Shown here: piece by piece, positions 1 to 38,069 of the stretch
How the letters are laid out: every line of letters begins with the position of its first letter
Numbering within the stretch: the first letter of the stretch is position 1
Source: a virus
IMG/VR virus record: IMGVR_UViG_3300045988_128374
Location: 1-38,069 of that record
Reading direction: 5' to 3' (one strand)
DNA length: 38,069 nucleotides
The notes under the pieces: model-generated
What the model was told of the DNA's origin: nothing
The model's input: the letters and a program-made list of their open reading frames with translations, nothing else
The model's database searches: none
Translations under genes and position numbers: made by a program

Positions 1-55
1 GCTTCCTGAATCGCAACTGCAACTGCTACTGTAGCACCAACCATTGGGTTATTAC
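1..55. repeat. Terminal 55-bp direct repeat, left copy (putative att core)
   Basis: GCTTCCTGAATCGCAACTGCAACTGCTACTGTAGCACCAACCATTGGGTTATTAC is identical to 38015-38069. It lies next to the endolysin end of the element. Confidence 0.9.
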
Positions 56-197
56 CCAACTTTGAAATCAAATTTTTACAATTTATTTGTGTTTATTATC
101 ATGCTGTTTTTATCAGCATTTATGCGGGTTTAAGGGCTTTACATATTTATATTAGATTATTCTGATTTATTCTAAATCAACATTATTTAATCCATAT

Positions 198-238
198 TGT
201 GTACAAAATGTGTACACTGTTTCATTGTACACATTTTG
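198..238. promoter_or_regulatory. TGTACA(C/A) repeat cluster / 13-bp-stem hairpin in the left arm (putative integrase/Xis arm sites)
   Basis: TGTACAA occurs at 200-206, and TGTACAC at 211-217 and 226-232. CAAAATGTGTACA (204-216) pairs with TGTACACATTTTG (226-238). The 19-mer TGTGTACAAAATGTGTACA (198-216) and the 14-mer TCATTGTACACATT (222-235) recur at 37916-37934 and 37893-37906. Confidence 0.5.
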
Positions 239-327
239 ACTGTCTTTCTATCTATTTATATATATGTTATCACAATGCTGTTATATGTGCAATTCAGTAT
301 GATATACACTGTTGTATAAGTGAGTAA

Positions 328-1413
328 TTAGATGGGAAGTTTTAACTCCATACCTGCATAAAGCGGTGTATCTATACTCATTCCATTATATTCTGCTAAC
401 TCAACATATCTATATGGGTCTCCTAACGCTCTTCCTGCTACCTGCCAGAATCCTTCTCCAGCTTCCACTGTAGTATATGTTACATCTTCTGTCTCATCTT
501 CCTGTTCTTCTGGTGGTGTGTCATTAGGTTCATCATCATAATGGCCTGTAATACAATTATCATCTACGAATCCTGTTCCATCACCGATAAGGTAAGGGTG
601 TCTAGTTCCTTTATATACATGTGTTATAACTCCATCTGTATAATACGGTGTTGCTCCATCTGTCCAGTCGCCGGCTGTATAATAGATTCTATTGTAACAA
701 ACGTGATCTCCTTCATGGTACATTGTACCCACATCTTCTATATCTCTTTCTGGGATAGGTTCTTCTGGCTCATATTCCGGTGTATTAGCCTTTGCATAAG
801 CATTAAATGTCTCTTCATTCACATAGATGTCTGTGTCTGTCCTTGCAGACGAACCATCTATGCAACCATCCGAACTATCCTGCCAGATTTCAGCCCAATC
901 TACCGGACAATTATCAGGTCCCCAGATAGCAAGCCACTTCTTATCTGTAAGTGCTTCCCTATCTAAGATATTAGAGAACCAGTCAAGGTTAGCATATGTG
1001 CCTACAACCTCAAAGCCAGCCGCCTTTAAATCATCCATAACGATCTGGCAATATCTAGTGTATGCTTCTCCATTAGTGCGAGGATCTTTGTTGTTTCTTA
1101 CTTTGTATCCATCTGCATCTTCCATATCCAGATAAATACCTAATGCTGGATTATAGCCAGCAATCATTCTTAAGATATGTGCAGCTTCACTATGTGCCTC
1201 GTCTTCGTTGAGTGCATAACTATAAAGATATACAGCATATGGTTTACCAATTCTTTCAAGCTCCTGCATATTTCTTACAGCCTGCTTATCGTCCTGTGAT
1301 TCATAATTAGAGCCATATCCTACTCTAACAATTGCAAAATCAATTTGCTCCTTGATAATGTCCCAGTTAAGTGTTCCGTTGTTATCGCTAATGTCAACTC
1401 CTCTAATACTCAT
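328..1413 (-). CDS. Endolysin: GH25 muramidase N-terminal domain with C-terminal LysM
   Basis: Start placed at ATG 1413 (MSIRGVDIS), downstream of GGAGG. The GH25 pattern GVDIS..NG.LNW...DFAIVRVGYG...LDMED is present. The C-terminus is LysM-like (YTTVEAGEGFWQVAGR...LYAGMELKLP). The gene abuts the holin stop. Confidence 0.92.
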   Translation of the reverse strand: MSIRGVDISDNNGTLNWDIIKEQIDFAIVRVGYGSNYESQDDKQAVRNMQELERIGKPYAVYLYSYALNEDEAHSEAAHILRMIAGYNPALGIYLDMEDADGYKVRNNKDPRTNGEAYTRYCQIVMDDLKAAGFEVVGTYANLDWFSNILDREALTDKKWLAIWGPDNCPVDWAEIWQDSSDGCIDGSSARTDTDIYVNEETFNAYAKANTPEYEPEEPIPERDIEDVGTMYHEGDHVCYNRIYYTAGDWTDGATPYYTDGVITHVYKGTRHPYLIGDGTGFVDDNCITGHYDDEPNDTPPEEQEDETEDVTYTTVEAGEGFWQVAGRALGDPYRYVELAEYNGMSIDTPLYAGMELKLPI

Positions 1414-1414
1414 A

Positions 1415-1870
1415 TTATTTATCCTCCTGATTATCAATTGTTGTTTTCTGTTCTACCTGACTCTTTAAATTCTTAACAATAGGCTGCAAGAATGGTGGAA
1501 GTGCTACACCGATATCATTGATGTTTTCCAATATACTTATAATTTCGTTACAGATCAGCCATATTGCCACAACACAAGCCACTAAAAATGTAAATGGCAA
1601 TGTTATTCCAATAACACCTGCAGAATAAGAAAGGAGCTGGTCCACTATCACACCAACTCCAACTAAAAGCCACATACATATCTTTTTTGTAATTCCTTTT
1701 ATCCCCTTGTAACTATCAATCTCCTGGTTTCTAAACTTAGAAGCTACAAGCCCTGTCGCATAGTCAATTATATTGCATGTAACCAATAACAGTACCGGAA
1801 TTGCCAATATTCCCAAAGCACTTAAAATAATGCTCCACACTGTTGTTACAATAACTTTTATTTTTTCCAT
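1415..1870 (-). CDS. Holin (Phage_holin_4_1-like, multi-TM)
   Basis: Start placed at ATG 1870 (MEKIKV), after AGAAAGGA. The protein has several hydrophobic helices, the motif IIDYATG...K...G..KK, and a charged C-terminus. It lies immediately upstream of the endolysin. Confidence 0.87.
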   Translation of the reverse strand: MEKIKVIVTTVWSIILSALGILAIPVLLLVTCNIIDYATGLVASKFRNQEIDSYKGIKGITKKICMWLLVGVGVIVDQLLSYSAGVIGITLPFTFLVACVVAIWLICNEIISILENINDIGVALPPFLQPIVKNLKSQVEQKTTIDNQEDK

Positions 1871-1885
1871 CTTAAAATCCTTTCT

Positions 1886-1901
1886 GTTGCACCGGTGCAA
1901 C
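1886..1901. promoter_or_regulatory. 16-bp perfect palindrome GTTGCACCGGTGCAAC, copy 1 of 4
   Basis: This is an exact palindrome. It lies 4 nt upstream of the holin RBS and just downstream of the fibre-gene terminator. The conserved context is T-[palindrome]-TT on the plus strand. Confidence 0.6.
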
Positions 1902-1916
1902 TTTAAAATTTTTGTA

Positions 1917-1940
1917 TTAAAAAAAGACGCTTTCGCGTCT
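1917..1940 (-). terminator. Rho-independent terminator after the tail fibre gene
   Basis: The minus strand reads AGACGC-GAAA-GCGTCT followed by a T run of 7. Confidence 0.5.
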
Positions 1941-1973
1941 ATGATGAATCGTCATACATATTTACCACCCTTC

Positions 1974-4900
1974 TTACTGTTCTAATGCTTTAAGCCTGTT
2001 ATTAAGACTCTGCACCGTTGCTATTAGATCCGCGATAAGTTCGTCATATCTCAAGCTGTAACGTGCTGTCATAAGCTGCGTCTGCTCGTCTGTCAACTCA
2101 TTTATGGCTATCTCATTGTAATTTTCGTCATCAACTTTCTTGTCTATAAATAATCCCCAATCGCTGTCTCCCATTGATTCTTTAACTTCTTGTGCTATAA
2201 GTCCATGGTGTAACCTATTTGATGTACCATTCTTAAACCTAAATTCTGACGGAATCAAGCTGTAAATAAATTGTGCTGAATTATCAATATCAAGTGCTTG
2301 AATATCTTTCTTGACGTTTCTATCTGAATCGCTTGAGACATTTCCGTAAATAGTGCCGTTTACATACCAATTGTATTGAACTCTACCTGTTCCCCACAGA
2401 GAAAGCTCACAGTTATTTACGTATCGTCCTGCTTCTTCACCGGCATTAAATATTCTTATGCTTTTTGTTGTATCGCCGCCATTGTAGCACCAAAAACGTG
2501 CAATTTTTTCAGTTCCTTTTTTGCCAACTGAAAAATTTGAATTAACGGTCACAGGATAGTTTTCGTCATTGTAAGATTGTATCTCTGTGTGATATACCGT
2601 TGGCACACGCATATGAATCTTGTGGTCTGCATTTTGATCAATCACAATAGCTGTATAAATTTTTCTGTTCTCATCACTGTAATCAAGATGAAGTTCGTCA
2701 TTAAAATCTGAACAAATAACTAACGCTTGCCTTTTGTTTTGAGAACCGCTGTTTCCACCGTCAATGTATGATGTGTAAATTTTACCTGTAAAGTTATCTT
2801 TATCCGTCCACGAATAGAATTTAATTTGGCTCTCGTAGATTTCAATCCCTTTACCACCAACACTGTGATTTTTTGTAGACAGATACCCATCTGGGATATA
2901 TGTATATCCATCCGCTCGAACGTAAAAATCATCTACGTATGTTGCCGCCGCTGTCGTGTCTATATGATTAATATTTATAACTTTTGTTGATGTTGATGCT
3001 GGCTTATTAAGTGATATACCATACAGTCCGGCAGAACCGCTTAATCTTGTTGAAGAAATATTCCACCCTGCAATAGTACCCTGAACAAAATTTACAGTTC
3101 CGTCTGCCGCAATCTTTGCATTAGTGCTGTCTAATACAAATCGGTTCGATTTAAGCGTTATAACATCTGCACTTGCATTAATTTCGCTTATCAGCTTGTC
3201 TTTGTCTATTTTTACCTCTAAGCTAGCCTTTGTGGCATAATTAGAGCTTACTGTAGTTAATACAGAATTTGCGGATTGAGTAATTGCAGAATTCATTTGC
3301 GTTGTTGAACTGTATTCTGTAAATTTTTCGTCTATGTCTTCGGGGGCTGGTGTCCAGTCGGTTGCTTTGTCGCCGAATTCAAGTTTTGGCAATTTGAAAT
3401 ACGTGTAATCTCCGCTTGCTGTTGGCTGTAATCCAAGGTATACATTTATTTTAGAATCTGCTCCCGCTGGAACTGTAAATTTAATTGTAAAACGCCCAGC
3501 CGAAACATTTTGTTGTAAGAGAATATTTGCTGTTCCACTTTTGTAATACCTTATAACAACATAGCCTGCCTTAGTTCCTTTTTTGTTATAACCCGATAAC
3601 ATATATGTCTGACCTGCTGATACTGCTGTGACCGTCTGATATATGCTAAACCAGCTTGTCTTTTGCGTAGTCAATATTTTAAAAAATCCGTCTACATCTT
3701 TAGCAACAGTTGTTTTATCTTCACATGTCCACTTCGTTAAATCTGCCGTATTTAACAAAAGATTCCTTCCACCAATTTGCAAATCATTAAATTCTGTCTT
3801 ACTTGTATAAGTTTCACTTACAGTTGTTTTAAATCCATTCAAATCAGCTGTTAAAGCCGTCATATTTGACTGTAAAGCCGTAACTGTACTTCCGTCAGCT
3901 TTACTGTTAATCTTTGTTGTATTGCTATTCACTGTTGCTGTAAGGCTTGTAAGTGACTGATTAAGTGACGTGTACTGATTGCTTACTGTTGTTACTTTTG
4001 TATCTACAGATGATATATCGACGTCAATGTCTTCTGGTGCCGGTGTCCAGTCTGTTGCTTTATTACCTTCTTCAAGTTTCCAGCCACATTCGTAAATATC
4101 TCCCGCACCAGTAGATTCAAAATAAAAGCGTACATTTGTTTTTTCTTTAATTGTAAAATTTATATAATATTTTTCCCAATCACCAGTAATTGAAAATAGA
4201 GAACTTTGTATGTTTATCTGTTTAACAGTATCAACTACAAGCATTTGCACCTTATATATTGTATTTCCTTTTGCATATGCAGAAAAAACATAACTACCTG
4301 CTTCTAAGTTAATCGTGGGCCTGTAAAAATTCCAAGCCGTCGTTTTTAAACGTACAGTTAATCCTTTATATTGTTCAGCTATAATTACGCCTCCAACACC
4401 ATCTAGTGCGATAACATTTTGAAATACAAATTTTTTAGTACCTTGAAATAAATTTCTTCCACCAATCTGCAAATTATTTACAGCCGTTGATATATCCTGT
4501 TGCCAAACTTTACTCGAAATCTGTCCTTGCACAGCAGTGAGTTGTGTTCCCTGCGTTGTTACAGTATTTTGCAAATTTGTAACATTCGTAGTCATGTTTT
4601 TAAACACAATATCAAGCGTCTGTTTGTTCGCATCCACATAAATCTTACTGCTTTTCAGCGTGTGGCTTCCGTCTTCGTTAATTACATTAAAAAGGCTTTC
4701 TATATCCAGCTTACTTGCATTGATATTTGCATCTTCCTTTATCATATCGTTACGGATAATCTCACGTTGTACGCCGCTTTCAGTAAGTCCTAAAGCGTCA
4801 AACATCAGATTGCCGGATTTATCCCAAACATACATGTTGTAGTCAGAATTGGCATCTTTACCTATCTGAACCCTTATTCTATTACTATCTTTAATGATGA

Positions 4901-6392
4901 TTGTATTATCTTGCCAATATGACATGCCGTTTTCGCTGTGAACTTTAAATTTAGTTGTATTAAGGTCGAGAGCCGTAATCTTATCTGCGGCTATACTTTC
5001 TATCATTGCAGACTTTATCTGTGCATCACCGATATTCGCAACAATGCTGTTGCTAAATTCCGTTGTAAGGCTTCCACCTGACGCAGAGCCGAACATAAGT
5101 GTATTTACCTTTTCAACCTCAGCCGTTAAATCTGAAATATGTGATACGGCTGATTCAAAGTCTTTTGCATAAAAATCTTCAAATTTTCCTTCTACACCAT
5201 CGAGCTTCTCGATTGTTGCGTATTTTATATCAGCTTCATTTGTCTGCAAATAATTATTTTTTATGCTTAATATATCAGCCTCTATTGAAATTACCTTCTC
5301 AGATGTAACTGTATTCGCTTTTACCCATTCAGCATCTACTTTTTTAGCAACAAGTTCTTTTGTTGTAATAAGTTCCGAATACATTCTTTCAACTGCTTTT
5401 GATGTCGGACCTTTGAAATCTGTGCTTGTCTCAACTTCTGTTTTTCCGAATGATTTTACAGTCATAGACATTCCGCCGTCATACTCATATACTATATTCA
5501 TAACTGGCACACTATACTCAACGCCATTAACTGCTGCCGTTATAATATCCCATACATCTAGTCGTATATCTGCAGGTGCTTTTAACTCAACTTCTCTATA
5601 TGTAAATCCTTTTATTTTATTATATACATCTTCAAGGCCTGAAGATGTCATAAATGGATTATCAAATGTTACGCCGAGCGTTCCGCCTCCTGCTGTGTAT
5701 GAATTTGAATTGTCTATATTGGCTGTTAAATAATCTAAATGATAATTGCTCTCTGTTTTTTCAAATGCCATGATTCGTGATAAATCAAGTTTGAAATCTG
5801 TTTGCTCATACCATTTTATAATTATAGTTCCTATTCTGTTCACACAAGCAAAGCCTCCGACAAGTGAAGCTATATAACCTATCATCTCGCGGCATGTATA
5901 ACCTTCAGGTCTTTTTTCAATAACAACATCAATACCTGATGTATCTATCAGAACCCCGCACTGAACACTAATTTCATTCAATACATCTTTTGCTTTCGCA
6001 GGATATGATAAATCTGATATGTATATCCCTGTTGTTTTTATCATTCTGTCGTATGCTGTAAATGTCGTTGAATTTTCATCATTCGTAGGATGCTCTGCCG
6101 TAAATATTCCAACCGGAACATATTCATATGCACCACCTTGCAGTTTTAATCCGATTTCTACTGAAATCTCTGTATTTTCAAAAAGCTCGTCTATCTTTGC
6201 AACTGTAAGCTCTATTTTAGCCGAAACTGCCGAACCGAGTTGTAATGACTCTTCACTGCTTGAAGAATTCTCATACGTCATCTTTTTTAACCCGGTGCTA
6301 TACCATTTGCCGTTAATCTTTAATCGTGCATTAAATGTTCTTGAAGGACTTCTTATTGTATTTATAAATTCTTCTGAAACTTCACTATACAT
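1974..6392 (-). CDS. Giant tail fibre / receptor-binding tail protein (1472 aa) with C-terminal S74-type intramolecular chaperone
   Basis: The RBS AGGAG precedes ATG 6392. The gene lies downstream of the tape measure. It has coiled-coil-like Ser/Thr/Asn-rich segments and two duplicated about 150-aa modules. The C-terminus resembles peptidase S74 auto-cleaving chaperones (SSDSDRNVKKDI...HHGLIAQEV...YDELIA). Confidence 0.85.
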   Translation of the reverse strand: MYSEVSEEFINTIRSPSRTFNARLKINGKWYSTGLKKMTYENSSSSEESLQLGSAVSAKIELTVAKIDELFENTEISVEIGLKLQGGAYEYVPVGIFTAEHPTNDENSTTFTAYDRMIKTTGIYISDLSYPAKAKDVLNEISVQCGVLIDTSGIDVVIEKRPEGYTCREMIGYIASLVGGFACVNRIGTIIIKWYEQTDFKLDLSRIMAFEKTESNYHLDYLTANIDNSNSYTAGGGTLGVTFDNPFMTSSGLEDVYNKIKGFTYREVELKAPADIRLDVWDIITAAVNGVEYSVPVMNIVYEYDGGMSMTVKSFGKTEVETSTDFKGPTSKAVERMYSELITTKELVAKKVDAEWVKANTVTSEKVISIEADILSIKNNYLQTNEADIKYATIEKLDGVEGKFEDFYAKDFESAVSHISDLTAEVEKVNTLMFGSASGGSLTTEFSNSIVANIGDAQIKSAMIESIAADKITALDLNTTKFKVHSENGMSYWQDNTIIIKDSNRIRVQIGKDANSDYNMYVWDKSGNLMFDALGLTESGVQREIIRNDMIKEDANINASKLDIESLFNVINEDGSHTLKSSKIYVDANKQTLDIVFKNMTTNVTNLQNTVTTQGTQLTAVQGQISSKVWQQDISTAVNNLQIGGRNLFQGTKKFVFQNVIALDGVGGVIIAEQYKGLTVRLKTTAWNFYRPTINLEAGSYVFSAYAKGNTIYKVQMLVVDTVKQINIQSSLFSITGDWEKYYINFTIKEKTNVRFYFESTGAGDIYECGWKLEEGNKATDWTPAPEDIDVDISSVDTKVTTVSNQYTSLNQSLTSLTATVNSNTTKINSKADGSTVTALQSNMTALTADLNGFKTTVSETYTSKTEFNDLQIGGRNLLLNTADLTKWTCEDKTTVAKDVDGFFKILTTQKTSWFSIYQTVTAVSAGQTYMLSGYNKKGTKAGYVVIRYYKSGTANILLQQNVSAGRFTIKFTVPAGADSKINVYLGLQPTASGDYTYFKLPKLEFGDKATDWTPAPEDIDEKFTEYSSTTQMNSAITQSANSVLTTVSSNYATKASLEVKIDKDKLISEINASADVITLKSNRFVLDSTNAKIAADGTVNFVQGTIAGWNISSTRLSGSAGLYGISLNKPASTSTKVININHIDTTAAATYVDDFYVRADGYTYIPDGYLSTKNHSVGGKGIEIYESQIKFYSWTDKDNFTGKIYTSYIDGGNSGSQNKRQALVICSDFNDELHLDYSDENRKIYTAIVIDQNADHKIHMRVPTVYHTEIQSYNDENYPVTVNSNFSVGKKGTEKIARFWCYNGGDTTKSIRIFNAGEEAGRYVNNCELSLWGTGRVQYNWYVNGTIYGNVSSDSDRNVKKDIQALDIDNSAQFIYSLIPSEFRFKNGTSNRLHHGLIAQEVKESMGDSDWGLFIDKKVDDENYNEIAINELTDEQTQLMTARYSLRYDELIADLIATVQSLNNRLKALEQ
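1977..2336 (-). other. Peptidase_S74-like intramolecular chaperone auto-processing domain (fibre aa ~1353-1472)
   Basis: The motifs S-D-x-R-x-K-K-D-I, GLIAQEV and a terminal coiled coil (LIATVQSLNNRLKALE) are present. Confidence 0.7.
3330..3782 (-). repeat. Intragenic duplicated module 2 of the fibre (aa 871-1021)
   Basis: The module starts LQIGGRNLLL and ends KLEFGDKATDWTPAPEDID. It is a paralogue of the module at 4023-4472. Confidence 0.75.
4023..4472 (-). repeat. Intragenic duplicated module 1 of the fibre (aa 641-790)
   Basis: The module starts LQIGGRNLFQ and ends KLEEGNKATDWTPAPEDID. Its beta-rich composition suggests a jelly-roll or carbohydrate-binding-like unit. Confidence 0.75.
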
Positions 6393-6395
6393 ACA

Positions 6396-6797
6396 TTACT
6401 CCTGTATCATAAATTCAAGCGTCTCCATTTCTTTTAAAGAAATACTGTCATAGTCCCCACTGTCACATGTTTCGATCAATTCAAGCGACAATGGCATGAG
6501 TTCAATCTCAACCTCTGTATCATTAATCTCACCAATTTCTTTAATTGTATTTTCCTTGATTTCATCAGAATCAAACTGATAAGCCCCATCTTTTACAACC
6601 GGTCTTCCCTCATCATCTTTTAAACATCTGTCTTTTAAAATTTTTGCTCTTAATTCGTCTGCATTTTGTGCCTCTGACGCTAATGTTTTTATGTTTTTTG
6701 CAATCGCATAGCTTAATTTTACCGGAAAATGTTTATTTATCTCATGCAATTGACTTAATTTCTCGTATACCGTTTTAATTCTCATTGTCTGTTTCAT
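6396..6797 (-). CDS. Hypothetical tail-module protein (133 aa, acidic)
   Basis: The ORF is tightly packed between the small Dit-like ORF and the fibre gene on the same strand. I recognise no family. Confidence 0.6.
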   Translation of the reverse strand: MKQTMRIKTVYEKLSQLHEINKHFPVKLSYAIAKNIKTLASEAQNADELRAKILKDRCLKDDEGRPVVKDGAYQFDSDEIKENTIKEIGEINDTEVEIELMPLSLELIETCDSGDYDSISLKEMETLEFMIQE

Positions 6798-6817
6798 TTT
6801 CTGATTCCTTTCCTATA

Positions 6818-7168
6818 TTACTGCTGTATAATCTGAACACTTGCACTTCTGTAATAAAATATACCGTCGTCAAGTCTGCCTATCTGCTCTTTACTAAGTG
6901 TTCCCCTATAAGTTGGTATTGTTATGTCCTGCCCGTCATCATGGAATGTTATCGGGAAAAATCCGGCAATCAGCTTATTTTTTATTACCATAAGCTCTGA
7001 TTCCTGCAATATTCCCCAATTAACAGACAAGGTCTTCTTCTCAGCAACAACATCTCCCAGCATTGTGCCGTCAAGTGTACGTCCTGTAGCGGAAGACCAT
7101 AATATCTCATCATCCACTTTGAGAGAGACAGGAGCCGGAAGCTCCTGCCCGTCACATCTCAGTATCAA
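6818..7168 (-). CDS. Small tail protein immediately after the tape measure (possible minimal distal tail protein)
   Basis: This 116-aa beta-rich ORF lies 12 nt downstream of the TMP stop. The call rests on position only. Confidence 0.55.
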   Translation of the reverse strand: MILRCDGQELPAPVSLKVDDEILWSSATGRTLDGTMLGDVVAEKKTLSVNWGILQESELMVIKNKLIAGFFPITFHDDGQDITIPTYRGTLSKEQIGRLDDGIFYYRSASVQIIQQ

Positions 7169-7180
7169 TTCATCACATCC

Positions 7181-9985
7181 TTATGTTATAATCTCACATT
7201 TCCCTGTTGCTTTTGTATGCTCGTTAATCTTATCTACCACATACTTTTTAAGGCTCTTCCCGTCAAGCTGTATATCAAGATCCAATGTTTCAAGAATCCT
7301 AAGTATCTGTTTAAGAATACTTATAGCCTCTGCCAAAAGTTCGGCACTTGAAGCCATATCTGCTGCCTTTTGTGCCATTTCAAGCAATTTATCCTCAGGT
7401 GCAACAACTTCACCCTGATGTTTGTTATCGCCAATCATGGCAAGCTGTGGAGTGTTTGGCTTTACATATCCACCTTCTGCAAGGTATGGGATACTGCCAA
7501 ATCCAACTTCCGGTAAATCAAACCCGAAATGGTCACCACCTATAACCGGTACCCAGTCAGGTACATCAAAGCTTAATCCATTTATCTTACGGACTATCCA
7601 GTTAATACCACTTTCTAATCCATCAAGCATACCATTTATAAGTCCGATTACCATATTAATAGGTCCTTTGGCTATGTCTGCAATTAAAGAGAATATTCCA
7701 CCAAAGGCATCCACAATACCATTCCAGGCTCTTGACCAGTCACCTGAAAATACCCCAGCAATAAAGTCAATCAATCCACCAAATATCTGCTTTACGTCAC
7801 CAAATATATTAGAAACATTTTGCAAATAAGCATTCATTATATCGCCTATAAAGCCGAAGCTATCTGAAAAATCCATGTTAAAAATATTCTGTAGCCAATT
7901 ATCAAATGAAGAAAATGCTGACCTTATATTTTCCCAAACACCTGCGAACCACTCCCCGGCAGAGTTCCATTTTCCAACAATCCAATCCCAGCATATTCCG
8001 GCCGCTTCTTTCACAACATCCCAATGTTTTACAAGTTCATAAATTCCAACTCCTAATGCGACCAATGCCGCAATAACCAATGTTATCGGACTTGTCAGAA
8101 CCGTCATTGCAACGCCAAATGCGGTTGTGGCTGCTGTTGCAAGCCATGTTGCCGCTGTATGTGCTACCGTTGCGGTTGTATCTGCTACTTTTACGGCTGT
8201 ATCACTTACCCATGCTACAGCAGATGAAGATAATTTTGCTATTGTCTGTCCTACACTTTTAACAAAATCCTTTGCATACATAGCACATAACTGAATAGTT
8301 TCTATCTTATCTTTAAGCTTTACTACCGTGCACGCTTCTATTGCCTTTTTCAGCTTATTTATAATCCCAACAACACCGCCAGCATTCATAAGAAATTCTG
8401 CTAAATCTACCGCTTTCCAAGCTGCTGCAAATGCTCCTATAGTAACTACGATTGCATCAAATGGACCTTGATTATCCTTTATCCAATCAGATATACCCTC
8501 TAATGCAGATGCCAATCCTTTCAGAACATCAACAATCACTCCACCAGTCCAACTCGCCACAGGCTCAAGGAAATTATCCCAAGCCCACATCCACAATGGC
8601 TTCAATGCATCTAACGCACTATTCAGTACATCTAAACAGCCTGCTAATACATCAAGAAATGCTGGAAGCAAATCTTCTATAGTCCACTTAGCCAAAGGAA
8701 CAAATATATTGTAATAAGCCCATTCCAATCCAGCGAACAACTTATCTGTTAATGGTTGTGCAGCTTTCTTAAGGTTATCAAGAGATGTTATCAGATTATC
8801 AAAGGATATTGCTTTAAGTGGCTCTAATGCTTTCTTGACTTTATCTGCCATATCAGATATTGCACTAGAAACATTAGATGTACTTCCACTCACATCCGGT
8901 ACAAGGTCAACACTTCCAATTCCTGAAGATGTTCCCCCTGTACTGCCACTTGAATCAGAACTATCATCTGTTGGCTCTGTAAGCTTATTTATCTGGTCAA
9001 AGCCTGCAAGTGACCTCTCTATATCTTTAGCTGTCTTCTTGGCTGCACTTCCAATATCTCCCACATTGTCCGCCGCACTGGATGCATCATCTCCTATACC
9101 AGCTATATCCGAACTTATCGAACCCATAGAGGTTGATACGTCTGCTCCTGTAAGCATTTGCACAAAGTTTGCAAAACCATCGGCAACCTTCTGTAATCCT
9201 GCCAACAAGCTGTTAAAGCCTCGCAAGATAGGTGTAAACAATGCTATGAAGCCTTTGCCAAGACTTGCTTTTAACTGCTCAAATCTCAGTGATAATATCC
9301 TTGTCTGATTCGCCCAAGAATCCTGTGTCTTAGCAAAGTCTCCTGTGGCATTAGATAAAGCACTCGTAACATACTGAAAACGCAGCATTACTTTTTCCTG
9401 CTCTGTCATTTTGGCGGTAGTCTTACCAAAACCGTTATTAAGAGCATACTGGTCTAAGTTCGTCTGAGTCATGACAACACCTAAGTCCTTGAGTGTTTCC
9501 GTTTCACCTGTCCAGATAGATTTCAGCTTTGTATATGCTTCATCCGTACTAAGATTGTAAAATGATGCAACATCACCGGTTAATCCTGTGACATTTTCAG
9601 CCATATCAAGTGCCGCCTTACCTGTAATACCCATAGCATTACTCATCTGGCCAAACACACCCATGTACTTCTTAGCCGATAATTCCGATAAGCCAAAGTT
9701 AGTCATAGCATTGGAAGCCCACTGGTCTGCCTGCCAACTTAAGTCCTTAAATGCTGTATCAACAACATTCTGCACTTCTGTTACATTGGAACCTACTTCT
9801 ATGCAGTCTTTCGTGAACTTAGTAAAAGCTGCTATACTTAATCCAGCAGCTATCTTCTTTCCCATCCCAGAAAAGATGGATGTTGCCTGCTTAGCTGCCT
9901 TATTGGAAGCTCCTGTGAGTTGATTAACTATCTGTGAACTGTCTATGCCAAGTTCCAGAGCTATCTGTCCTACTACATCCGACAT
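7181..9985 (-). CDS. Tape measure protein (934 aa)
   Basis: GGAGGGAG precedes ATG 9985. The protein is long and Ala/Gly/Ser-rich, with hydrophobic central helices and glycine-zipper-like repeats. It lies after the tail chaperone pair. Confidence 0.9.
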   Translation of the reverse strand: MSDVVGQIALELGIDSSQIVNQLTGASNKAAKQATSIFSGMGKKIAAGLSIAAFTKFTKDCIEVGSNVTEVQNVVDTAFKDLSWQADQWASNAMTNFGLSELSAKKYMGVFGQMSNAMGITGKAALDMAENVTGLTGDVASFYNLSTDEAYTKLKSIWTGETETLKDLGVVMTQTNLDQYALNNGFGKTTAKMTEQEKVMLRFQYVTSALSNATGDFAKTQDSWANQTRILSLRFEQLKASLGKGFIALFTPILRGFNSLLAGLQKVADGFANFVQMLTGADVSTSMGSISSDIAGIGDDASSAADNVGDIGSAAKKTAKDIERSLAGFDQINKLTEPTDDSSDSSGSTGGTSSGIGSVDLVPDVSGSTSNVSSAISDMADKVKKALEPLKAISFDNLITSLDNLKKAAQPLTDKLFAGLEWAYYNIFVPLAKWTIEDLLPAFLDVLAGCLDVLNSALDALKPLWMWAWDNFLEPVASWTGGVIVDVLKGLASALEGISDWIKDNQGPFDAIVVTIGAFAAAWKAVDLAEFLMNAGGVVGIINKLKKAIEACTVVKLKDKIETIQLCAMYAKDFVKSVGQTIAKLSSSAVAWVSDTAVKVADTTATVAHTAATWLATAATTAFGVAMTVLTSPITLVIAALVALGVGIYELVKHWDVVKEAAGICWDWIVGKWNSAGEWFAGVWENIRSAFSSFDNWLQNIFNMDFSDSFGFIGDIMNAYLQNVSNIFGDVKQIFGGLIDFIAGVFSGDWSRAWNGIVDAFGGIFSLIADIAKGPINMVIGLINGMLDGLESGINWIVRKINGLSFDVPDWVPVIGGDHFGFDLPEVGFGSIPYLAEGGYVKPNTPQLAMIGDNKHQGEVVAPEDKLLEMAQKAADMASSAELLAEAISILKQILRILETLDLDIQLDGKSLKKYVVDKINEHTKATGKCEIIT

Positions 9986-10005
9986 ACTCCCTCCTTTCCG
10001 GCATT

Positions 10006-10042
10006 GAAAAAGACCACTTTCTACTTAGAGAAAGCGGTCTTA
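10006..10042 (-). terminator. Terminator-like hairpin overlapping the stop of the Gp15-like ORF, just before the TMP RBS
   Basis: The minus strand reads AAGACCGCTTTCT-CTAAGT-AGAAAGTGGTCTT followed by TTT. The stem is 13 bp with one G-U pair. Confidence 0.4.
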
Positions 10043-10398
10043 GCCCAATTTTGGAAGTCACTCCAATACTTATTGTAATTTGCAGGATCTTCCATTAATT
10101 TTCTATTTCTTCTTAATATCCAATCATTGCGGATTTTCTTCTGTTCTTTAGTGAATTCCTTTATAACCTTAGGATCTTTTTCTGCTCTGATTCCTACAAT
10201 TCTCCCAAGTGGTGTTTCAGGCATTATTCCTGACAATAAAGAACAGAATTCAGCCCATGACATATCATCTTCTGTTCGCAATCGTATGCCATACTGGGAC
10301 AGGAAGCTGGCTTCTATCAGCTCCCAATCATCCCATATATCATAATATACCTCATTATGCTGAGGGTGTCTGCTCCTCGCCGTACGTTCCCATAGCAA
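10021..10398 (-). CDS. Tail assembly chaperone, downstream frame (Gp15-like; probable T part of a G/GT pair)
   Basis: The sequence resembles phage Gp15-type tail chaperones (WEL.EA.F...YGI.L......SW.EF..LL.G). It overlaps the 3' end of the upstream chaperone ORF by 44 nt in the +1 register and has no convincing RBS of its own. Confidence 0.65.
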   Translation of the reverse strand: MLWERTARSRHPQHNEVYYDIWDDWELIEASFLSQYGIRLRTEDDMSWAEFCSLLSGIMPETPLGRIVGIRAEKDPKVIKEFTKEQKKIRNDWILRRNRKLMEDPANYNKYWSDFQNWAKTAFSK

Positions 10399-10687
10399 CC
10401 TGCATGATTGTATTATACATTTCCTTATATTCAGGAATAGGAAGATCTAATGCCTCAATCTTATCTGAAGCATCTTTTCCTACAAGCATTTCAAGACCTT
10501 TAATCATAAATGCCATATCATCCTTGTTTTCCTTGTTTTCTGCTTCCTGTGCCATAGCCTGTATATTAAGAATTGTACTCTTTCTGTTATTAACAGTAAC
10601 CGTTATATCTTCTGTAATACGAATCATAGGTAACTGATTCGTAATCTTCATGGAGATATCTATTACCCTAAAATCTGTCTTTGCCAT
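10355..10687 (-). CDS. Tail assembly chaperone (G-like, 110 aa)
   Basis: This acidic small ORF lies between the major tail protein and the tape measure, which is the canonical position. Confidence 0.72.
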   Translation of the reverse strand: MAKTDFRVIDISMKITNQLPMIRITEDITVTVNNRKSTILNIQAMAQEAENKENKDDMAFMIKGLEMLVGKDASDKIEALDLPIPEYKEMYNTIMQVAMGTYGEEQTPSA

Positions 10688-10707
10688 TTTTCATATCCTC
10701 TCTTTCT

Positions 10708-11208
10708 TTAAGCTGCTACATATGCTATATATGTCGGCTTACCGTCAGACTGTGCTTCCCATTCAAGTGCATCAATACTTGTAGAATCTCCACCGAGAGA
10801 TGTTACATTGATTACCGCCGGTATAAGAAGCTGGTCAAGGTTAGGGAATATAACAGATACCCATGTGTTGCAATCCTGTCCTGTCTTCATGAAAAGGCTT
10901 GCCACATAATCATTCCCTTCGTCACCATAGTTACGCTTACCACCGAAAGACATACTAAGTGACTTACCTGTCATAAGTCTTCTTACCCAGCCTTTCTGAT
11001 CCATCGGACTCCATTCTTCAATGGTTCCATCTACAGACACGCTTAAACTCTCTGCATCTTTTACAACCTTTGTTTCTACTGTTTCTGGCGTATCTGCATT
11101 CTTTCTTCCAGTTATACATATTCCAAACTGAATTGTATGCACTGGATTAACACCTGCTAATGGTGTTGCTTCCGCATTATATCCAGCTATCTTTGTATTC
11201 TGTCCCAT
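10708..11208 (-). CDS. Major tail (tube) protein
   Basis: This 166-aa beta-rich ORF sits after the head-tail connector genes and before the chaperones. Confidence 0.8.
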   Translation of the reverse strand: MGQNTKIAGYNAEATPLAGVNPVHTIQFGICITGRKNADTPETVETKVVKDAESLSVSVDGTIEEWSPMDQKGWVRRLMTGKSLSMSFGGKRNYGDEGNDYVASLFMKTGQDCNTWVSVIFPNLDQLLIPAVINVTSLGGDSTSIDALEWEAQSDGKPTYIAYVAA

Positions 11209-11217
11209 GTCTTTTAC

Positions 11218-11622
11218 CTACCTTTCATAATAAATATCTAATTCTATTACACTCTCAAAGATACCTTTATCATCTGTCCCTACATCAACAGGCTCATCAT
11301 CCAACATTTTAGTGAAGAGCACTTTAGTATCGTTGATTGTAATATGGTTCATATCCCTAAGCATATTGTAGAGCTGTTCTGCGGTCTTCTCTGTGTCTCT
11401 TACACTGGTATTCCAATGAACCAATATGCTTACAGACTTAACACGATAAGAGCTGTTATTTAAGCCGCCTACCGCCATCTGCACAGGTCTTTGCTTGTTA
11501 TTATTGTAAACACCTATGCTCTTATTCTTTTTGTTGTCTAATTTTCCGCAATACACGTTAGTATTGTCTGCAATACCAAGACCTGCTATATAATCTCTTA
11601 CATCACCTATTCCTAACATCAT
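11218..11622 (-). CDS. Tail terminator / tail completion protein (134 aa)
   Basis: The call rests on its position directly upstream of the tube gene and a 4-nt overlap with the preceding ORF. Confidence 0.65.
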   Translation of the reverse strand: MMLGIGDVRDYIAGLGIADNTNVYCGKLDNKKNKSIGVYNNNKQRPVQMAVGGLNNSSYRVKSVSILVHWNTSVRDTEKTAEQLYNMLRDMNHITINDTKVLFTKMLDDEPVDVGTDDKGIFESVIELDIYYER

Positions 11623-12038
11623 AACCCCGCATTCCTCTTATACAGCTTAGCAAAAGCATTCTTGGCAAAATTCTGTTTCTTACCGCCTTTAAGGTAATCA
11701 TCAAGCCATCTGCCTTTTGCATTGGCATTACCCTCGTGCCTCTTACCGCTTTCATCAGTCCAAGGTGACTGGTGGAAGTTGTATTCCGGATGATAGTACA
11801 ATCTTCTTGCATAAGGCGTGCTTGATATAAGCTCCACCTTACCATTTGCAATATCCTGTGTATATATAAATGTGCTCTCATTCTGTAATGTACCTGTATC
11901 TCTAGGCATTACCTGCCTTTGAACAACATCTGTATGTATAGCTTCTGCAGTCTGTGCCAATGACACCTGTGCTGCTGCCGTAAGTCTTCTCACCATAGGC
12001 ATATTAAGCTTTACTGTTGACTTAACATTCTTTGCCAT
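11619..12038 (-). CDS. Head-tail joining / minor capsid-type protein (139 aa)
   Basis: The ORF lies in the connector block and overlaps its neighbours (translational coupling). Confidence 0.65.
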   Translation of the reverse strand: MAKNVKSTVKLNMPMVRRLTAAAQVSLAQTAEAIHTDVVQRQVMPRDTGTLQNESTFIYTQDIANGKVELISSTPYARRLYYHPEYNFHQSPWTDESGKRHEGNANAKGRWLDDYLKGGKKQNFAKNAFAKLYKRNAGL

Positions 12039-12346
12039 TACATCACATCCAATCTTACATAATTAACTGTACCATCCGGATTACGACATTTTGTACCCTT
12101 GTATATATGTCTTGTTACACCGAACACCTTTATATCACCTTTAGTAATAACAGGAAGCTCCGGTGCAATATCCCCCGGTATTAAGGCACAACCTTCAAGC
12201 TGTATAAGTACCTTTTCTGCTGTTAATACTGTCTTGCCGCTATCCTGATAGTTGCATAAACCATCCCATATAACAGGTTCAAGAGGTTCTCCATAAACGT
12301 TCCTGCCTTCCTGCGTTATCTCGAGGTGTATTTCTGTCTTACACAT
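12038..12346 (-). CDS. Head closure / head-tail adaptor protein
   Basis: The ORF lies in the connector block. The start is uncertain: ATG 12346, TTG 12376 after GGGGGTG, or TTG 12397. Confidence 0.6.
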   Translation of the reverse strand: MCKTEIHLEITQEGRNVYGEPLEPVIWDGLCNYQDSGKTVLTAEKVLIQLEGCALIPGDIAPELPVITKGDIKVFGVTRHIYKGTKCRNPDGTVNYVRLDVM

Positions 12347-12380
12347 ACTTTTTAATACTAAACATGGATATTTCAAATGC

Positions 12381-12755
12381 TTACACCCCCAACACAAGAC
12401 TACAAAGTCCCGTCTGACAAAGCAACTGATATATATCCCGCTTTATTGCAATTCCATTCTGTACAAGAACATTCCAACTGCTGCCAAACTGCATAGATAC
12501 TCCATTTACAGCATAGTTCTGTAAGACACAATTAATCATATCTTCATTCTCATACTCAAAATCGGCCATATCACAACAAACATCTATGATTATTGCCTGC
12601 TGGAACTCTGTCAGACCTTCAAAACCTCTCGCGACTATACGATTGAAAGTAAGCGAGTCGATATGACGGCTCGCCTGCTTTAACCTTTTAATTATCTGCT
12701 CATCCGGAATAATGTTATGCTCACTTAGGTACTGTTCTTTACTTGCATATACCAT
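12381..12755 (-). CDS. Head-tail connector (gp6/gp15-like) protein
   Basis: This is the first ORF after the capsid gene. The start is either ATG 12755 or TTG 12770. Confidence 0.65.
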   Translation of the reverse strand: MVYASKEQYLSEHNIIPDEQIIKRLKQASRHIDSLTFNRIVARGFEGLTEFQQAIIIDVCCDMADFEYENEDMINCVLQNYAVNGVSMQFGSSWNVLVQNGIAIKRDIYQLLCQTGLCSLVLGV

Positions 12756-12759
12756 AGGC

Positions 12760-13836
12760 TTACTCTGCAATCTCTTCTGCAGGATCTACATCAACGAATA
12801 CAGAATCAACCTTACCATCCTTGCCATTAGGGAATACAAATGTATCACTTAACTGGCGGTTCTGATAAAGATATCCGTCTCCTTCTGTATGTGCTCCTGG
12901 TGCAAAGTAATAAATTGATGAAATCTTAGGTACTGTCTTACATGTCTGGCCACATGCAACAAGTACATTAATCTTACGTGAGCCCTGAACAGCCTTTTCA
13001 TAATATGTGGCTATATTAGCCTTTGTAGGCTTTGCCACAACTGTATAAGTGCTGTCGCTCTTAGTGTAGTATGTCTTTCCTTCTACCACATCTGTATCAG
13101 TTGTTATGGTATACTTTGACTTAAGCGGAGCAAAGCCGCCCTCTGCAACATCCCAATCGAATCTGTCATAGAATCTTTCATCATCCACAACTTCCATAAG
13201 TGTCACACCATCAATATCAGTTACACGTGTTTCAATGCCAAGACCACCTTCTGCAATCTGTGTCATTTCAATCTTACGTGTAAATTCCTTTGATACCTCA
13301 AGCTTATCCATAATGTCAGAAGATACATACATAATGAGGCTTCCATTTGCCTTATATCTTCTAAGCTTGCCTGCTGCCAGAATATGCTTAAGCTTAGCAA
13401 ATACATTCTCTGATGTATATTCTGTGGAAGCTGTTTCAGTATGATATAATTCTGTCTTCTGTGCAGCCTGTGCTACATTACTGAAAAATAATGCATCTGT
13501 CTCTGGTACTACCTGTGTCTGTTCAAATATGTGTGAAATATTCTGAATAGATGCTGTCTGATTTGTTTCATCAACATCTGCCTTATCAACCATAAACTGT
13601 ACATCTCTGTCATGTGTTACTGTGTAAGGAACATCTTTCTGGTTATATTCTCCTGTGTTCCATCCACCTGATCTCTTATGGTTCTTATAACCACTTACAC
13701 TCATCTGTGTAAAATGGAAGGTCTTGGCATCTAACCATCTGACATTGTTTGTGATAAATGGTGATGTAAGTGTGCCCTGAATAAGAATTGCTAATAATTC
13801 AGGACTCCACTGTTCTGCATAATTTAAATTTGGCAT
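12760..13836 (-). CDS. Major capsid protein (HK97-fold class)
   Basis: This 358-aa ORF lies directly after the scaffold gene. Its N-terminus (YAEQWSPELL...FHFTQMS.SGYK) matches Gram-positive siphophage capsid proteins as I recall them. Confidence 0.87.
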   Translation of the reverse strand: MPNLNYAEQWSPELLAILIQGTLTSPFITNNVRWLDAKTFHFTQMSVSGYKNHKRSGGWNTGEYNQKDVPYTVTHDRDVQFMVDKADVDETNQTASIQNISHIFEQTQVVPETDALFFSNVAQAAQKTELYHTETASTEYTSENVFAKLKHILAAGKLRRYKANGSLIMYVSSDIMDKLEVSKEFTRKIEMTQIAEGGLGIETRVTDIDGVTLMEVVDDERFYDRFDWDVAEGGFAPLKSKYTITTDTDVVEGKTYYTKSDSTYTVVAKPTKANIATYYEKAVQGSRKINVLVACGQTCKTVPKISSIYYFAPGAHTEGDGYLYQNRQLSDTFVFPNGKDGKVDSVFVDVDPAEEIAE

Positions 13837-13861
13837 ATTATTTTACCTTTTTTAACCTTTC

Positions 13862-14515
13862 TTAATTGAATCTATTCCATCTCTTTGTAGGAACATTTAC
13901 ATTGCTACCTGCAGAAGACTGCTGACCATTAGTCTGCTGCCCTGCACCAATCTGGAATCCCTCATTGTTCTCTGTGCTTGGCTTAAGTGCAGGTACATCC
14001 TTTAGAACCTGTTCAAGTGCAGCTTTAACATTGTCCTCTGATATCTTTCCATCTGTGCCCTTTGCCTTGCTGAAATCAGCCATCTTAAGCACATATGGAA
14101 GTGTCTTTGCATTAATACCAAGTGTCATTGCTACCCGTGTAGCCGCAAGCTCAACCTGAGCCTGTTCTGCAAGCTGTTTTGCCGCTGCAACTTCATTCTG
14201 AAGATTAGCATTAGCATTCTGCTGCTGTTCTGTCTGCTGCTGCTTATTCTGCTTAAATGTTGCAATAGCCTGGCTTATCTCATCTTCTGATAATCCCTGC
14301 TGCTGAAAATAGCTTTTAAGCACAGCATTCTCTTTCTTGGCAGTTGCATTATCCAACATTGCCTGTATCTTGTCATAATCAACACCAGCTGACTGCTGAT
14401 TATTCTGATTGCCCTGCTGTCCTGCCTGTCCATTGTCTCCTCCAGCGTTCTGACCGCTGTTACCATCTCCGCTATCTGCGAAGAACTGTAAATTAATAGG
14501 TAATGTCTTTCTCAT
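13862..14515 (-). CDS. Scaffolding protein
   Basis: Start placed at ATG 14515 (MRKTLPINLQFFA) after AAGGAGA. The NLQFFA N-terminal motif, the Gln/Asn/Gly-rich region and coiled-coil content fit a scaffold. It precedes the capsid gene. Confidence 0.8.
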   Translation of the reverse strand: MRKTLPINLQFFADSGDGNSGQNAGGDNGQAGQQGNQNNQQSAGVDYDKIQAMLDNATAKKENAVLKSYFQQQGLSEDEISQAIATFKQNKQQQTEQQQNANANLQNEVAAAKQLAEQAQVELAATRVAMTLGINAKTLPYVLKMADFSKAKGTDGKISEDNVKAALEQVLKDVPALKPSTENNEGFQIGAGQQTNGQQSSAGSNVNVPTKRWNRFN

Positions 14516-14584
14516 CACTCTATCTCCTTTCCGTTTACCGCTCGTCAGCATTTTCCTAAAGTTTAGTGCCATTAAGTTTTGGGC

Positions 14585-14620
14585 ATAAAAATAGCACCCA
14601 CAGCGTATTGCTATGCGTGC
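14585..14620 (-). terminator. Rho-independent terminator between the gp7 block and the scaffold gene
   Basis: The minus strand reads GCACGCATAGC-AATAC-GCTGTGGGTGC followed by TATTTTTAT. The stem is 11 bp with one mismatch and one G-U pair. Confidence 0.5.
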
Positions 14621-14642
14621 TTATTAACTAATATTAAATTGT

Positions 14643-14658
14643 GTTGCACCGGTGCAAC
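14643..14658. promoter_or_regulatory. 16-bp perfect palindrome GTTGCACCGGTGCAAC, copy 2 of 4
   Basis: This is an exact copy in the 169-bp intergenic gap upstream of the scaffold/capsid genes. It has the same T-[palindrome]-TT context. Confidence 0.6.
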
Positions 14659-14741
14659 TTACTCTATTTTCTAAAGTTCTATTAAGATGTATCCGCCATC
14701 CCGTGTATCTGACATTTTAACTATCTACCTCCTCCGGATAA

Positions 14742-15104
14742 TTATACTTCATTAAATCTCCCTATGTTCTTATCTCCACCAAATTCTTCCATCAACATTT
14801 CCTGATGTTTCTTGTGTGATAATTCAGAATAATACTTACGCTGTTCCTGCGTAGTTGCTTCTCTTCCCTTTTGCAGCAACTCTTTATATTCTATAATCAT
14901 GCTAAGCATAGGTTCTTCTAATCTCAATGCCAATCTACGATTAGACTGATTTAATTCCTCAATATTTTCTAAAATCTTCCTTTGCTCATCATTACTGATT
15001 ATTTTATCAAACCGTGACTTTAGGCTCTTAATTTCATCATTGTTTTGTTCTATTAAATGATTCGTATATTGTATTATACTTTCTCTTTCACTTTGATTAC
15101 GCAT
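14742..15104 (-). CDS. Hypothetical coiled-coil protein (120 aa)
   Basis: AAGGAGA lies 7 nt before ATG 15104. The ORF overlaps the 3' end of the gp7-ART gene by 31 nt. Its composition is charged and helical. Confidence 0.65.
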   Translation of the reverse strand: MRNQSERESIIQYTNHLIEQNNDEIKSLKSRFDKIISNDEQRKILENIEELNQSNRRLALRLEEPMLSMIIEYKELLQKGREATTQEQRKYYSELSHKKHQEMLMEEFGGDKNIGRFNEV

Positions 15105-17041
15105 ACAACATTCTCCTTTAATACCCCACTAGAATCTTCTAAATCCTCTGGAAAATATAGATACTCCCTATGTTTTGATAAATAATCATATTTACTTTCC
15201 TTTATCACTTCAACCACTTCATACTTTGAACTACTTAAAACCTCTGATTCATCAGTCCCAAATAAAGATAAATGCTGCACACCAACAGCCGTTTCATTTT
15301 TCTCGCATTCAAGTATAACAGAACTTCTCTCGTAATCGCTTATTCCGCCATATCCAATGGCAGTACCTTTGTTACTCGTCCAGCTCTCTATTATACCTCT
15401 TCTTGGTAGTTCATCACCTTTTTTCAAATCGCTAAACATTCTAACATCTGAGTTGTTCAATATCATTCCTCTGCTTATACTGCCTTCGTATGTTGGCATT
15501 CTGTCAATTCCATCTCTAATTGTTTTAGCTGTTTCAGTTTCTCCATTCAGAATTGATGTATAATCACCACCAAAATACTCTTTAAGTGCCTCTTGAAGTT
15601 CTTTTGCTTTTTCATCCGAATACCCTGTATCTGTCTTAATCTGTTCAAGTGCTTTCTTATTAAACTTATCAAGTTCATTATCTGGAACTTTACCACTATA
15701 TCCAGTATTTAACTGTTTTCTCTTTTCTTTCTGAAGTAACAGCTTATTCTTTTGTTTTTCAAATTTCTTTATTCGAATGTCTAAATCTTTTAGTTTATCA
15801 ACCAAATCATCCTCAGAAACATCTCCAAAGCCATCCTCGATAGAATCAAATTCTTTGAACCAGTCATCATAAGAATATCCTTCTGTCATGTCGCTAAATT
15901 CTTTCTTAAGAGACTCTATTTTTGTATTCGTGTTAGTGATACTATCTTTTAATTTTATTTTATCATTCTTCTGTCCATTTGCAACAACATTCTCCCATTG
16001 TTCCTTCCTTGCCGCATACACTTTCTTGTTATCCGGGTCTAGGGAATACTTAGACAGCCTGTCAAACTGCTCCGCCATTCTGCCAGCATATTGCTGTTTC
16101 TGGTCCTGTCTGTAATCTTCCTTTACCTTTTCCAGTTCTTTCTTTGTAAACTTGCCGTCTGGCTCTTCATCCAGCTCTGGAAAGTATGTTGTATGTATGT
16201 CTTTACAGTTAGGATGGTAAAGCCCTGCTGCCATAGCAGAAGACATAAGTGGATAAGGACCATCAGATGCCTTACCTCCACTCCACACATCATCTATGAG
16301 AATCTTTCCAACAAACGGAAGACATTTAGGACAGGCATTAGCACGCTTATTCATAATAACTGTACTAATTCCCCATGATTGTCTCATTTCGCCTTCTCCA
16401 GTTAGATATGCACGCTTGCTGGCTGTCTGAATAGCCATTCTGGCATAATCTTTTACTGTATGCCTGCTGCCATTCGCATATTCAATACAGTTAATACCAG
16501 CTTTAAGAAAATCTCTTGTAGCCATATCAACTGCTTTCTCATATGTTCCTGCACCCGTATTCGCATACACCTGAGCATTGAATATTATCTGCCGGTATTT
16601 ATCCTCCGACATTCTAAGCATTGCTTTTTCCGCCCTGTTAAAATCTGACTTCGTAGCTTTAATCAGGGCATTAAGCTTTCTTGTGTTAAGCTTGAAAAAA
16701 GCACCCTCAGTGCCTTGTGACACCTTGGATGCTTTTAATCCCTTTTTCAATGCTCTTAATATCTTCTGTTCCTGCTCTGTGCCGCCTGTCTGCCTTGCTG
16801 TAAATATCATTGCATCAATTGAATTGTTTATATCGCTGAATCTGCCCGCAAAACGTGTCTTGTTATCTGCTTTATATTTTTCTAAGGCTTTAAGCTGTTC
16901 TACCTGCCATTGTGTCCAGTTGAATCCAAGTTCATCTTCTTCCGCTCTGTGTCTGTCAAGATTTCGTATCATAGAAGCAATCAGCTCATCTTCTATGGCT
17001 CTAAAGGCTTTCTCTATGTCATATTCTGTATTAAGTGCCAT
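15074..17041 (-). CDS. Minor head protein (SPP1 gp7 / Mu F-like) fused to a C-terminal ADP-ribosyltransferase toxin-like domain
   Basis: The ORF lies directly after the portal gene. The gp7/MuF-type core includes YHPNCK. The C-terminal third carries an R...S-x-T-S...E-x-E triad. Confidence 0.87.
   Translation of the reverse strand: MALNTEYDIEKAFRAIEDELIASMIRNLDRHRAEEDELGFNWTQWQVEQLKALEKYKADNKTRFAGRFSDINNSIDAMIFTARQTGGTEQEQKILRALKKGLKASKVSQGTEGAFFKLNTRKLNALIKATKSDFNRAEKAMLRMSEDKYRQIIFNAQVYANTGAGTYEKAVDMATRDFLKAGINCIEYANGSRHTVKDYARMAIQTASKRAYLTGEGEMRQSWGISTVIMNKRANACPKCLPFVGKILIDDVWSGGKASDGPYPLMSSAMAAGLYHPNCKDIHTTYFPELDEEPDGKFTKKELEKVKEDYRQDQKQQYAGRMAEQFDRLSKYSLDPDNKKVYAARKEQWENVVANGQKNDKIKLKDSITNTNTKIESLKKEFSDMTEGYSYDDWFKEFDSIEDGFGDVSEDDLVDKLKDLDIRIKKFEKQKNKLLLQKEKRKQLNTGYSGKVPDNELDKFNKKALEQIKTDTGYSDEKAKELQEALKEYFGGDYTSILNGETETAKTIRDGIDRMPTYEGSISRGMILNNSDVRMFSDLKKGDELPRRGIIESWTSNKGTAIGYGGISDYERSSVILECEKNETAVGVQHLSLFGTDESEVLSSSKYEVVEVIKESKYDYLSKHREYLYFPEDLEDSSGVLKENVVCVIKVKEKV
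15077..15634 (-). other. ADP-ribosyltransferase (ADPrib_exo_Tox-like) domain, aa ~470-655 of the gp7 fusion
   Basis: The candidate catalytic residues are R524 in YEGSISRG, S553-W-T-S556, and E598-S-E600 in GTDESEVL. Their spacing is typical of C3/VIP2-type R-S-E ARTs. Confidence 0.7.
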
Positions 17042-17049
17042 AAGCTACC

Positions 17050-18576
17050 TCACTTGTTATCAAAACCTGTAAAACTGTTATCAGCACCATTAACTGTAAA
17101 GCCATCTGACTGCATATTAAGTGCTGGCTCTTTCATATCAGATATACCCTGTTCTGCCTTAAGCCTTGATATCTCTTCCTGCTTCCATTCATCATCCTTG
17201 GTATCTCCATACAGCTCATCAACAGATGCCTCTATGCTCATAATACCGCCCTGCTTAGCCTTGCTGACTGTTTCTACCTGGCTTTCAAAAGATGGGTTAG
17301 CATATTCGCCAAATGTCACATCAATATCTATATCCTTAATAGCTGTCTTATTAAGCGTGTCTATGGCATTAAATGTTGCTGTAACAAGCTTTGGAAGAAC
17401 CTTCTGAAGCCGCTCTACAATGTTATTTCTACTGTAAACCGTTGCTTTCTCTTTCTCCCTCTGTGCCTCCGCATTATCCAGCTTCTTAACATCTATGCCT
17501 AATGTTGATGGGCTCATAATCCCCTGTAAACAAAGGTCCAGCGCCGTGATATATGTTGCAAGATAACTTTCGTGTGGGATATTGCCCTGTACAAGCTCTA
17601 TCTTATTAACTGTACCTTCTGCCATGCTGCCATCTGTTGCTATATATGCATTATCAAAAGCATTAGGCTTTAGCACTTTTCCATCCAGGGGATTCCTTGG
17701 TAACATATTCTCCGGTATATATTCCTTTGTTCTATTCCTCCTTAATGCATCCATCCATTGTGACCATGCTTCATCCAGTGCATCAAAGTTATCTATCTTT
17801 GCATCAAATATGCTCTTGCCTCGTCCTTTATACTTGGCTGACTTATAAAACAGAAGAGGAACAGCCATTATAAACTTGTCATTCCAGGTAACATCACTAA
17901 GGTGTGCCAGCTCCGGTATAACACTTAAATCATATTCCCTGCCGCCTCTTGTAAGCTCATAATGTATGTAGCCTATGCCATAATGTTCAAGTAATACATA
18001 TTCCTGTCTCTGGACGTTATACACTGTCTTAAACACTATCTCCTTAACTCTTCCCCTGTCCTTGATAATCTCTGTCTTATCACCAGAGTAGAATTCCAAT
18101 ATAGGATACTTGCTAAGGTTTGTATCGAACGATATCTTGAATGCTCCATCACCGATATAAAGCGTTTCTGTTATTGCCTGCTTAACAAGCTCAATGAAAT
18201 CATTTTCCTCTGCTATCTTATCCCATTCTGTCTGCCTGCTGCCAGCATCTATTAAATTCATATCATCTGTTACTATACTGGCCAGCATATCACATAACAT
18301 AGCAGGGAGACCCACGTGTATCTTTCTTATCTCCATACCTATTGTACAGGATGCAGACCAGAACCTTGTCTTGTCACCATCTATCTGGCTGTATAGCTGT
18401 GACAATTCTTCACTCTCACCTCTGTACCATATCTTGTTCTTTATGGCATTTCCCTCGTAATCAAGAGTTTCCTGTATGCTTATGGATCCATTAACAGCCG
18501 GCTGTATGTGCAGCCACGTTCTTATTCCTGTTTTTATCTTCTCTGCCATACTTGTAAATATGTTCACCTCTCTCAC
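17050..18576 (-). CDS. Portal protein (SPP1 gp6-like)
   Basis: This ~500-aa ORF lies directly after terL. The N-terminal region (IQETLDYEGNAIKNKIWYRG...LYSQ) fits SPP1-type portals. The start is uncertain: GTG 18576, GTG 18567 or ATG 18549. Confidence 0.9.
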   Translation of the reverse strand: MREVNIFTSMAEKIKTGIRTWLHIQPAVNGSISIQETLDYEGNAIKNKIWYRGESEELSQLYSQIDGDKTRFWSASCTIGMEIRKIHVGLPAMLCDMLASIVTDDMNLIDAGSRQTEWDKIAEENDFIELVKQAITETLYIGDGAFKISFDTNLSKYPILEFYSGDKTEIIKDRGRVKEIVFKTVYNVQRQEYVLLEHYGIGYIHYELTRGGREYDLSVIPELAHLSDVTWNDKFIMAVPLLFYKSAKYKGRGKSIFDAKIDNFDALDEAWSQWMDALRRNRTKEYIPENMLPRNPLDGKVLKPNAFDNAYIATDGSMAEGTVNKIELVQGNIPHESYLATYITALDLCLQGIMSPSTLGIDVKKLDNAEAQREKEKATVYSRNNIVERLQKVLPKLVTATFNAIDTLNKTAIKDIDIDVTFGEYANPSFESQVETVSKAKQGGIMSIEASVDELYGDTKDDEWKQEEISRLKAEQGISDMKEPALNMQSDGFTVNGADNSFTGFDNK

Positions 18577-18590
18577 TCTCCTATCTGGAA

Positions 18591-19979
18591 TTATGTCTTA
18601 TTCTCTATACCTATCCTGCTTCGATAAGGAATCCAGCCATACTGTACGCTGTTTACCATATGGTCATTGCCATCCTCAGGCTCACAGTCCTTATCCTCAA
18701 GCCACGAATACGTTTCTAACTCTGTCTTGTAATTCGTGCACGTATCGACAATATAAAAGCTTGGCTCTCTACCCTTCTTATCGTTAAAGGACATCCAGCC
18801 AAGCTGTAAGTTAATTCTATCTATTATGGTTACTTTCTTATACGCATTGTTAAATATATACTGGCAGTCAATGTGTTCTCTCTTGTACTTGGCAAACTCT
18901 GTTATCGTTGCCTGATCAGCGTTATCTATAAACACATTCTTTGACATTCCACCCCATTCTTTTCTGTTACGCTCCAGGAAGTCTATGTAATTCCTTACCG
19001 TATCAGACGGAGCTATTGGTATATCAAGTTCTGCATTGTTATACACCTTTTCATCCAGCACTATCAACTTGCCCTTGTTTGTTATTCCCATAAAGGACAT
19101 AGCAATCGTATCCGGGCTCTTGGTTGAATAAGCTGTATCAAGTCCGCTGGTGAATATTATGAAATATTCGCCCTGCATTTTATCAACCTCACGTCTGATG
19201 TATGACTTTGCCTGCTCTCTGGTAATGATATGCCTATTGCAGAAATTAGAAAAGACAAGACCGGTAGCCTTGCCTCGTAATCCTAATATCTTATTCTTGT
19301 ATATCTTAGTACCCGGCGGATAACTTAATTTCTTCTGTTCTATCTTCTCAGGTGTCATAGATATGTTATCTATCATCCTGAAGAACCAATATACCCAGTT
19401 CTTAATAGGCTCACATCCTTTCAGATCTTTCCATATTTCTTCCGGCACATCTGCCTTGTACTTATCAATCGGTCTTGCGTGATTGATGTATTCTGAATAT
19501 ATGGGTAATGTAGGTGCATCTGGGTTCAGAGTACCAACAAAGTATTCAGAACGTCCGAATATCTCTCGTATGAAGTCTATGTTAGCTGTATTGCACTCAT
19601 CTACCCACACACAACCAAACTGTGAACCCAAGGCATTCTTCCACTTGCTGGCATTATCGTAACCGAGAACATATATTATCTTGGTACTGCTGCCAGTTTT
19701 GAATTTAATATGCGGAAGTTTATTTTCTTTATCACCATTACCGCAATATTCCAGATTGGGAAATATCTGAAGCAAACCCATATCTGCGTTTATGATATTC
19801 TTCTCAATAACACCTGTCGTATTACCAGCTATAACATGCAGCTTCATATCTGATTCAGCTACATTCATAATGAACTTAACAGCTACTGTTGTTGTCTTTC
19901 CGGAGGCAGTTGAACCCTCTAAGAACTCTGCTCTTGCAGGTGTGTCTATGTAATCCCAGTACTTATTACTTAGAAGCAT
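18591..19979 (-). CDS. terL: Terminase large subunit
   Basis: The Walker A motif is GSTASGKTT, and a C-terminal nuclease-type acidic motif is present. Start placed at ATG 19979, overlapping the terS end. An upstream in-frame start at 20027 is possible. Confidence 0.92.
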   Translation of the reverse strand: MLLSNKYWDYIDTPARAEFLEGSTASGKTTTVAVKFIMNVAESDMKLHVIAGNTTGVIEKNIINADMGLLQIFPNLEYCGNGDKENKLPHIKFKTGSSTKIIYVLGYDNASKWKNALGSQFGCVWVDECNTANIDFIREIFGRSEYFVGTLNPDAPTLPIYSEYINHARPIDKYKADVPEEIWKDLKGCEPIKNWVYWFFRMIDNISMTPEKIEQKKLSYPPGTKIYKNKILGLRGKATGLVFSNFCNRHIITREQAKSYIRREVDKMQGEYFIIFTSGLDTAYSTKSPDTIAMSFMGITNKGKLIVLDEKVYNNAELDIPIAPSDTVRNYIDFLERNRKEWGGMSKNVFIDNADQATITEFAKYKREHIDCQYIFNNAYKKVTIIDRINLQLGWMSFNDKKGREPSFYIVDTCTNYKTELETYSWLEDKDCEPEDGNDHMVNSVQYGWIPYRSRIGIENKT

Positions 19980-20556
19980 CTGGCTCACCCCTTGCTTTAC
20001 GCTGTGCAAGAAGCTCCTGTAATTCACTCCTGGTTGTATCGTTTACATTGGCTTCTATCTTGTCTGTGAATATACCTAAATGCTTGCCAAGAAGCTCTAA
20101 GGCCTTAACCTTGTCACAGGACTTAACTTCTAATCCATCTCTACCCTTCTTGATAACAGCAAGTGCCCTCTTCTGTTCCTCTGTAAGTTCTTCCGTAAGT
20201 ACCGGCTCTACTGTTCTATACATAACAGGTTTACCATCTTCATCCAACACATCCACAAGTGCTCCATCTACTTCTGCTTTCATCTTCTTTTCAACCACAT
20301 GTGCATAATCAGCATTATTAGAAAAAGCTATCAAGGCAAGTTCCTTGATAACTCTCTCCTGGGTTATCTCTGTACTCCTTGATAGCTCTTTTTGTCTCTT
20401 TGCTATATATTCTTCAATCTGAGGTTTTCTGAGGTTGTCTGCTCCTGTTCTATACGCTGTTTTTTCTGAATATCCTGCCCTAATAGCCGCCTGCGTGGCA
20501 TTAAGGTCTATAAGGTATTCATCACAGAACCGCTTCTGTTTTGCTGTTAATGACAT
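19966..20556 (-). CDS. terS: Terminase small subunit (Terminase_2-like)
   Basis: The N-terminus (LTAKQKRFCDEYLIDLNATQAAIRAGYSEKTA...) is typical of terS. AAAGGAG precedes ATG 20556. Confidence 0.9.
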   Translation of the reverse strand: MSLTAKQKRFCDEYLIDLNATQAAIRAGYSEKTAYRTGADNLRKPQIEEYIAKRQKELSRSTEITQERVIKELALIAFSNNADYAHVVEKKMKAEVDGALVDVLDEDGKPVMYRTVEPVLTEELTEEQKRALAVIKKGRDGLEVKSCDKVKALELLGKHLGIFTDKIEANVNDTTRSELQELLAQRKARGEPDASK

Positions 20557-20581
20557 GCAATCAGCTCCTTTCTAGCATAAT

Positions 20582-20613
20582 AAAAGCATCGACTATTTAA
20601 TGTCGATGCTTTT
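20582..20613 (-). terminator. Strong, symmetric (potentially bidirectional) hairpin terminator after the 67-aa ORF
   Basis: AAAAGCATCGAC, an 8-nt loop, then GTCGATGCTTTT. The stem is a perfect 12 bp with A and T runs on either side. Confidence 0.6.
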
Positions 20614-20653
20614 AATTTATCATAAATATATTAATTCATATCCCTATGCACAA

Positions 20654-20857
20654 TTATACTCCCATTTTTACCAAAACCATATACCCCAATAATGAAAATA
20701 CTATCGTAACTACATTTGTAATAGCATTAACGCAAATCGAATGTCCTTTTGTTTTAAACAAATTTTCAACATTACAAAATTTACATACAAACTGTATAAC
20801 AAATGTTCTCACAACTATAAATATCAAAATAAATATACTAATTCCATAAATAAACAT
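20654..20857 (-). CDS. Small two-TM membrane protein (67 aa), second gene of the AT-rich cassette
   Basis: AAGGAG lies 8 nt before ATG 20857. Two hydrophobic helices are present (ISIFILIFIVV, VVTIVFSLLGYMVLV). The ORF starts 21 nt after the 389-aa ORF. Confidence 0.55.
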   Translation of the reverse strand: MFIYGISIFILIFIVVRTFVIQFVCKFCNVENLFKTKGHSICVNAITNVVTIVFSLLGYMVLVKMGV

Positions 20858-20878
20858 CAGGCATTCTCCTTTCGTTTA

Positions 20879-22048
20879 TTAATCTTCATCATTTCCCATC
20901 AATAAATTTGCACCATACTCTTGTAATTCTTCTAAATAACTTTGAATTTCATCATCCAATATGCCACATTCTTTCATTTCCTTGTATAATCTTAATTTAT
21001 TATCATAATTTTCGATTTTCTTATTTTCCAAATCCATTTTTTGATTCTCTAAATTTATCTTTTTTTGTTCTACTTCTACTCCAACTGTTTTGATTTGTTT
21101 ATATAAATCTATTGGATTTGGAACCTTTATATTACCTATTTGTCCACCACTAATTACTATATATAGTCCTACAATGCCTGCTACCGCTTTAGACATTTTA
21201 CCTTTATTTCTATAGTTTTGCTCATCTTTCTTTGCATCATATGCCTTATCTAAATTTCTTTTCCCCGATGTAAAAGAAATTACACCTTTTGAATTCAAAT
21301 TAAGCATAATTGATAATTCATTCTCACCAACAACCCTTTTCATATAGCAATCTACGCAGCTCATTACTTTTGTTATTGAAGTTAAATCTATTGGTTTACT
21401 TGTATTTATATGCATTTGAAAAGAATAAGCTTCTCTCCAATAATATATAGGATATATCGTATCTAATATATATTTTCCATATTCATTTAAATTACAAATT
21501 CCCTGATATGATGATAATACTTTTAACAATTTAACATGTAGATTAGTATAATTGACTATCTTAATGATTTTAATTTTACGTCTTTTTTTATATGGGCATT
21601 TAACACTATATAATGGAATATTTTCCATATCTATTTTTGTTATTACATCAATTTCATCATCTTCGTTTAAATTATTCTGCTCATAATATTCGCCAACTTC
21701 AGCAAATGCTATTTTATTATCTTGCACTCCTGGAATCATAACAATATCGCCTATTTTTAAATTATATATGAATTTTTTACATTTACTAATTGCTTGACCC
21801 GGCCTTTTATCTCCATATATATTTTTTATATTTTCTTTAAGTATTTCAATCTGTTCATTTTTCATTGAATTGATTTCCATATTTAAATCTATTATATTCC
21901 ATCCCAATGCTACATAATTATTCTCTATGTATTCATTAAAAAAATAGCCTTTTTTTGTTCTTATCATCCAAAAATTTATATCTCCATTAATATATGGAAG
22001 TTCATAATTCAATATTTCTTTTATAAAATCTTCATTTATTTTCTCCAT
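20879..22048 (-). CDS. Unknown 389-aa protein: N-terminal sensor-like module, one hydrophobic segment, C-terminal coiled coil (accessory moron gene)
   Basis: GGGGG lies 5 nt before ATG 22048. The gene is very AT-rich compared with its flanks. The hydrophobic segment is at aa ~287-305 (KAVAGIVGLYIVISGGQIG). The C-terminus has the heptad-like sequence KKINLENQKMDLENKKIENYDNKL. Confidence 0.8.
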   Translation of the reverse strand: MEKINEDFIKEILNYELPYINGDINFWMIRTKKGYFFNEYIENNYVALGWNIIDLNMEINSMKNEQIEILKENIKNIYGDKRPGQAISKCKKFIYNLKIGDIVMIPGVQDNKIAFAEVGEYYEQNNLNEDDEIDVITKIDMENIPLYSVKCPYKKRRKIKIIKIVNYTNLHVKLLKVLSSYQGICNLNEYGKYILDTIYPIYYWREAYSFQMHINTSKPIDLTSITKVMSCVDCYMKRVVGENELSIMLNLNSKGVISFTSGKRNLDKAYDAKKDEQNYRNKGKMSKAVAGIVGLYIVISGGQIGNIKVPNPIDLYKQIKTVGVEVEQKKINLENQKMDLENKKIENYDNKLRLYKEMKECGILDDEIQSYLEELQEYGANLLMGNDED

Positions 22049-22099
22049 AAAAACCCCCTATAAGTTTTCTTGCGTATAATATTATACTAAATAATGACA

Positions 22100-22138
22100 A
22101 AAATCAACAAAACAAGGCACCAGCTTTCGCCGATGCCT
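22100..22138 (-). terminator. Rho-independent terminator after the late regulator gene
   Basis: The minus strand reads AGGCATCGGC-GAAA-GCTGGTGCCT followed by TGTTTTGTTGATTTTT. A TATAAT box (minus strand, 22081-22086) follows it. Confidence 0.6.
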
Positions 22139-22251
22139 CAGAGGGGGAGTTTTAATGATTGTATTGGCTGTCATCAGCCTATGGTTCAATGAATTTTTCA
22201 TCTGTTCCAGTTTAAATATTATCATATCAAAGTACGACATTTACGACAAAC

Positions 22252-22701
22252 TTATAATTTTTTCAAATATCTTTCAAGTGTCTTTTGGCAGCTATCTGCT
22301 GTATGATTTTTTCCCATTCTGTGAGCTATCTGAACCCATGTCAATTCATCAATGTACCGATATGTAAGAAGTCTTCTTATCCTGCTGTTTGGTTCCGAAT
22401 TAATAAATTCTTCTGCCACAGCTATCTGCTGCCGTATCTTCTCTTCTAGCTCCTGTAACTTAATTTTTCTCAATAGTAACTGTGATTTTTTCTCCGTATA
22501 TATTGGATAGGGGAAACCTTCAATCTTAAAATGCTGTTCCCCGCCATTTCCTCCCGAAACGCTGTCAATAACGGCTCCCTCTTTTTCTAATTTTTCAATA
22601 TACTGTTCAAGCCGTAATATAGCCTGCCGCTTGTCCTTATATTCTTCCTTTAAATCTGCTAACTGTTTTAAATACTCTTTTACATTCCCTTTTAAACTCA
22701 T
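22252..22701 (-). CDS. Late-gene transcriptional regulator, sigma-70 region-4-like (DUF1492/ArpU/RinA class)
   Basis: This is a 149-aa ORF. Its C-terminal HTH (RRLLTYRYIDELTWVQIAHRMG...SCQKTLERYLKKL) resembles region 4. It is the last early gene before the packaging module. Confidence 0.72.
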   Translation of the reverse strand: MSLKGNVKEYLKQLADLKEEYKDKRQAILRLEQYIEKLEKEGAVIDSVSGGNGGEQHFKIEGFPYPIYTEKKSQLLLRKIKLQELEEKIRQQIAVAEEFINSEPNSRIRRLLTYRYIDELTWVQIAHRMGKNHTADSCQKTLERYLKKL

Positions 22702-22769
22702 ATATCCACTTCCCTTATTGATTATATCTGTTTTTCATGCTACAATACATATGTTCGGTATATGAGTTT

Positions 22770-22809
22770 AGGAAGCCTGCGTATTCGTGTGTTACAGGCT
22801 TCCTTTTTC
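22770..22809 (+). other. 10-bp perfect hairpin with a T run on the plus strand (antisense-oriented terminator, or a 5'-UTR structure of the late regulator mRNA)
   Basis: AGGAAGCCTG, a 15-nt loop, then CAGGCTTCCT followed by TTTTCTTT on the plus strand. On the minus strand it lies between a TATAAT box and the late regulator RBS. Confidence 0.4.
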
Positions 22810-22841
22810 TTTGCTTGATTATACTTAAAAGTAATAGATTA

Positions 22842-23408
22842 TTATATATCAATTTTTAACTTTTTAGTATATTCTTCATCATATTGTTTTCTTTTGTCTA
22901 TCATACCATCTATAACCCGTTTATAATCAGAATAAAAATTTTCTTTAATAATTACGCTCTGTAATTTACTTATAAACGTATATATGCAGTATATATATAT
23001 TATTGCCAAAATTATTATCATAATATGTTGAAAAATAATAACGCCAATATTATAATATCCTATGCCAAATATATTCATTATGGAATCAAAAATTTTTTCT
23101 GTAATTAAAGTTAATAATACTACAATTATTATATCAGCTTCCTTTTTTAGTACTCCCATATTTCTCTTCTTTTGATTTAAATAGTCACTAAAATCTTTTA
23201 ATTTATCATCAGAAAATTGTTTATATTTATTGATAATATACCTTTCCCATTGTTTTTTACTTTCAAATTTGTTATCAGACTTCAATGTTTTTTTAGTTGA
23301 CTTATCCATAAATCCTCTACACAAATACGTATATATATCTCTTTCTTGTTTATCATCAAATCCATAATAATAAACTCCCAAGTTATTAAGATTTCTTTTT
23401 ATTCTCAT
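22842..23408 (-). CDS. AT-rich membrane protein (188 aa from ATG 23408), unknown function
   Basis: GGAG lies 5 nt before ATG 23408. The N-terminal half is soluble and Lys-rich, followed by 2-3 hydrophobic helices (IIIVVLLTLI, IGVIIFQHIMIIILAIIYIYCIYTFI). GC content is very low. Confidence 0.7.
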   Translation of the reverse strand: MRIKRNLNNLGVYYYGFDDKQERDIYTYLCRGFMDKSTKKTLKSDNKFESKKQWERYIINKYKQFSDDKLKDFSDYLNQKKRNMGVLKKEADIIIVVLLTLITEKIFDSIMNIFGIGYYNIGVIIFQHIMIIILAIIYIYCIYTFISKLQSVIIKENFYSDYKRVIDGMIDKRKQYDEEYTKKLKIDI

Positions 23409-23483
23409 TTTATACTCCAATCATAATGTGATAATTAAATCATATCACTCATGTCATTATAATTCAATTATACGTATATATTA

Positions 23484-23921
23484 CTAACTTTGCCTTCCTG
23501 TAATCTCTGCTTTTATTCTATTATTTTCTTCCTGCAAGACCATGTTCTGCTCTTTCAAATCCTTTATTTTCCTTAATGTCTCCATCATTTTGCACTCAGT
23601 TTCATATTCACACTGTGTGTCAGGCATATACTCTATACACATTTCACATATTTCTTCTCTGTCCATCCTCTGCTCCATGCGGTCCTGTTTATACTGTATC
23701 TGCTGCCCTATTTCTGTATCATCAATGTCATAAATATCTTTCAGCATTTCAAGGTATATTGTTACGTCTGCCATTTCTTCAACAAGGCTTTCTTTGCTTC
23801 CTATACCTCTTATCTGCTTGCTTACTGCCTGTATCAGTTCTGAACATTCTTCCATGCATATAACGCTCTGTGTTATTCTGCCATATTCTTTAATGGATCT
23901 TTCGATTATGTCCTTATTCAT
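23484..23921 (-). CDS. MazG-like nucleotide pyrophosphohydrolase with a Cys-rich / coiled-coil C-terminal extension
   Basis: The motif is EECSELIQAVSK...VEEMADVTIYLEML (the EExxE...ExxD pattern of all-alpha NTP-PPases). Confidence 0.78.
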   Translation of the reverse strand: MNKDIIERSIKEYGRITQSVICMEECSELIQAVSKQIRGIGSKESLVEEMADVTIYLEMLKDIYDIDDTEIGQQIQYKQDRMEQRMDREEICEMCIEYMPDTQCEYETECKMMETLRKIKDLKEQNMVLQEENNRIKAEITGRQS

Positions 23922-24078
23922 TCCCGTACCTCCCGATTATGTCTTTTTCTTTGTAAATCATGTATTCTGCTGAATTTCCCTGTACGGCATATTCTATACT
24001 GCCGTCTTCACGAACAGTTATACGCCGTATCCTTGCTTTTATTAACACTTCATCATCAATGTTATACTTAGTTTCCAT
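23914..24078 (-). CDS. Small hypothetical protein (54 aa, absent from the ORF track)
   Basis: GGAAAGGAGAAGA precedes ATG 24078. The product reads METKYNIDDEVLIKARIRRITVREDGSIEY.... Its stop overlaps the MazG start by 8 nt. Confidence 0.5.
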   Translation of the reverse strand: METKYNIDDEVLIKARIRRITVREDGSIEYAVQGNSAEYMIYKEKDIIGRYGNE

Positions 24079-24091
24079 TCTTCTCCTTTCC

Positions 24092-24113
24092 CCCGGAAGC
24101 CGAAGCCTCCGGG
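24092..24113 (-). other. GC-rich hairpin with a UUCG tetraloop between the 413-aa gene and the 54-aa ORF
   Basis: The minus strand reads CCCGGAGGC-TTCG-GCTTCCGGG. No T run follows. Confidence 0.4.
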
Positions 24114-24187
24114 TATGCAGTCAATTTTGTGATATATATTTGACTTTGAATTAATAGGTACCGCTTTTTACTCTGTTTATATCTTCA

Positions 24188-25429
24188 TCAAGACCTGTTA
24201 CTGTTTTTTAATGTTACATATCTTTTTAATTCCGTTATGATTGATTTGCAGTTTTCCTCGACTGCTGCCACATTGCTCTCTGACGGAATGATAAAACCAT
24301 CTGAATAATCCCTTATAAACAGCTCTATCTTTCTGCCTGCCTCTTTTATCACTCTCCAGCATTCCTGTTCCGTCTCTTCGATATTCTCTGCTGTTTCTGG
24401 TTCTTCCTGCTTTTCATCTTCTTCTGTACTGTCTTTTGTTTCCGGCATATATTCAGGATGGTTTTCAATGCTGTCCTGTCCCGGTATCTGTTCATCCTCC
24501 GGCTTTTCTGACTCTTCATCCTCTGGTATCCGGCTTTGGGGCTGTTCCGGCTTTTGAAACGCACGTACTACTTTCTTCTCTTTGCGTACTGTCTTCTTTT
24601 CCGTCTGTTGCACCGGTGCAACTTCATCTTTTTCAGGATACGGTTCGTTATACATTTCCACGTATGCCTCTTTTATATCATCAGAAGCTGTATTAAATAC
24701 CCTGCTTACTGCTGCCATGACTGAATCAGCTTCCCATTCTGTTTTTTCGCTGTTTCTGACGTTTGTAAGTGTTATTTTTTTCTCTTTTGCCCTGACTGAC
24801 ATCATAAGTCTGCCTATGCCCGCAAGCCTTACTGAATAAATCATATCCCCTGCCGGTGCAAGGGCTTCAAAAAGCTGCTCCTCATCACGGTCTTTTGCTT
24901 CATACAGCCTGTCAAATATCTCAACATTGTCATTCGCAATCTGCCTGAATGCCTTTTCAAGCTCATTCATTTCTTTCGTTTCTTCTGATGCCGCCTCTGA
25001 CTGTTCAGCAAGCAGTTCAAGATCAGATATTTTCTTTTCTTCGTCATACTCATGCTTGATGTCTGCTATTTCCGCTTTTGAAAACTCCGGCGTAAGCTCC
25101 TCGATGATTGCATCAGGAAGCTGGAGCATTTCTGCAAGCTTTGAATATCCAAAACCTCTGTACTGCTCTTTTAAATACTGCGAATTGCCTCCCTCGCTGA
25201 ATCTGTCGTTTATATTTATAAAACGTGATACCGTCGTCTTATCAATGTGGTATTCTGCTTTTGCAAATTCTATTACGTTTGAATATCCGGATTCTTTAAG
25301 GATGTCCGTATCACGTGCCTTTTTAAGAAGATAGCCTATCCTTACAAAGCCTTCTGCTGATTCCGCAAGCTGACGGTCAAGCTCTGCCTTAAATGTTCTA
25401 AAATCTTCTATGTGCTCCAGTTCGTTCAT
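24188..25429 (-). CDS. Hypothetical early protein (413 aa) with N-terminal HTH-like region (DUF3102-like guess) and a strongly acidic C-terminal half
   Basis: An ATGA overlap couples it to the PcfJ-like gene. The N-terminus reads FVRIGYLLKKARD...GYSNVIEFAKAEYHIDKTTVSRFININDRF. It contains palindrome copy 3. Confidence 0.7.
   Translation of the reverse strand: MNELEHIEDFRTFKAELDRQLAESAEGFVRIGYLLKKARDTDILKESGYSNVIEFAKAEYHIDKTTVSRFININDRFSEGGNSQYLKEQYRGFGYSKLAEMLQLPDAIIEELTPEFSKAEIADIKHEYDEEKKISDLELLAEQSEAASEETKEMNELEKAFRQIANDNVEIFDRLYEAKDRDEEQLFEALAPAGDMIYSVRLAGIGRLMMSVRAKEKKITLTNVRNSEKTEWEADSVMAAVSRVFNTASDDIKEAYVEMYNEPYPEKDEVAPVQQTEKKTVRKEKKVVRAFQKPEQPQSRIPEDEESEKPEDEQIPGQDSIENHPEYMPETKDSTEEDEKQEEPETAENIEETEQECWRVIKEAGRKIELFIRDYSDGFIIPSESNVAAVEENCKSIITELKRYVTLKNSNRS
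24607..24622. promoter_or_regulatory. 16-bp perfect palindrome GTTGCACCGGTGCAAC, copy 3 of 4 (intragenic)
   Basis: This exact copy lies inside the 413-aa ORF and encodes VAPVQ. A half-site-like CCGGTGCAAG occurs at 24853-24862. Confidence 0.55.
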
Positions 25430-27384
25430 GCTGTCTTTCTCCTTTTTCTGCTTTCCAAATAACTTACATACTGCTCAAGTAGCGGTTTTATAATCTCCTC
25501 TTCCGGCTTTGTGTCGTTGTGGCCATACCACTGCCGTATAAGAGTGCCCTCTATCTCTATGGTTATATATGGCTCATCTGCCGTACTGTCTTTTCTAAGC
25601 AGAAGAATAAATCTCCGCCCTTCGTTATAATTTTTCATATAGCCCTGTGCATCAGAACCCACACAGTGATGCAGGATTCTTCCTTCCATCACAATCTCAC
25701 CTGCATCCTTTGCCGGGCGGATTGTATAACCCGACTGCTGCCATGTGTACGCTCTGCTTATCTTTTTGCTGTAATCTGCTATCTTTGGATATTTTTCCAG
25801 CATTTCTGCCATATATTTTTCGGACCTTTTCAGTTCGTTTTCCCGCCTTATCCTCGTATACGTTTCATACAGATTACCCGGGCGGAGATATACGTCATTT
25901 GACAGATCATCACCGGCCGATATGCGTTCTTTAAGATAATCTGCATATTCACGAACGGCTTCATATTTTGTATTATAGTGACCCTGACCCATATATCTTT
26001 TAATTACATTGTCAAGCCTTTCCGGCGTAAGATATTTAAGCACAAGCTCTAGGTCACTGTAATTACCATGGCAATTAAGATAGTACATAAAACCTGTCTC
26101 CCACTGCTTGAAGGGAATACTGTTCCTGTGTGCTACATGTGTAAATTCAAGCCTGCTTGAATCTTCCCCCAGCTTTATCCAGTTAAGCTCTTCTTTTGTT
26201 ACTTTTAAGGCATCTGCTACCGTTACAGCTTTTTTATTTATTTCCTTTGTTACTCCCTCTTTCCAGAGAATTCGTCTGCATATCCCGTTTAATCCTATTT
26301 TGTAAAGAGTTTCAATCTGCGGACAGCGTGCATAGCTTACAAGAGCCTGTATTTTTGCCAGTATCCGGTCTTTCTCAAGATAAGACCGGAGAAGCGTTTG
26401 CAGCCCTTCCGGACAGTATCTTAAATCACTTTCACATACAGCATCTGCACCTATACAAGACACGTCTTTTGTCTCTACAAGTTTTCCGGGATACATTGAA
26501 CGGCTCCATGTATTTCTGTAATCTTTTATATAAAATCTTGCATATCCGCGTTTTAAAAAAATTCTTTCATACTCCCTTGTATTCCTGTTCATCATGCTGT
26601 ACCGGCTCCTTGTTACATCCGTATAAAAAGCTCTTATCAGAAGCATTCCATCAGGAAGGCACTGGTACAGAAGTGTTGTAAATGCGTCATTTGATATTTT
26701 TGCACGTCCCGCCTGTATAAGCACGCCGCTTGCACCGCATCTCTTGCATTTGTAAATTTCACCTCTCTGTGGCATATATAAAGGCCTCATTCCACATGTG
26801 CAGAAATCTTCTGTATCGGTTCTTTTTGTGCGTTCGGTATAAGTCTCACCGCACTGTGCACATGTATATTCTGCCTTATTGCCGCTTCTTTTGTAATACA
26901 TGCGGTTTGTTGCCGCTATGTCTTTTTTAACTGATTCTGAAAACTCCTGCGGTACTTCCGGTATATCGTTAAAAAGAGTCTCCATCTCGAGAGTGCTTCG
27001 GTGCTCCCTCTCCCTTGTCTTTTTATAGTCAACCTCTTCCTCGACACGGAATATATCTGCACCATATTTATGTTTTTCACCGCTGACTGCCTCGGCAAAT
27101 TCTGTTATCTTCTTTGTATCTGCATCACTTATGTAAGCATTTTTAACTTCGCTATAATACTCGTTGTTCCATCTTATCCTTTTATCCCATTTTGCAGTCT
27201 TATAGTCATAGTTAGCATAATCATTAAATCCTGCTGCCATTCTGTAAATATGGGCTTTTTCCTTCCACAGGTCAGCTATCAGATACGATTCTGTTCCAAT
27301 CTTTACAATGTCGGCTGTTATGGTACATTTTCTTTTGCCTGCCAGCTTTCTCCCTGCATATTCAAGAACGCTTTTCTTTTTCAT
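25426..27384 (-). CDS. PcfJ-like protein (652 aa) with zinc-ribbon motifs
   Basis: The C-terminus (GRILHHCVG...Y...GRRFILLLRK...PYITIEIEG..IRQWYGHND) matches the PcfJ domain as I recall it. CxxC pairs are present (CAQCGETY...CTCG and CKRCGASG). Confidence 0.78.
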   Translation of the reverse strand: MKKKSVLEYAGRKLAGKRKCTITADIVKIGTESYLIADLWKEKAHIYRMAAGFNDYANYDYKTAKWDKRIRWNNEYYSEVKNAYISDADTKKITEFAEAVSGEKHKYGADIFRVEEEVDYKKTREREHRSTLEMETLFNDIPEVPQEFSESVKKDIAATNRMYYKRSGNKAEYTCAQCGETYTERTKRTDTEDFCTCGMRPLYMPQRGEIYKCKRCGASGVLIQAGRAKISNDAFTTLLYQCLPDGMLLIRAFYTDVTRSRYSMMNRNTREYERIFLKRGYARFYIKDYRNTWSRSMYPGKLVETKDVSCIGADAVCESDLRYCPEGLQTLLRSYLEKDRILAKIQALVSYARCPQIETLYKIGLNGICRRILWKEGVTKEINKKAVTVADALKVTKEELNWIKLGEDSSRLEFTHVAHRNSIPFKQWETGFMYYLNCHGNYSDLELVLKYLTPERLDNVIKRYMGQGHYNTKYEAVREYADYLKERISAGDDLSNDVYLRPGNLYETYTRIRRENELKRSEKYMAEMLEKYPKIADYSKKISRAYTWQQSGYTIRPAKDAGEIVMEGRILHHCVGSDAQGYMKNYNEGRRFILLLRKDSTADEPYITIEIEGTLIRQWYGHNDTKPEEEIIKPLLEQYVSYLESRKRRKTA

Positions 27385-27872
27385 CAGTCTTCGCCTCCAA
27401 GATAGTAAGCACGTATAATCTTATAGGCTCTTCCCATTCCCGGAATTCCCATTTTTACTGTTGCGGTAATCCCGGCCGCCTTTACTATTTCATCCGGAAC
27501 CTGATATGCGTTTTTAAAGCTCCAGCTCAGAAGCTGTGCAATGCAGCCCTTTATGCTTTTTCCCTTTTTTCTGACCGCCACTGCCATCTCCGGATGCTCT
27601 GTAGTATATTCCCGGATATAATTTACCCAGTCTTCAACTATCTCAACAGGTTTAAGCTCTTTTGTCTCAACGTCTATCTTTCCAAGTGCCGCCATGAGAG
27701 GAGTTGCTAGCTCTGCCACGTCACCATTTATATAATCTTCAACATCCGGCTTTTCAATGCCGTTTTCTTCCGCAAGCTCATACAGTGCTGTTAAATCTCC
27801 CTGTGCAAGCTGTCCTGCGGCAGCCTCATTAAGTTTCCCAGCTGAATCAAATTCACCAAATTTATCAAACAT
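27384..27872 (-). CDS. PcfK-like protein (162 aa; same family as proteins annotated AcrIIA9-like)
   Basis: The N-terminus reads F.SAGKLNEAAAGQLAQGDLTALYELAEENGIEKPDVEDYINGD...ATPLMAALGKIDVE. An ATGA overlap couples it to the PcfJ-like gene. Confidence 0.68.
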   Translation of the reverse strand: MFDKFGEFDSAGKLNEAAAGQLAQGDLTALYELAEENGIEKPDVEDYINGDVAELATPLMAALGKIDVETKELKPVEIVEDWVNYIREYTTEHPEMAVAVRKKGKSIKGCIAQLLSWSFKNAYQVPDEIVKAAGITATVKMGIPGMGRAYKIIRAYYLGGED

Positions 27873-27890
27873 ATTTATTCCACCCTTCTG

Positions 27891-28100
27891 TCATTTTTCG
27901 TCTGCCCGCATATGTGTATACGAGCAGTAGTTATATGTGTATCTGCCCTTTTTCAGCTTCCACGCCCACGTCTGGGCGTTATGTGATAAAAACGGCAGAT
28001 ATTTGCCGCAGATGCGGCATGTTGTTAATCCGTCACCCTTGTATTCAATATTTTTATGCTCTTTTTTTGCGGATGTTACTGGGTGTATTGATTGCTTCAA
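27891..28100 (-). CDS. Small Cys/His-containing protein (69 aa)
   Basis: The Cys/His residues are CRICGKYL...NYCSYTH. The ORF overlaps the upstream ORF by 47 nt. Confidence 0.5.
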   Translation of the reverse strand: MKQSIHPVTSAKKEHKNIEYKGDGLTTCRICGKYLPFLSHNAQTWAWKLKKGRYTYNYCSYTHMRADEK

Positions 28101-28341
28101 GCTCCGCCTCGAGCTGTTTTATCTTGTTGTCAACGCTGAAATTTATAATATTTTTAACTTCTTTCGTGACATCTTTGCCGAAACATTCATCAAGCGGCAG
28201 ACTGCTGCCGCTGTAATCTGTGACTGCAAGCGTAGCCTTGCCATTTGTAATGTCTGACGCATATGCTCTTGCTGTATCTATGTCAGAGCATATCTTTATA
28301 GCCTGTTTTGCCTTTTTAATGACCTCTTCTGTGTTTATCAT
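28054..28341 (-). CDS. Hypothetical protein (95 aa from ATG 28341)
   Basis: GGAGG lies 5 nt before ATG 28341 (MINTEEV). The start abuts the stop of the replisome-organiser gene. Confidence 0.6.
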   Translation of the reverse strand: MINTEEVIKKAKQAIKICSDIDTARAYASDITNGKATLAVTDYSGSSLPLDECFGKDVTKEVKNIINFSVDNKIKQLEAELEAINTPSNIRKKRA

Positions 28342-28342
28342 C

Positions 28343-28837
28343 TTAACCTCCGTTATCAATCAGCTCGGATTCATTTACATCATCTTCCCGCTGATTAAAA
28401 TTATTAAATTTGTTTTTTGATTCACGCATGTGCGTATTATTATCTTGTCTTTTTCTATATCTATATATGGCTACGGTTTCTCCTACGGTTTGTACTTCGG
28501 TTTGTACTTCGGTTTCTCCTACGGTTTTCCCTACGGATTTGAAAGTACAAATTTTATATTTATTGGGACTTCCTTTTTTTCCTCTCTGGAATTCTATCAG
28601 CCCTGCTTCTATTAATTTATTTCTGTTTTCGACTAACGTAGCCTCTCTTGACATCTGACAACGAGACATTACTCGCTGGTTATCTACTTGTATCCACTCG
28701 CACCACCCTGCCATATTATTGATACTTAATAACTTGTAGTACAATAATTGTGCAGCACTCGGCAAGTAATGACTTTCGAGCCACCTTTCAAACCCGTTCA
28801 GTTGTTTTATGTAGTCGATTCTCTGTTCTGTCCTCAC
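28343..28837 (-). CDS. Replisome organiser / DnaD-like replication initiator (winged-helix N-terminus)
   Basis: The motif is LPSAAQLLYYKLLSINN...WIQV.NQRVMS..QMSREATLVENRNKLIEAGLIEF.RGKKG..NKYKI. The gene has an internal iteron array. Confidence 0.68.
   Translation of the reverse strand: MRTEQRIDYIKQLNGFERWLESHYLPSAAQLLYYKLLSINNMAGWCEWIQVDNQRVMSRCQMSREATLVENRNKLIEAGLIEFQRGKKGSPNKYKICTFKSVGKTVGETEVQTEVQTVGETVAIYRYRKRQDNNTHMRESKNKFNNFNQREDDVNESELIDNGG
28471..28542. repeat. Six tandem 12-bp iterons (putative phage origin) inside the replisome-organiser gene
   Basis: The units are CTACGGTTTCTC, CTACGGTTTGTA, CTTCGGTTTGTA, CTTCGGTTTCTC, CTACGGTTTTCC and CTACGGATTTGA. An AT-rich tract (28441-28470) precedes them. 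Confidence 0.8.
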
Positions 28838-29220
28838 TGCACCACCTCTTCCAATACCACCTCTATTCGTGGATTATGCTTGTCTGTGAAAAAGTGGTCT
28901 TCAAAACCTACTATATTGTTCCAGCCATCATTATCCAGAACCTTACACTTAACAAGTGCATCCTGTATAAACTTATGTGCAACACCTGATATATTATCAA
29001 GGTCACGCTTTCTATTTGGCTCATAGAAGGTATATTTAATCCTCACTGGATTATTTATATGAGTACGCTTTAATTTAAGCCTTATTGCGTTAGATATAAG
29101 CATCTGATACTGCTGTTTCATGTCATTACCGTCACAATGTCCATTATGAAAACATCTTTCCGCTTTAAGGTATTCATTCAATCCCGGCAGTGTGCCTTTG
29201 ATTGTAAATGCATAGAACAT
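28834..29220 (-). CDS. rusA: RusA-type Holliday junction resolvase
   Basis: Start placed at ATG 29220 (MFYAFTIKG) after GGAAAGGAG. The motif RDLDNISGVAHKFIQDALVKCKVLDNDGW is present. Confidence 0.85.
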   Translation of the reverse strand: MFYAFTIKGTLPGLNEYLKAERCFHNGHCDGNDMKQQYQMLISNAIRLKLKRTHINNPVRIKYTFYEPNRKRDLDNISGVAHKFIQDALVKCKVLDNDGWNNIVGFEDHFFTDKHNPRIEVVLEEVVQ

Positions 29221-29304
29221 CTTTCTCCTTTCCGCCTCCCGGTAAGTATGCAACCGGGAGACTGGTTTTATTCTGCTGTGCGAAAAATGTGATATATTCA
29301 GCAG

Positions 29305-29622
29305 TTATAAATAAGACCTTCCATATCTTTCTCTGAAAGCTTCTCTGGCAGGATCATCTTCATTCCCATAAAGACTTCTATAATATTCTTTTTCCCATGC
29401 AAGCTGACCTGCTATCTTACTCAGCTTTTCAGCAATGCTGTTATCATGTATCTGCCTTGTACCACCTGCCATATTATGTTCAGCATCACATACAGGCATC
29501 TTTACTCCATCTTCTTCTGCAAGTTCTCTGATTCCTATACCGAACAACAGATGATGTTCTGTCTGTGTAGGCTTTCCACAAAAGATACAGAATCCGTTAT
29601 ATTTAGTTAAAACACTTTTCAT
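29305..29622 (-). CDS. HNH-like zinc-finger nuclease-type protein (105 aa)
   Basis: GGGGAGG lies 6 nt before ATG 29622. The motif is CIFCGKP..TEHHLLFG....R.LAEEDGVKMPVCDAEH...IH. Confidence 0.55.
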   Translation of the reverse strand: MKSVLTKYNGFCIFCGKPTQTEHHLLFGIGIRELAEEDGVKMPVCDAEHNMAGGTRQIHDNSIAEKLSKIAGQLAWEKEYYRSLYGNEDDPAREAFRERYGRSYL

Positions 29623-29623
29623 T

Positions 29624-30427
29624 CTATACCTCCCCAATCAAATCACTTGACCAGATAGGAACTTTAAGTATCTTTGTATGCTTGCAGTAATCACAGTGTT
29701 CACACCTTACCGGATCTATGTCATTATTCTTTAATGCCAGTATCTTAGGCACATTGTTCTCAACTTCTGCAAGAGCTTCATCAAGAAGAGACTGTTCACA
29801 TGCTATAACCTGTATATCCGGCTCTTTCTCCTTTGATACTGCTGCTATAAAGAATGGCAGTTTCTTTCCTGTATTAATTTCCACAACCTTCTGATATACA
29901 GCTCCCTGAAGGTAATATCCCCACTCATGCAGAAAATTCATGTTTCCTGCATCAGCATGATAGAATGTCTTGGTTATGCTCTGGCATGTCTTAAGGTCAA
30001 CAATGCACTTATCCTTAATATAACTGTCAATCTTAATTTTCCATTTAGCACCAAACATATCAGCAGTCATTATTACCTGCTTTTCTCCGCTCATATATGC
30101 CATAAATAACTCATCTCGTTCACATCTGTTAATCATTTCATTTGCCTTAATATATTTAGCCATAAGTGAACCGTCTTTCTTAAACATACATGGATGCTGT
30201 GCCTTGAATACATCAAGCGTTCCCTCAAAATGTGCATCAACATAAGAACCAACCATAAGAGCATCTGAATCTTCCATATTCTCAACCCATTCTTCATTGA
30301 GTTTAGCCATTGCATAGGCTTCACAACCAGGGCGACCAAGCGAGCCGATAAAATTTTTATACTGAGATACACTTAAGTATTCTCTGTCCGCATCTGTACT
30401 GTAATAATTTTCACTTGTCAATATCAT
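29624..30427 (-). CDS. PD-(D/E)XK Cas4/RecB-like exonuclease (DUF3799-like)
   Basis: The motif is ENYYS..ADREYLSVSQYKNF...IKIDSY...VDLKT. A C-terminal Cys cluster (CEHCDYC) is present. An ATGA overlap couples it to the SSAP gene. Confidence 0.8.
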   Translation of the reverse strand: MILTSENYYSTDADREYLSVSQYKNFIGSLGRPGCEAYAMAKLNEEWVENMEDSDALMVGSYVDAHFEGTLDVFKAQHPCMFKKDGSLMAKYIKANEMINRCERDELFMAYMSGEKQVIMTADMFGAKWKIKIDSYIKDKCIVDLKTCQSITKTFYHADAGNMNFLHEWGYYLQGAVYQKVVEINTGKKLPFFIAAVSKEKEPDIQVIACEQSLLDEALAEVENNVPKILALKNNDIDPVRCEHCDYCKHTKILKVPIWSSDLIGEV

Positions 30428-31224
30428 TCTGCAGCACCTCCCATAGGATTAGGAACTTCCTCTTCTACTGGGAAATAATCTTCCGCTTTAGCCTGTCCAT
30501 CCTTAAGGGCTTTATATACTCCTTTTAGGTTAATAAATTCATCTTCTCCGAAATCCGCACAATTACGTTCCGCATACTTTTCTATCTGTTCTCTTGTAAC
30601 TTTGAATTCAACTTTAAATGCATTAATAAGCTTGGTTACTCTTTCATTAATAGGCTCCTTGCCTATTCCTTTTCTAACAGTTTCTTTACACTCTCCAACA
30701 GCCATATCAACAACATCTCCTGGTATAACTCCAAGAATGCAGGCTCTCATTCGTCTTGCACCAAAATTAGCTGTTGCCTCATAAATATCTCTGCTGTCTG
30801 TAAGCTGATATGTACCCTTCCTAGTGTCTCTCTTATGCTCTACTGTAAATATCTTGGTAACTCTTGTATTTGATTCTAGATCCCAGGCATAAGCCATCAT
30901 CTCTGAAGAACCATTCTTCTGTTCAAGTTCAATAACTCCGTAATCAATATTACCCCAGTTCTGAGCAAGAGCTTCTGCAAGCCTTATAGATGGTCCCATA
31001 ACAGTCTGTCCGCCTCTTGGATAAGAATATATAGCCTGCTCTGCTAAAGTTGCTCTCTGGCATGTTCTCTTGATTCTCTCCATTGCATCATATTCATCTC
31101 TTGGGAACTTCTTAGCCATTACTATTGCTCCCTGAACTTCCTGTGCCTGTCTGCTTATCATTATCTCTGTCTGTGATGTTTTAGGAACAGCCATCTGCTG
31201 TCCCATCGGTATCATACTGTCCAT
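30424..31224 (-). CDS. Single-strand annealing protein (RecT/Red-beta-like; family uncertain)
   Basis: GGAGGG lies 7 nt before ATG 31224. The gene sits between the SMC-like ATPase and the exonuclease, the usual recombination-module position. The segment RDIYEATANFGARRMRACILGVIP resembles the SSAP C-terminal core. Confidence 0.62.
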   Translation of the reverse strand: MDSMIPMGQQMAVPKTSQTEIMISRQAQEVQGAIVMAKKFPRDEYDAMERIKRTCQRATLAEQAIYSYPRGGQTVMGPSIRLAEALAQNWGNIDYGVIELEQKNGSSEMMAYAWDLESNTRVTKIFTVEHKRDTRKGTYQLTDSRDIYEATANFGARRMRACILGVIPGDVVDMAVGECKETVRKGIGKEPINERVTKLINAFKVEFKVTREQIEKYAERNCADFGEDEFINLKGVYKALKDGQAKAEDYFPVEEEVPNPMGGAAE

Positions 31225-31236
31225 TAATTAACCCTC

Positions 31237-32667
31237 CTATAATTCTGTAACTATTAAATCTGTATCATCTGTTGTTCTTGTTGCTATAAACTGCAGTCCC
31301 TTGTCCTTGCATTTCTTATAAAGCTGATTTCTAAGTGTTGTAGAAAGCTTCTCTACACCATCTATAAGCAGGAGCTGTATTCCATTCGGCCTCTGCAAAG
31401 CTACATCAATGCATAAATCCAGCTTTTCACCCTCTGATAAATTACTGATTGGAAGTCCGTTAATAAGAGGTATTCCGTTTTCAACTGAAAGTCCTTCAAT
31501 TGGTATACTGCATTCCTCCAGTATTTCACCCGGTAATGTCCGTGCTTTTTCAATCTTATCTGTTAAAATCTGTGACTGCTCTGCCAACTCATCTACCTGC
31601 TCCTGAAGCATTACCATTCTGTCATACTCATTAATGTGGGCTTTCATATCTTCAATAGCCTGTGCCTGTTTACTAAGTTCAGATGTATCTCTTATATCTC
31701 TATCAACATACTCATTGTACTCAGCACATTGTGCGTTATATTCAGCAACGGAAGCTTCATAAGTTTTATCTGCGATAGCAAGCTTGTCTGCCTTCTTAGA
31801 TGCAAGATTGCTCTGTTCCTGCCTTAAACTTACGATCTGTCCTTCAAGTCTTGTAATATCCTCTGTTATCTGCTTATCACGAGAACTGAACTCTCTTTCA
31901 ATAGCAGCTTTTTCAATCTCTCTATCTGCCTCAAACTTACGGATTTTATTGTTCTTGTTCTCAATTACCTGCTTGGCACGCTCCACAAGCTGATTATCAC
32001 GCTGAATACTTTCTATCTGTCTATAGATATCTCCAGCAGATGCATTTCTCCACTTCTCAGCGTCATAACCTTGTGGAAGTGTCCTGCCTATATCTTCTAT
32101 AAACGCTATCTTATTTCTTCTGTCTCTGTCTATATTCCTTCTGTTCTGGTAATACTCTCCATTTTCACTCTGAATGTCATTAAGAACTGCAAGAATATTC
32201 TGGTCATAATTAACCCATGCCGGTATCTCTCCAAACCACTGCTTAATAGTGCTCATATCCCAGTCATACTGAATCATATCCAAAATGATTGCATTCTGCT
32301 GTTTCTTATCCATAGCCATAAACTCTATTGGATTAAGCTGCAAAGGGGTAAATATCTCCTTAAGAAAAGCTTCTGGGCTTCCTATTTCACTCCCGTTCTG
32401 CTTTATAGATTTGTAATCCGCTCTATTAATGCGGCTCTTTCTATCAATAGATAATCCGCTATCCGTCTCAATAAGAATTTCTCCTTCAACAGCTCCGCGT
32501 CTTACAATTACATCTCTCCCAGATTTATTAGTTAATGCATATCTGATAGCATCAAGTACTGATGATTTACCTACACCATTTGAGCCTGAAAGCTCTATGC
32601 TTTCACCATTCATGTTAAATTCCCTGATACCCAGTATGTCTCGAATCTGAATCTTTGTTGTTCTCAT
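31237..32667 (-). CDS. SMC/RecF/SbcC-like AAA ATPase with a central coiled coil
   Basis: Start placed at ATG 32667, 5 nt after GGAGG. The Walker A motif is GSNGVGKSSVLDAIRYAL. The coiled-coil middle is long. The signature/Walker B region is LSEGEKLDLCIDVAL...LLLIDGVEKL. Confidence 0.85.
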   Translation of the reverse strand: MRTTKIQIRDILGIREFNMNGESIELSGSNGVGKSSVLDAIRYALTNKSGRDVIVRRGAVEGEILIETDSGLSIDRKSRINRADYKSIKQNGSEIGSPEAFLKEIFTPLQLNPIEFMAMDKKQQNAIILDMIQYDWDMSTIKQWFGEIPAWVNYDQNILAVLNDIQSENGEYYQNRRNIDRDRRNKIAFIEDIGRTLPQGYDAEKWRNASAGDIYRQIESIQRDNQLVERAKQVIENKNNKIRKFEADREIEKAAIEREFSSRDKQITEDITRLEGQIVSLRQEQSNLASKKADKLAIADKTYEASVAEYNAQCAEYNEYVDRDIRDTSELSKQAQAIEDMKAHINEYDRMVMLQEQVDELAEQSQILTDKIEKARTLPGEILEECSIPIEGLSVENGIPLINGLPISNLSEGEKLDLCIDVALQRPNGIQLLLIDGVEKLSTTLRNQLYKKCKDKGLQFIATRTTDDTDLIVTEL

Positions 32668-32821
32668 TATTTCCTCCAAAATTAAATACCATTTGCCCGT
32701 TTCGGGACTCCTTAAAATTACCCATATACTGTCTGCGTCTTTCTTCCTCCTTATCCTGGCAATCGCATTTTTCTCCAGGGTCTAAAAGAGCACTACAGTA
32801 ACTACATTCATAATTCCACAT
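32615..32821 (-). CDS. Small Cys-rich protein (68 aa), uncertain
   Basis: CSYC...CDC lies near the N-terminus. The RBS is weak. The 3' third overlaps the ATPase start by about 53 nt. Confidence 0.4.
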   Translation of the reverse strand: MWNYECSYCSALLDPGEKCDCQDKEEERRRQYMGNFKESRNGQMVFNFGGNNENNKDSDSRHTGYQGI

Positions 32822-32898
32822 TGCTTTTTACTTCAAAATGGTCTACACTATCATTGAGTTATTATCTGAGTTGCGGTGTTGCCTCACTGCAGCTCTTT

Positions 32899-33057
32899 TT
32901 ATATAGTTGGAAGTCTGTATGTACCTTCCGGCACAAAGCTGAATATTTCCAACAATCTCAGCCTTGTGTACCATTTGGCAGCCAGCTCCGTGTTACCAAT
33001 TCGAAGATTCTCATTAATTCTCTTGTTGTACGAAATTATCAAACCTACTCGTCGCAT
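32899..33057 (-). CDS. Small hypothetical protein (52 aa, absent from the ORF track)
   Basis: AGGAAAGGA precedes ATG 33057. The product reads MRRVGLIISYNKRINENLRIGNTELAAKWYTRLRLLEIFSFVPEGTYRLPTI. Confidence 0.45.
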   Translation of the reverse strand: MRRVGLIISYNKRINENLRIGNTELAAKWYTRLRLLEIFSFVPEGTYRLPTI

Positions 33058-33071
33058 ATTATTTTCCTTTC

Positions 33072-33308
33072 CTAAATTACAATATCCTTTGGTTCATTCG
33101 GATTCGTTAAATCCTTTCCCTCATTATCCCTGAAGAATCTTTCAAGCTCTGACTTTCTTATTCTTGTATGAGGGATTTTAAGCACCCTTATCTGATTTGC
33201 GTTGATAAGTGTATAAACATACTGTTTAGAAGCTCGCATGATTGTTGCCACTTCCTCCACTGTATACACCATATCCTCCGGCTCTCTCTTTATTGTTGCT
33301 ATCTTCAT
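33072..33308 (-). CDS. Excisionase-family (HTH_17/MerR-like) DNA-binding protein; possible Xis or early regulator
   Basis: The sequence YTVEEVATIMRASKQYVYTLINANQIRVLKIPHTRIRKSELERFF matches the excisionase-type HTH pattern. Confidence 0.7.
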   Translation of the reverse strand: MKIATIKREPEDMVYTVEEVATIMRASKQYVYTLINANQIRVLKIPHTRIRKSELERFFRDNEGKDLTNPNEPKDIVI

Positions 33309-33329
33309 AAGCCTGCTCCTTTCCTTAAT

Positions 33330-33410
33330 CTATTTCCTCTTAGGTTCATGGCATAATACCAATATTGTTATGCAGATAATTGCTGTTATCGCTACTGCTG
33401 TATAATTCAC
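33330..33410 (-). CDS. Possible 26-aa hydrophobic peptide (GTG start), speculative
   Basis: AAGGAGG lies 7 nt before GTG 33410. The product reads (M)NYTAVAITAIICITILVLCHEPKRK. Its leader is a near-duplicate of the one at 34016-34053. Confidence 0.25.
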   Translation of the reverse strand: MNYTAVAITAIICITILVLCHEPKRK

Positions 33411-33506
33411 GCTCTCACCTCCTTGTATATTACTTGCTTGAATCACCTTGCCTAATTCTGTCATAGCTCATATACTTTATTTAAAACGCTTACAGGAGGA
33501 TACATT

Positions 33507-33857
33507 ATGCCAACACCATTCAACGAATTAGAACTATCAATATATGAACATCTTTTACTCATACGCATAAAGTTCACAGGTGTTTATAAGGAAACTGTTC
33601 GCAAAAAGCAAAGATACCAATTTCTTTGTAAATTCAGTCTTGTAGATAACTCACCTAAAAACTTCAAAAAATACGTCATTAGCGACAAAGGGAATATGTA
33701 TCTACGTTACAAACGCCGTAGTTCTTTTCGTTTCTGGATACCTGTAATCATTTCCATACTTGCCTTGTTAAGCAGTTATGATGTATACACTAATCCTTTT
33801 ATTCAGAAAGTATTACAATCACTAGCACAGCTATTGAAAAATATAATGGGAAATTAG
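33507..33857 (+). CDS. Plus-strand (lysogeny-direction) membrane-anchored protein (116 aa)
   Basis: AGGAGGA lies 6 nt before ATG 33507. A TATAAT box lies at 33401-33406. The C-terminal TM helix is FWIPVIISILALLSS. This is the only plus-strand gene embedded in the early minus-strand region. Confidence 0.62.
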   Translation: MPTPFNELELSIYEHLLLIRIKFTGVYKETVRKKQRYQFLCKFSLVDNSPKNFKKYVISDKGNMYLRYKRRSSFRFWIPVIISILALLSSYDVYTNPFIQKVLQSLAQLLKNIMGN

Positions 33858-34023
33858 GATATCGTTCTCTGAATGGTACTTTCACAATCACATATTCAAA
33901 TCCCAATCTCTTCATTTTCCTTACTACTGATATCATTTGCACTAATGTTCTTACCCTCTCTTCTATGAATGGTTCATAGCAACGGATAATGTACTTATAT
34001 GTTTTCTTCGCAATTGCTCTCAC
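33799..34023 (-). CDS. Hypothetical early protein (74 aa), start uncertain
   Basis: This is the first ORF downstream of the cro-like gene. The GTG at 34023 overlaps its own GGAGG, so the true start is unclear. It converges with 33507-33857 and overlaps it by 59 bp. Confidence 0.4.
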   Translation of the reverse strand: MRAIAKKTYKYIIRCYEPFIEERVRTLVQMISVVRKMKRLGFEYVIVKVPFRERYPNFPLYFSIAVLVIVILSE

Positions 34024-34054
34024 CTCCTTGTTATATTACTTGCTTTGAATGTTT

Positions 34055-34073
34055 ACTTGAATTAATTTCAAGT
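34055..34073. promoter_or_regulatory. Operator-type palindrome ACTTGAA-N5-TTCAAGT (perfect copy) downstream of cro
   Basis: ACTTGAATTAATTTCAAGT follows the same 7-5-7 design as the four sites in the cI/cro intergenic region. Confidence 0.55.
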
Positions 34074-34090
34074 TTAAATTCAAAAAAAAA

Positions 34091-34291
34091 TTAAAATTTT
34101 ATCTGATTAAGAGTTACACCGAAATGCTCAGCAAGAGCTCTAACTTTACTTACTGCCACATTAGATATATCTTTTTCCCATGAGCAGTATGTTTGGGGAG
34201 AAATACCGATTTTGTTGGCAACTTGCTCCTGTGTTTCGTTTTTTCTTGCTCTTAATTCTTTAACGGAGAACTGCATTTCATTTGTATTCAA
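34091..34291 (-). CDS. Cro-like XRE-family HTH regulator
   Basis: The HTH reads LRARKNETQEQVANKIGISPQTYCSWE. The gene is divergent from the cI-like gene. The start is TTG 34291 (after GAGGTGAT) or ATG 34276. Confidence 0.8.
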   Translation of the reverse strand: MNTNEMQFSVKELRARKNETQEQVANKIGISPQTYCSWEKDISNVAVSKVRALAEHFGVTLNQIKF

Positions 34292-34311
34292 CTTTTCATC
34301 ACCTCATTTCA

Positions 34312-34428
34312 ACTTGAATTATTTTCAAGCATATGTTACTTGATTTATATTCAAGTGTCAATACCTTTTTTGAATTTATTTCAAGTTTTTTTATCTTTTT
34401 ATCAATTCTACTTGAATTTTCTTCAATT
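34312..34428. promoter_or_regulatory. Genetic switch: four ACTTGAA-N5-TTCAAGT-type operators
   Basis: The sites are at 34312-34330 (ACTTGAATTATTTTCAAGC), 34338-34356 (ACTTGATTTATATTCAAGT), 34368-34386 (TTTTGAATTTATTTCAAGT) and 34410-34428 (ACTTGAATTTTCTTCAATT). Confidence 0.65.
34333..34361 (-). promoter_or_regulatory. Putative lytic (cro) promoter
   Basis: On the minus strand: TTGACA (34361-34356), a 17-nt spacer, then TAACAT (34338-34333). The spacer coincides with operator 34338-34356. Confidence 0.55.
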
Positions 34429-34440
34429 ATATTATATTAT
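34412..34440 (+). promoter_or_regulatory. Putative repressor (cI) promoter
   Basis: TTGAAT (34412-34417), a 17-nt spacer, then TATTAT (34435-34440). The -35 box lies inside operator 34410-34428. Confidence 0.45.
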
Positions 34441-34474
34441 TCAAATATAAATTAAGAAGGGCGGTGACATTAAT

Positions 34475-34858
34475 ATGTGCCTTGGTGAAAACATACGTTT
34501 TTTAAGAACTAAAAAAGGATATTCTCAAGATGACATAGCCAATATGCTTGGTTATAAATCATTTACTACAATACAAAAATGGGAGTCTGGTGTTTCTGAA
34601 CCACCACTTAAAGCCTTAAAGAAATTATCTGAAATATTTAATATAGATATGAATGATTTAGCTACAAAAAAACTCTCTTATAATACTAATGAAGATAATA
34701 ATGTATATTATCTTGATGATGATGCAAGAGATATGGCTCAGTTCTTATATGAGAACCCTGATTATAAAGTTCTCTTTGATGCATCACGCAAGGTTAAAAA
34801 AGAAGATATTCAGTTTGTAAAGGAGATGATTGACCGAATGTCTAACAAAAATGATTAA
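34475..34858 (+). CDS. cI-like XRE-family repressor (127 aa)
   Basis: The HTH reads IRFLRTKKGYSQDDIANMLGYKSFTTIQKWESG. A C-terminal non-HTH domain is present. The gene is divergent from cro and followed by the ImmA-like ORF. Confidence 0.87.
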   Translation: MCLGENIRFLRTKKGYSQDDIANMLGYKSFTTIQKWESGVSEPPLKALKKLSEIFNIDMNDLATKKLSYNTNEDNNVYYLDDDARDMAQFLYENPDYKVLFDASRKVKKEDIQFVKEMIDRMSNKND

Positions 34859-34876
34859 AGATAAGAGGGTGAGAAA

Positions 34877-35098
34877 TTGGATACTAATATTTTATATGTA
34901 GATATGCCTACTACAATTAAGGCATATACTGTTTGCTGTGATGATGATACCTATACCGTAGTCTTAAATGCCAGACACTCAATGGAACAATTGATGTTGG
35001 CTTATCATCACGAGATGAAGCATATTGAAAATGGCGATTACGACAAGCCAGACAAAGATGTTCAGGTAATTGAAATATTTGCACATAGAGAAGAATAG
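34877..35098 (+). CDS. Mini ImmA/IrrE-like metallopeptidase-motif protein (73 aa)
   Basis: The motif HEMKH (HExxH) followed by ENGD is present. The TTG start follows GAGGGTGA. It lies directly downstream of the repressor, as in ImmR-ImmA pairs. Confidence 0.58.
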   Translation: MDTNILYVDMPTTIKAYTVCCDDDTYTVVLNARHSMEQLMLAYHHEMKHIENGDYDKPDKDVQVIEIFAHREE

Positions 35099-35109
35099 GG
35101 GGATATTAA

Positions 35110-36258
35110 ATGTTAATTAGCAAATCTGATTTAAAATCATTGAAAAAACAATACAACTTCTTAATGCATAATAAATTTTATATTTCTGTTCGTTATGTAC
35201 ATGGAATACCTAATCAAAAATTATCTACATGTGTTGTTGGATTATTTGAGGCTGGGTTGTTTCTTGATTTTTTTCTTGGCAAAAAATACATATATAACAT
35301 AAAAGATATTTCTAATGTTTTTTATTCAACATATTATATAGTTATTGAGTTTGCAGATAACTCGTTTTGGACATTAGTAGGTAATGAAAAACAAGTTACT
35401 AAAATATATTCCATATTAACTACAGAATACAATATTTCTTCAATAAGTAAAAATATTACGGACTATTTACCTAATATTATACCTAGCAATTCTGTGTCTG
35501 AAACATTAGAACATAATGAAATATCTGCATTAACAAATACTGAAAATGAAATAGAAACACCTGATAAAGCTGGATATGAACTTCCTGTTCAGATAAATGA
35601 TATTCATGAAACTGATAATAATGCTACTGCCCAAGAAAAACATATTGAGAATAAGGATGAACATATTAATTTTCCTGATTGGTATATCTCTGTATCTTTT
35701 GGGAAATCATCTTCAAGTAATTATATGAAAGCCGTTATGCTTGCGCAACAGGCTCCTCAATATCATACCCAGACTGACAATGGTGTTATCCTGCATCAAG
35801 CCATATATTCTAGCAAACCTAATGAATATCTTTCATTTATTAGTCTATATGAGCTTGTAGCAAACTGGAAATCATCTTTTGTAATAATCAATGGTAAAAT
35901 TATTGATAGAAAAATTGTAGGACAATTAAATTACTGTTATGGTGATAAATGCAGAAGTGGAAATCCTAATTTTTGTTATGGAGCAAGCTATATGACAGAA
36001 AACCCATTTGGCTGCCACCGACTTCAAGTAAGTGCTGCTAATAATCCATGGTGGTCATTCTATAGACTGATAGGAAACACATATGTTCTTAATCAAGCTG
36101 AGCTTAAAGAACGAATTGACTCTTATGCCTCTATATATTGCATATGTCCTTGTTTTAATTACACAAAAATTATTCAGGCATATAATTCTTTACCTGTTAA
36201 GTTATCACAAAAGAAATATGCTAAATTGTGGGCTGAGGGATTTGGACTTAAAATGTAG
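35110..36258 (+). CDS. Unknown 382-aa lysogeny-module cargo protein (candidate exclusion/defence or conversion gene)
   Basis: GGGGGA lies 6 nt before ATG 35110. The gene is AT-rich. Its layout is a beta-rich N-terminal ~115 aa, an Asn/Glu/Thr-rich linker, then a Cys-containing ~195-aa C-terminal domain. A strong terminator follows. Confidence 0.8.
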   Translation: MLISKSDLKSLKKQYNFLMHNKFYISVRYVHGIPNQKLSTCVVGLFEAGLFLDFFLGKKYIYNIKDISNVFYSTYYIVIEFADNSFWTLVGNEKQVTKIYSILTTEYNISSISKNITDYLPNIIPSNSVSETLEHNEISALTNTENEIETPDKAGYELPVQINDIHETDNNATAQEKHIENKDEHINFPDWYISVSFGKSSSSNYMKAVMLAQQAPQYHTQTDNGVILHQAIYSSKPNEYLSFISLYELVANWKSSFVIINGKIIDRKIVGQLNYCYGDKCRSGNPNFCYGASYMTENPFGCHRLQVSAANNPWWSFYRLIGNTYVLNQAELKERIDSYASIYCICPCFNYTKIIQAYNSLPVKLSQKKYAKLWAEGFGLKM

Positions 36259-36391
36259 CTGTATTATCGGCTTTGAACCAATGTTTTATATGTTGCAGAT
36301 ATGTGATTGTCCCACACACTTATTTAATTTGACTTTATAATATATAAATGGTAAGATAAATCCAACAGAAATGGTCGTTGTTAAATGACTG

Positions 36392-36440
36392 GCAAAAATC
36401 CCTCTTACCATTTATATGGACAGAGGGATTTTTGCTTTTA
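36392..36440 (+). terminator. Rho-independent terminator of the repressor-ImmA-cargo operon
   Basis: GCAAAAATCCCTCT, a 16-nt loop, then AGAGGGATTTTTGC followed by TTTTA. The stem is a perfect 14 bp. Confidence 0.75.
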
Positions 36441-36522
36441 ATTTTACAATATTTATATAAATAAAAGCCCCTGTGCTACCAACACAAGAGCTTTTACCAC
36501 GATACTTACATAAGCTGTGCCT

Positions 36523-36561
36523 ATGATATAATATCGCCCTAGACAAGCCATATTATATCAT
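36523..36561. promoter_or_regulatory. 12-bp inverted repeat containing a TATAAT box upstream of int
   Basis: ATGATATAATAT (36523-36534), a 15-nt spacer, then ATATTATATCAT (36550-36561). TATAAT lies at 36527-36532. Confidence 0.45.
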
Positions 36562-36611
36562 TCTGAACACCGCTTTTGCAAGTAGGTGTTATTTTTGTAC
36601 CCATTTTTACT

Positions 36612-36627
36612 GTTGCACCAGTGCAAC
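36612..36627. promoter_or_regulatory. Variant palindrome GTTGCACCAGTGCAAC, copy 4 of 4, in the integrase leader
   Basis: It has one mismatch to the other three copies, the same T-[palindrome]-TT context, and lies 30 nt upstream of the int ATG. Confidence 0.55.
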
Positions 36628-36656
36628 TTCCCCAAAAACAGAAAGGAATGATTAAT

Positions 36657-37868
36657 ATGAAAAAGAAAATATCTAAGGTCCTTACATATAAGCGTGGCAA
36701 TCTATGGGCCTATCGTTTCGAATCTGCCCCTGTAGATAGCAAAAGGAAGTGGATTACCAAGAGCGGATTTAAGAACCAATCTGAGGCATATGAAGCCGGT
36801 ATGGTCGCATACACACAATATAAACAGACTGGCAAGAGCTTCACTCCATCTAATATCTCTGTATCTGATTACATGGATTACTGGATTGATAATTATTGCA
36901 AGGTCAATCTTAAAGCTAATACGGCATCAACTTACAAAAAGAAAATTGATTTATATATAAAGCCGGCTATTGGTTCATATTATCTTAAAGACATAGAGCC
37001 AAGTCTTCTCCAGGAGCTTATAAATAATCTTTTTAATACCGGAATGTCGCGAAACTCTCTCGGCAATGTTAAGGGCATTCTTACCAAGTCATTTGCCTAC
37101 GCAAAGACTACTGCAAGATTTATTAATGATGACCCTTCTGCAACTATTTCTCTTCCGCTTCCAAGAGCAAAGGCAGAGGTTAAAACCAAAAAGAAAGTAA
37201 GAGTCGTATGGACTAATGAACAGCTTGATACTGTCTTTAAAACATTTGCACAAGGACATATATATCATATGCCACTTCTTCTCGCTTATAGGTGCGGCAT
37301 GCGTCTGGGTGAGATATTTGGTCTTATGTGGGATGATATAGACTTTGATAATGGAATATTAAGCATTAACAGACAGGTACAGAATCATGATGATAAATGG
37401 TATCTGGAAAACCCTAAATATGATTCATTTCGTACCATAGAACTTGATGATACAACGCTTTCAGAACTTAAAAGGATGTACGAACATGAAAAGGAATGTG
37501 AACAGTACTATAATGAATATTACAATTATATCTACTGTGAGACACTTGAAGATGACTCTAAGAGACTTACTTATGAGCCGGCTGGCGAATCAATGCATAT
37601 GGTGCTTGTAAGAGATGATGGCTCATGGATTCAGCCAAGAACAATGATGCACTGTTTTAATGTTATTCATCACAAGCTTGGCTTCACTGAGCTTGATTTC
37701 CATTCTCTCAGGCATACACACGCTTCTAATTTACTTGCCAAAGGAGCTGATGTTAAATATGTACAAGAGCGTCTGGGACATAAAAATGTAGCAACCACTC
37801 TTGATATATATGCCCATGTCACAGAAACCATGCGTGAGCGCAACAAGGACATATTAAATACACTATAA
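36657..37868 (+). CDS. int: Tyrosine recombinase / phage integrase
   Basis: Start placed at ATG 36657 (MKKKISKV) after GAAAGGA. The catalytic motifs are RCGMRLGEI, HSLRHTHAS and LGHKNVATTLDIYAHV. An N-terminal SAM-like arm/core-binding region is present. Confidence 0.93.
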   Translation: MKKKISKVLTYKRGNLWAYRFESAPVDSKRKWITKSGFKNQSEAYEAGMVAYTQYKQTGKSFTPSNISVSDYMDYWIDNYCKVNLKANTASTYKKKIDLYIKPAIGSYYLKDIEPSLLQELINNLFNTGMSRNSLGNVKGILTKSFAYAKTTARFINDDPSATISLPLPRAKAEVKTKKKVRVVWTNEQLDTVFKTFAQGHIYHMPLLLAYRCGMRLGEIFGLMWDDIDFDNGILSINRQVQNHDDKWYLENPKYDSFRTIELDDTTLSELKRMYEHEKECEQYYNEYYNYIYCETLEDDSKRLTYEPAGESMHMVLVRDDGSWIQPRTMMHCFNVIHHKLGFTELDFHSLRHTHASNLLAKGADVKYVQERLGHKNVATTLDIYAHVTETMRERNKDILNTL

Positions 37869-37869
37869 T

Positions 37870-37947
37870 AAAAAGGCATCTGTACACACATCTCATTGTA
37901 CACATTAAATCCTAATGTGTACAAAATGTGTACAAATGCCTTTTTTT
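37870..37947 (+). terminator. Compound three-segment hairpin built from TGTACA repeats (int terminator and/or arm-site cluster)
   Basis: AAAAAGGCAT (37870-79) pairs with ATGCCTTTTT (37936-45). TGTACACA (37881-88) pairs with TGTGTACA (37927-34). TTGTACACATT (37896-906) pairs with AATGTGTACAA (37914-24). A T run extends to 37947. Confidence 0.65.
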
Positions 37948-37952
37948 CAATG

Positions 37953-37974
37953 TGTACACATTAAAATTGTACAC
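37953..37974. promoter_or_regulatory. Two further TGTACAC repeats between the int terminator and the att core
   Basis: TGTACAC occurs at 37953-37959 and 37968-37974, in direct orientation with 15-bp spacing. Confidence 0.4.
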
Positions 37975-37992
37975 ATATCAAAATCGTAAAAA

Positions 37993-38069
37993 TTAGAACT
38001 TGCCGTTGTCCGCAGCTTCCTGAATCGCAACTGCAACTGCTACTGTAGCACCAACCATTGGGTTATTAC
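37993..38069 (-). CDS. 3' end of an ORF entering from beyond the right edge (putative host target gene completed by phage DNA), partial
   Basis: The minus-strand frame is open from the window edge through the whole 55-bp repeat: ..NNPMVGATVAVAVAIQEA (core) then ADNGKF-stop (37993-37995) in phage-side DNA. Confidence 0.35.
   Translation of the reverse strand, partial: NNPMVGATVAVAVAIQEAADNGKF
38015..38069. repeat. Terminal 55-bp direct repeat, right copy (putative att core)
   Basis: It is identical to 1-55 and lies 146 bp downstream of the integrase stop. Confidence 0.9.

Follow-up and report, generated by a model that had tools for sequence, protein, structure and literature searches.

A dispersed 16-bp palindrome of Lachnospiraceae prophages and the early phage protein predicted to read it

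Introduction

What reads a short palindrome that recurs four times at scattered places in a single prophage? The question is raised by IMG/VR record IMGVR_UViG_3300045988_128374, of which the whole stretch of 38,069 nucleotides was analysed and is here called the window. The window is a complete prophage with 55-bp att repeats at its ends. A first-pass annotation had proposed for the palindromes either a set of operators bound by a single dimeric protein, with several phage HTH proteins or a host factor as candidate binders, or an RNA hairpin, or weak antisense terminators. Carriers of the motif turned out to be phages and prophages of Lachnospiraceae, with 1-4 copies per element. Lachnospiraceae are a dominant family of human gut bacteria, and to our knowledge the biology of their phages is almost untouched experimentally.

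Results

Scanning of the window returned the three exact copies of GTTGCACCGGTGCAAC claimed before (1886-1901, 14643-14658 and 24607-24622), as well as the fourth, GTTGCACCAGTGCAAC at 36612-36627, with one central G>A mismatch (CCGG>CCAG). No further match was found in the window with up to two mismatches allowed, nor were weaker copies or half-sites beyond chance found in it, the CI/Cro region included, and the palindrome is its only long dispersed repeat. In 100 dinucleotide-preserving shuffles of the window the palindrome was matched 0 times, in agreement with the claim that the repeat is not due to chance. All four copies share the context T-palindrome-TT on the plus strand, or AA-palindrome-A on the minus strand, in whose sense the lytic genes run. 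The family consensus site is A-RTTGYACYRGTRCAAY with the half-site form xTTGyAC. The co-oriented 19-mers described earlier are thus real as an asymmetry, but it is largely a matter of context, as the 5' A belongs to the motif and the other flank is set by codons or Shine-Dalgarno sequences.

Copy 1 (1886-1901) occupies an intergenic gap past the intrinsic terminator of the tail-fibre gene, which was called by the terminator scan at 1925-1940 on the minus strand, sense-upstream of the copy. It abuts the Shine-Dalgarno sequence AGAAAGGA (1878-1885) of the holin gene (1415-1870, minus strand, ATG at 1870). Its placement between fibre terminator and holin ribosome-binding site was correctly described, while the reported gap of 4 nt was not, since the distance is 0 nt. 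One related locus (L019) has the same upstream flank as copy 1, but a different downstream module. Copy 2 (14643-14658) lies in the gap between a 120-aa ORF, which follows a MuF-like gene, and a hairpin with TATTTTTATGCCCAAAA (14575-14611, minus strand), sense-downstream of the copy and just before the scaffold start. The copy is 25 nt upstream, in minus-strand sense, of this hairpin and T-tract preceding the scaffold/capsid genes, where a terminator had been claimed; the hairpin is one case of a recurrent companion motif, “hairpin + TATTTTTATRCCCAA”. Copy 4 (36612-36627) is found in the leader of the tyrosine integrase gene int (36657-37868, plus strand), between a terminator-like hairpin with TATTTTTGTACCCATTTTT directly upstream (36567-36603, plus strand) and the int Shine-Dalgarno sequence (36640-36647). 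From its end to the int ATG (36657) there are 29 nt, in line with the roughly 30 nt and the following ribosome-binding site noted before. The search of related phages that had been suggested found the positions of copies 2 and 4 kept in relatives: copy 2 in many of them, as the palindrome followed by ACAATTTAATATTAGTTAWTAAGCACRCATRGCA, and copy 4 as CCGG, CCAG or ATTG... variants. The promoter scan found no sigma-70-like promoter beside copies 1 or 2, and a reading of the motif as a sigma-54 or sigma-70 promoter was rejected on this ground and because the hexamer spacings do not fit.

Copy 3 (24607-24622) is placed, as claimed, within an early gene for a 413-aa protein (24188-25429, minus strand). 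It is read in frame as V-A-P-V-Q, residues 270-274, at the start of a disordered linker. In the first-pass annotation this gene had no role beyond containing copy 3. A half-site reported at 24853-24862 needs no DNA-level account, because it falls in the codons of a protein-conserved ALAPAG, in which L189, P191 and G193 are invariant.

The palindrome travels with an early module of three genes, consisting of a 162-aa protein (gene 1, 27384-27872), a PcfJ-like 652-aa protein with Cys-rich zinc-ribbon-like motifs (gene 2, 25426-27384) and the 413-aa protein, all on the minus strand. In other phages it is also found 15-21 nt upstream of the start codon of the 162-aa protein. Public data contain at least 2990 homologues of the 413-aa protein (clusters at 90% identity), almost all unnamed, and none of the homologues found has a Pfam domain. 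The 413-aa protein itself gave nothing significant in Pfam, PHROGs, NCBIfam, PADLOC, PDB sequences (single and profile searches) or two Foldseek searches, and when the N-terminal domain was used in a further database search, only fragments came back. AlphaFold2 models show an N-terminal helical HTH-like domain (pLDDT 88) and an alpha/beta middle part, which a disordered linker some 80 residues long separates from a helical hairpin at the C-terminus. The HTH-like nature of the N-terminal domain is putative, suggested by its helix pattern and weak hints: a partition-type HTH match to NF033725 (E 0.019), and non-significant Foldseek matches of the model to VirB (3w2a) and SopB (3mkz; E 3.6-8, TM 0.23-0.31). 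A weak match to G1_gp67_C recurred, but falls in an acidic helix and was taken as noise. In two distant family members the HTH-like domain is followed by a genuine RNA polymerase alpha-CTD (PF03118, E 8e-10 and 6e-20), and the small plasmid pCBU3 encodes a homologue of the N-terminal domain in an uninformative context. The ParB/Srx N-terminal domain PF02195 was found neither in the 413-aa protein nor in 30 homologues (Pfam, NCBIfam). No partner ATPase of ParA/SopA type adjoins the gene, the 162-aa and PcfJ-like neighbours match no P-loop family, and the window encodes a single ATPase, an SMC/RecF-like 480-aa protein of the recombination module.

Viral loci were fetched by homology to the 413-aa protein, not by the site, each comprising the gene with 10 kb on either side (up to about 21 kb per locus). 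The site was present in all 80 of 80 such loci, usually about 775-810 nt into the gene, and 62 of them had one or two extra copies within 10 kb on either side. The in-gene copy occurs in nearly all homologues of the same helix type. Coding linkers, with TTC or TTG after the site, account for more than half of all copies; among intergenic copies, the gene directly following is most commonly trio gene 1 (12 contexts), then late-regulator, TerS, holin and integrase genes. In three loci, L345, L368 and L377, neither a PcfJ nor a 162-aa neighbour could be detected, yet the site is still found immediately behind the HTH-like domain; it goes with the HTH gene and not with the neighbours of that gene. 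The 64-kb phage MT835488.1 has four exact copies, all in coding linkers, and has in common with the window only the trio, with none of the HTH proteins named earlier as binders. A likeness of the motif to Int arm-type repeats (TTGTACACA) was judged coincidental, because MT835488.1 does not share the integrase. Roseburia phage Jekyll carries one exact copy and no trio. Phage phiCs5676-1 has a distant trio, but neither the palindrome nor a repeated k-mer was found in it, and a search for its close relatives found none.

A role for the motif had been said to be refuted if it were a common dispersed repeat of the host genome with no positional bias. The motif does not behave like REP/BIME-like elements or uptake sequences: among the matches listed, Lachnospiraceae genomes hold 1-4 copies each, clustered beside phage genes. 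The genomic neighbours of the motif belong to PcfJ, integrase, portal, terminase and capsid families, and no recurrent host gene neighbourhood was seen around it in the genome matches. Megablast of 24 kb of the window against INPHARED gave no match. The literature search found the 16-mer in no paper and its 12-mer core only in unrelated Drosophila papers; the pairing of protein and site, present in thousands of gut Lachnospiraceae prophages, is apparently new to the literature.

The in-gene site is kept at the level of nucleotides. Among homologues of the 413-aa protein with less than 60% amino acid identity, identical residues share their codon in 46% of cases outside the site, versus 96.5% (362 of 375) for the five site codons, and the 16-mer stays exact while flanking residues diverge. 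The site also co-varies with the putative recognition helix of the protein, residues 61-78 (HIDKTTVSRFININDRFS, codons at 25196-25249, minus strand), whose sequence class predicts the type of palindrome. Of 108 loci with the helix [DSN]K[TDG]xVSR[FY]I, 107 carry TTGCACCGGTGCAA, and 8 of these also hold a CAC/CGC hybrid site. The helix S[ASPK]S[TS][IVA]SRF[MI] (ISRFM, VSRFM, ISRFI, ASRFM) goes with TTGCGCCGGCGCAA in 20 of 23 loci; this palindrome reads (I/V)APAQ in the gene and is dispersed as well, including in the same context “hairpin-TTTTTATGGCC-site-Shine-Dalgarno”. The helix SESAASRFM goes with three copies of TTGCGACGTCGCAA, and GTGCGACGTCGCAC, TTTCGCCGGCGAAA and ATGCGCCGGCGCAT were each seen in a single lineage. 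The alternative palindromes are perfect and lie at places equivalent to the sites of the window. Within a genome the site type is uniform: pure types are never mixed, and only half-site hybrids occur. A large subfamily with the helix TKSPTSRFM (21 loci) has the trio and no detectable palindrome. The co-variation partly tracks clades, with perhaps only 4-6 independent specificity switches, and other linked genes could co-vary with the site type as well. The sites are under selection at the nucleotide level, are borne by phages, are linked to the gene and co-vary with its helix.

Discussion

The palindrome is, very probably, the cognate DNA site of the 413-aa protein family, as the linkage, the codon conservation and the helix classes suggest. 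We infer that the protein binds the site physically and does so as a dimer: the C-terminal helical hairpin would hold two subunits together, and one recognition helix (about residues 61-78, ...DKTTVSRFININDRF...) would read one half-site xTTGyAC. These data favour the earlier proposal of operators bound by one dimeric protein, whereas the binders named for it, at 33072, 34091, 34475 and 22252, are probably wrong. MT835488.1 shares none of them and yet has four exact copies, and the type of palindrome changes with the putative recognition helix of the 413-aa protein family. The operators of CI/Cro are different as well; their switch region (34050-34440) contains ACTTGAA-N6-TTCAAGT repeats and no palindrome, even with three mismatches allowed. 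Nor do the sites group with immunity operators of the CI/Cro or L5 stoperator type, considering that MT835488.1 has four sites and no CI/Cro homologue.

On balance we favour the reading in which all four palindromes are predicted double-stranded DNA sites of the 413-aa protein, through which it acts at module boundaries, and hold it to be rather more probable than its opposite. The own-gene site would be placed where the coding sequence tolerates it (VAPVQ). The remaining sites of the window stand at module starts, i.e., in the int leader, before scaffold/capsid and before holin, and relatives also hold sites before the trio, late-regulator genes and the gene for the small terminase subunit. 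The protein would be made from the early lytic operon and would then fill all sites, acting as a global operator or roadblock factor. In this capacity it might autoregulate its own operon, silence int in lytic growth and gate transcription into the head and lysis modules. Any such specific regulatory outcome is put forward tentatively, and we would give it somewhat less than an even chance.

Two other readings keep the 413-aa protein as binder. As an origin-binding protein or replisome organiser it would have its origin in its own gene, the other copies being auxiliary loading sites. This would suit a site that falls where the gene of the proposed binder encodes its linker. In the window the trio comes immediately after a DnaD-like gene, and no other obvious initiator, helicase or primase is encoded; in phiCs5676-1, too, it sits right after a “replication initiation protein” and RNase H. 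We regard a replication role as unlikely all the same, since the site is a single palindrome and not an iteron array, no AT-rich unwinding region adjoins it and the cumulative GC skew does not turn at 24.6 kb. The extra copies are tight at gene starts and in the int leader, or in four unrelated coding linkers in MT835488.1, and the alpha-CTD fusions of relatives point to transcription. It is likewise improbable that the protein, in the manner of ParB on parS, N15 SopB on IR1-4 or Noc on NBS, loads at the four sites as at a centromere and spreads or bridges in order to organise, condense or position the phage DNA, with no specific control of promoters. Against such a role stand the lack of a ParB/Srx N-terminal domain in the protein and of a ParA-type ATPase in the module or the window, the expression from a lytic early operon, and a tyrosine integrase with 55-bp att repeats, which leaves no obvious need for partition. 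For it speak the few dispersed 16-bp palindromes per replicon, one of them in the binder's gene, the modelled architecture, in which a long flexible linker joins a DNA-binding domain to a helical module at the C-terminus, and the weak partition-type hints (NF033725; non-significant VirB and SopB matches). The four IR sites of phage N15, which lie apart from one another, are palindromes in a similar style, GTGCGACCNNGGTCGCAC (PMC7205306).

The remaining readings fare worse. A conserved Lachnospiraceae factor could read the motif, so that the phages would plug into a regulatory or DNA-handling pathway of the host. The confinement of the motif to Lachnospiraceae-associated elements and the copy in phage Jekyll without a trio would agree with this, while the 1-4 clustered copies beside phage genes (among the matches listed), the missing host gene neighbourhood and the differing palindromes of related phages, which are uniform within a genome and track the helix of the phage protein, make a host factor very unlikely. 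An RNA hairpin with a 6-bp stem and a CCGG loop beside the Shine-Dalgarno sequence, read by a phage protein and serving translational control, processing, 5' stabilisation or nut-like antitermination, has an equally slim chance of being the function. Many intergenic copies do abut a Shine-Dalgarno sequence, which is expected anyway because the intergenic gaps are minimal. The loop positions vary most (CCGG, CCAG, CTGG, CTAG), and changes between site classes keep the pairing, being symmetric and thus compensatory for an RNA stem. The stem is, however, weak (-6.7 kcal/mol), recurrent GTACAAC variants weaken the fold to -2.3 kcal/mol, and the substitutions, all of them transitions at symmetric positions, make 26 mismatches versus 12 wobbles when taken singly in the sense orientation. 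Moreover, more than half of the copies are within ORFs, the copy in the int leader persists where the transcript runs in the opposite sense, and no Rfam match was found at the sites. The weak stem likewise speaks against antisense terminators, as do the many copies in coding linkers that are followed by TTC or TTG and not by a T-tract; the terminator scan called none of the four sites. Finally, the 16-20 bp sites might need no trans-acting reader if they were microhomology for recombination between phages, i.e., “linkers” for module exchange. Such exchange is clearly seen, with the same upstream and different downstream flanks and the reverse, and the window encodes a recombination module. A first ungapped breakpoint test gave no excess over controls. 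After copies were split by context, 33% of the intergenic pairs with a left flank at least 85% identical lost homology right across the site, compared with 0-18% at control offsets; coding copies were not breakpoints (2%). This control is imperfect, as phage gene boundaries are mosaic anyway, and the purely intergenic excess may reflect those boundaries. Recombination as the primary function was rejected as having very little probability, as it leaves the frozen in-gene copy, the genome-uniform classes and the co-variation with the helix unexplained, and is more likely a side effect of the conserved site.

If the 413-aa protein is the reader, the pair might even belong to an undescribed type of protein-DNA recognition, HTH-like and with several allelic specificity classes, which is neither ParB-like nor repressor-like and acts as a phage-wide organiser of transcription or as a mark of “genome identity”; this extension is speculative and we find it doubtful. 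Each specificity class would keep its own perfect palindrome in its own gene and at module boundaries, and the bound protein could tether or exclude RNA polymerase at module starts, or tell self from the DNA of a competitor phage. What the pairing offers is an uncharacterised protein, its predicted DNA site and a predicted code from helix class to palindrome class. Should the code be true, it would be a first lead to how integration, head assembly and lysis are coordinated in these prophages. DNA sites that are read in frame in protein linkers (VAPVQ/VAPAQ) mimic conserved peptides and can mislead both annotation and tests for selection, and the exact 16-mers are a marker of this phage group in metagenomes.

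The action proposed for the 413-aa protein resembles that of KorB on its dispersed OB sites or of N15 SopB on its four IR sites, but the protein does not appear to be of their families. KorB is a protein of the ParB family with a ParB/Srx N-terminal domain and the partners KorA and IncC, and its OB palindromes are dispersed on the IncP plasmid RK2. There, as here, a protein of a mobile element is paired with a short perfect palindrome at dispersed spots, some at gene starts and some distant from promoters; KorB is a global regulator, and the same is proposed for the 413-aa protein. The ParB/Srx domain, KorA and IncC are undetectable here, though, the element is an integrating prophage and many sites are in frame in coding linkers. 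In Bacillus subtilis a parS site, bound by ParB/Spo0J, lies inside the spo0J gene, and the window similarly has a 16-bp palindrome in the gene of its proposed binder and few copies elsewhere. Without its central CG the motif becomes GTTGCACGTGCAAC and conforms to the parS pattern GTTNCACGTGNAAC. Motif and parS differ by 2 bp in half-site spacing, the N-terminal CTPase domain of ParB is missing here and the system is phage-borne and expressed from a lytic operon. The stoperators of mycobacteriophage L5, about 30 asymmetric 13-mers oriented with transcription and bound by the immunity repressor gp71, are also short sites scattered over a phage genome, mostly in short intergenic gaps, with a proposed block of elongation. 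The present sites differ in being palindromic, about four per genome and often in ORFs, with an early lytic protein as candidate binder. In lambda (O and ori-lambda) and SPP1 (G38P, with oriL in gene 38 and oriR) an early protein binds within the stretch of its own gene that encodes its linker, with a further site far away in SPP1. Those origins consist of repeat arrays by an AT-rich region, whereas single palindromes are found here at about four places, at gene starts. Among the SopB systems, of which that of F with sopC is another, N15 exists as a linear plasmid outside the chromosome, has a SopA ATPase and uses its sites for partition, in contrast to the window, which has an integrase and att repeats and neither ParA/SopA nor a detectable ParB-family domain. 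In the layout of the sites, four palindromes on the replicon with one in the gene of the predicted cognate protein, the window is nevertheless comparable to the ParB, KorB and SopB systems, and with N15 it shares a temperate phage carrying four palindromes of 16-18 bp, read (here by prediction) by one phage protein.

Palindrome copies and their prophage setting

A sequence search of the window placed exact copies of the palindrome GTTGCACCGGTGCAAC at 1886-1901 (copy 1), 14643-14658 (copy 2) and 24607-24622 (copy 3), and a version with a central G>A at 36612-36627 (copy 4), in agreement with the three exact and one single-mismatch copies of the first-pass annotation. No further matches with up to two mismatches were present in the window, none arose in 100 dinucleotide-preserving shuffles, and in a k-mer survey the palindrome was the sole long dispersed repeat. 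Copy 1 lies where it had been placed, before the holin gene (start at 1870), though it directly abuts AGAAAGGA instead of standing 4 nt away. Copy 4 sits 29 nt before the int start codon (ATG at 36657). The half-site proposed at 24853-24862 was abandoned, since it falls within codons for a conserved ALAPAG motif and can be explained without a role at the DNA level.

The window is a complete temperate siphophage prophage. Its first 55 bases recur at its other end as a perfect direct repeat, GCTTCCTGAATCGCAACTGCAACTGCTACTGTAGCACCAACCATTGGGTTATTAC; the two repeats (1-55 and 38015-38069) form the cores of attL and attR, and the window thus spans exactly one integrated prophage, without a tRNA. Clusters of (A/T)TTGTACACA in both orientations lie just inside the att ends (199-236 and 37882-37990) and probably serve as arm-type sites bound by the integrase, a protein with an Arm-DNA-binding domain; the right-hand cluster yielded spurious microRNA-like Rfam matches. 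Genes from 328 to 34291 are on the minus strand (Cro-like, recombination, DnaD-like, a trio of early genes for a 162-aa, a PcfJ-like 652-aa and a 413-aa protein, late regulator, terminase, head, tail and lysis), while the CI-like gene, a 382-aa ORF and the tyrosine integrase gene are on the plus strand. Between and beside the Cro-like and CI-like genes (34050-34440) at least five inverted repeats of the type ACTTGAA-N6-TTCAAGT are likely the operators of the genetic switch. They are unrelated to the palindromes, which failed our tests as immunity-repressor operators. Very low GC (about 0.29) marks the stretch that holds a 389-aa ORF on the minus strand (20879-22048), between the late regulator and small terminase genes. 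Given its match to PDC-S02 (E 1e-12), a candidate defence family in PADLOC, this ORF is likely a moron or defence gene.

Distribution and contexts of the motif

An exact-match scan of IMG/VR returned at least 120 stretches with the motif, mostly from human-gut samples and often with two to three copies per stretch. In the genome scan, Lachnospiraceae (Roseburia, Acetatifactor, Lachnospira and others) dominated among the matches listed, with one to four clustered copies per genome, and a minority of scattered matches in unrelated phyla corresponded to the chance expectation in 596 Gb. Neighbours of the Lachnospiraceae matches were PcfJ-like, integrase, portal, terminase and capsid families. On the matches listed, the motif is thus prophage-borne, and not the common host-genome repeat that the first-pass annotation had named as refuting its reading.

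About half of all copies lie inside ORFs, nearly always in the frame GTT GCA CCG GTG CAA (V-A-P-V-Q), within Pro/Glu/Lys-rich linkers of many unrelated proteins. An alternative frame, SCTGAT, is used in an endolysin linker; one case is Roseburia phage Jekyll (LR596902.1), which lacks the trio and has one exact palindrome at 2100-2115, possibly a relic of lysis-module exchange. The remaining copies fill minimal intergenic gaps, in the order stop codon or terminator, A-palindrome, Shine-Dalgarno, start codon. Directly 3' of the site the commonest gene is the first of the trio, encoding the 162-aa protein (12 independent contexts), followed by genes for ArpU/RinA-like late regulators, the small terminase subunit (TerS), holins and integrases. 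Three positions of the window recur in relatives even with different flanks: within the 413-aa gene, in the leader of int, and ahead of a conserved ACAATTTAATATTAGTTA...hairpin preceding the scaffold and capsid genes. The upstream flank of copy 1 was found again in locus L019, joined to a different downstream module.

All four copies share the T-palindrome-TT context on the plus strand, as first described, and the lytic genes of the window are all on one strand. After orienting, the 5' neighbour was A in 112 of 119 unique contexts; the opposite flank was C or A in coding copies (Gln, then Pro or Gln), AG in Shine-Dalgarno contexts, and often T in int leaders, which gives an 18-bp palindrome. 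The supposed co-oriented 19-mers are therefore better read as a motif flanked by A, in which local constraints take precedence on the other side.

A second recurrent element, a variable hairpin followed by TATTTTTATRCCCAA(AA), was seen at 14575-14598 and 36592-36603 and in many fetched loci (e.g., L042 3600-3645, L065, and L296 17811-17840). It usually stands immediately 5' of the palindrome, at copy 2 on its 3' side, and the CCCAA conserved past its T-tract is atypical for plain terminators. CGC-class phages have the counterpart TTTTTATGGCC. In addition, a 10-12-mer, GGCAGCAGGC(A/T), or its complement is found at 13368, 16461 and 18233, and several times per phage genome in unrelated subgroups, including phage MT835488.1 and loci of several groups; it may simply reflect a preferred codon string for Ala-Ala, or else be a signal of the Chi type.

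Linkage to the 413-aa gene

When the motif was used to fetch loci (240 in all), the window protein most often encoded nearby was the 413-aa one (61 loci), ahead of the PcfJ-like 652-aa (48) and the 162-aa protein (47). Fetching by the 413-aa protein (gene at 24188-25429, minus strand) gave 80 viral loci, every one with the site, nearly always 775-810 nt into the gene; 62 of these had one or two additional copies within 10 kb. The 64-kb phage MT835488.1 has only the trio in common with the window and carries four exact copies, all in coding linkers.

No Pfam model covers the 413-aa protein, and neither sequence nor fold comparison gave it a PDB relative. In the AlphaFold2 models a helical N-terminal domain, predicted with confidence (pLDDT 88), is followed by an alpha/beta middle domain; disorder of about 80 residues then sets in exactly at VAPVQ, and the C-terminus is a helical hairpin. 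Non-significant matches to NF033725 (E 0.019) and, by Foldseek, to VirB and SopB (E 3.6-8), together with a source name UPF0137, are weak hints of partition-type HTH proteins. Two distant relatives possess a genuine alpha-CTD domain of RNA polymerase (PF03118; E 8e-10 and 6e-20), a hint at a link to transcription. These relatives (L368 9989-11875 and L393 9941-11794) are of 620-650 aa, have regions rich in Cys and share a conserved 'LKNNDQR...YYRY' domain at the C-terminus.

Co-variation of helix and site

The main result came from a second protein-based fetch of more distant homologues, in which the putative recognition helix (residues 61-78 in the window's protein) served to sort the loci. 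Helix [DSN]K[TDG]xVSR[FY]I went with TTGCACCGGTGCAA in 107 of 108 loci (8 of them also with a hybrid site), S[ASPK]S[TS][IVA]SRF[MI] with TTGCGCCGGCGCAA in 20 of 23, and SESAASRFM with TTGCGACGTCGCAA (three copies); GTGCGACGTCGCAC, TTTCGCCGGCGAAA and ATGCGCCGGCGCAT each came from a single lineage, and for TKSPTSRFM (21 loci) no palindrome was detected. No genome mixed pure site classes, half-site hybrids being the only mixtures. The TTGCGCCGGCGCAA-class site also lies in the gene, read as (I/V)APAQ, has dispersed copies, and shares the context hairpin-TTTTTATGGCC-site-Shine-Dalgarno. In three loci (L345, L368 and L377) the HTH-like domain is part of a larger protein with the site just past that domain, and neither PcfJ nor 162-aa neighbours were detected. 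From the co-variation and these three loci, the likeliest reader of the site is the 413-aa family protein, ahead of the other two proteins of the trio, CI/Cro or a host protein.

In the subfamily resembling phage phiCs5676-1 (L326-L329), GTGCGACGTCGCAC lies about 515 nt into the homologous gene. Its 7-bp arms are, probably by coincidence, identical to those of N15 SopB sites IR1-3 (GTGCGAC-N4-GTCGCAC), with the spacer absent.

Discussion

Taken together, the sequence comparisons show the palindromes to be selected DNA elements tied to the 413-aa gene and its helix class. The operator set for a dimeric DNA-binding protein put forward in the first-pass annotation is the reading favoured here as well; the phage HTH proteins and the host factor that it offered as binders are less likely, because the site class follows the helix class of the 413-aa family. 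A role as an RNA hairpin was weighed on nucleotide variation. In pairs of 413-aa homologues with <60% amino-acid identity, identical residues used the same codon in 96.5% of cases within the five site codons vs 46% outside, and site variation (consensus RTTGYACYRGTRCAAY) consisted of transitions only, at the symmetric positions 1/16, 5/12, 6/11 and 8/9. In sense orientation, substitutions breaking an RNA pair (26) outnumbered those forming G-U (12); the hairpin energy is only -6.7 kcal/mol, that of the recurrent GTACAAC variant -2.3, and no Rfam family matched the sites. Selection thus acts on the nucleotides themselves, in a manner that fits DNA better than RNA.

Replication-origin sites and ParB-like organisation were also considered; the 413-aa protein falls outside the ParB family, with no ParB domain and no ParA partner. 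As for pure recombination linkers, mosaic breakpoints coincided with 33% of intergenic copies and with 0-18% of nearby control positions, but with only 2% of coding copies, and gene boundaries are breakpoints in any case, so we regard the excess as a side effect.

We favour binding by the 413-aa protein: made from the early lytic operon, it would dimerise and bind all four sites, and would serve as a global operator or roadblock both within its own operon and where modules meet. Autoregulation, int shut-off and gated entry into the head and lysis genes could follow. The motif appeared in none of the papers searched. The 413-aa protein belongs to an uncharacterised, very common family with allelic DNA specificities, whose sites are unusually often hidden in frame in coding linkers. 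The proposed system would work like KorB/OB, like N15 SopB with IR1-4 (PMC7205306), and like ParB/parS with the site in its own gene.

Follow-up and report, generated by a model that had tools for sequence, protein, structure and literature searches.

The junction between the late regulator and the terminase small subunit gene (terS) of a temperate, Lachnospiraceae-type gut phage carries an AT-rich two-gene cassette, which we read as a lysogen-expressed sensor and membrane-effector module that appears to have been swapped into a hotspot and may act in defence by abortive infection. We put the probability of this reading at about one half, on the strength of genomic context, sequence comparison and structural modelling. 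The window, that is, the whole stretch of DNA analysed (38,069 nucleotides, IMG/VR record IMGVR_UViG_3300045988_128374), gave no match to GenBank phages when its first 25 kb were searched with megablast, and an Rfam scan of positions 20300-22800 returned no matches. The features discussed below are collected in Table 1.

An earlier note, made from the bare letters, had reported two minus-strand genes, two strong hairpins, a TATAAT box and AT-richness at this place, and all of them were found where it had put them. The 67-aa ORF begins with an ATG 21 nt past the stop codon of the 389-aa ORF on the same minus strand, and the two genes have the ribosome-binding sites AGGAG (20866-20870) and GGGGG (22054-22058), respectively. 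The GC content of the cassette is 0.252 versus 0.381 in the remaining window, and its GC3 is 0.17-0.19 versus 0.35-0.44 in terS and terL. Against a variant that is 79% identical, dN/dS was 0.13 for the 389-aa gene and 0.30 for the 67-aa gene, pointing to purifying selection on both. The flanking genes belong to the phage backbone: the 149-aa regulator matched phrog_36 'transcriptional regulator' with an E value of 2.9e-13, with weak matches to Sigma70_r4 and DUF1492, and terS matched PF03592 (E 1.6e-43) and phrog_51 (E 3.4e-47). A 382-aa AT-rich ORF between the repressor and the integrase was tested as a second DUF8426 copy and turned out not to be DUF8426.

Table 1 Features of the cassette and its flanks in the window
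Feature	Position	Strand	Basis
149-aa late-regulator-like protein (sigma-70 region 4 / DUF1492-like), backbone gene upstream of slot	22252..22701	-	phrog_36
Hairpin A with T run, backbone feature at left edge of slot	22113..22140	-	11-12 bp stem
Promoter-like element TTGTTG-N18-TATAAT, cargo start	22081..22110	-	read from sequence
389-aa DUF8426-family protein, core cassette gene	20879..22048	-	ORF, phrog_10226
N-terminal YTH-like (PUA/EVE superfamily) domain, aa 14-200	21449..22009	-	model and Foldseek
Small middle domain, beta-beta-alpha-beta-beta, aa 201-262	21263..21448	-	secondary structure from model
Hydrophobic helix, aa 289-307, then GG motif; putative membrane anchor	21128..21184	-	Kyte-Doolittle
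C-terminal helical / coiled-coil region, aa 312-381, acidic tail	20906..21115	-	model
67-aa two-TM partner	20654..20857	-	ORF and AGGAG ribosome-binding site
Hairpin B, right edge of cargo	20581..20614	-	13 bp stem
Terminase small subunit (terS), backbone gene downstream of slot	19966..20556	-	PF03592, phrog_51

Comparison of 65 related phages or loci showed that the regulator-terS junction is a variable slot rather than a syntenically conserved cassette, and that the cassette interrupts an otherwise tight junction in a moron layout, as had been proposed. The junction is empty in 27 of the 65, with the regulator directly upstream of terS and 156-171 bp between them, and the other 38 hold at least eight different AT-rich cargos. 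This cassette was present in 4 (plus 2 more) of the 65. One locus (L015) combines a 100%-identical terS and a 95%-identical regulator with another cargo. An alternative cargo (L025) consists of a RexA-like / PDC-M67A+B pair, a sensor with a multi-TM protein (PDC-M67A E 3e-17, RexA E 7.8e-5), and several further cargos are a soluble protein with a TM protein or a lone TM protein. By these comparisons the cassette appears to be a moron, a dispensable AT-rich cargo at a recombination hotspot formed by the regulator-terS junction. Morons were reportedly defined for lambdoid phages by Juhala, Hendrix and colleagues. The cassette resembles them as extra DNA between genes that are adjacent in relatives, with deviant base composition, a promoter-like element ahead and a hairpin behind, but differs in that other cargo types in the slot share its promoter-like element and upstream hairpin.

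Both hairpins are stable, with dG of -19 kcal/mol (z -4.0) for hairpin A and -18.4 kcal/mol (z -5.7) for hairpin B, and none of 200 shuffled sequences folded equally well in either case; five terminator-like sites were found in 20300-23600 versus 0.7 expected. A spacer of 18 nt separates the TATAAT hexamer (22081-22086, minus strand) from a TTGTTG ahead of it. The -35 of this promoter-like element is weak, and a stringent promoter scan made no call for the element. The cassette had been described as having its own TATAAT box and bracketing hairpins. These elements are present, but the upstream hairpin, the TATAAT box and the 3' half of the downstream hairpin are not private to it. Homology with phages bearing other cargos spans the upstream hairpin and the TATAAT element, and hairpin A is kept in loci with other cargos and stands about 25 nt ahead of the terS ATG in empty-slot phages. 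Five of eight distinct cargo types have a related element, TTTTGTTGAYTTTTGAYAT...TAGTTATATTAT, in front of them. On the other side, homology to other-cargo and empty-slot phages picks up again at 20571-20601, and the backbone includes the 3' half of hairpin B, its T run and the ribosome-binding site of terS. The upstream hairpin and TATAAT would belong to the slot itself, or to every cargo module in it, and the exchange unit looks like a cassette between two terminator-like hairpins. Expression in the lysogen is suggested only by the weak promoter-like motif together with homologues located in repressor operons.

The 389-aa protein matched phrog_10226 over aa 10-344 (E 1.6e-57). PF28530 (DUF8426) is precomputed on a 99%-identical protein (P0001) and on most of the 134 homologues collected, so that the Pfam assignment of the window protein is indirect. 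DUF8426 and PHROG 10226 are both families of unknown function, and a description of the DUF8426 family was not found in the literature on DUF8426, YTH-like defence systems and terS-proximal hotspots. Sequence searches of Pfam-A (a copy without PF28530), NCBIfam and PDB gave nothing significant for either cassette protein, a Pfam scan of 125 diverse relatives of the 389-aa protein gave nothing, and no nuclease family in Pfam, NCBIfam or PADLOC matched it. These profile searches bear out the earlier view that no nuclease follows the N-terminal domain and that neither protein belongs to a characterised family. The AlphaFold2 model of the full 389-aa protein reached a pLDDT of 83.8 and a pTM of 0.82, and a search of BFVD yielded a single viral homologue of full length, itself uncharacterised, besides a weak match to ASCH.

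The first ~200 residues are modelled with high confidence as a YTH-like domain, with moderate structural similarity to known ones. The model of aa 14-200 alone had a pLDDT of 91.8, and all of its top 50 Foldseek matches in PDB were YTH domains (best E 7e-4, probability 0.97-1.0), at TM scores of 0.39-0.55, rmsd of 6-10 Å and ~10% identity. With E values allowed up to 1 for the window protein and up to 1e-3 for the 125 relatives, the Pfam YTH, EVE and ASCH profiles gave no match. Conserved in the domain are W27, R30, G34, W50, N51, D101 and the basic motif C151-P-Y-K-K-R-R157; across the 125 members conservation is 90% or higher at W27 and W50 and complete at R30 and D101. The conserved tryptophans and the basic patch fit putative binding of a base and of the backbone.

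The N-terminal domain had been likened to a module fused to Mrr-type and other effector domains, and profile comparison supported a likeness to one fused to nuclease effectors. The PADLOC profile PDC-S02 (PDLC04806) matched aa 25-128 at its positions 3-105 of 324 (E 1.1e-12), and in relatives the match reaches position ~165, so that the N-terminal 100-170 positions are covered; ending at about profile position 105, the match of the 389-aa protein is a partial one, short of full length. A true PDC-S02 protein (P0154) gave a full profile match (E 2.5e-80) and has the same N-domain followed by a NucS_C / PD-(D/E)xK nuclease. The two N-domains are homologous in sequence, with a putative membrane module in place of the nuclease here. 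A search with the N-domain found at least 229 clusters (50% identity) with E values no higher than 1e-30 and 2554 with E values no higher than 1e-3, and among the top representatives nearly all have a putative membrane anchor.

Behind the YTH-like domain, the middle domain ends in an NLNSxG motif, of which S253 and G255 are invariant across the 125 diverse members. Foldseek with the full-length model gave no fold match for it, and the matches beyond YTH domains in that search (Hsp90, ferredoxin-like folds) were low-probability noise. A hydrophobic segment, predicted earlier at ~287-305, was located at aa 289-307. With a Kyte-Doolittle score of 1.56 it is borderline for a TM helix in the window protein. 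All 53 aligned relatives have kept it, with a median score of 1.72, and a score of 1.5 or higher was reached by 104 of 124 full-length representatives. K+R residues are more frequent upstream of the helix (2.8) than downstream (1.7). Three long C-terminal helices are predicted by the AlphaFold2 model (312-335, 341-361 and 366-381), the net charge of the tail across the family is about -10, and one relative matched the H-NS N-terminal coiled coil.

Public records annotate the 67-aa ORF as a gene (DAO61107.1). Its product contains two helices of strong hydrophobicity (Kyte-Doolittle 2.6 and 2.1) and a K-rich loop with the motif K..(V/G)E.LF. This protein matched no family in Pfam, PADLOC, PHROG or NCBIfam, the holin and antiholin families of Pfam and PHROG included. 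Next to the 3' end of the big gene, 24 of 40 loci have a small two-TM ORF, against a background of 2.3%. In eight clades, whose big protein is 34-40% identical to that of the window, a small partner lies 1-31 nt downstream. The co-directional arrangement seen in the window is restricted to the closest clades. Other clades have the small two-TM ORF in convergent orientation or not at all; in most distant clades it is convergent and shares 30-80 nt with the 3' end of the big gene. The similarity between co-directional and convergent two-TM proteins (hhalign probability 94%, 6% identity) was attributed to hydrophobic composition and not taken as homology. The partner is absent from about a third of the loci and hence cannot serve as an obligatory effector.

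Members of DUF8426 were seen solely at accessory positions of prophages, namely in the terS slot, after holin and endolysin at the prophage end, and by the repressor, in temperate phages of gut Clostridia, streptococci and fusobacteria. The repressor-side members lie immediately downstream of a CI-like repressor or ImmA in the same orientation, near HicAB, Fic and integrase genes.

Under the preferred reading, the 389-aa protein would be anchored in the membrane by its conserved hydrophobic helix, with the N-terminal 280 residues in the cytoplasm, and would oligomerise through the C-terminal coiled coil. The YTH-like domain would bind the nucleic acid of an infecting phage, probably by clasping a flipped or modified base between the conserved tryptophans, and the KKRR motif would contact the backbone. 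Binding would be signalled to the membrane part, which, with the two-TM protein, may perturb or permeabilise the membrane and abort the infection in a RexA/RexB-like manner. The sensor would be that of PDC-S02, with the PD-(D/E)xK nuclease effector exchanged for a membrane module. Extended to the whole family, a possible but doubtful proposal is that the proteins of DUF8426, anchored in the membrane, read modified or otherwise foreign nucleic acid, sense the genome or transcripts of an incoming phage at the inner membrane face and respond by depolarisation, not cleavage.

Known systems offer partial parallels. PDC-S02, a single-gene PADLOC candidate of ~300-350 aa, shares the motifs W...R...G, GW(N), GD.V..P and KRR in the homologous N-domain, but has a C-terminal NucS_C / YhcG PD-(D/E)xK nuclease where the window protein has the middle domain, hydrophobic helix and coiled coil, as well as a two-TM partner. 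The sole PDC-S02 representative tested gave no protection against T4, T5 and T7 in E. coli B (bioRxiv 10.1101/2024.09.26.614923); PDC-S02 is a candidate system only, a status that weighs against the defence reading. A PUA-superfamily sensor fused to a nuclease constitutes a modification-dependent restriction enzyme (PMC6765204), and EVE and YTH-like domains turn up repeatedly in defence, toxin-antitoxin and prophage settings (bioRxiv 10.1101/2020.08.06.240630; PMC11090510). With the YTH/EVE/ASCH readers of restriction enzymes and CoCoNuT/McrBC the cassette shares a similar fold and the logic of reader plus effector (PMC6765204, PMC11090510), but the effector there is a nuclease or GTPase and here a putative membrane module; searching the EVE/DCD survey text (10.1101/2020.08.06.240630) for the word 'transmembrane' gave no hits. 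Lambda RexA/RexB and the PDC-M67 pairs are likewise prophage two-gene modules that pair a cytoplasmic sensor with a small membrane protein, and a RexA-like pair occupies exactly the same slot in sibling phages. Neither cassette protein matched the RexA and RexB profiles in PADLOC, and in contrast to Rex the cassette sensor itself has a predicted anchor and the partner two TM helices, not four. The helix-GG-helix of the family, with its short TM helix, Gly hinge and amphipathic helix, recalls TatA/TatB and aligns weakly with TatB (E 0.03, not significant); the large N-terminal cytoplasmic domain implies another topology, and the resemblance is taken as an analogy of shape, not homology.

Other functions were weighed against abortive infection. 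The anchored protein, with or without its two-TM partner, could instead block DNA entry of related phages while the cell survives, in the way of Sie2009/Ltp, HK97 gp15 or T4 Imm. Many homologues of the 389-aa protein are found between repressor and integrase, the location of the sie genes in lactococcal and streptococcal phages, and the predicted anchor and an acidic C-terminal tail that could face outward fit such superinfection exclusion. Yet known Sie proteins are without a large conserved cytoplasmic nucleic-acid-reader domain, and PDC-S02 couples the same sensor to an intracellular nuclease, which argues for recognition inside the cell; we consider exclusion unlikely. A role in the phage's own life cycle, as an antiholin-like timer of lysis, a tether of phage DNA or RNA to the membrane, or a lysogenic conversion factor that alters host physiology, would involve no anti-phage activity. 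Several homologues directly follow holin and endolysin, the partner is holin-sized with two TM helices, and late transcripts toward terS cross the cassette, making late expression also possible. This role, too, has low probability in our view: the phage already has a canonical PF05105 holin (1415-1900) and an adjoining GH25 endolysin (328-1437), so lysis does not require the cassette; very close relatives lack it or carry unrelated cargo instead; holin and antiholin families of Pfam and PHROG gave no match; and the positions behind lysis genes are prophage ends, which are usual cargo sites.

Rather less probable is an addiction module that stabilises the prophage, in which the two-TM peptide would be a membrane toxin checked by the DUF8426 protein or by convergent transcription. 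The overlapping convergent ORFs of most distant clades do resemble antisense-controlled small toxins, and HicAB, Fst-type and ParE-type modules are among the neighbours of homologues. Against this, the window genes, co-directional and 21 nt apart, look like an ordinary operon, about a third of the loci have no small ORF, and a strongly conserved protein of 389 aa and three domains far exceeds the needs of an antitoxin. A conserved structural, packaging or late-regulatory component could be imagined from the location between the late regulator and terS, and from the retention of the terS-slot position in phages whose DUF8426 protein is merely 39% identical to that of the window. With the slot empty in 27 of 65 relatives and filled by unrelated genes in others, the same gene found in lysogeny modules and at prophage ends, and a composition foreign to the phage, this is highly improbable, and a virion or packaging role is effectively refuted by the comparative data on the 65 loci.

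If the cassette is a defence module, it would add a reader-plus-membrane-effector design to PUA/YTH-based immunity and supply a second, independent effector for the PDC-S02 sensor, arguing that this sensor does serve in immunity. With at least eight cargo types between two hairpins, the regulator-terS slot is a compact site in which to look for further candidate systems of human gut phages. DUF8426 itself is a large family with no assigned function, at sites where temperate phages keep lysogen-expressed cargo. Should the reading of the family be true, the recognition logic of type IV, modification-dependent restriction would be wired to a membrane effector, often with a two-TM partner, as exchangeable cargo of gut Firmicute prophages.

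The window is a complete temperate phage that encodes an integrase and an HTH repressor as well as a holin (PF05105) and a GH25 endolysin. Every feature that the earlier note had described for the minus-strand gene pair between the late regulator and the terminase small subunit gene (terS) was found where it had been placed, including the higher AT content: GC is 0.25 in the cassette against 0.38 in the rest of the window, and GC3 0.17-0.19 against 0.35-0.44 in terS and terL. A stringent promoter scan did not include the TATAAT element among its calls.

Features of the cassette, its slot and related loci (window coordinates unless a related locus is named)
Feature	Locus	Position	Strand	Remarks
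389-aa ORF (DUF8426)	window	20879-22048	-	own ribosome-binding site
67-aa ORF	window	20654-20857	-	21 nt past 389-aa stop; own ribosome-binding site
terS	window	19966-20556		flanking gene; PF03592, E 1.6e-43
149-aa regulator	window	22252-22701		flanking gene; sigma-region-4 / phrog_36
Upstream hairpin	window	22113-22140		dG -19 kcal/mol, z -4.0; 0/200 shuffles fold equally well
Downstream hairpin	window	20581-20614		dG -18.4 kcal/mol, z -5.7; 0/200 shuffles fold equally well
Promoter-like TATAAT	window	22081-22086		TTGTTG before, 18-nt spacer; weak -35
TGTCG/TGTTCG boxes, then TAATAT	window	22210-22250	-	right after regulator stop
52-aa ORF	window	22082-22240	-	spans leader and upstream hairpin
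Second AT-rich gene	window	22842-23420	-	GC 0.22; directly upstream of late regulator
Hairpin after second AT-rich gene	window	~22770-22802
382-aa AT-rich ORF	window	35110-36258	+	between HTH repressor (34475-34858) and integrase (36576-37868)
Alternative cargo	L025/L028	3372-4933		326-aa + 189-aa-TM pair; PADLOC PDC-M67A/B, RexA (E 7.8e-5), DUF6731
Alternative cargo	L015/L043			319-aa + 180-aa-TM pair
Alternative cargo	L021/L023			206/214-aa multi-TM coiled-coil proteins
Alternative cargo	L049/L037			ParA-like ATPase + 133-aa and 223-aa partners
Alternative cargo	L038/L064			338-aa protein, C-terminal TM helices; 272-aa type also in slot
Alternative cargo	L045/L027			92-aa TM protein
P0003 protein + 67-aa partner	L004	7496-9622
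Convergent two-TM ORF	L001	4986-5183	-
Convergent two-TM ORF	L002	4932-5105	-
Convergent two-TM ORF	L009	7205-7438	-
Convergent two-TM ORF	L129	6115-6327	-
Convergent two-TM ORF	L132	6085-6327	-
Convergent two-TM ORF	L135	5097-5336	-
Convergent two-TM ORF	L137	5082-5336	-
Metallo-beta-lactamase-fold neighbour	L135	5677-7266		adjoins DUF8426 gene at prophage end

Among 80 IMG/VR loci with a terS 79-100% identical to that of the window, 65 had both regulator and terS. The slot between them was empty in 27 of these, with 156-171 bp of backbone GC (0.40), and held the DUF8426 cassette in four (two further carriers had no regulator match in the stored DNA), while the remaining loci carried other AT-rich inserts (GC 0.24-0.31). 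Even a locus with an identical terS (100%) and a 95% identical regulator, L015, has a different cargo. Syntenic conservation in all relatives would have refuted the proposal of the earlier note; the cassette is variable instead. It is cargo that is mobile and dispensable, with a foreign composition, and on this comparison it fits the definition of a moron. The alternative cargos in sibling phages are uncharacterised; one, a RexA-like pair of the PDC-M67 type, occupies a position equivalent to that of the cassette.

Junction alignments bounded the cargo-specific DNA at ~22075-22080 and ~20586-20601. The promoter-like element and the upstream hairpin lie within sequence common to phages with other cargos; where the slot is empty, this hairpin stands ~25 nt ahead of terS. 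The T run and terS ribosome-binding site 3' of the downstream hairpin are backbone. The terminal hairpin is thus each cargo's own, and cargo exchange seems to occur between the two hairpin/T-run joints. In L004, an identical P0003 protein (a DUF8426 homologue) with its 67-aa partner precedes a terS of only 147 aa, shorter than usual here, and the large subunit is Terminase_3-type there but Terminase_6N-type in L003; cassette and slot therefore cross between phages with different packaging modules.

Named 'hypothetical protein' in public records, the 389-aa product belongs to PHROG 10226 (E 1.6e-57) and, by precomputed annotation of its homologues, to Pfam DUF8426. An alignment of 53 relatives showed very good conservation of the N-terminal 200 residues (F26, W27, R30, G34, W50, N51, D101, P106, Y121, E123 and C151-P-Y-K-K-R-R157) and an invariant NLNSxG motif (S253, G255), together with a hydrophobic stretch that GG follows and a C-terminus that is helical and acidic. 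In a more distant set of 125 representatives R30, G34, D101, S253 and G255 remained invariant, and W27, W50, F93, C151, K155, R156 and G301 were at least 90% conserved. AlphaFold2 modelled the protein confidently (pLDDT 83.8 over its whole length, 91.8 in aa 14-200), and the top 50 Foldseek matches of the aa 14-200 model in the PDB were all YTH domains (probability 0.97-1.0, best E 7e-4), with moderate similarity (TM 0.39-0.55). We read the modelled domain as a YTH-like member of the PUA/EVE superfold, and as a divergent one because Pfam YTH and EVE models matched neither the protein nor its 125 relatives; membership of a recognised YTH or EVE family does not hold at sequence level. The hydrophobic helix (Kyte-Doolittle 1.56, family median 1.72) occurs in 104 of 124 full-length representatives. 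The charges on either side of it speak weakly for an N-in orientation, and those of the C-terminal tail sum to about -10; we infer a membrane-anchored, oligomeric protein.

The N-terminal domain belongs to a superfamily of 2554 clusters at E <=1e-3 (229 at E <=1e-30). Its likeness to a module fused to effectors, pointed out in the earlier note, was borne out: by sequence it is the N-terminal domain of the PADLOC candidate PDC-S02 (E 1e-12), and in P0154, a genuine PDC-S02 protein (E 2.5e-80), it is coupled to a NucS_C / PD-(D/E)xK nuclease. As far as sequence can tell, this means that the window protein is a PDC-S02-type sensor with its effector swapped. PDC-S02 is an unvalidated candidate, and the single trial of one representative was negative (bioRxiv 10.1101/2024.09.26.614923). 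The cassette is not itself a PDC-S02 member, since it has no nuclease, nor a Rex system, since homology is absent.

The 67-aa protein has two strong TM helices, and its loop is rich in K. Co-directional homologues whose loop contains K..(V/G)E.LF lie 1-31 nt after the large gene in eight clades in which the large protein is only 34-40% identical to that of the window; together with a dN/dS of 0.30, this identifies the ORF as a real gene. More distant clades have instead a convergent 57-96-aa two-TM ORF abutting or overlapping the 3' end of the large gene; the annotations of phages SF39 and phiPaco list it as a CDS, and independent gene callers predict it elsewhere. We do not claim homology between the two kinds. 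A small two-TM neighbour was present in 24 of 40 loci, compared with a background of 2.3% at randomly chosen sites within these loci, and relaxed thresholds added two; it is lacking from about one locus in three, so the partner is common but not obligatory. The tabulated convergent ORFs overlap the distant DUF8426 genes by 30-80 nt, which suggests antisense or transcriptional-interference control, and several begin with MKK and have the motif LRLPL.EW in the C-terminal part.

In about a dozen independent contexts, the DUF8426 gene was without exception at an accessory site of a prophage: the regulator-terS slot (in one case in a phage whose terminase type differs); the prophage end directly after holin/endolysin, with HicAB or a recombinase adjoining; or immediately 3' of a CI-like repressor or ImmA, co-oriented, with an integrase downstream. 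For the homologues in the last position, lysogen expression is implied; their companions include HicAB, Fic, PBECR3 and Fst-type toxins. The neighbour in L135 (Clostridium tepidiprofundi) weakly matches the Anti-Pycsar protein Apyc1, which would put a possible counter-defence gene beside a possible defence gene.

The second AT-rich gene of the window likely starts at the ATG at 23408; its 192-aa product has two or three TM helices and matched nothing in Pfam, PADLOC, PHROGs or NCBIfam. The gene is kept in L031 (98% identical) and absent from L022, which has the same DUF8426 cassette; its position looks like an independent variable slot. The 382-aa ORF, with no Pfam match and unrelated to DUF8426, lies in the lysogeny-module slot that DUF8426 homologues use in other phages. 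The 52-aa ORF (MSYFDMIIFKLEQ...) is kept in L015, L022 and L023, probably as backbone regulatory DNA rather than as a gene. The repeated TGTCG/TGTTCG boxes with TAATAT, also seen at the L061 and L071 junctions, may form the late promoter; the late transcript would then have the strong upstream hairpin in its 5' leader, and terS would have to be transcribed past this hairpin.

For the cassette an essential late function, at a junction so often empty, is highly improbable. A toxin-antitoxin-like module, a class represented among the companions of some homologues, is rather unlikely here. Superinfection exclusion is a somewhat better candidate, though still doubtful, and a role outside phage defence, acting on the phage's own life cycle or host physiology, is nearly as plausible as exclusion.

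We favour an anti-phage module that would act by aborting infection, at about even odds (roughly 0.5), in view of the frequent pairing with a small two-TM protein and the conserved hydrophobic helix and coiled coil. Neither our literature searches nor the 2023 PADLOC library yielded an account of a YTH-like reader that is membrane-anchored and has a two-TM partner. The logic of the cassette resembles that of sensor plus membrane-effector prophage defence modules and of PUA-reader plus effector fusions, both already known (PMC6765204; PMC11090510; bioRxiv 10.1101/2020.08.06.240630). In such an anti-phage module, the N-terminal domain would bind nucleic acid, perhaps a modified base, and ligand binding would damage the membrane, with or through the small protein, and so abort infection.

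Follow-up and report, generated by a model that had tools for sequence, protein, structure and literature searches.

The 38,069-nt stretch analysed here (the window; viral record IMGVR_UViG_3300045988_128374, positions 1-38,069) carries a lysogeny module in which a gene of 382 codons plus stop, hereafter gene X, lies between a cI-like repressor with its small companion gene and a tyrosine integrase (Table 1). X is co-oriented with the repressor and follows it closely, with gaps of 18 nt (34859-34876) between the repressor and the companion gene and of 11 nt (35099-35109) between the latter and X, exactly as the original prediction had stated. The good ribosome-binding site claimed for X was also found, as the motif AGGGGGA. 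The chance of an ORF of this length at 29% GC is ~1e-14 by hand estimate. X is a genuine gene, since a word-indexed protein search returned 358 homologues with E values from 1e-253 to 1e-67.

Table 1 Features of the lysogeny module surrounding gene X (positions in the window).
Feature	Position	Strand	Basis
HTH_17 protein, 77 aa, separate from X	33072-33305		
Promoter-like site TTGAAT-17-TATTAT, upstream of repressor	34412..34440	+	Consensus match only (promoter scan)
cI-like HTH_3 repressor, 127 aa, first operon gene	34475..34858	+	Pfam HTH_3, E = 1.7e-13
Truncated M78/ImmA-like mini-protein, 73 aa, HExxH motif (HHEMKH)	34877..35098	+	phrog_20886
RBS of X, AGGGGGA	35097..35103	+	7 nt 5' of ATG; read from sequence
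Gene X, 382 aa plus stop codon	35110..36258	+	ORF list, ATG start
PH-like N-domain of X, aa 5-110 (predicted)	35122..35439	+	AF2 model and Foldseek
Acidic Asn/Glu/Thr-rich linker of X, aa 124-182	35479..35655	+	Predicted disordered
Conserved C-terminal module of X, aa 183-382	35656..36255	+	AF2 model
Four universal Cys codons	35935..36147	+	Conservation in 125 divergent representatives
Intrinsic terminator hairpin and U-tract, end of repressor operon	36391..36436	+	RNA fold
Promoter-like site of the integrase	36505-36532		Promoter scan
Tyrosine integrase	36654..37868	+	Pfam Phage_integrase (7.6e-28), Phage_int_SAM_3, Arm-DNA-bind_4

The repressor also matches PHROG families of transcriptional repressors and regulators. 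Its companion had been named ImmA; the protein is indeed M78-like with a HExxH motif, but it is a truncated mini-protein (hereafter mini-ImmA) that matches phrog_20886 over its full length (E = 5e-12) and stays below threshold in Pfam (no match at E <= 1e-3). A 76-aa sibling scored 22.8 bits against Peptidase_M78 (cutoff 22) over profile positions 7-66 of 123. The only promoter-like site of the operon lies upstream of the repressor, embedded in a cluster of ACTTGAA-N5-TTCAAGT operator-like palindromes, and probably marks the start of a repressor/mini-ImmA/X operon. A terminator scan combined with RNA folding detected no terminator between this site and position 36391. The hairpin beginning there consists of a perfect 15-bp stem with a 4-bp inner extension, followed by CUUUUAAUUUU, and folds with a dG of -27.6 kcal/mol (z = -7.57; 0 of 200 shuffles fold equally well); the simple scan missed it because of its loop rule of 3-8 nt. 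X had been described as ending at a 14-bp-stem terminator (36392-36440). The strong hairpin is there, but X does not literally end at it, because it starts 133 nt past the stop codon. From this layout we infer that X is co-transcribed with the repressor and hence expressed in the lysogen. The predicted AT-richness relative to the structural genes was recovered as well (GC 0.29 at 35-36 kb versus 0.35-0.43), but it is not specific to X because the entire lysogeny module at 34-36 kb, repressor included, is equally AT-rich.

Where a beta-rich N-terminal region of ~115 aa had originally been described, the full-length AF2 model contains one helix, seven β-strands and a C-terminal capping helix at moderate pLDDT (55-85). 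The best 50 Foldseek matches of this N-domain in the PDB were all PH, PTB, FERM-F3 or FACT PH domains (probability 1.00), with a best E value of 3.8e-4 and TMt up to 0.68 for single-domain PH targets. As modelled, the N-domain is thus PH-like, with seven strands capped by a C-terminal helix, a likeness that the original prediction had missed. It shares the topology of the PH superfold but no sequence-family membership, as Pfam gave no PH or bPH match at E <= 1. A different cargo protein in another locus (L118), which combines a PH-like domain with a Zn-ribbon, has an N-domain 39% identical to that of X (E = 2e-22). This homologue was found by genomic context; searching the N-domain alone against a 5.8-billion-protein index, which misses relatives that distant, returned near-identical copies only. 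The following low-complexity linker, already noted as Asn/Glu/Thr-rich, is acidic (pI 4.35), predicted to be disordered (pLDDT 31-41) and not alignable among family members.

The ~195-aa C-terminal domain with clustered Cys and His residues corresponds to a compact module of 200 aa, modelled with high confidence (pLDDT 95.0, pTM 0.85). The model places a ferredoxin-like β-α-β-β-α-β subdomain first, followed by a Cys-stapled loop and a helical subdomain. Foldseek searches of PDB and BFVD with the module gave only generic ferredoxin-like folds, none of them at E <= 1e-3, and neither the sequence of X nor the family profile matched PDB sequences. As modelled, the first ~80 module residues resemble ACT/RAM/PII-type domains in topology and have a highly conserved β1-α1 loop (FGKSxS), but the Cys-stapled second half has no counterpart in them, and the best match to ACT-type folds was not significant (E = 4.7e-3, ~90 columns, TMq about 0.26). 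ACT domains bind ligands at the β1-α1 loop.

Four cysteines of the module are universally conserved. Among 125 divergent representatives, C276 (35935-35937), C302 (36013-36015) and C346 (36145-36147) are conserved at 100% and C289 (35974-35976) at 99%; these four presumably form a metal site. H303 and R304 are conserved at 86% in the same set, and C281, C344 and C348 are variable. Co-loss of the extra Cys/His residues was rejected as a sign of a second metal site, since its patterns indicate no more than that the latter three cysteines are individually dispensable. The module also carries the near-invariant loop YCYGDxCRS...C.GAS..T.NPFGCHR. With a median pI of 8.2 and a net charge of +2 the module is no more than mildly basic, which makes charge uninformative as a guide to nucleic-acid binding, and this line was set aside. 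Across hosts from Lachnospiraceae to Bacillaceae, module identity is 50-70%, unusually high for an arms-race protein and in this respect unfavorable to a role in phage exclusion.

Consistent with the original prediction, which had recognized no family, X had no match in Pfam or NCBIfam and none to any PADLOC-DB v2.0.0 family at E <= 10. This lack of homology to known defence proteins also speaks against phage exclusion. The sole library family matched was phrog_16260 (E = 5e-9), in which aa 176-286 align to profile positions 8-122 of 213. The alignment is confined to the first half of both module and profile, and this PHROG has no annotation, so it gives no functional information for X. An exhaustive profile search yielded 804 cluster representatives at 50% identity that contain the module, known so far only from Bacillota, and one member of the 90% cluster of X is present on 391 contigs. 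Judged from these searches, the C-terminal domain evidently defines a large, conserved and modular family that had been missed before.

The N-terminal partners of the module vary and include membrane anchors, Zn-ribbons, TPR, MuF-like and PH-like domains. Transmembrane (TM) segments are predicted in 65 of 142 family members, some of them C-terminally tail-anchored, and minimal forms of 227 aa consist of the module plus about 27 aa. Because both tail-anchored and soluble forms exist, the Cys4 module is most likely cytoplasmic. An arrangement in which the TM region is the effector and the module the sensor, in the style of CBASS/Pycsar 2TM proteins, was set aside, since minimal and soluble forms share the slot. 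The Enterococcus member showed a tblastn match for its N-terminus only, to the C-terminal part of phiCD38-2 gp15, which is encoded beside the tape-measure gene; DUF4236 was rejected as the N-terminal adaptor of this member because Pfam did not call DUF4236 in it, and only the gp15 similarity was kept. In a collection of 50,697 GenBank phage records, tblastn with three family members gave no module match and megablast with 25 kb of the window gave no match. The domains fused to the module are all of the adaptor type. Two observations fit poorly with phage exclusion: the family lacks a recognizable enzymatic effector domain, and some copies lie outside prophages, such as a Lederbergia copy adjoining mutL/mutS.

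To quantify linkage, 108 loci, collected by motif-based scans with a bias towards conserved members, were collapsed at 70% identity into 46 clusters. In 31 of 39 informative clusters (about 80%), an HTH repressor gene of the same orientation is found at most three ORFs upstream of X; in 25 of 39, X comes directly after the repressor gene or the M78 gene, and in 28 of 37 a co-oriented recombinase follows downstream. These fractions are lower bounds, as neighbours were annotated with home-made HMMs and a simple ORF caller. The median gap between X and its upstream gene is 18 nt across loci. Repressors of the HTH-only, HTH plus M78 and HTH-S24 types all occur ahead of X, whose presence is thus independent of how the repressor is inactivated; the S24 repressor is directly upstream in five loci (L032, L097, L102, L104, L113), and in several lineages X lies between the repressor and M78 genes (L011, L016, L018, L019, L031). 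Only 16 of 46 clusters have an M78 or mini-ImmA gene in the neighbourhood of X. X has no conserved partner gene across loci, and its immediate neighbours vary.

Sister phages provide a further comparison. IMG/VR phages with a 99-100% identical repressor and the same mini-ImmA have other genes or none at the position of X, and only 4 of ~55 informative loci carry X. X is therefore not a part of the switch but dispensable, swappable cargo in a defence hotspot, in agreement with its original description as lysogeny-operon cargo. Beside the 99-100% identical repressor, X is replaced by PD-Lambda-1, AbiD, MazF-like or HSDR_N genes, or by nothing. The slot had been predicted to hold exclusion, abortive-infection or conversion genes; its occupants and slot-mates include genes that, unlike X, do match PADLOC models, namely PD-Lambda-1 (E = 9e-83), AbiD (1.7e-35), PDC-S19 (1e-138) and PDC-S25/SIR2 (7e-112), as well as HSDR_N, Mrr_cat, PemK/MazF-like and HicAB, and several other occupants are unannotated (369, 296, 577 and 203 aa). 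As an argument for exclusion, hotspot location is statistical, and toxin-antitoxin pairs and conversion genes share such slots.

We propose that X encodes a candidate exclusion or abortive-infection protein of a new family, which would be expressed in the lysogen and work as a single-gene system, and we give this reading an even chance. X would be an accessory (moron) gene co-transcribed with the phage repressor and made in the lysogen, and its product, acting as a single polypeptide, would most likely shield the lysogen from other phages, by either superinfection exclusion or abortive infection. The conserved C-terminal module would be the cytoplasmic functional core, stapled together by the Cys4 metal site (most simply Zn) and displaying an almost invariant loop surface together with the FGKSxS loop of the ferredoxin/ACT-like subdomain. 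The interchangeable N-terminal part would position or target this core, possibly close to the membrane; here it would be the PH-like domain on its flexible acidic linker, and in relatives a transmembrane anchor, Zn-ribbon, TPR, MuF-like or tail-gene-like segment. More tentatively, and at somewhat under an even chance, the Cys4 module may represent a new, widespread Bacillota prophage defence/exclusion family with a fold outside PDB and BFVD, in which the adaptors set the site of action or the phage target.

The layout resembles known systems in part. In CarolAnn, genes 43/44 share a transcript with the immunity repressor, like lambda rexAB with cI, and RNA-seq showed that repressor-linked genes are expressed in lysogens (PMC6426606). 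Similar to lambda cI-rexA-rexB and Gordonia phage CarolAnn gp43/gp44, X is directly downstream of the repressor and co-oriented with it; its co-transcription is predicted from the layout, and some members of its family are likewise membrane-associated. However, RexAB is a gene pair whereas X is a single gene, the folds differ, and Pfam searches gave X no match to DUF4747 (the RexA-type domain) or to a RexB-like polytopic membrane protein. X also shares its place between repressor and integrase, within the lysogeny module, with the Ltp/Sie2009-type genes of streptococcal and lactococcal phages; the ltp exclusion gene sits in the TP-J34 lysogeny module (PMC3952083). Ltp is a lipoprotein that is exposed on the outside of the membrane and keeps phages from injecting their DNA, whereas the N-terminus of X (MLISKSDLKSLKKQ) has neither a hydrophobic signal peptide nor a lipobox. 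The Cys4 module of X most likely lies in the cytoplasm, and neither sequence nor fold is similar to Ltp/Sie proteins. PD-Lambda-1/T5orf172, AbiD/Abi_2, PDC-S19 and PDC-S25/SIR2 occupy the identical place in same-repressor sister phages. As in the X family, several of these proteins join a C-terminal core to a TM or adaptor region at the N-terminus, but X has no homology to them and no recognizable nuclease, NADase or other effector chemistry.

Alternatively, X might be a lysogenic-conversion factor that acts through its module on a conserved component of the host (membrane, envelope, sporulation or signalling), by binding or modifying it, and so alters host physiology in favour of the lysogen without acting on phages. 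The very high conservation of the module over distant Bacillota hosts would fit a conserved cellular target, and the ACT/ferredoxin-like subdomain with its conserved β1-α1 loop could bind a small molecule; the non-prophage chromosomal copies in Bacillaceae and the restriction of fusions to adaptor-type domains point in the same direction. However, the slot-mates of X are overwhelmingly defence or abortive-infection genes, and the N-terminal adaptors of some members look like phage morphogenesis proteins (MuF-like segments; the C-terminal part of phiCD38-2 gp15), which points to phage rather than host targets. We consider conversion rather unlikely.

A regulator of the lysis-lysogeny switch, sensing redox state, metal or a small molecule through the Cys4/ACT-like module and modulating repressor stability or ImmA activity, is improbable. 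In about 80% of lineages X stands close behind the repressor, and in some it lies between repressor and M78 genes; this placement and the combination of a Cys cluster with a ligand-binding-type fold would suit such a role, but identical repressor and mini-ImmA genes occur without X or with unrelated genes in its place, X is found with self-cleaving S24 repressors and without an M78 gene, and many members of its family are membrane-anchored. The obligate co-occurrence of M78 and HTH-only repressor genes that marks the ImmR/ImmA switch is not seen for X, and X as a third component of that switch was rejected on the S24 repressors, the low M78 co-occurrence and the sister phages that lack it. X has no Xis/HTH_17 or Ant/BRO homology in Pfam or PHROG; homology to an antirepressor or recombination directionality factor, named in the original prediction as evidence against cargo status, was thus not found. 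X as a recombination directionality factor, excisionase or antirepressor was rejected on this ground and because its size and its membrane-anchored relatives are unfit for these roles. That X is a toxin-like or growth-arresting addiction element penalizing prophage loss is very improbable: HicAB and MazF-like toxin-antitoxin modules occupy the same slot and the high conservation suggests a cellular target, but there is no conserved antitoxin partner across loci, no toxin fold or family was recognized, and X is predicted to be constitutively co-expressed with the repressor.

Lachnospiraceae and related Clostridia dominate the human gut, and their prophages are abundant, with lysogen-expressed genes that are almost wholly unannotated. 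In the X family, temperate phages of gut Firmicutes carry a member just behind the repressor. X is a cloneable candidate with a confident model of its module and four obvious Cys targets for mutagenesis, and the same-repressor sister phages, which hold known defence genes at the position of X, offer a natural experiment. Should the family prove active, the defences that prophages bring to Gram-positive anaerobes would gain a new fold and a new modular logic, and the post-repressor position would be a place to mine for further systems.

The original prediction placed a 382-aa cargo gene (hereafter X) between the repressor/ImmA pair and the integrase, and the ORF list confirmed a genuine plus-strand ORF with an ATG start. 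Gaps of 18 nt (repressor to mini-ImmA) and 11 nt (mini-ImmA to X) were exact, and the good ribosome-binding site expected for X is present as AGGGGGA, 7 nt 5′ of the start codon. The sole plus-strand promoter-like site from the divergent Cro-like gene to X lies 5′ of the repressor, and the first strong terminator is a hairpin with ΔG −27.6 kcal/mol (z = −7.6). This is the predicted hairpin, but X does not end at it: it begins 133 nt past the stop codon, and its stem, given as 14 bp, was computed as a perfect 15-bp stem with a 4-bp extension. X is indeed AT-rich relative to the structural genes (GC 0.29 vs 0.35–0.43), although the whole 34–36 kb lysogeny region is equally so. The ImmA-like neighbour is M78-like with an HExxH motif, but it is a mini-protein covering only the N-terminal half of the fold. 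The same short form is a conserved repressor partner in many related phages, and a 76-aa sibling barely clears the Pfam M78 threshold.

Features of the lysogeny region that carry or flank X
Feature	Position	Strand	Evidence
Promoter-like site, 5′ of repressor	34412-34440	+	promoter scan
HTH_3 repressor, 127 aa	34475-34858	+	Pfam
Mini-ImmA ORF, 73 aa	34877-35098	+	
X, 382 aa	35110-36258	+	ORF list
Terminator hairpin and U-tract	36391-36436	+	RNA fold
Integrase with own promoter-like site	36654-37868	+	Pfam, promoter scan

The palindrome ACTTGAA-N5-TTCAAGT occurs five times in 34040-34475 (~34055, 34312, 34338, 34370 and 34410), four copies lying between the repressor and the Cro-like gene (34091-34291, minus strand) and the fifth downstream of that gene; these are likely the operators of the genetic switch. 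A 77-aa HTH_17 protein in the early region (33072-33305, minus strand; E = 4.6e-11) is a possible excisionase or small regulator. Positions 1-55 and 38015-38069 are identical, the mark of a circular assembly; the window therefore probably represents an entire phage genome of ~38,014 bp rather than a fragment. At least nine TGTACA(C/A) motifs at 37881-37975 and ~205-240, just downstream of the integrase, flank the circular junction; they probably serve as arm-type sites for the integrase around attP. Read on the reverse strand, 37990-38069 resembles the C-terminus of a protein (...NNPMVGATVAVAVAIQEAADNGKF, stop) and may duplicate the 3′ end of the host target gene; there is no tRNA gene.

To examine X as cargo, IMG/VR was searched with the window's repressor as query. 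Phages with a 99–100% identical repressor and the same mini-ImmA carry other content right after mini-ImmA (proteins of 287 and 548 aa; 547 aa; 351, 125 and 356 aa; or 535 aa) or none, the integrase following directly in two loci (L150 and L176). X was present in only 4 of ~55 informative loci, which bears out the cargo assignment and marks the position as a cargo slot. X is thereby ruled out as an essential component of the switch. Occupants of the slot, or their neighbours within it, include PD-Lambda-1 (T5orf172/MUG113; E = 9e-83), AbiD/Abi_2 (E = 1.7e-35), SIR2-type PDC-S25 (E = 7e-112) and, by Pfam, an HSDR_N/PD-(D/E)XK protein and a PemK/MazF-like protein; PDC-S19 (E = 1e-138) lies between X and int in L115-L117, and Mrr_cat, DUF3800 and HicAB (Pfam) are slot-mates elsewhere. 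Such occupants identify the slot as a defence hotspot, in agreement with the exclusion or abortive-infection genes anticipated there. Further occupants are hardly or not annotated (L121:5599-6207, L157:5609-6715, L134:5635-6522, L163:5618-7348). A 203-aa protein resembles, by eye only, the MuF-like/TPR N-terminal region of P0078, a relative of X; 369- and 296-aa proteins had no Pfam or PADLOC match; and a 577-aa protein gave only a sub-threshold HATPase_c match. All four are candidate defence genes. Elsewhere in the window, a second low-GC island (GC 0.25–0.32; 20879-23921, minus strand) between the packaging/head and replication genes holds four ORFs (388, 148, 191 and 144 aa) matching no Pfam family, and it may be another cargo region.

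The AlphaFold model of full-length X comprises an N-domain, a linker and a C-terminal module. The N-domain (aa 5-110; pLDDT 55–85) runs from one helix through seven strands to a C-terminal helix. Its best 50 Foldseek matches in the PDB are all PH-superfold proteins (PTB, PH, FERM-F3, FACT; probability 1.00), with TMt up to 0.68 against single-domain PH targets, so the modelled domain is PH-like. The linker (aa 124-182) is predicted to be disordered and acidic (pLDDT 31–41, pI 4.35). The 287-aa slot occupant has an N-domain 39% identical to that of X (E = 2e-22), followed by Zn-ribbons where X has its Cys4 module; adaptor and core are thus shuffled independently, and the PH-like adaptor is common to different cargo sets. 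The protein is encoded at L118:5596-6456 (IMG/VR contig 3300045988_076957), 5′ of a PD-Lambda-1-like gene, in a phage that shares the window's repressor at 100% identity.

The Cys/His-rich C-terminal domain noticed originally is a compact module (aa 183-382); a model of it by itself, built using 79 homologues, reached pLDDT 95 and pTM 0.85. A ferredoxin-like β-α-β-β-α-β unit is followed by a long helix, a 30-residue irregular loop and a small helical/β subdomain. Foldseek found nothing at E <= 1e-3 in the PDB or BFVD, its weak matches being generic ACT/RAM/PII-type ferredoxin folds over only ~80–90 residues, and the family profile matched no PDB sequence. As first reported, no family is recognized by Pfam, NCBIfam or PADLOC; the only library match is phrog_16260 (function unassigned there; aa 176-286). 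Among 125 divergent representatives, C276, C289, C302 and C346 (C-x12-C-x12-C-x43-C) are kept in 99–100%, whereas C281, C344 and C348 are dispensable, which argues for a single putative Cys4 metal site stapling the long loop. Also conserved are P347 and P362 (98–100%), N298, F300 and G301 (94–99%), W253 and K254 (97–98%) and the β1-α1 loop F197-G-K-S200-x-S202 (94–98%).

When 1.84 billion cluster representatives were searched exhaustively with a family profile, 804 matched at E <= 1e-3, of which 345 reached E <= 1e-10 and 131 reached E <= 1e-30; family proteins are labelled hypothetical in every public source. Only four clusters share the full-length architecture of X; the remaining homologues share the module alone (50–70% identity), with unalignable N-terminal extensions of 14–367 aa and, in 41 of 120 among the matches listed, C-terminal tails. 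Its fusions are only to adaptors or tethers (Zn-ribbons, TM2, TPR, Phage_Mu_F-like Zn motifs, GYF_2, SAP, DUF2513), TM segments, some of them C-terminal tail anchors, are predicted in 65 of 142 members, and minimal forms of ~227 aa exist; the module thus resembles a self-sufficient functional core that is probably cytoplasmic. The cluster that contains X itself is assigned to Lachnospira sp. MAGs and Caudoviricetes, one member being present on 391 contigs. In a motif-based scan of GTDB (one genome per species), every family member fell within Bacillota (Lachnospiraceae, Oscillospiraceae, Clostridium, Tissierellia, Acetobacterium, two Bacillaceae and an Enterococcus), and 50,697 GenBank phage records contained no match to the module. 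In Clostridium algifaecis (L020:5575-6714) and an IMG/VR contig (L098, X211 + X156) the gene is split into two adjacent ORFs, likely by frameshift or as a pseudogene. A few copies lie outside prophages, for instance beside mutL/mutS in Lederbergia; 446-aa members with a helical N-terminal region and no recognizable prophage occur at L024:5317-6657 (Lederbergia) and L022:5377-6717 (Siminovitchia). In an Enterococcus diestrammenae member (L031:5404-6618), aa 40-156 are ~30% identical to the C-terminal part of gp15 of the C. difficile phage phiCD38-2 (L114:3237-3878), encoded directly 5′ of the tape-measure gene; gp15 is annotated as DUF4236-containing, and Pfam makes no DUF4236 call in the E. 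diestrammenae protein.

Pfam-annotated contigs of five different members share one layout (repressor, sometimes M78, X, sometimes cargo, recombinase), while their replication modules otherwise differ. For a neighbour census, local HMMs built from annotated neighbours were applied to 22 genome loci and 76 IMG/VR loci, collapsed at 70% identity into 46 clusters; because these HMMs are crude, each fraction is a lower bound. The three ORFs upstream of X include a co-oriented repressor in 31/39 informative clusters; a repressor or M78 gene is directly 5′ in 25/39, and a co-oriented tyrosine or serine recombinase lies downstream in 28/37; the median upstream gap is 18 nt. Only 16 of 46 clusters have M78 or mini-ImmA nearby, some loci show the order HTH-X-M78, and in five lineages a self-cleaving HTH+S24 repressor is immediately 5′ of X. 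X is therefore tied to the repressor gene itself and to no one induction mechanism.

The best-supported reading, to which we give an even chance, is that X is made in the lysogen and acts, as a single polypeptide, in exclusion or abortive infection, with the Cys4 module as its working core and the N-terminal part as an adaptor for positioning or recognition. In position at least, and perhaps in action, X resembles the exclusion genes that temperate phages link to their repressors. Its position follows the logic of lambda cI-rexAB and CarolAnn gp43/44, both of which share a transcript with the repressor; by RNA-seq, lysogens express repressor-linked genes (PMC6426606). The exclusion gene ltp of TP-J34 likewise lies within the lysogeny module (PMC3952083). 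The staphylococcal abortive-infection protein PdpSau has a membrane-bound N-terminus and a cytoplasmic C-terminal part, an architecture like that proposed for membrane-anchored family members, but its gene is in the lysis module (PMC10127798). Some adaptors weakly match phage morphogenesis proteins (MuF-like Zn motifs, the phiCD38-2 gp15 C-terminal part), hinting that the family may recognize incoming phage components.

A role for X in lysogenic conversion, directed at some conserved host target, is favoured by the module's high conservation and the non-prophage copies; we consider it unlikely. A role as lysis-lysogeny switch regulator, suggested by the neighbouring repressor, is very improbable and largely excluded by the scarcity of M78 or mini-ImmA neighbours, the S24-repressor loci and the same-repressor, same-mini-ImmA phages that lack X. 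An addiction element is a fainter prospect still, as no partner gene was found at X loci.

X is a member of none of the known defence, Sie, RexAB, ImmA-partner, RDF or antirepressor families, the last two having been raised in the original prediction as alternatives, and the family, module fold and modular design of this exclusion or abortive-infection candidate are undescribed in the libraries searched. Unknown genes in hotspots are common; the X family stands out as large, well conserved and confidently modelled, and it abounds in the human gut and can be tested directly.
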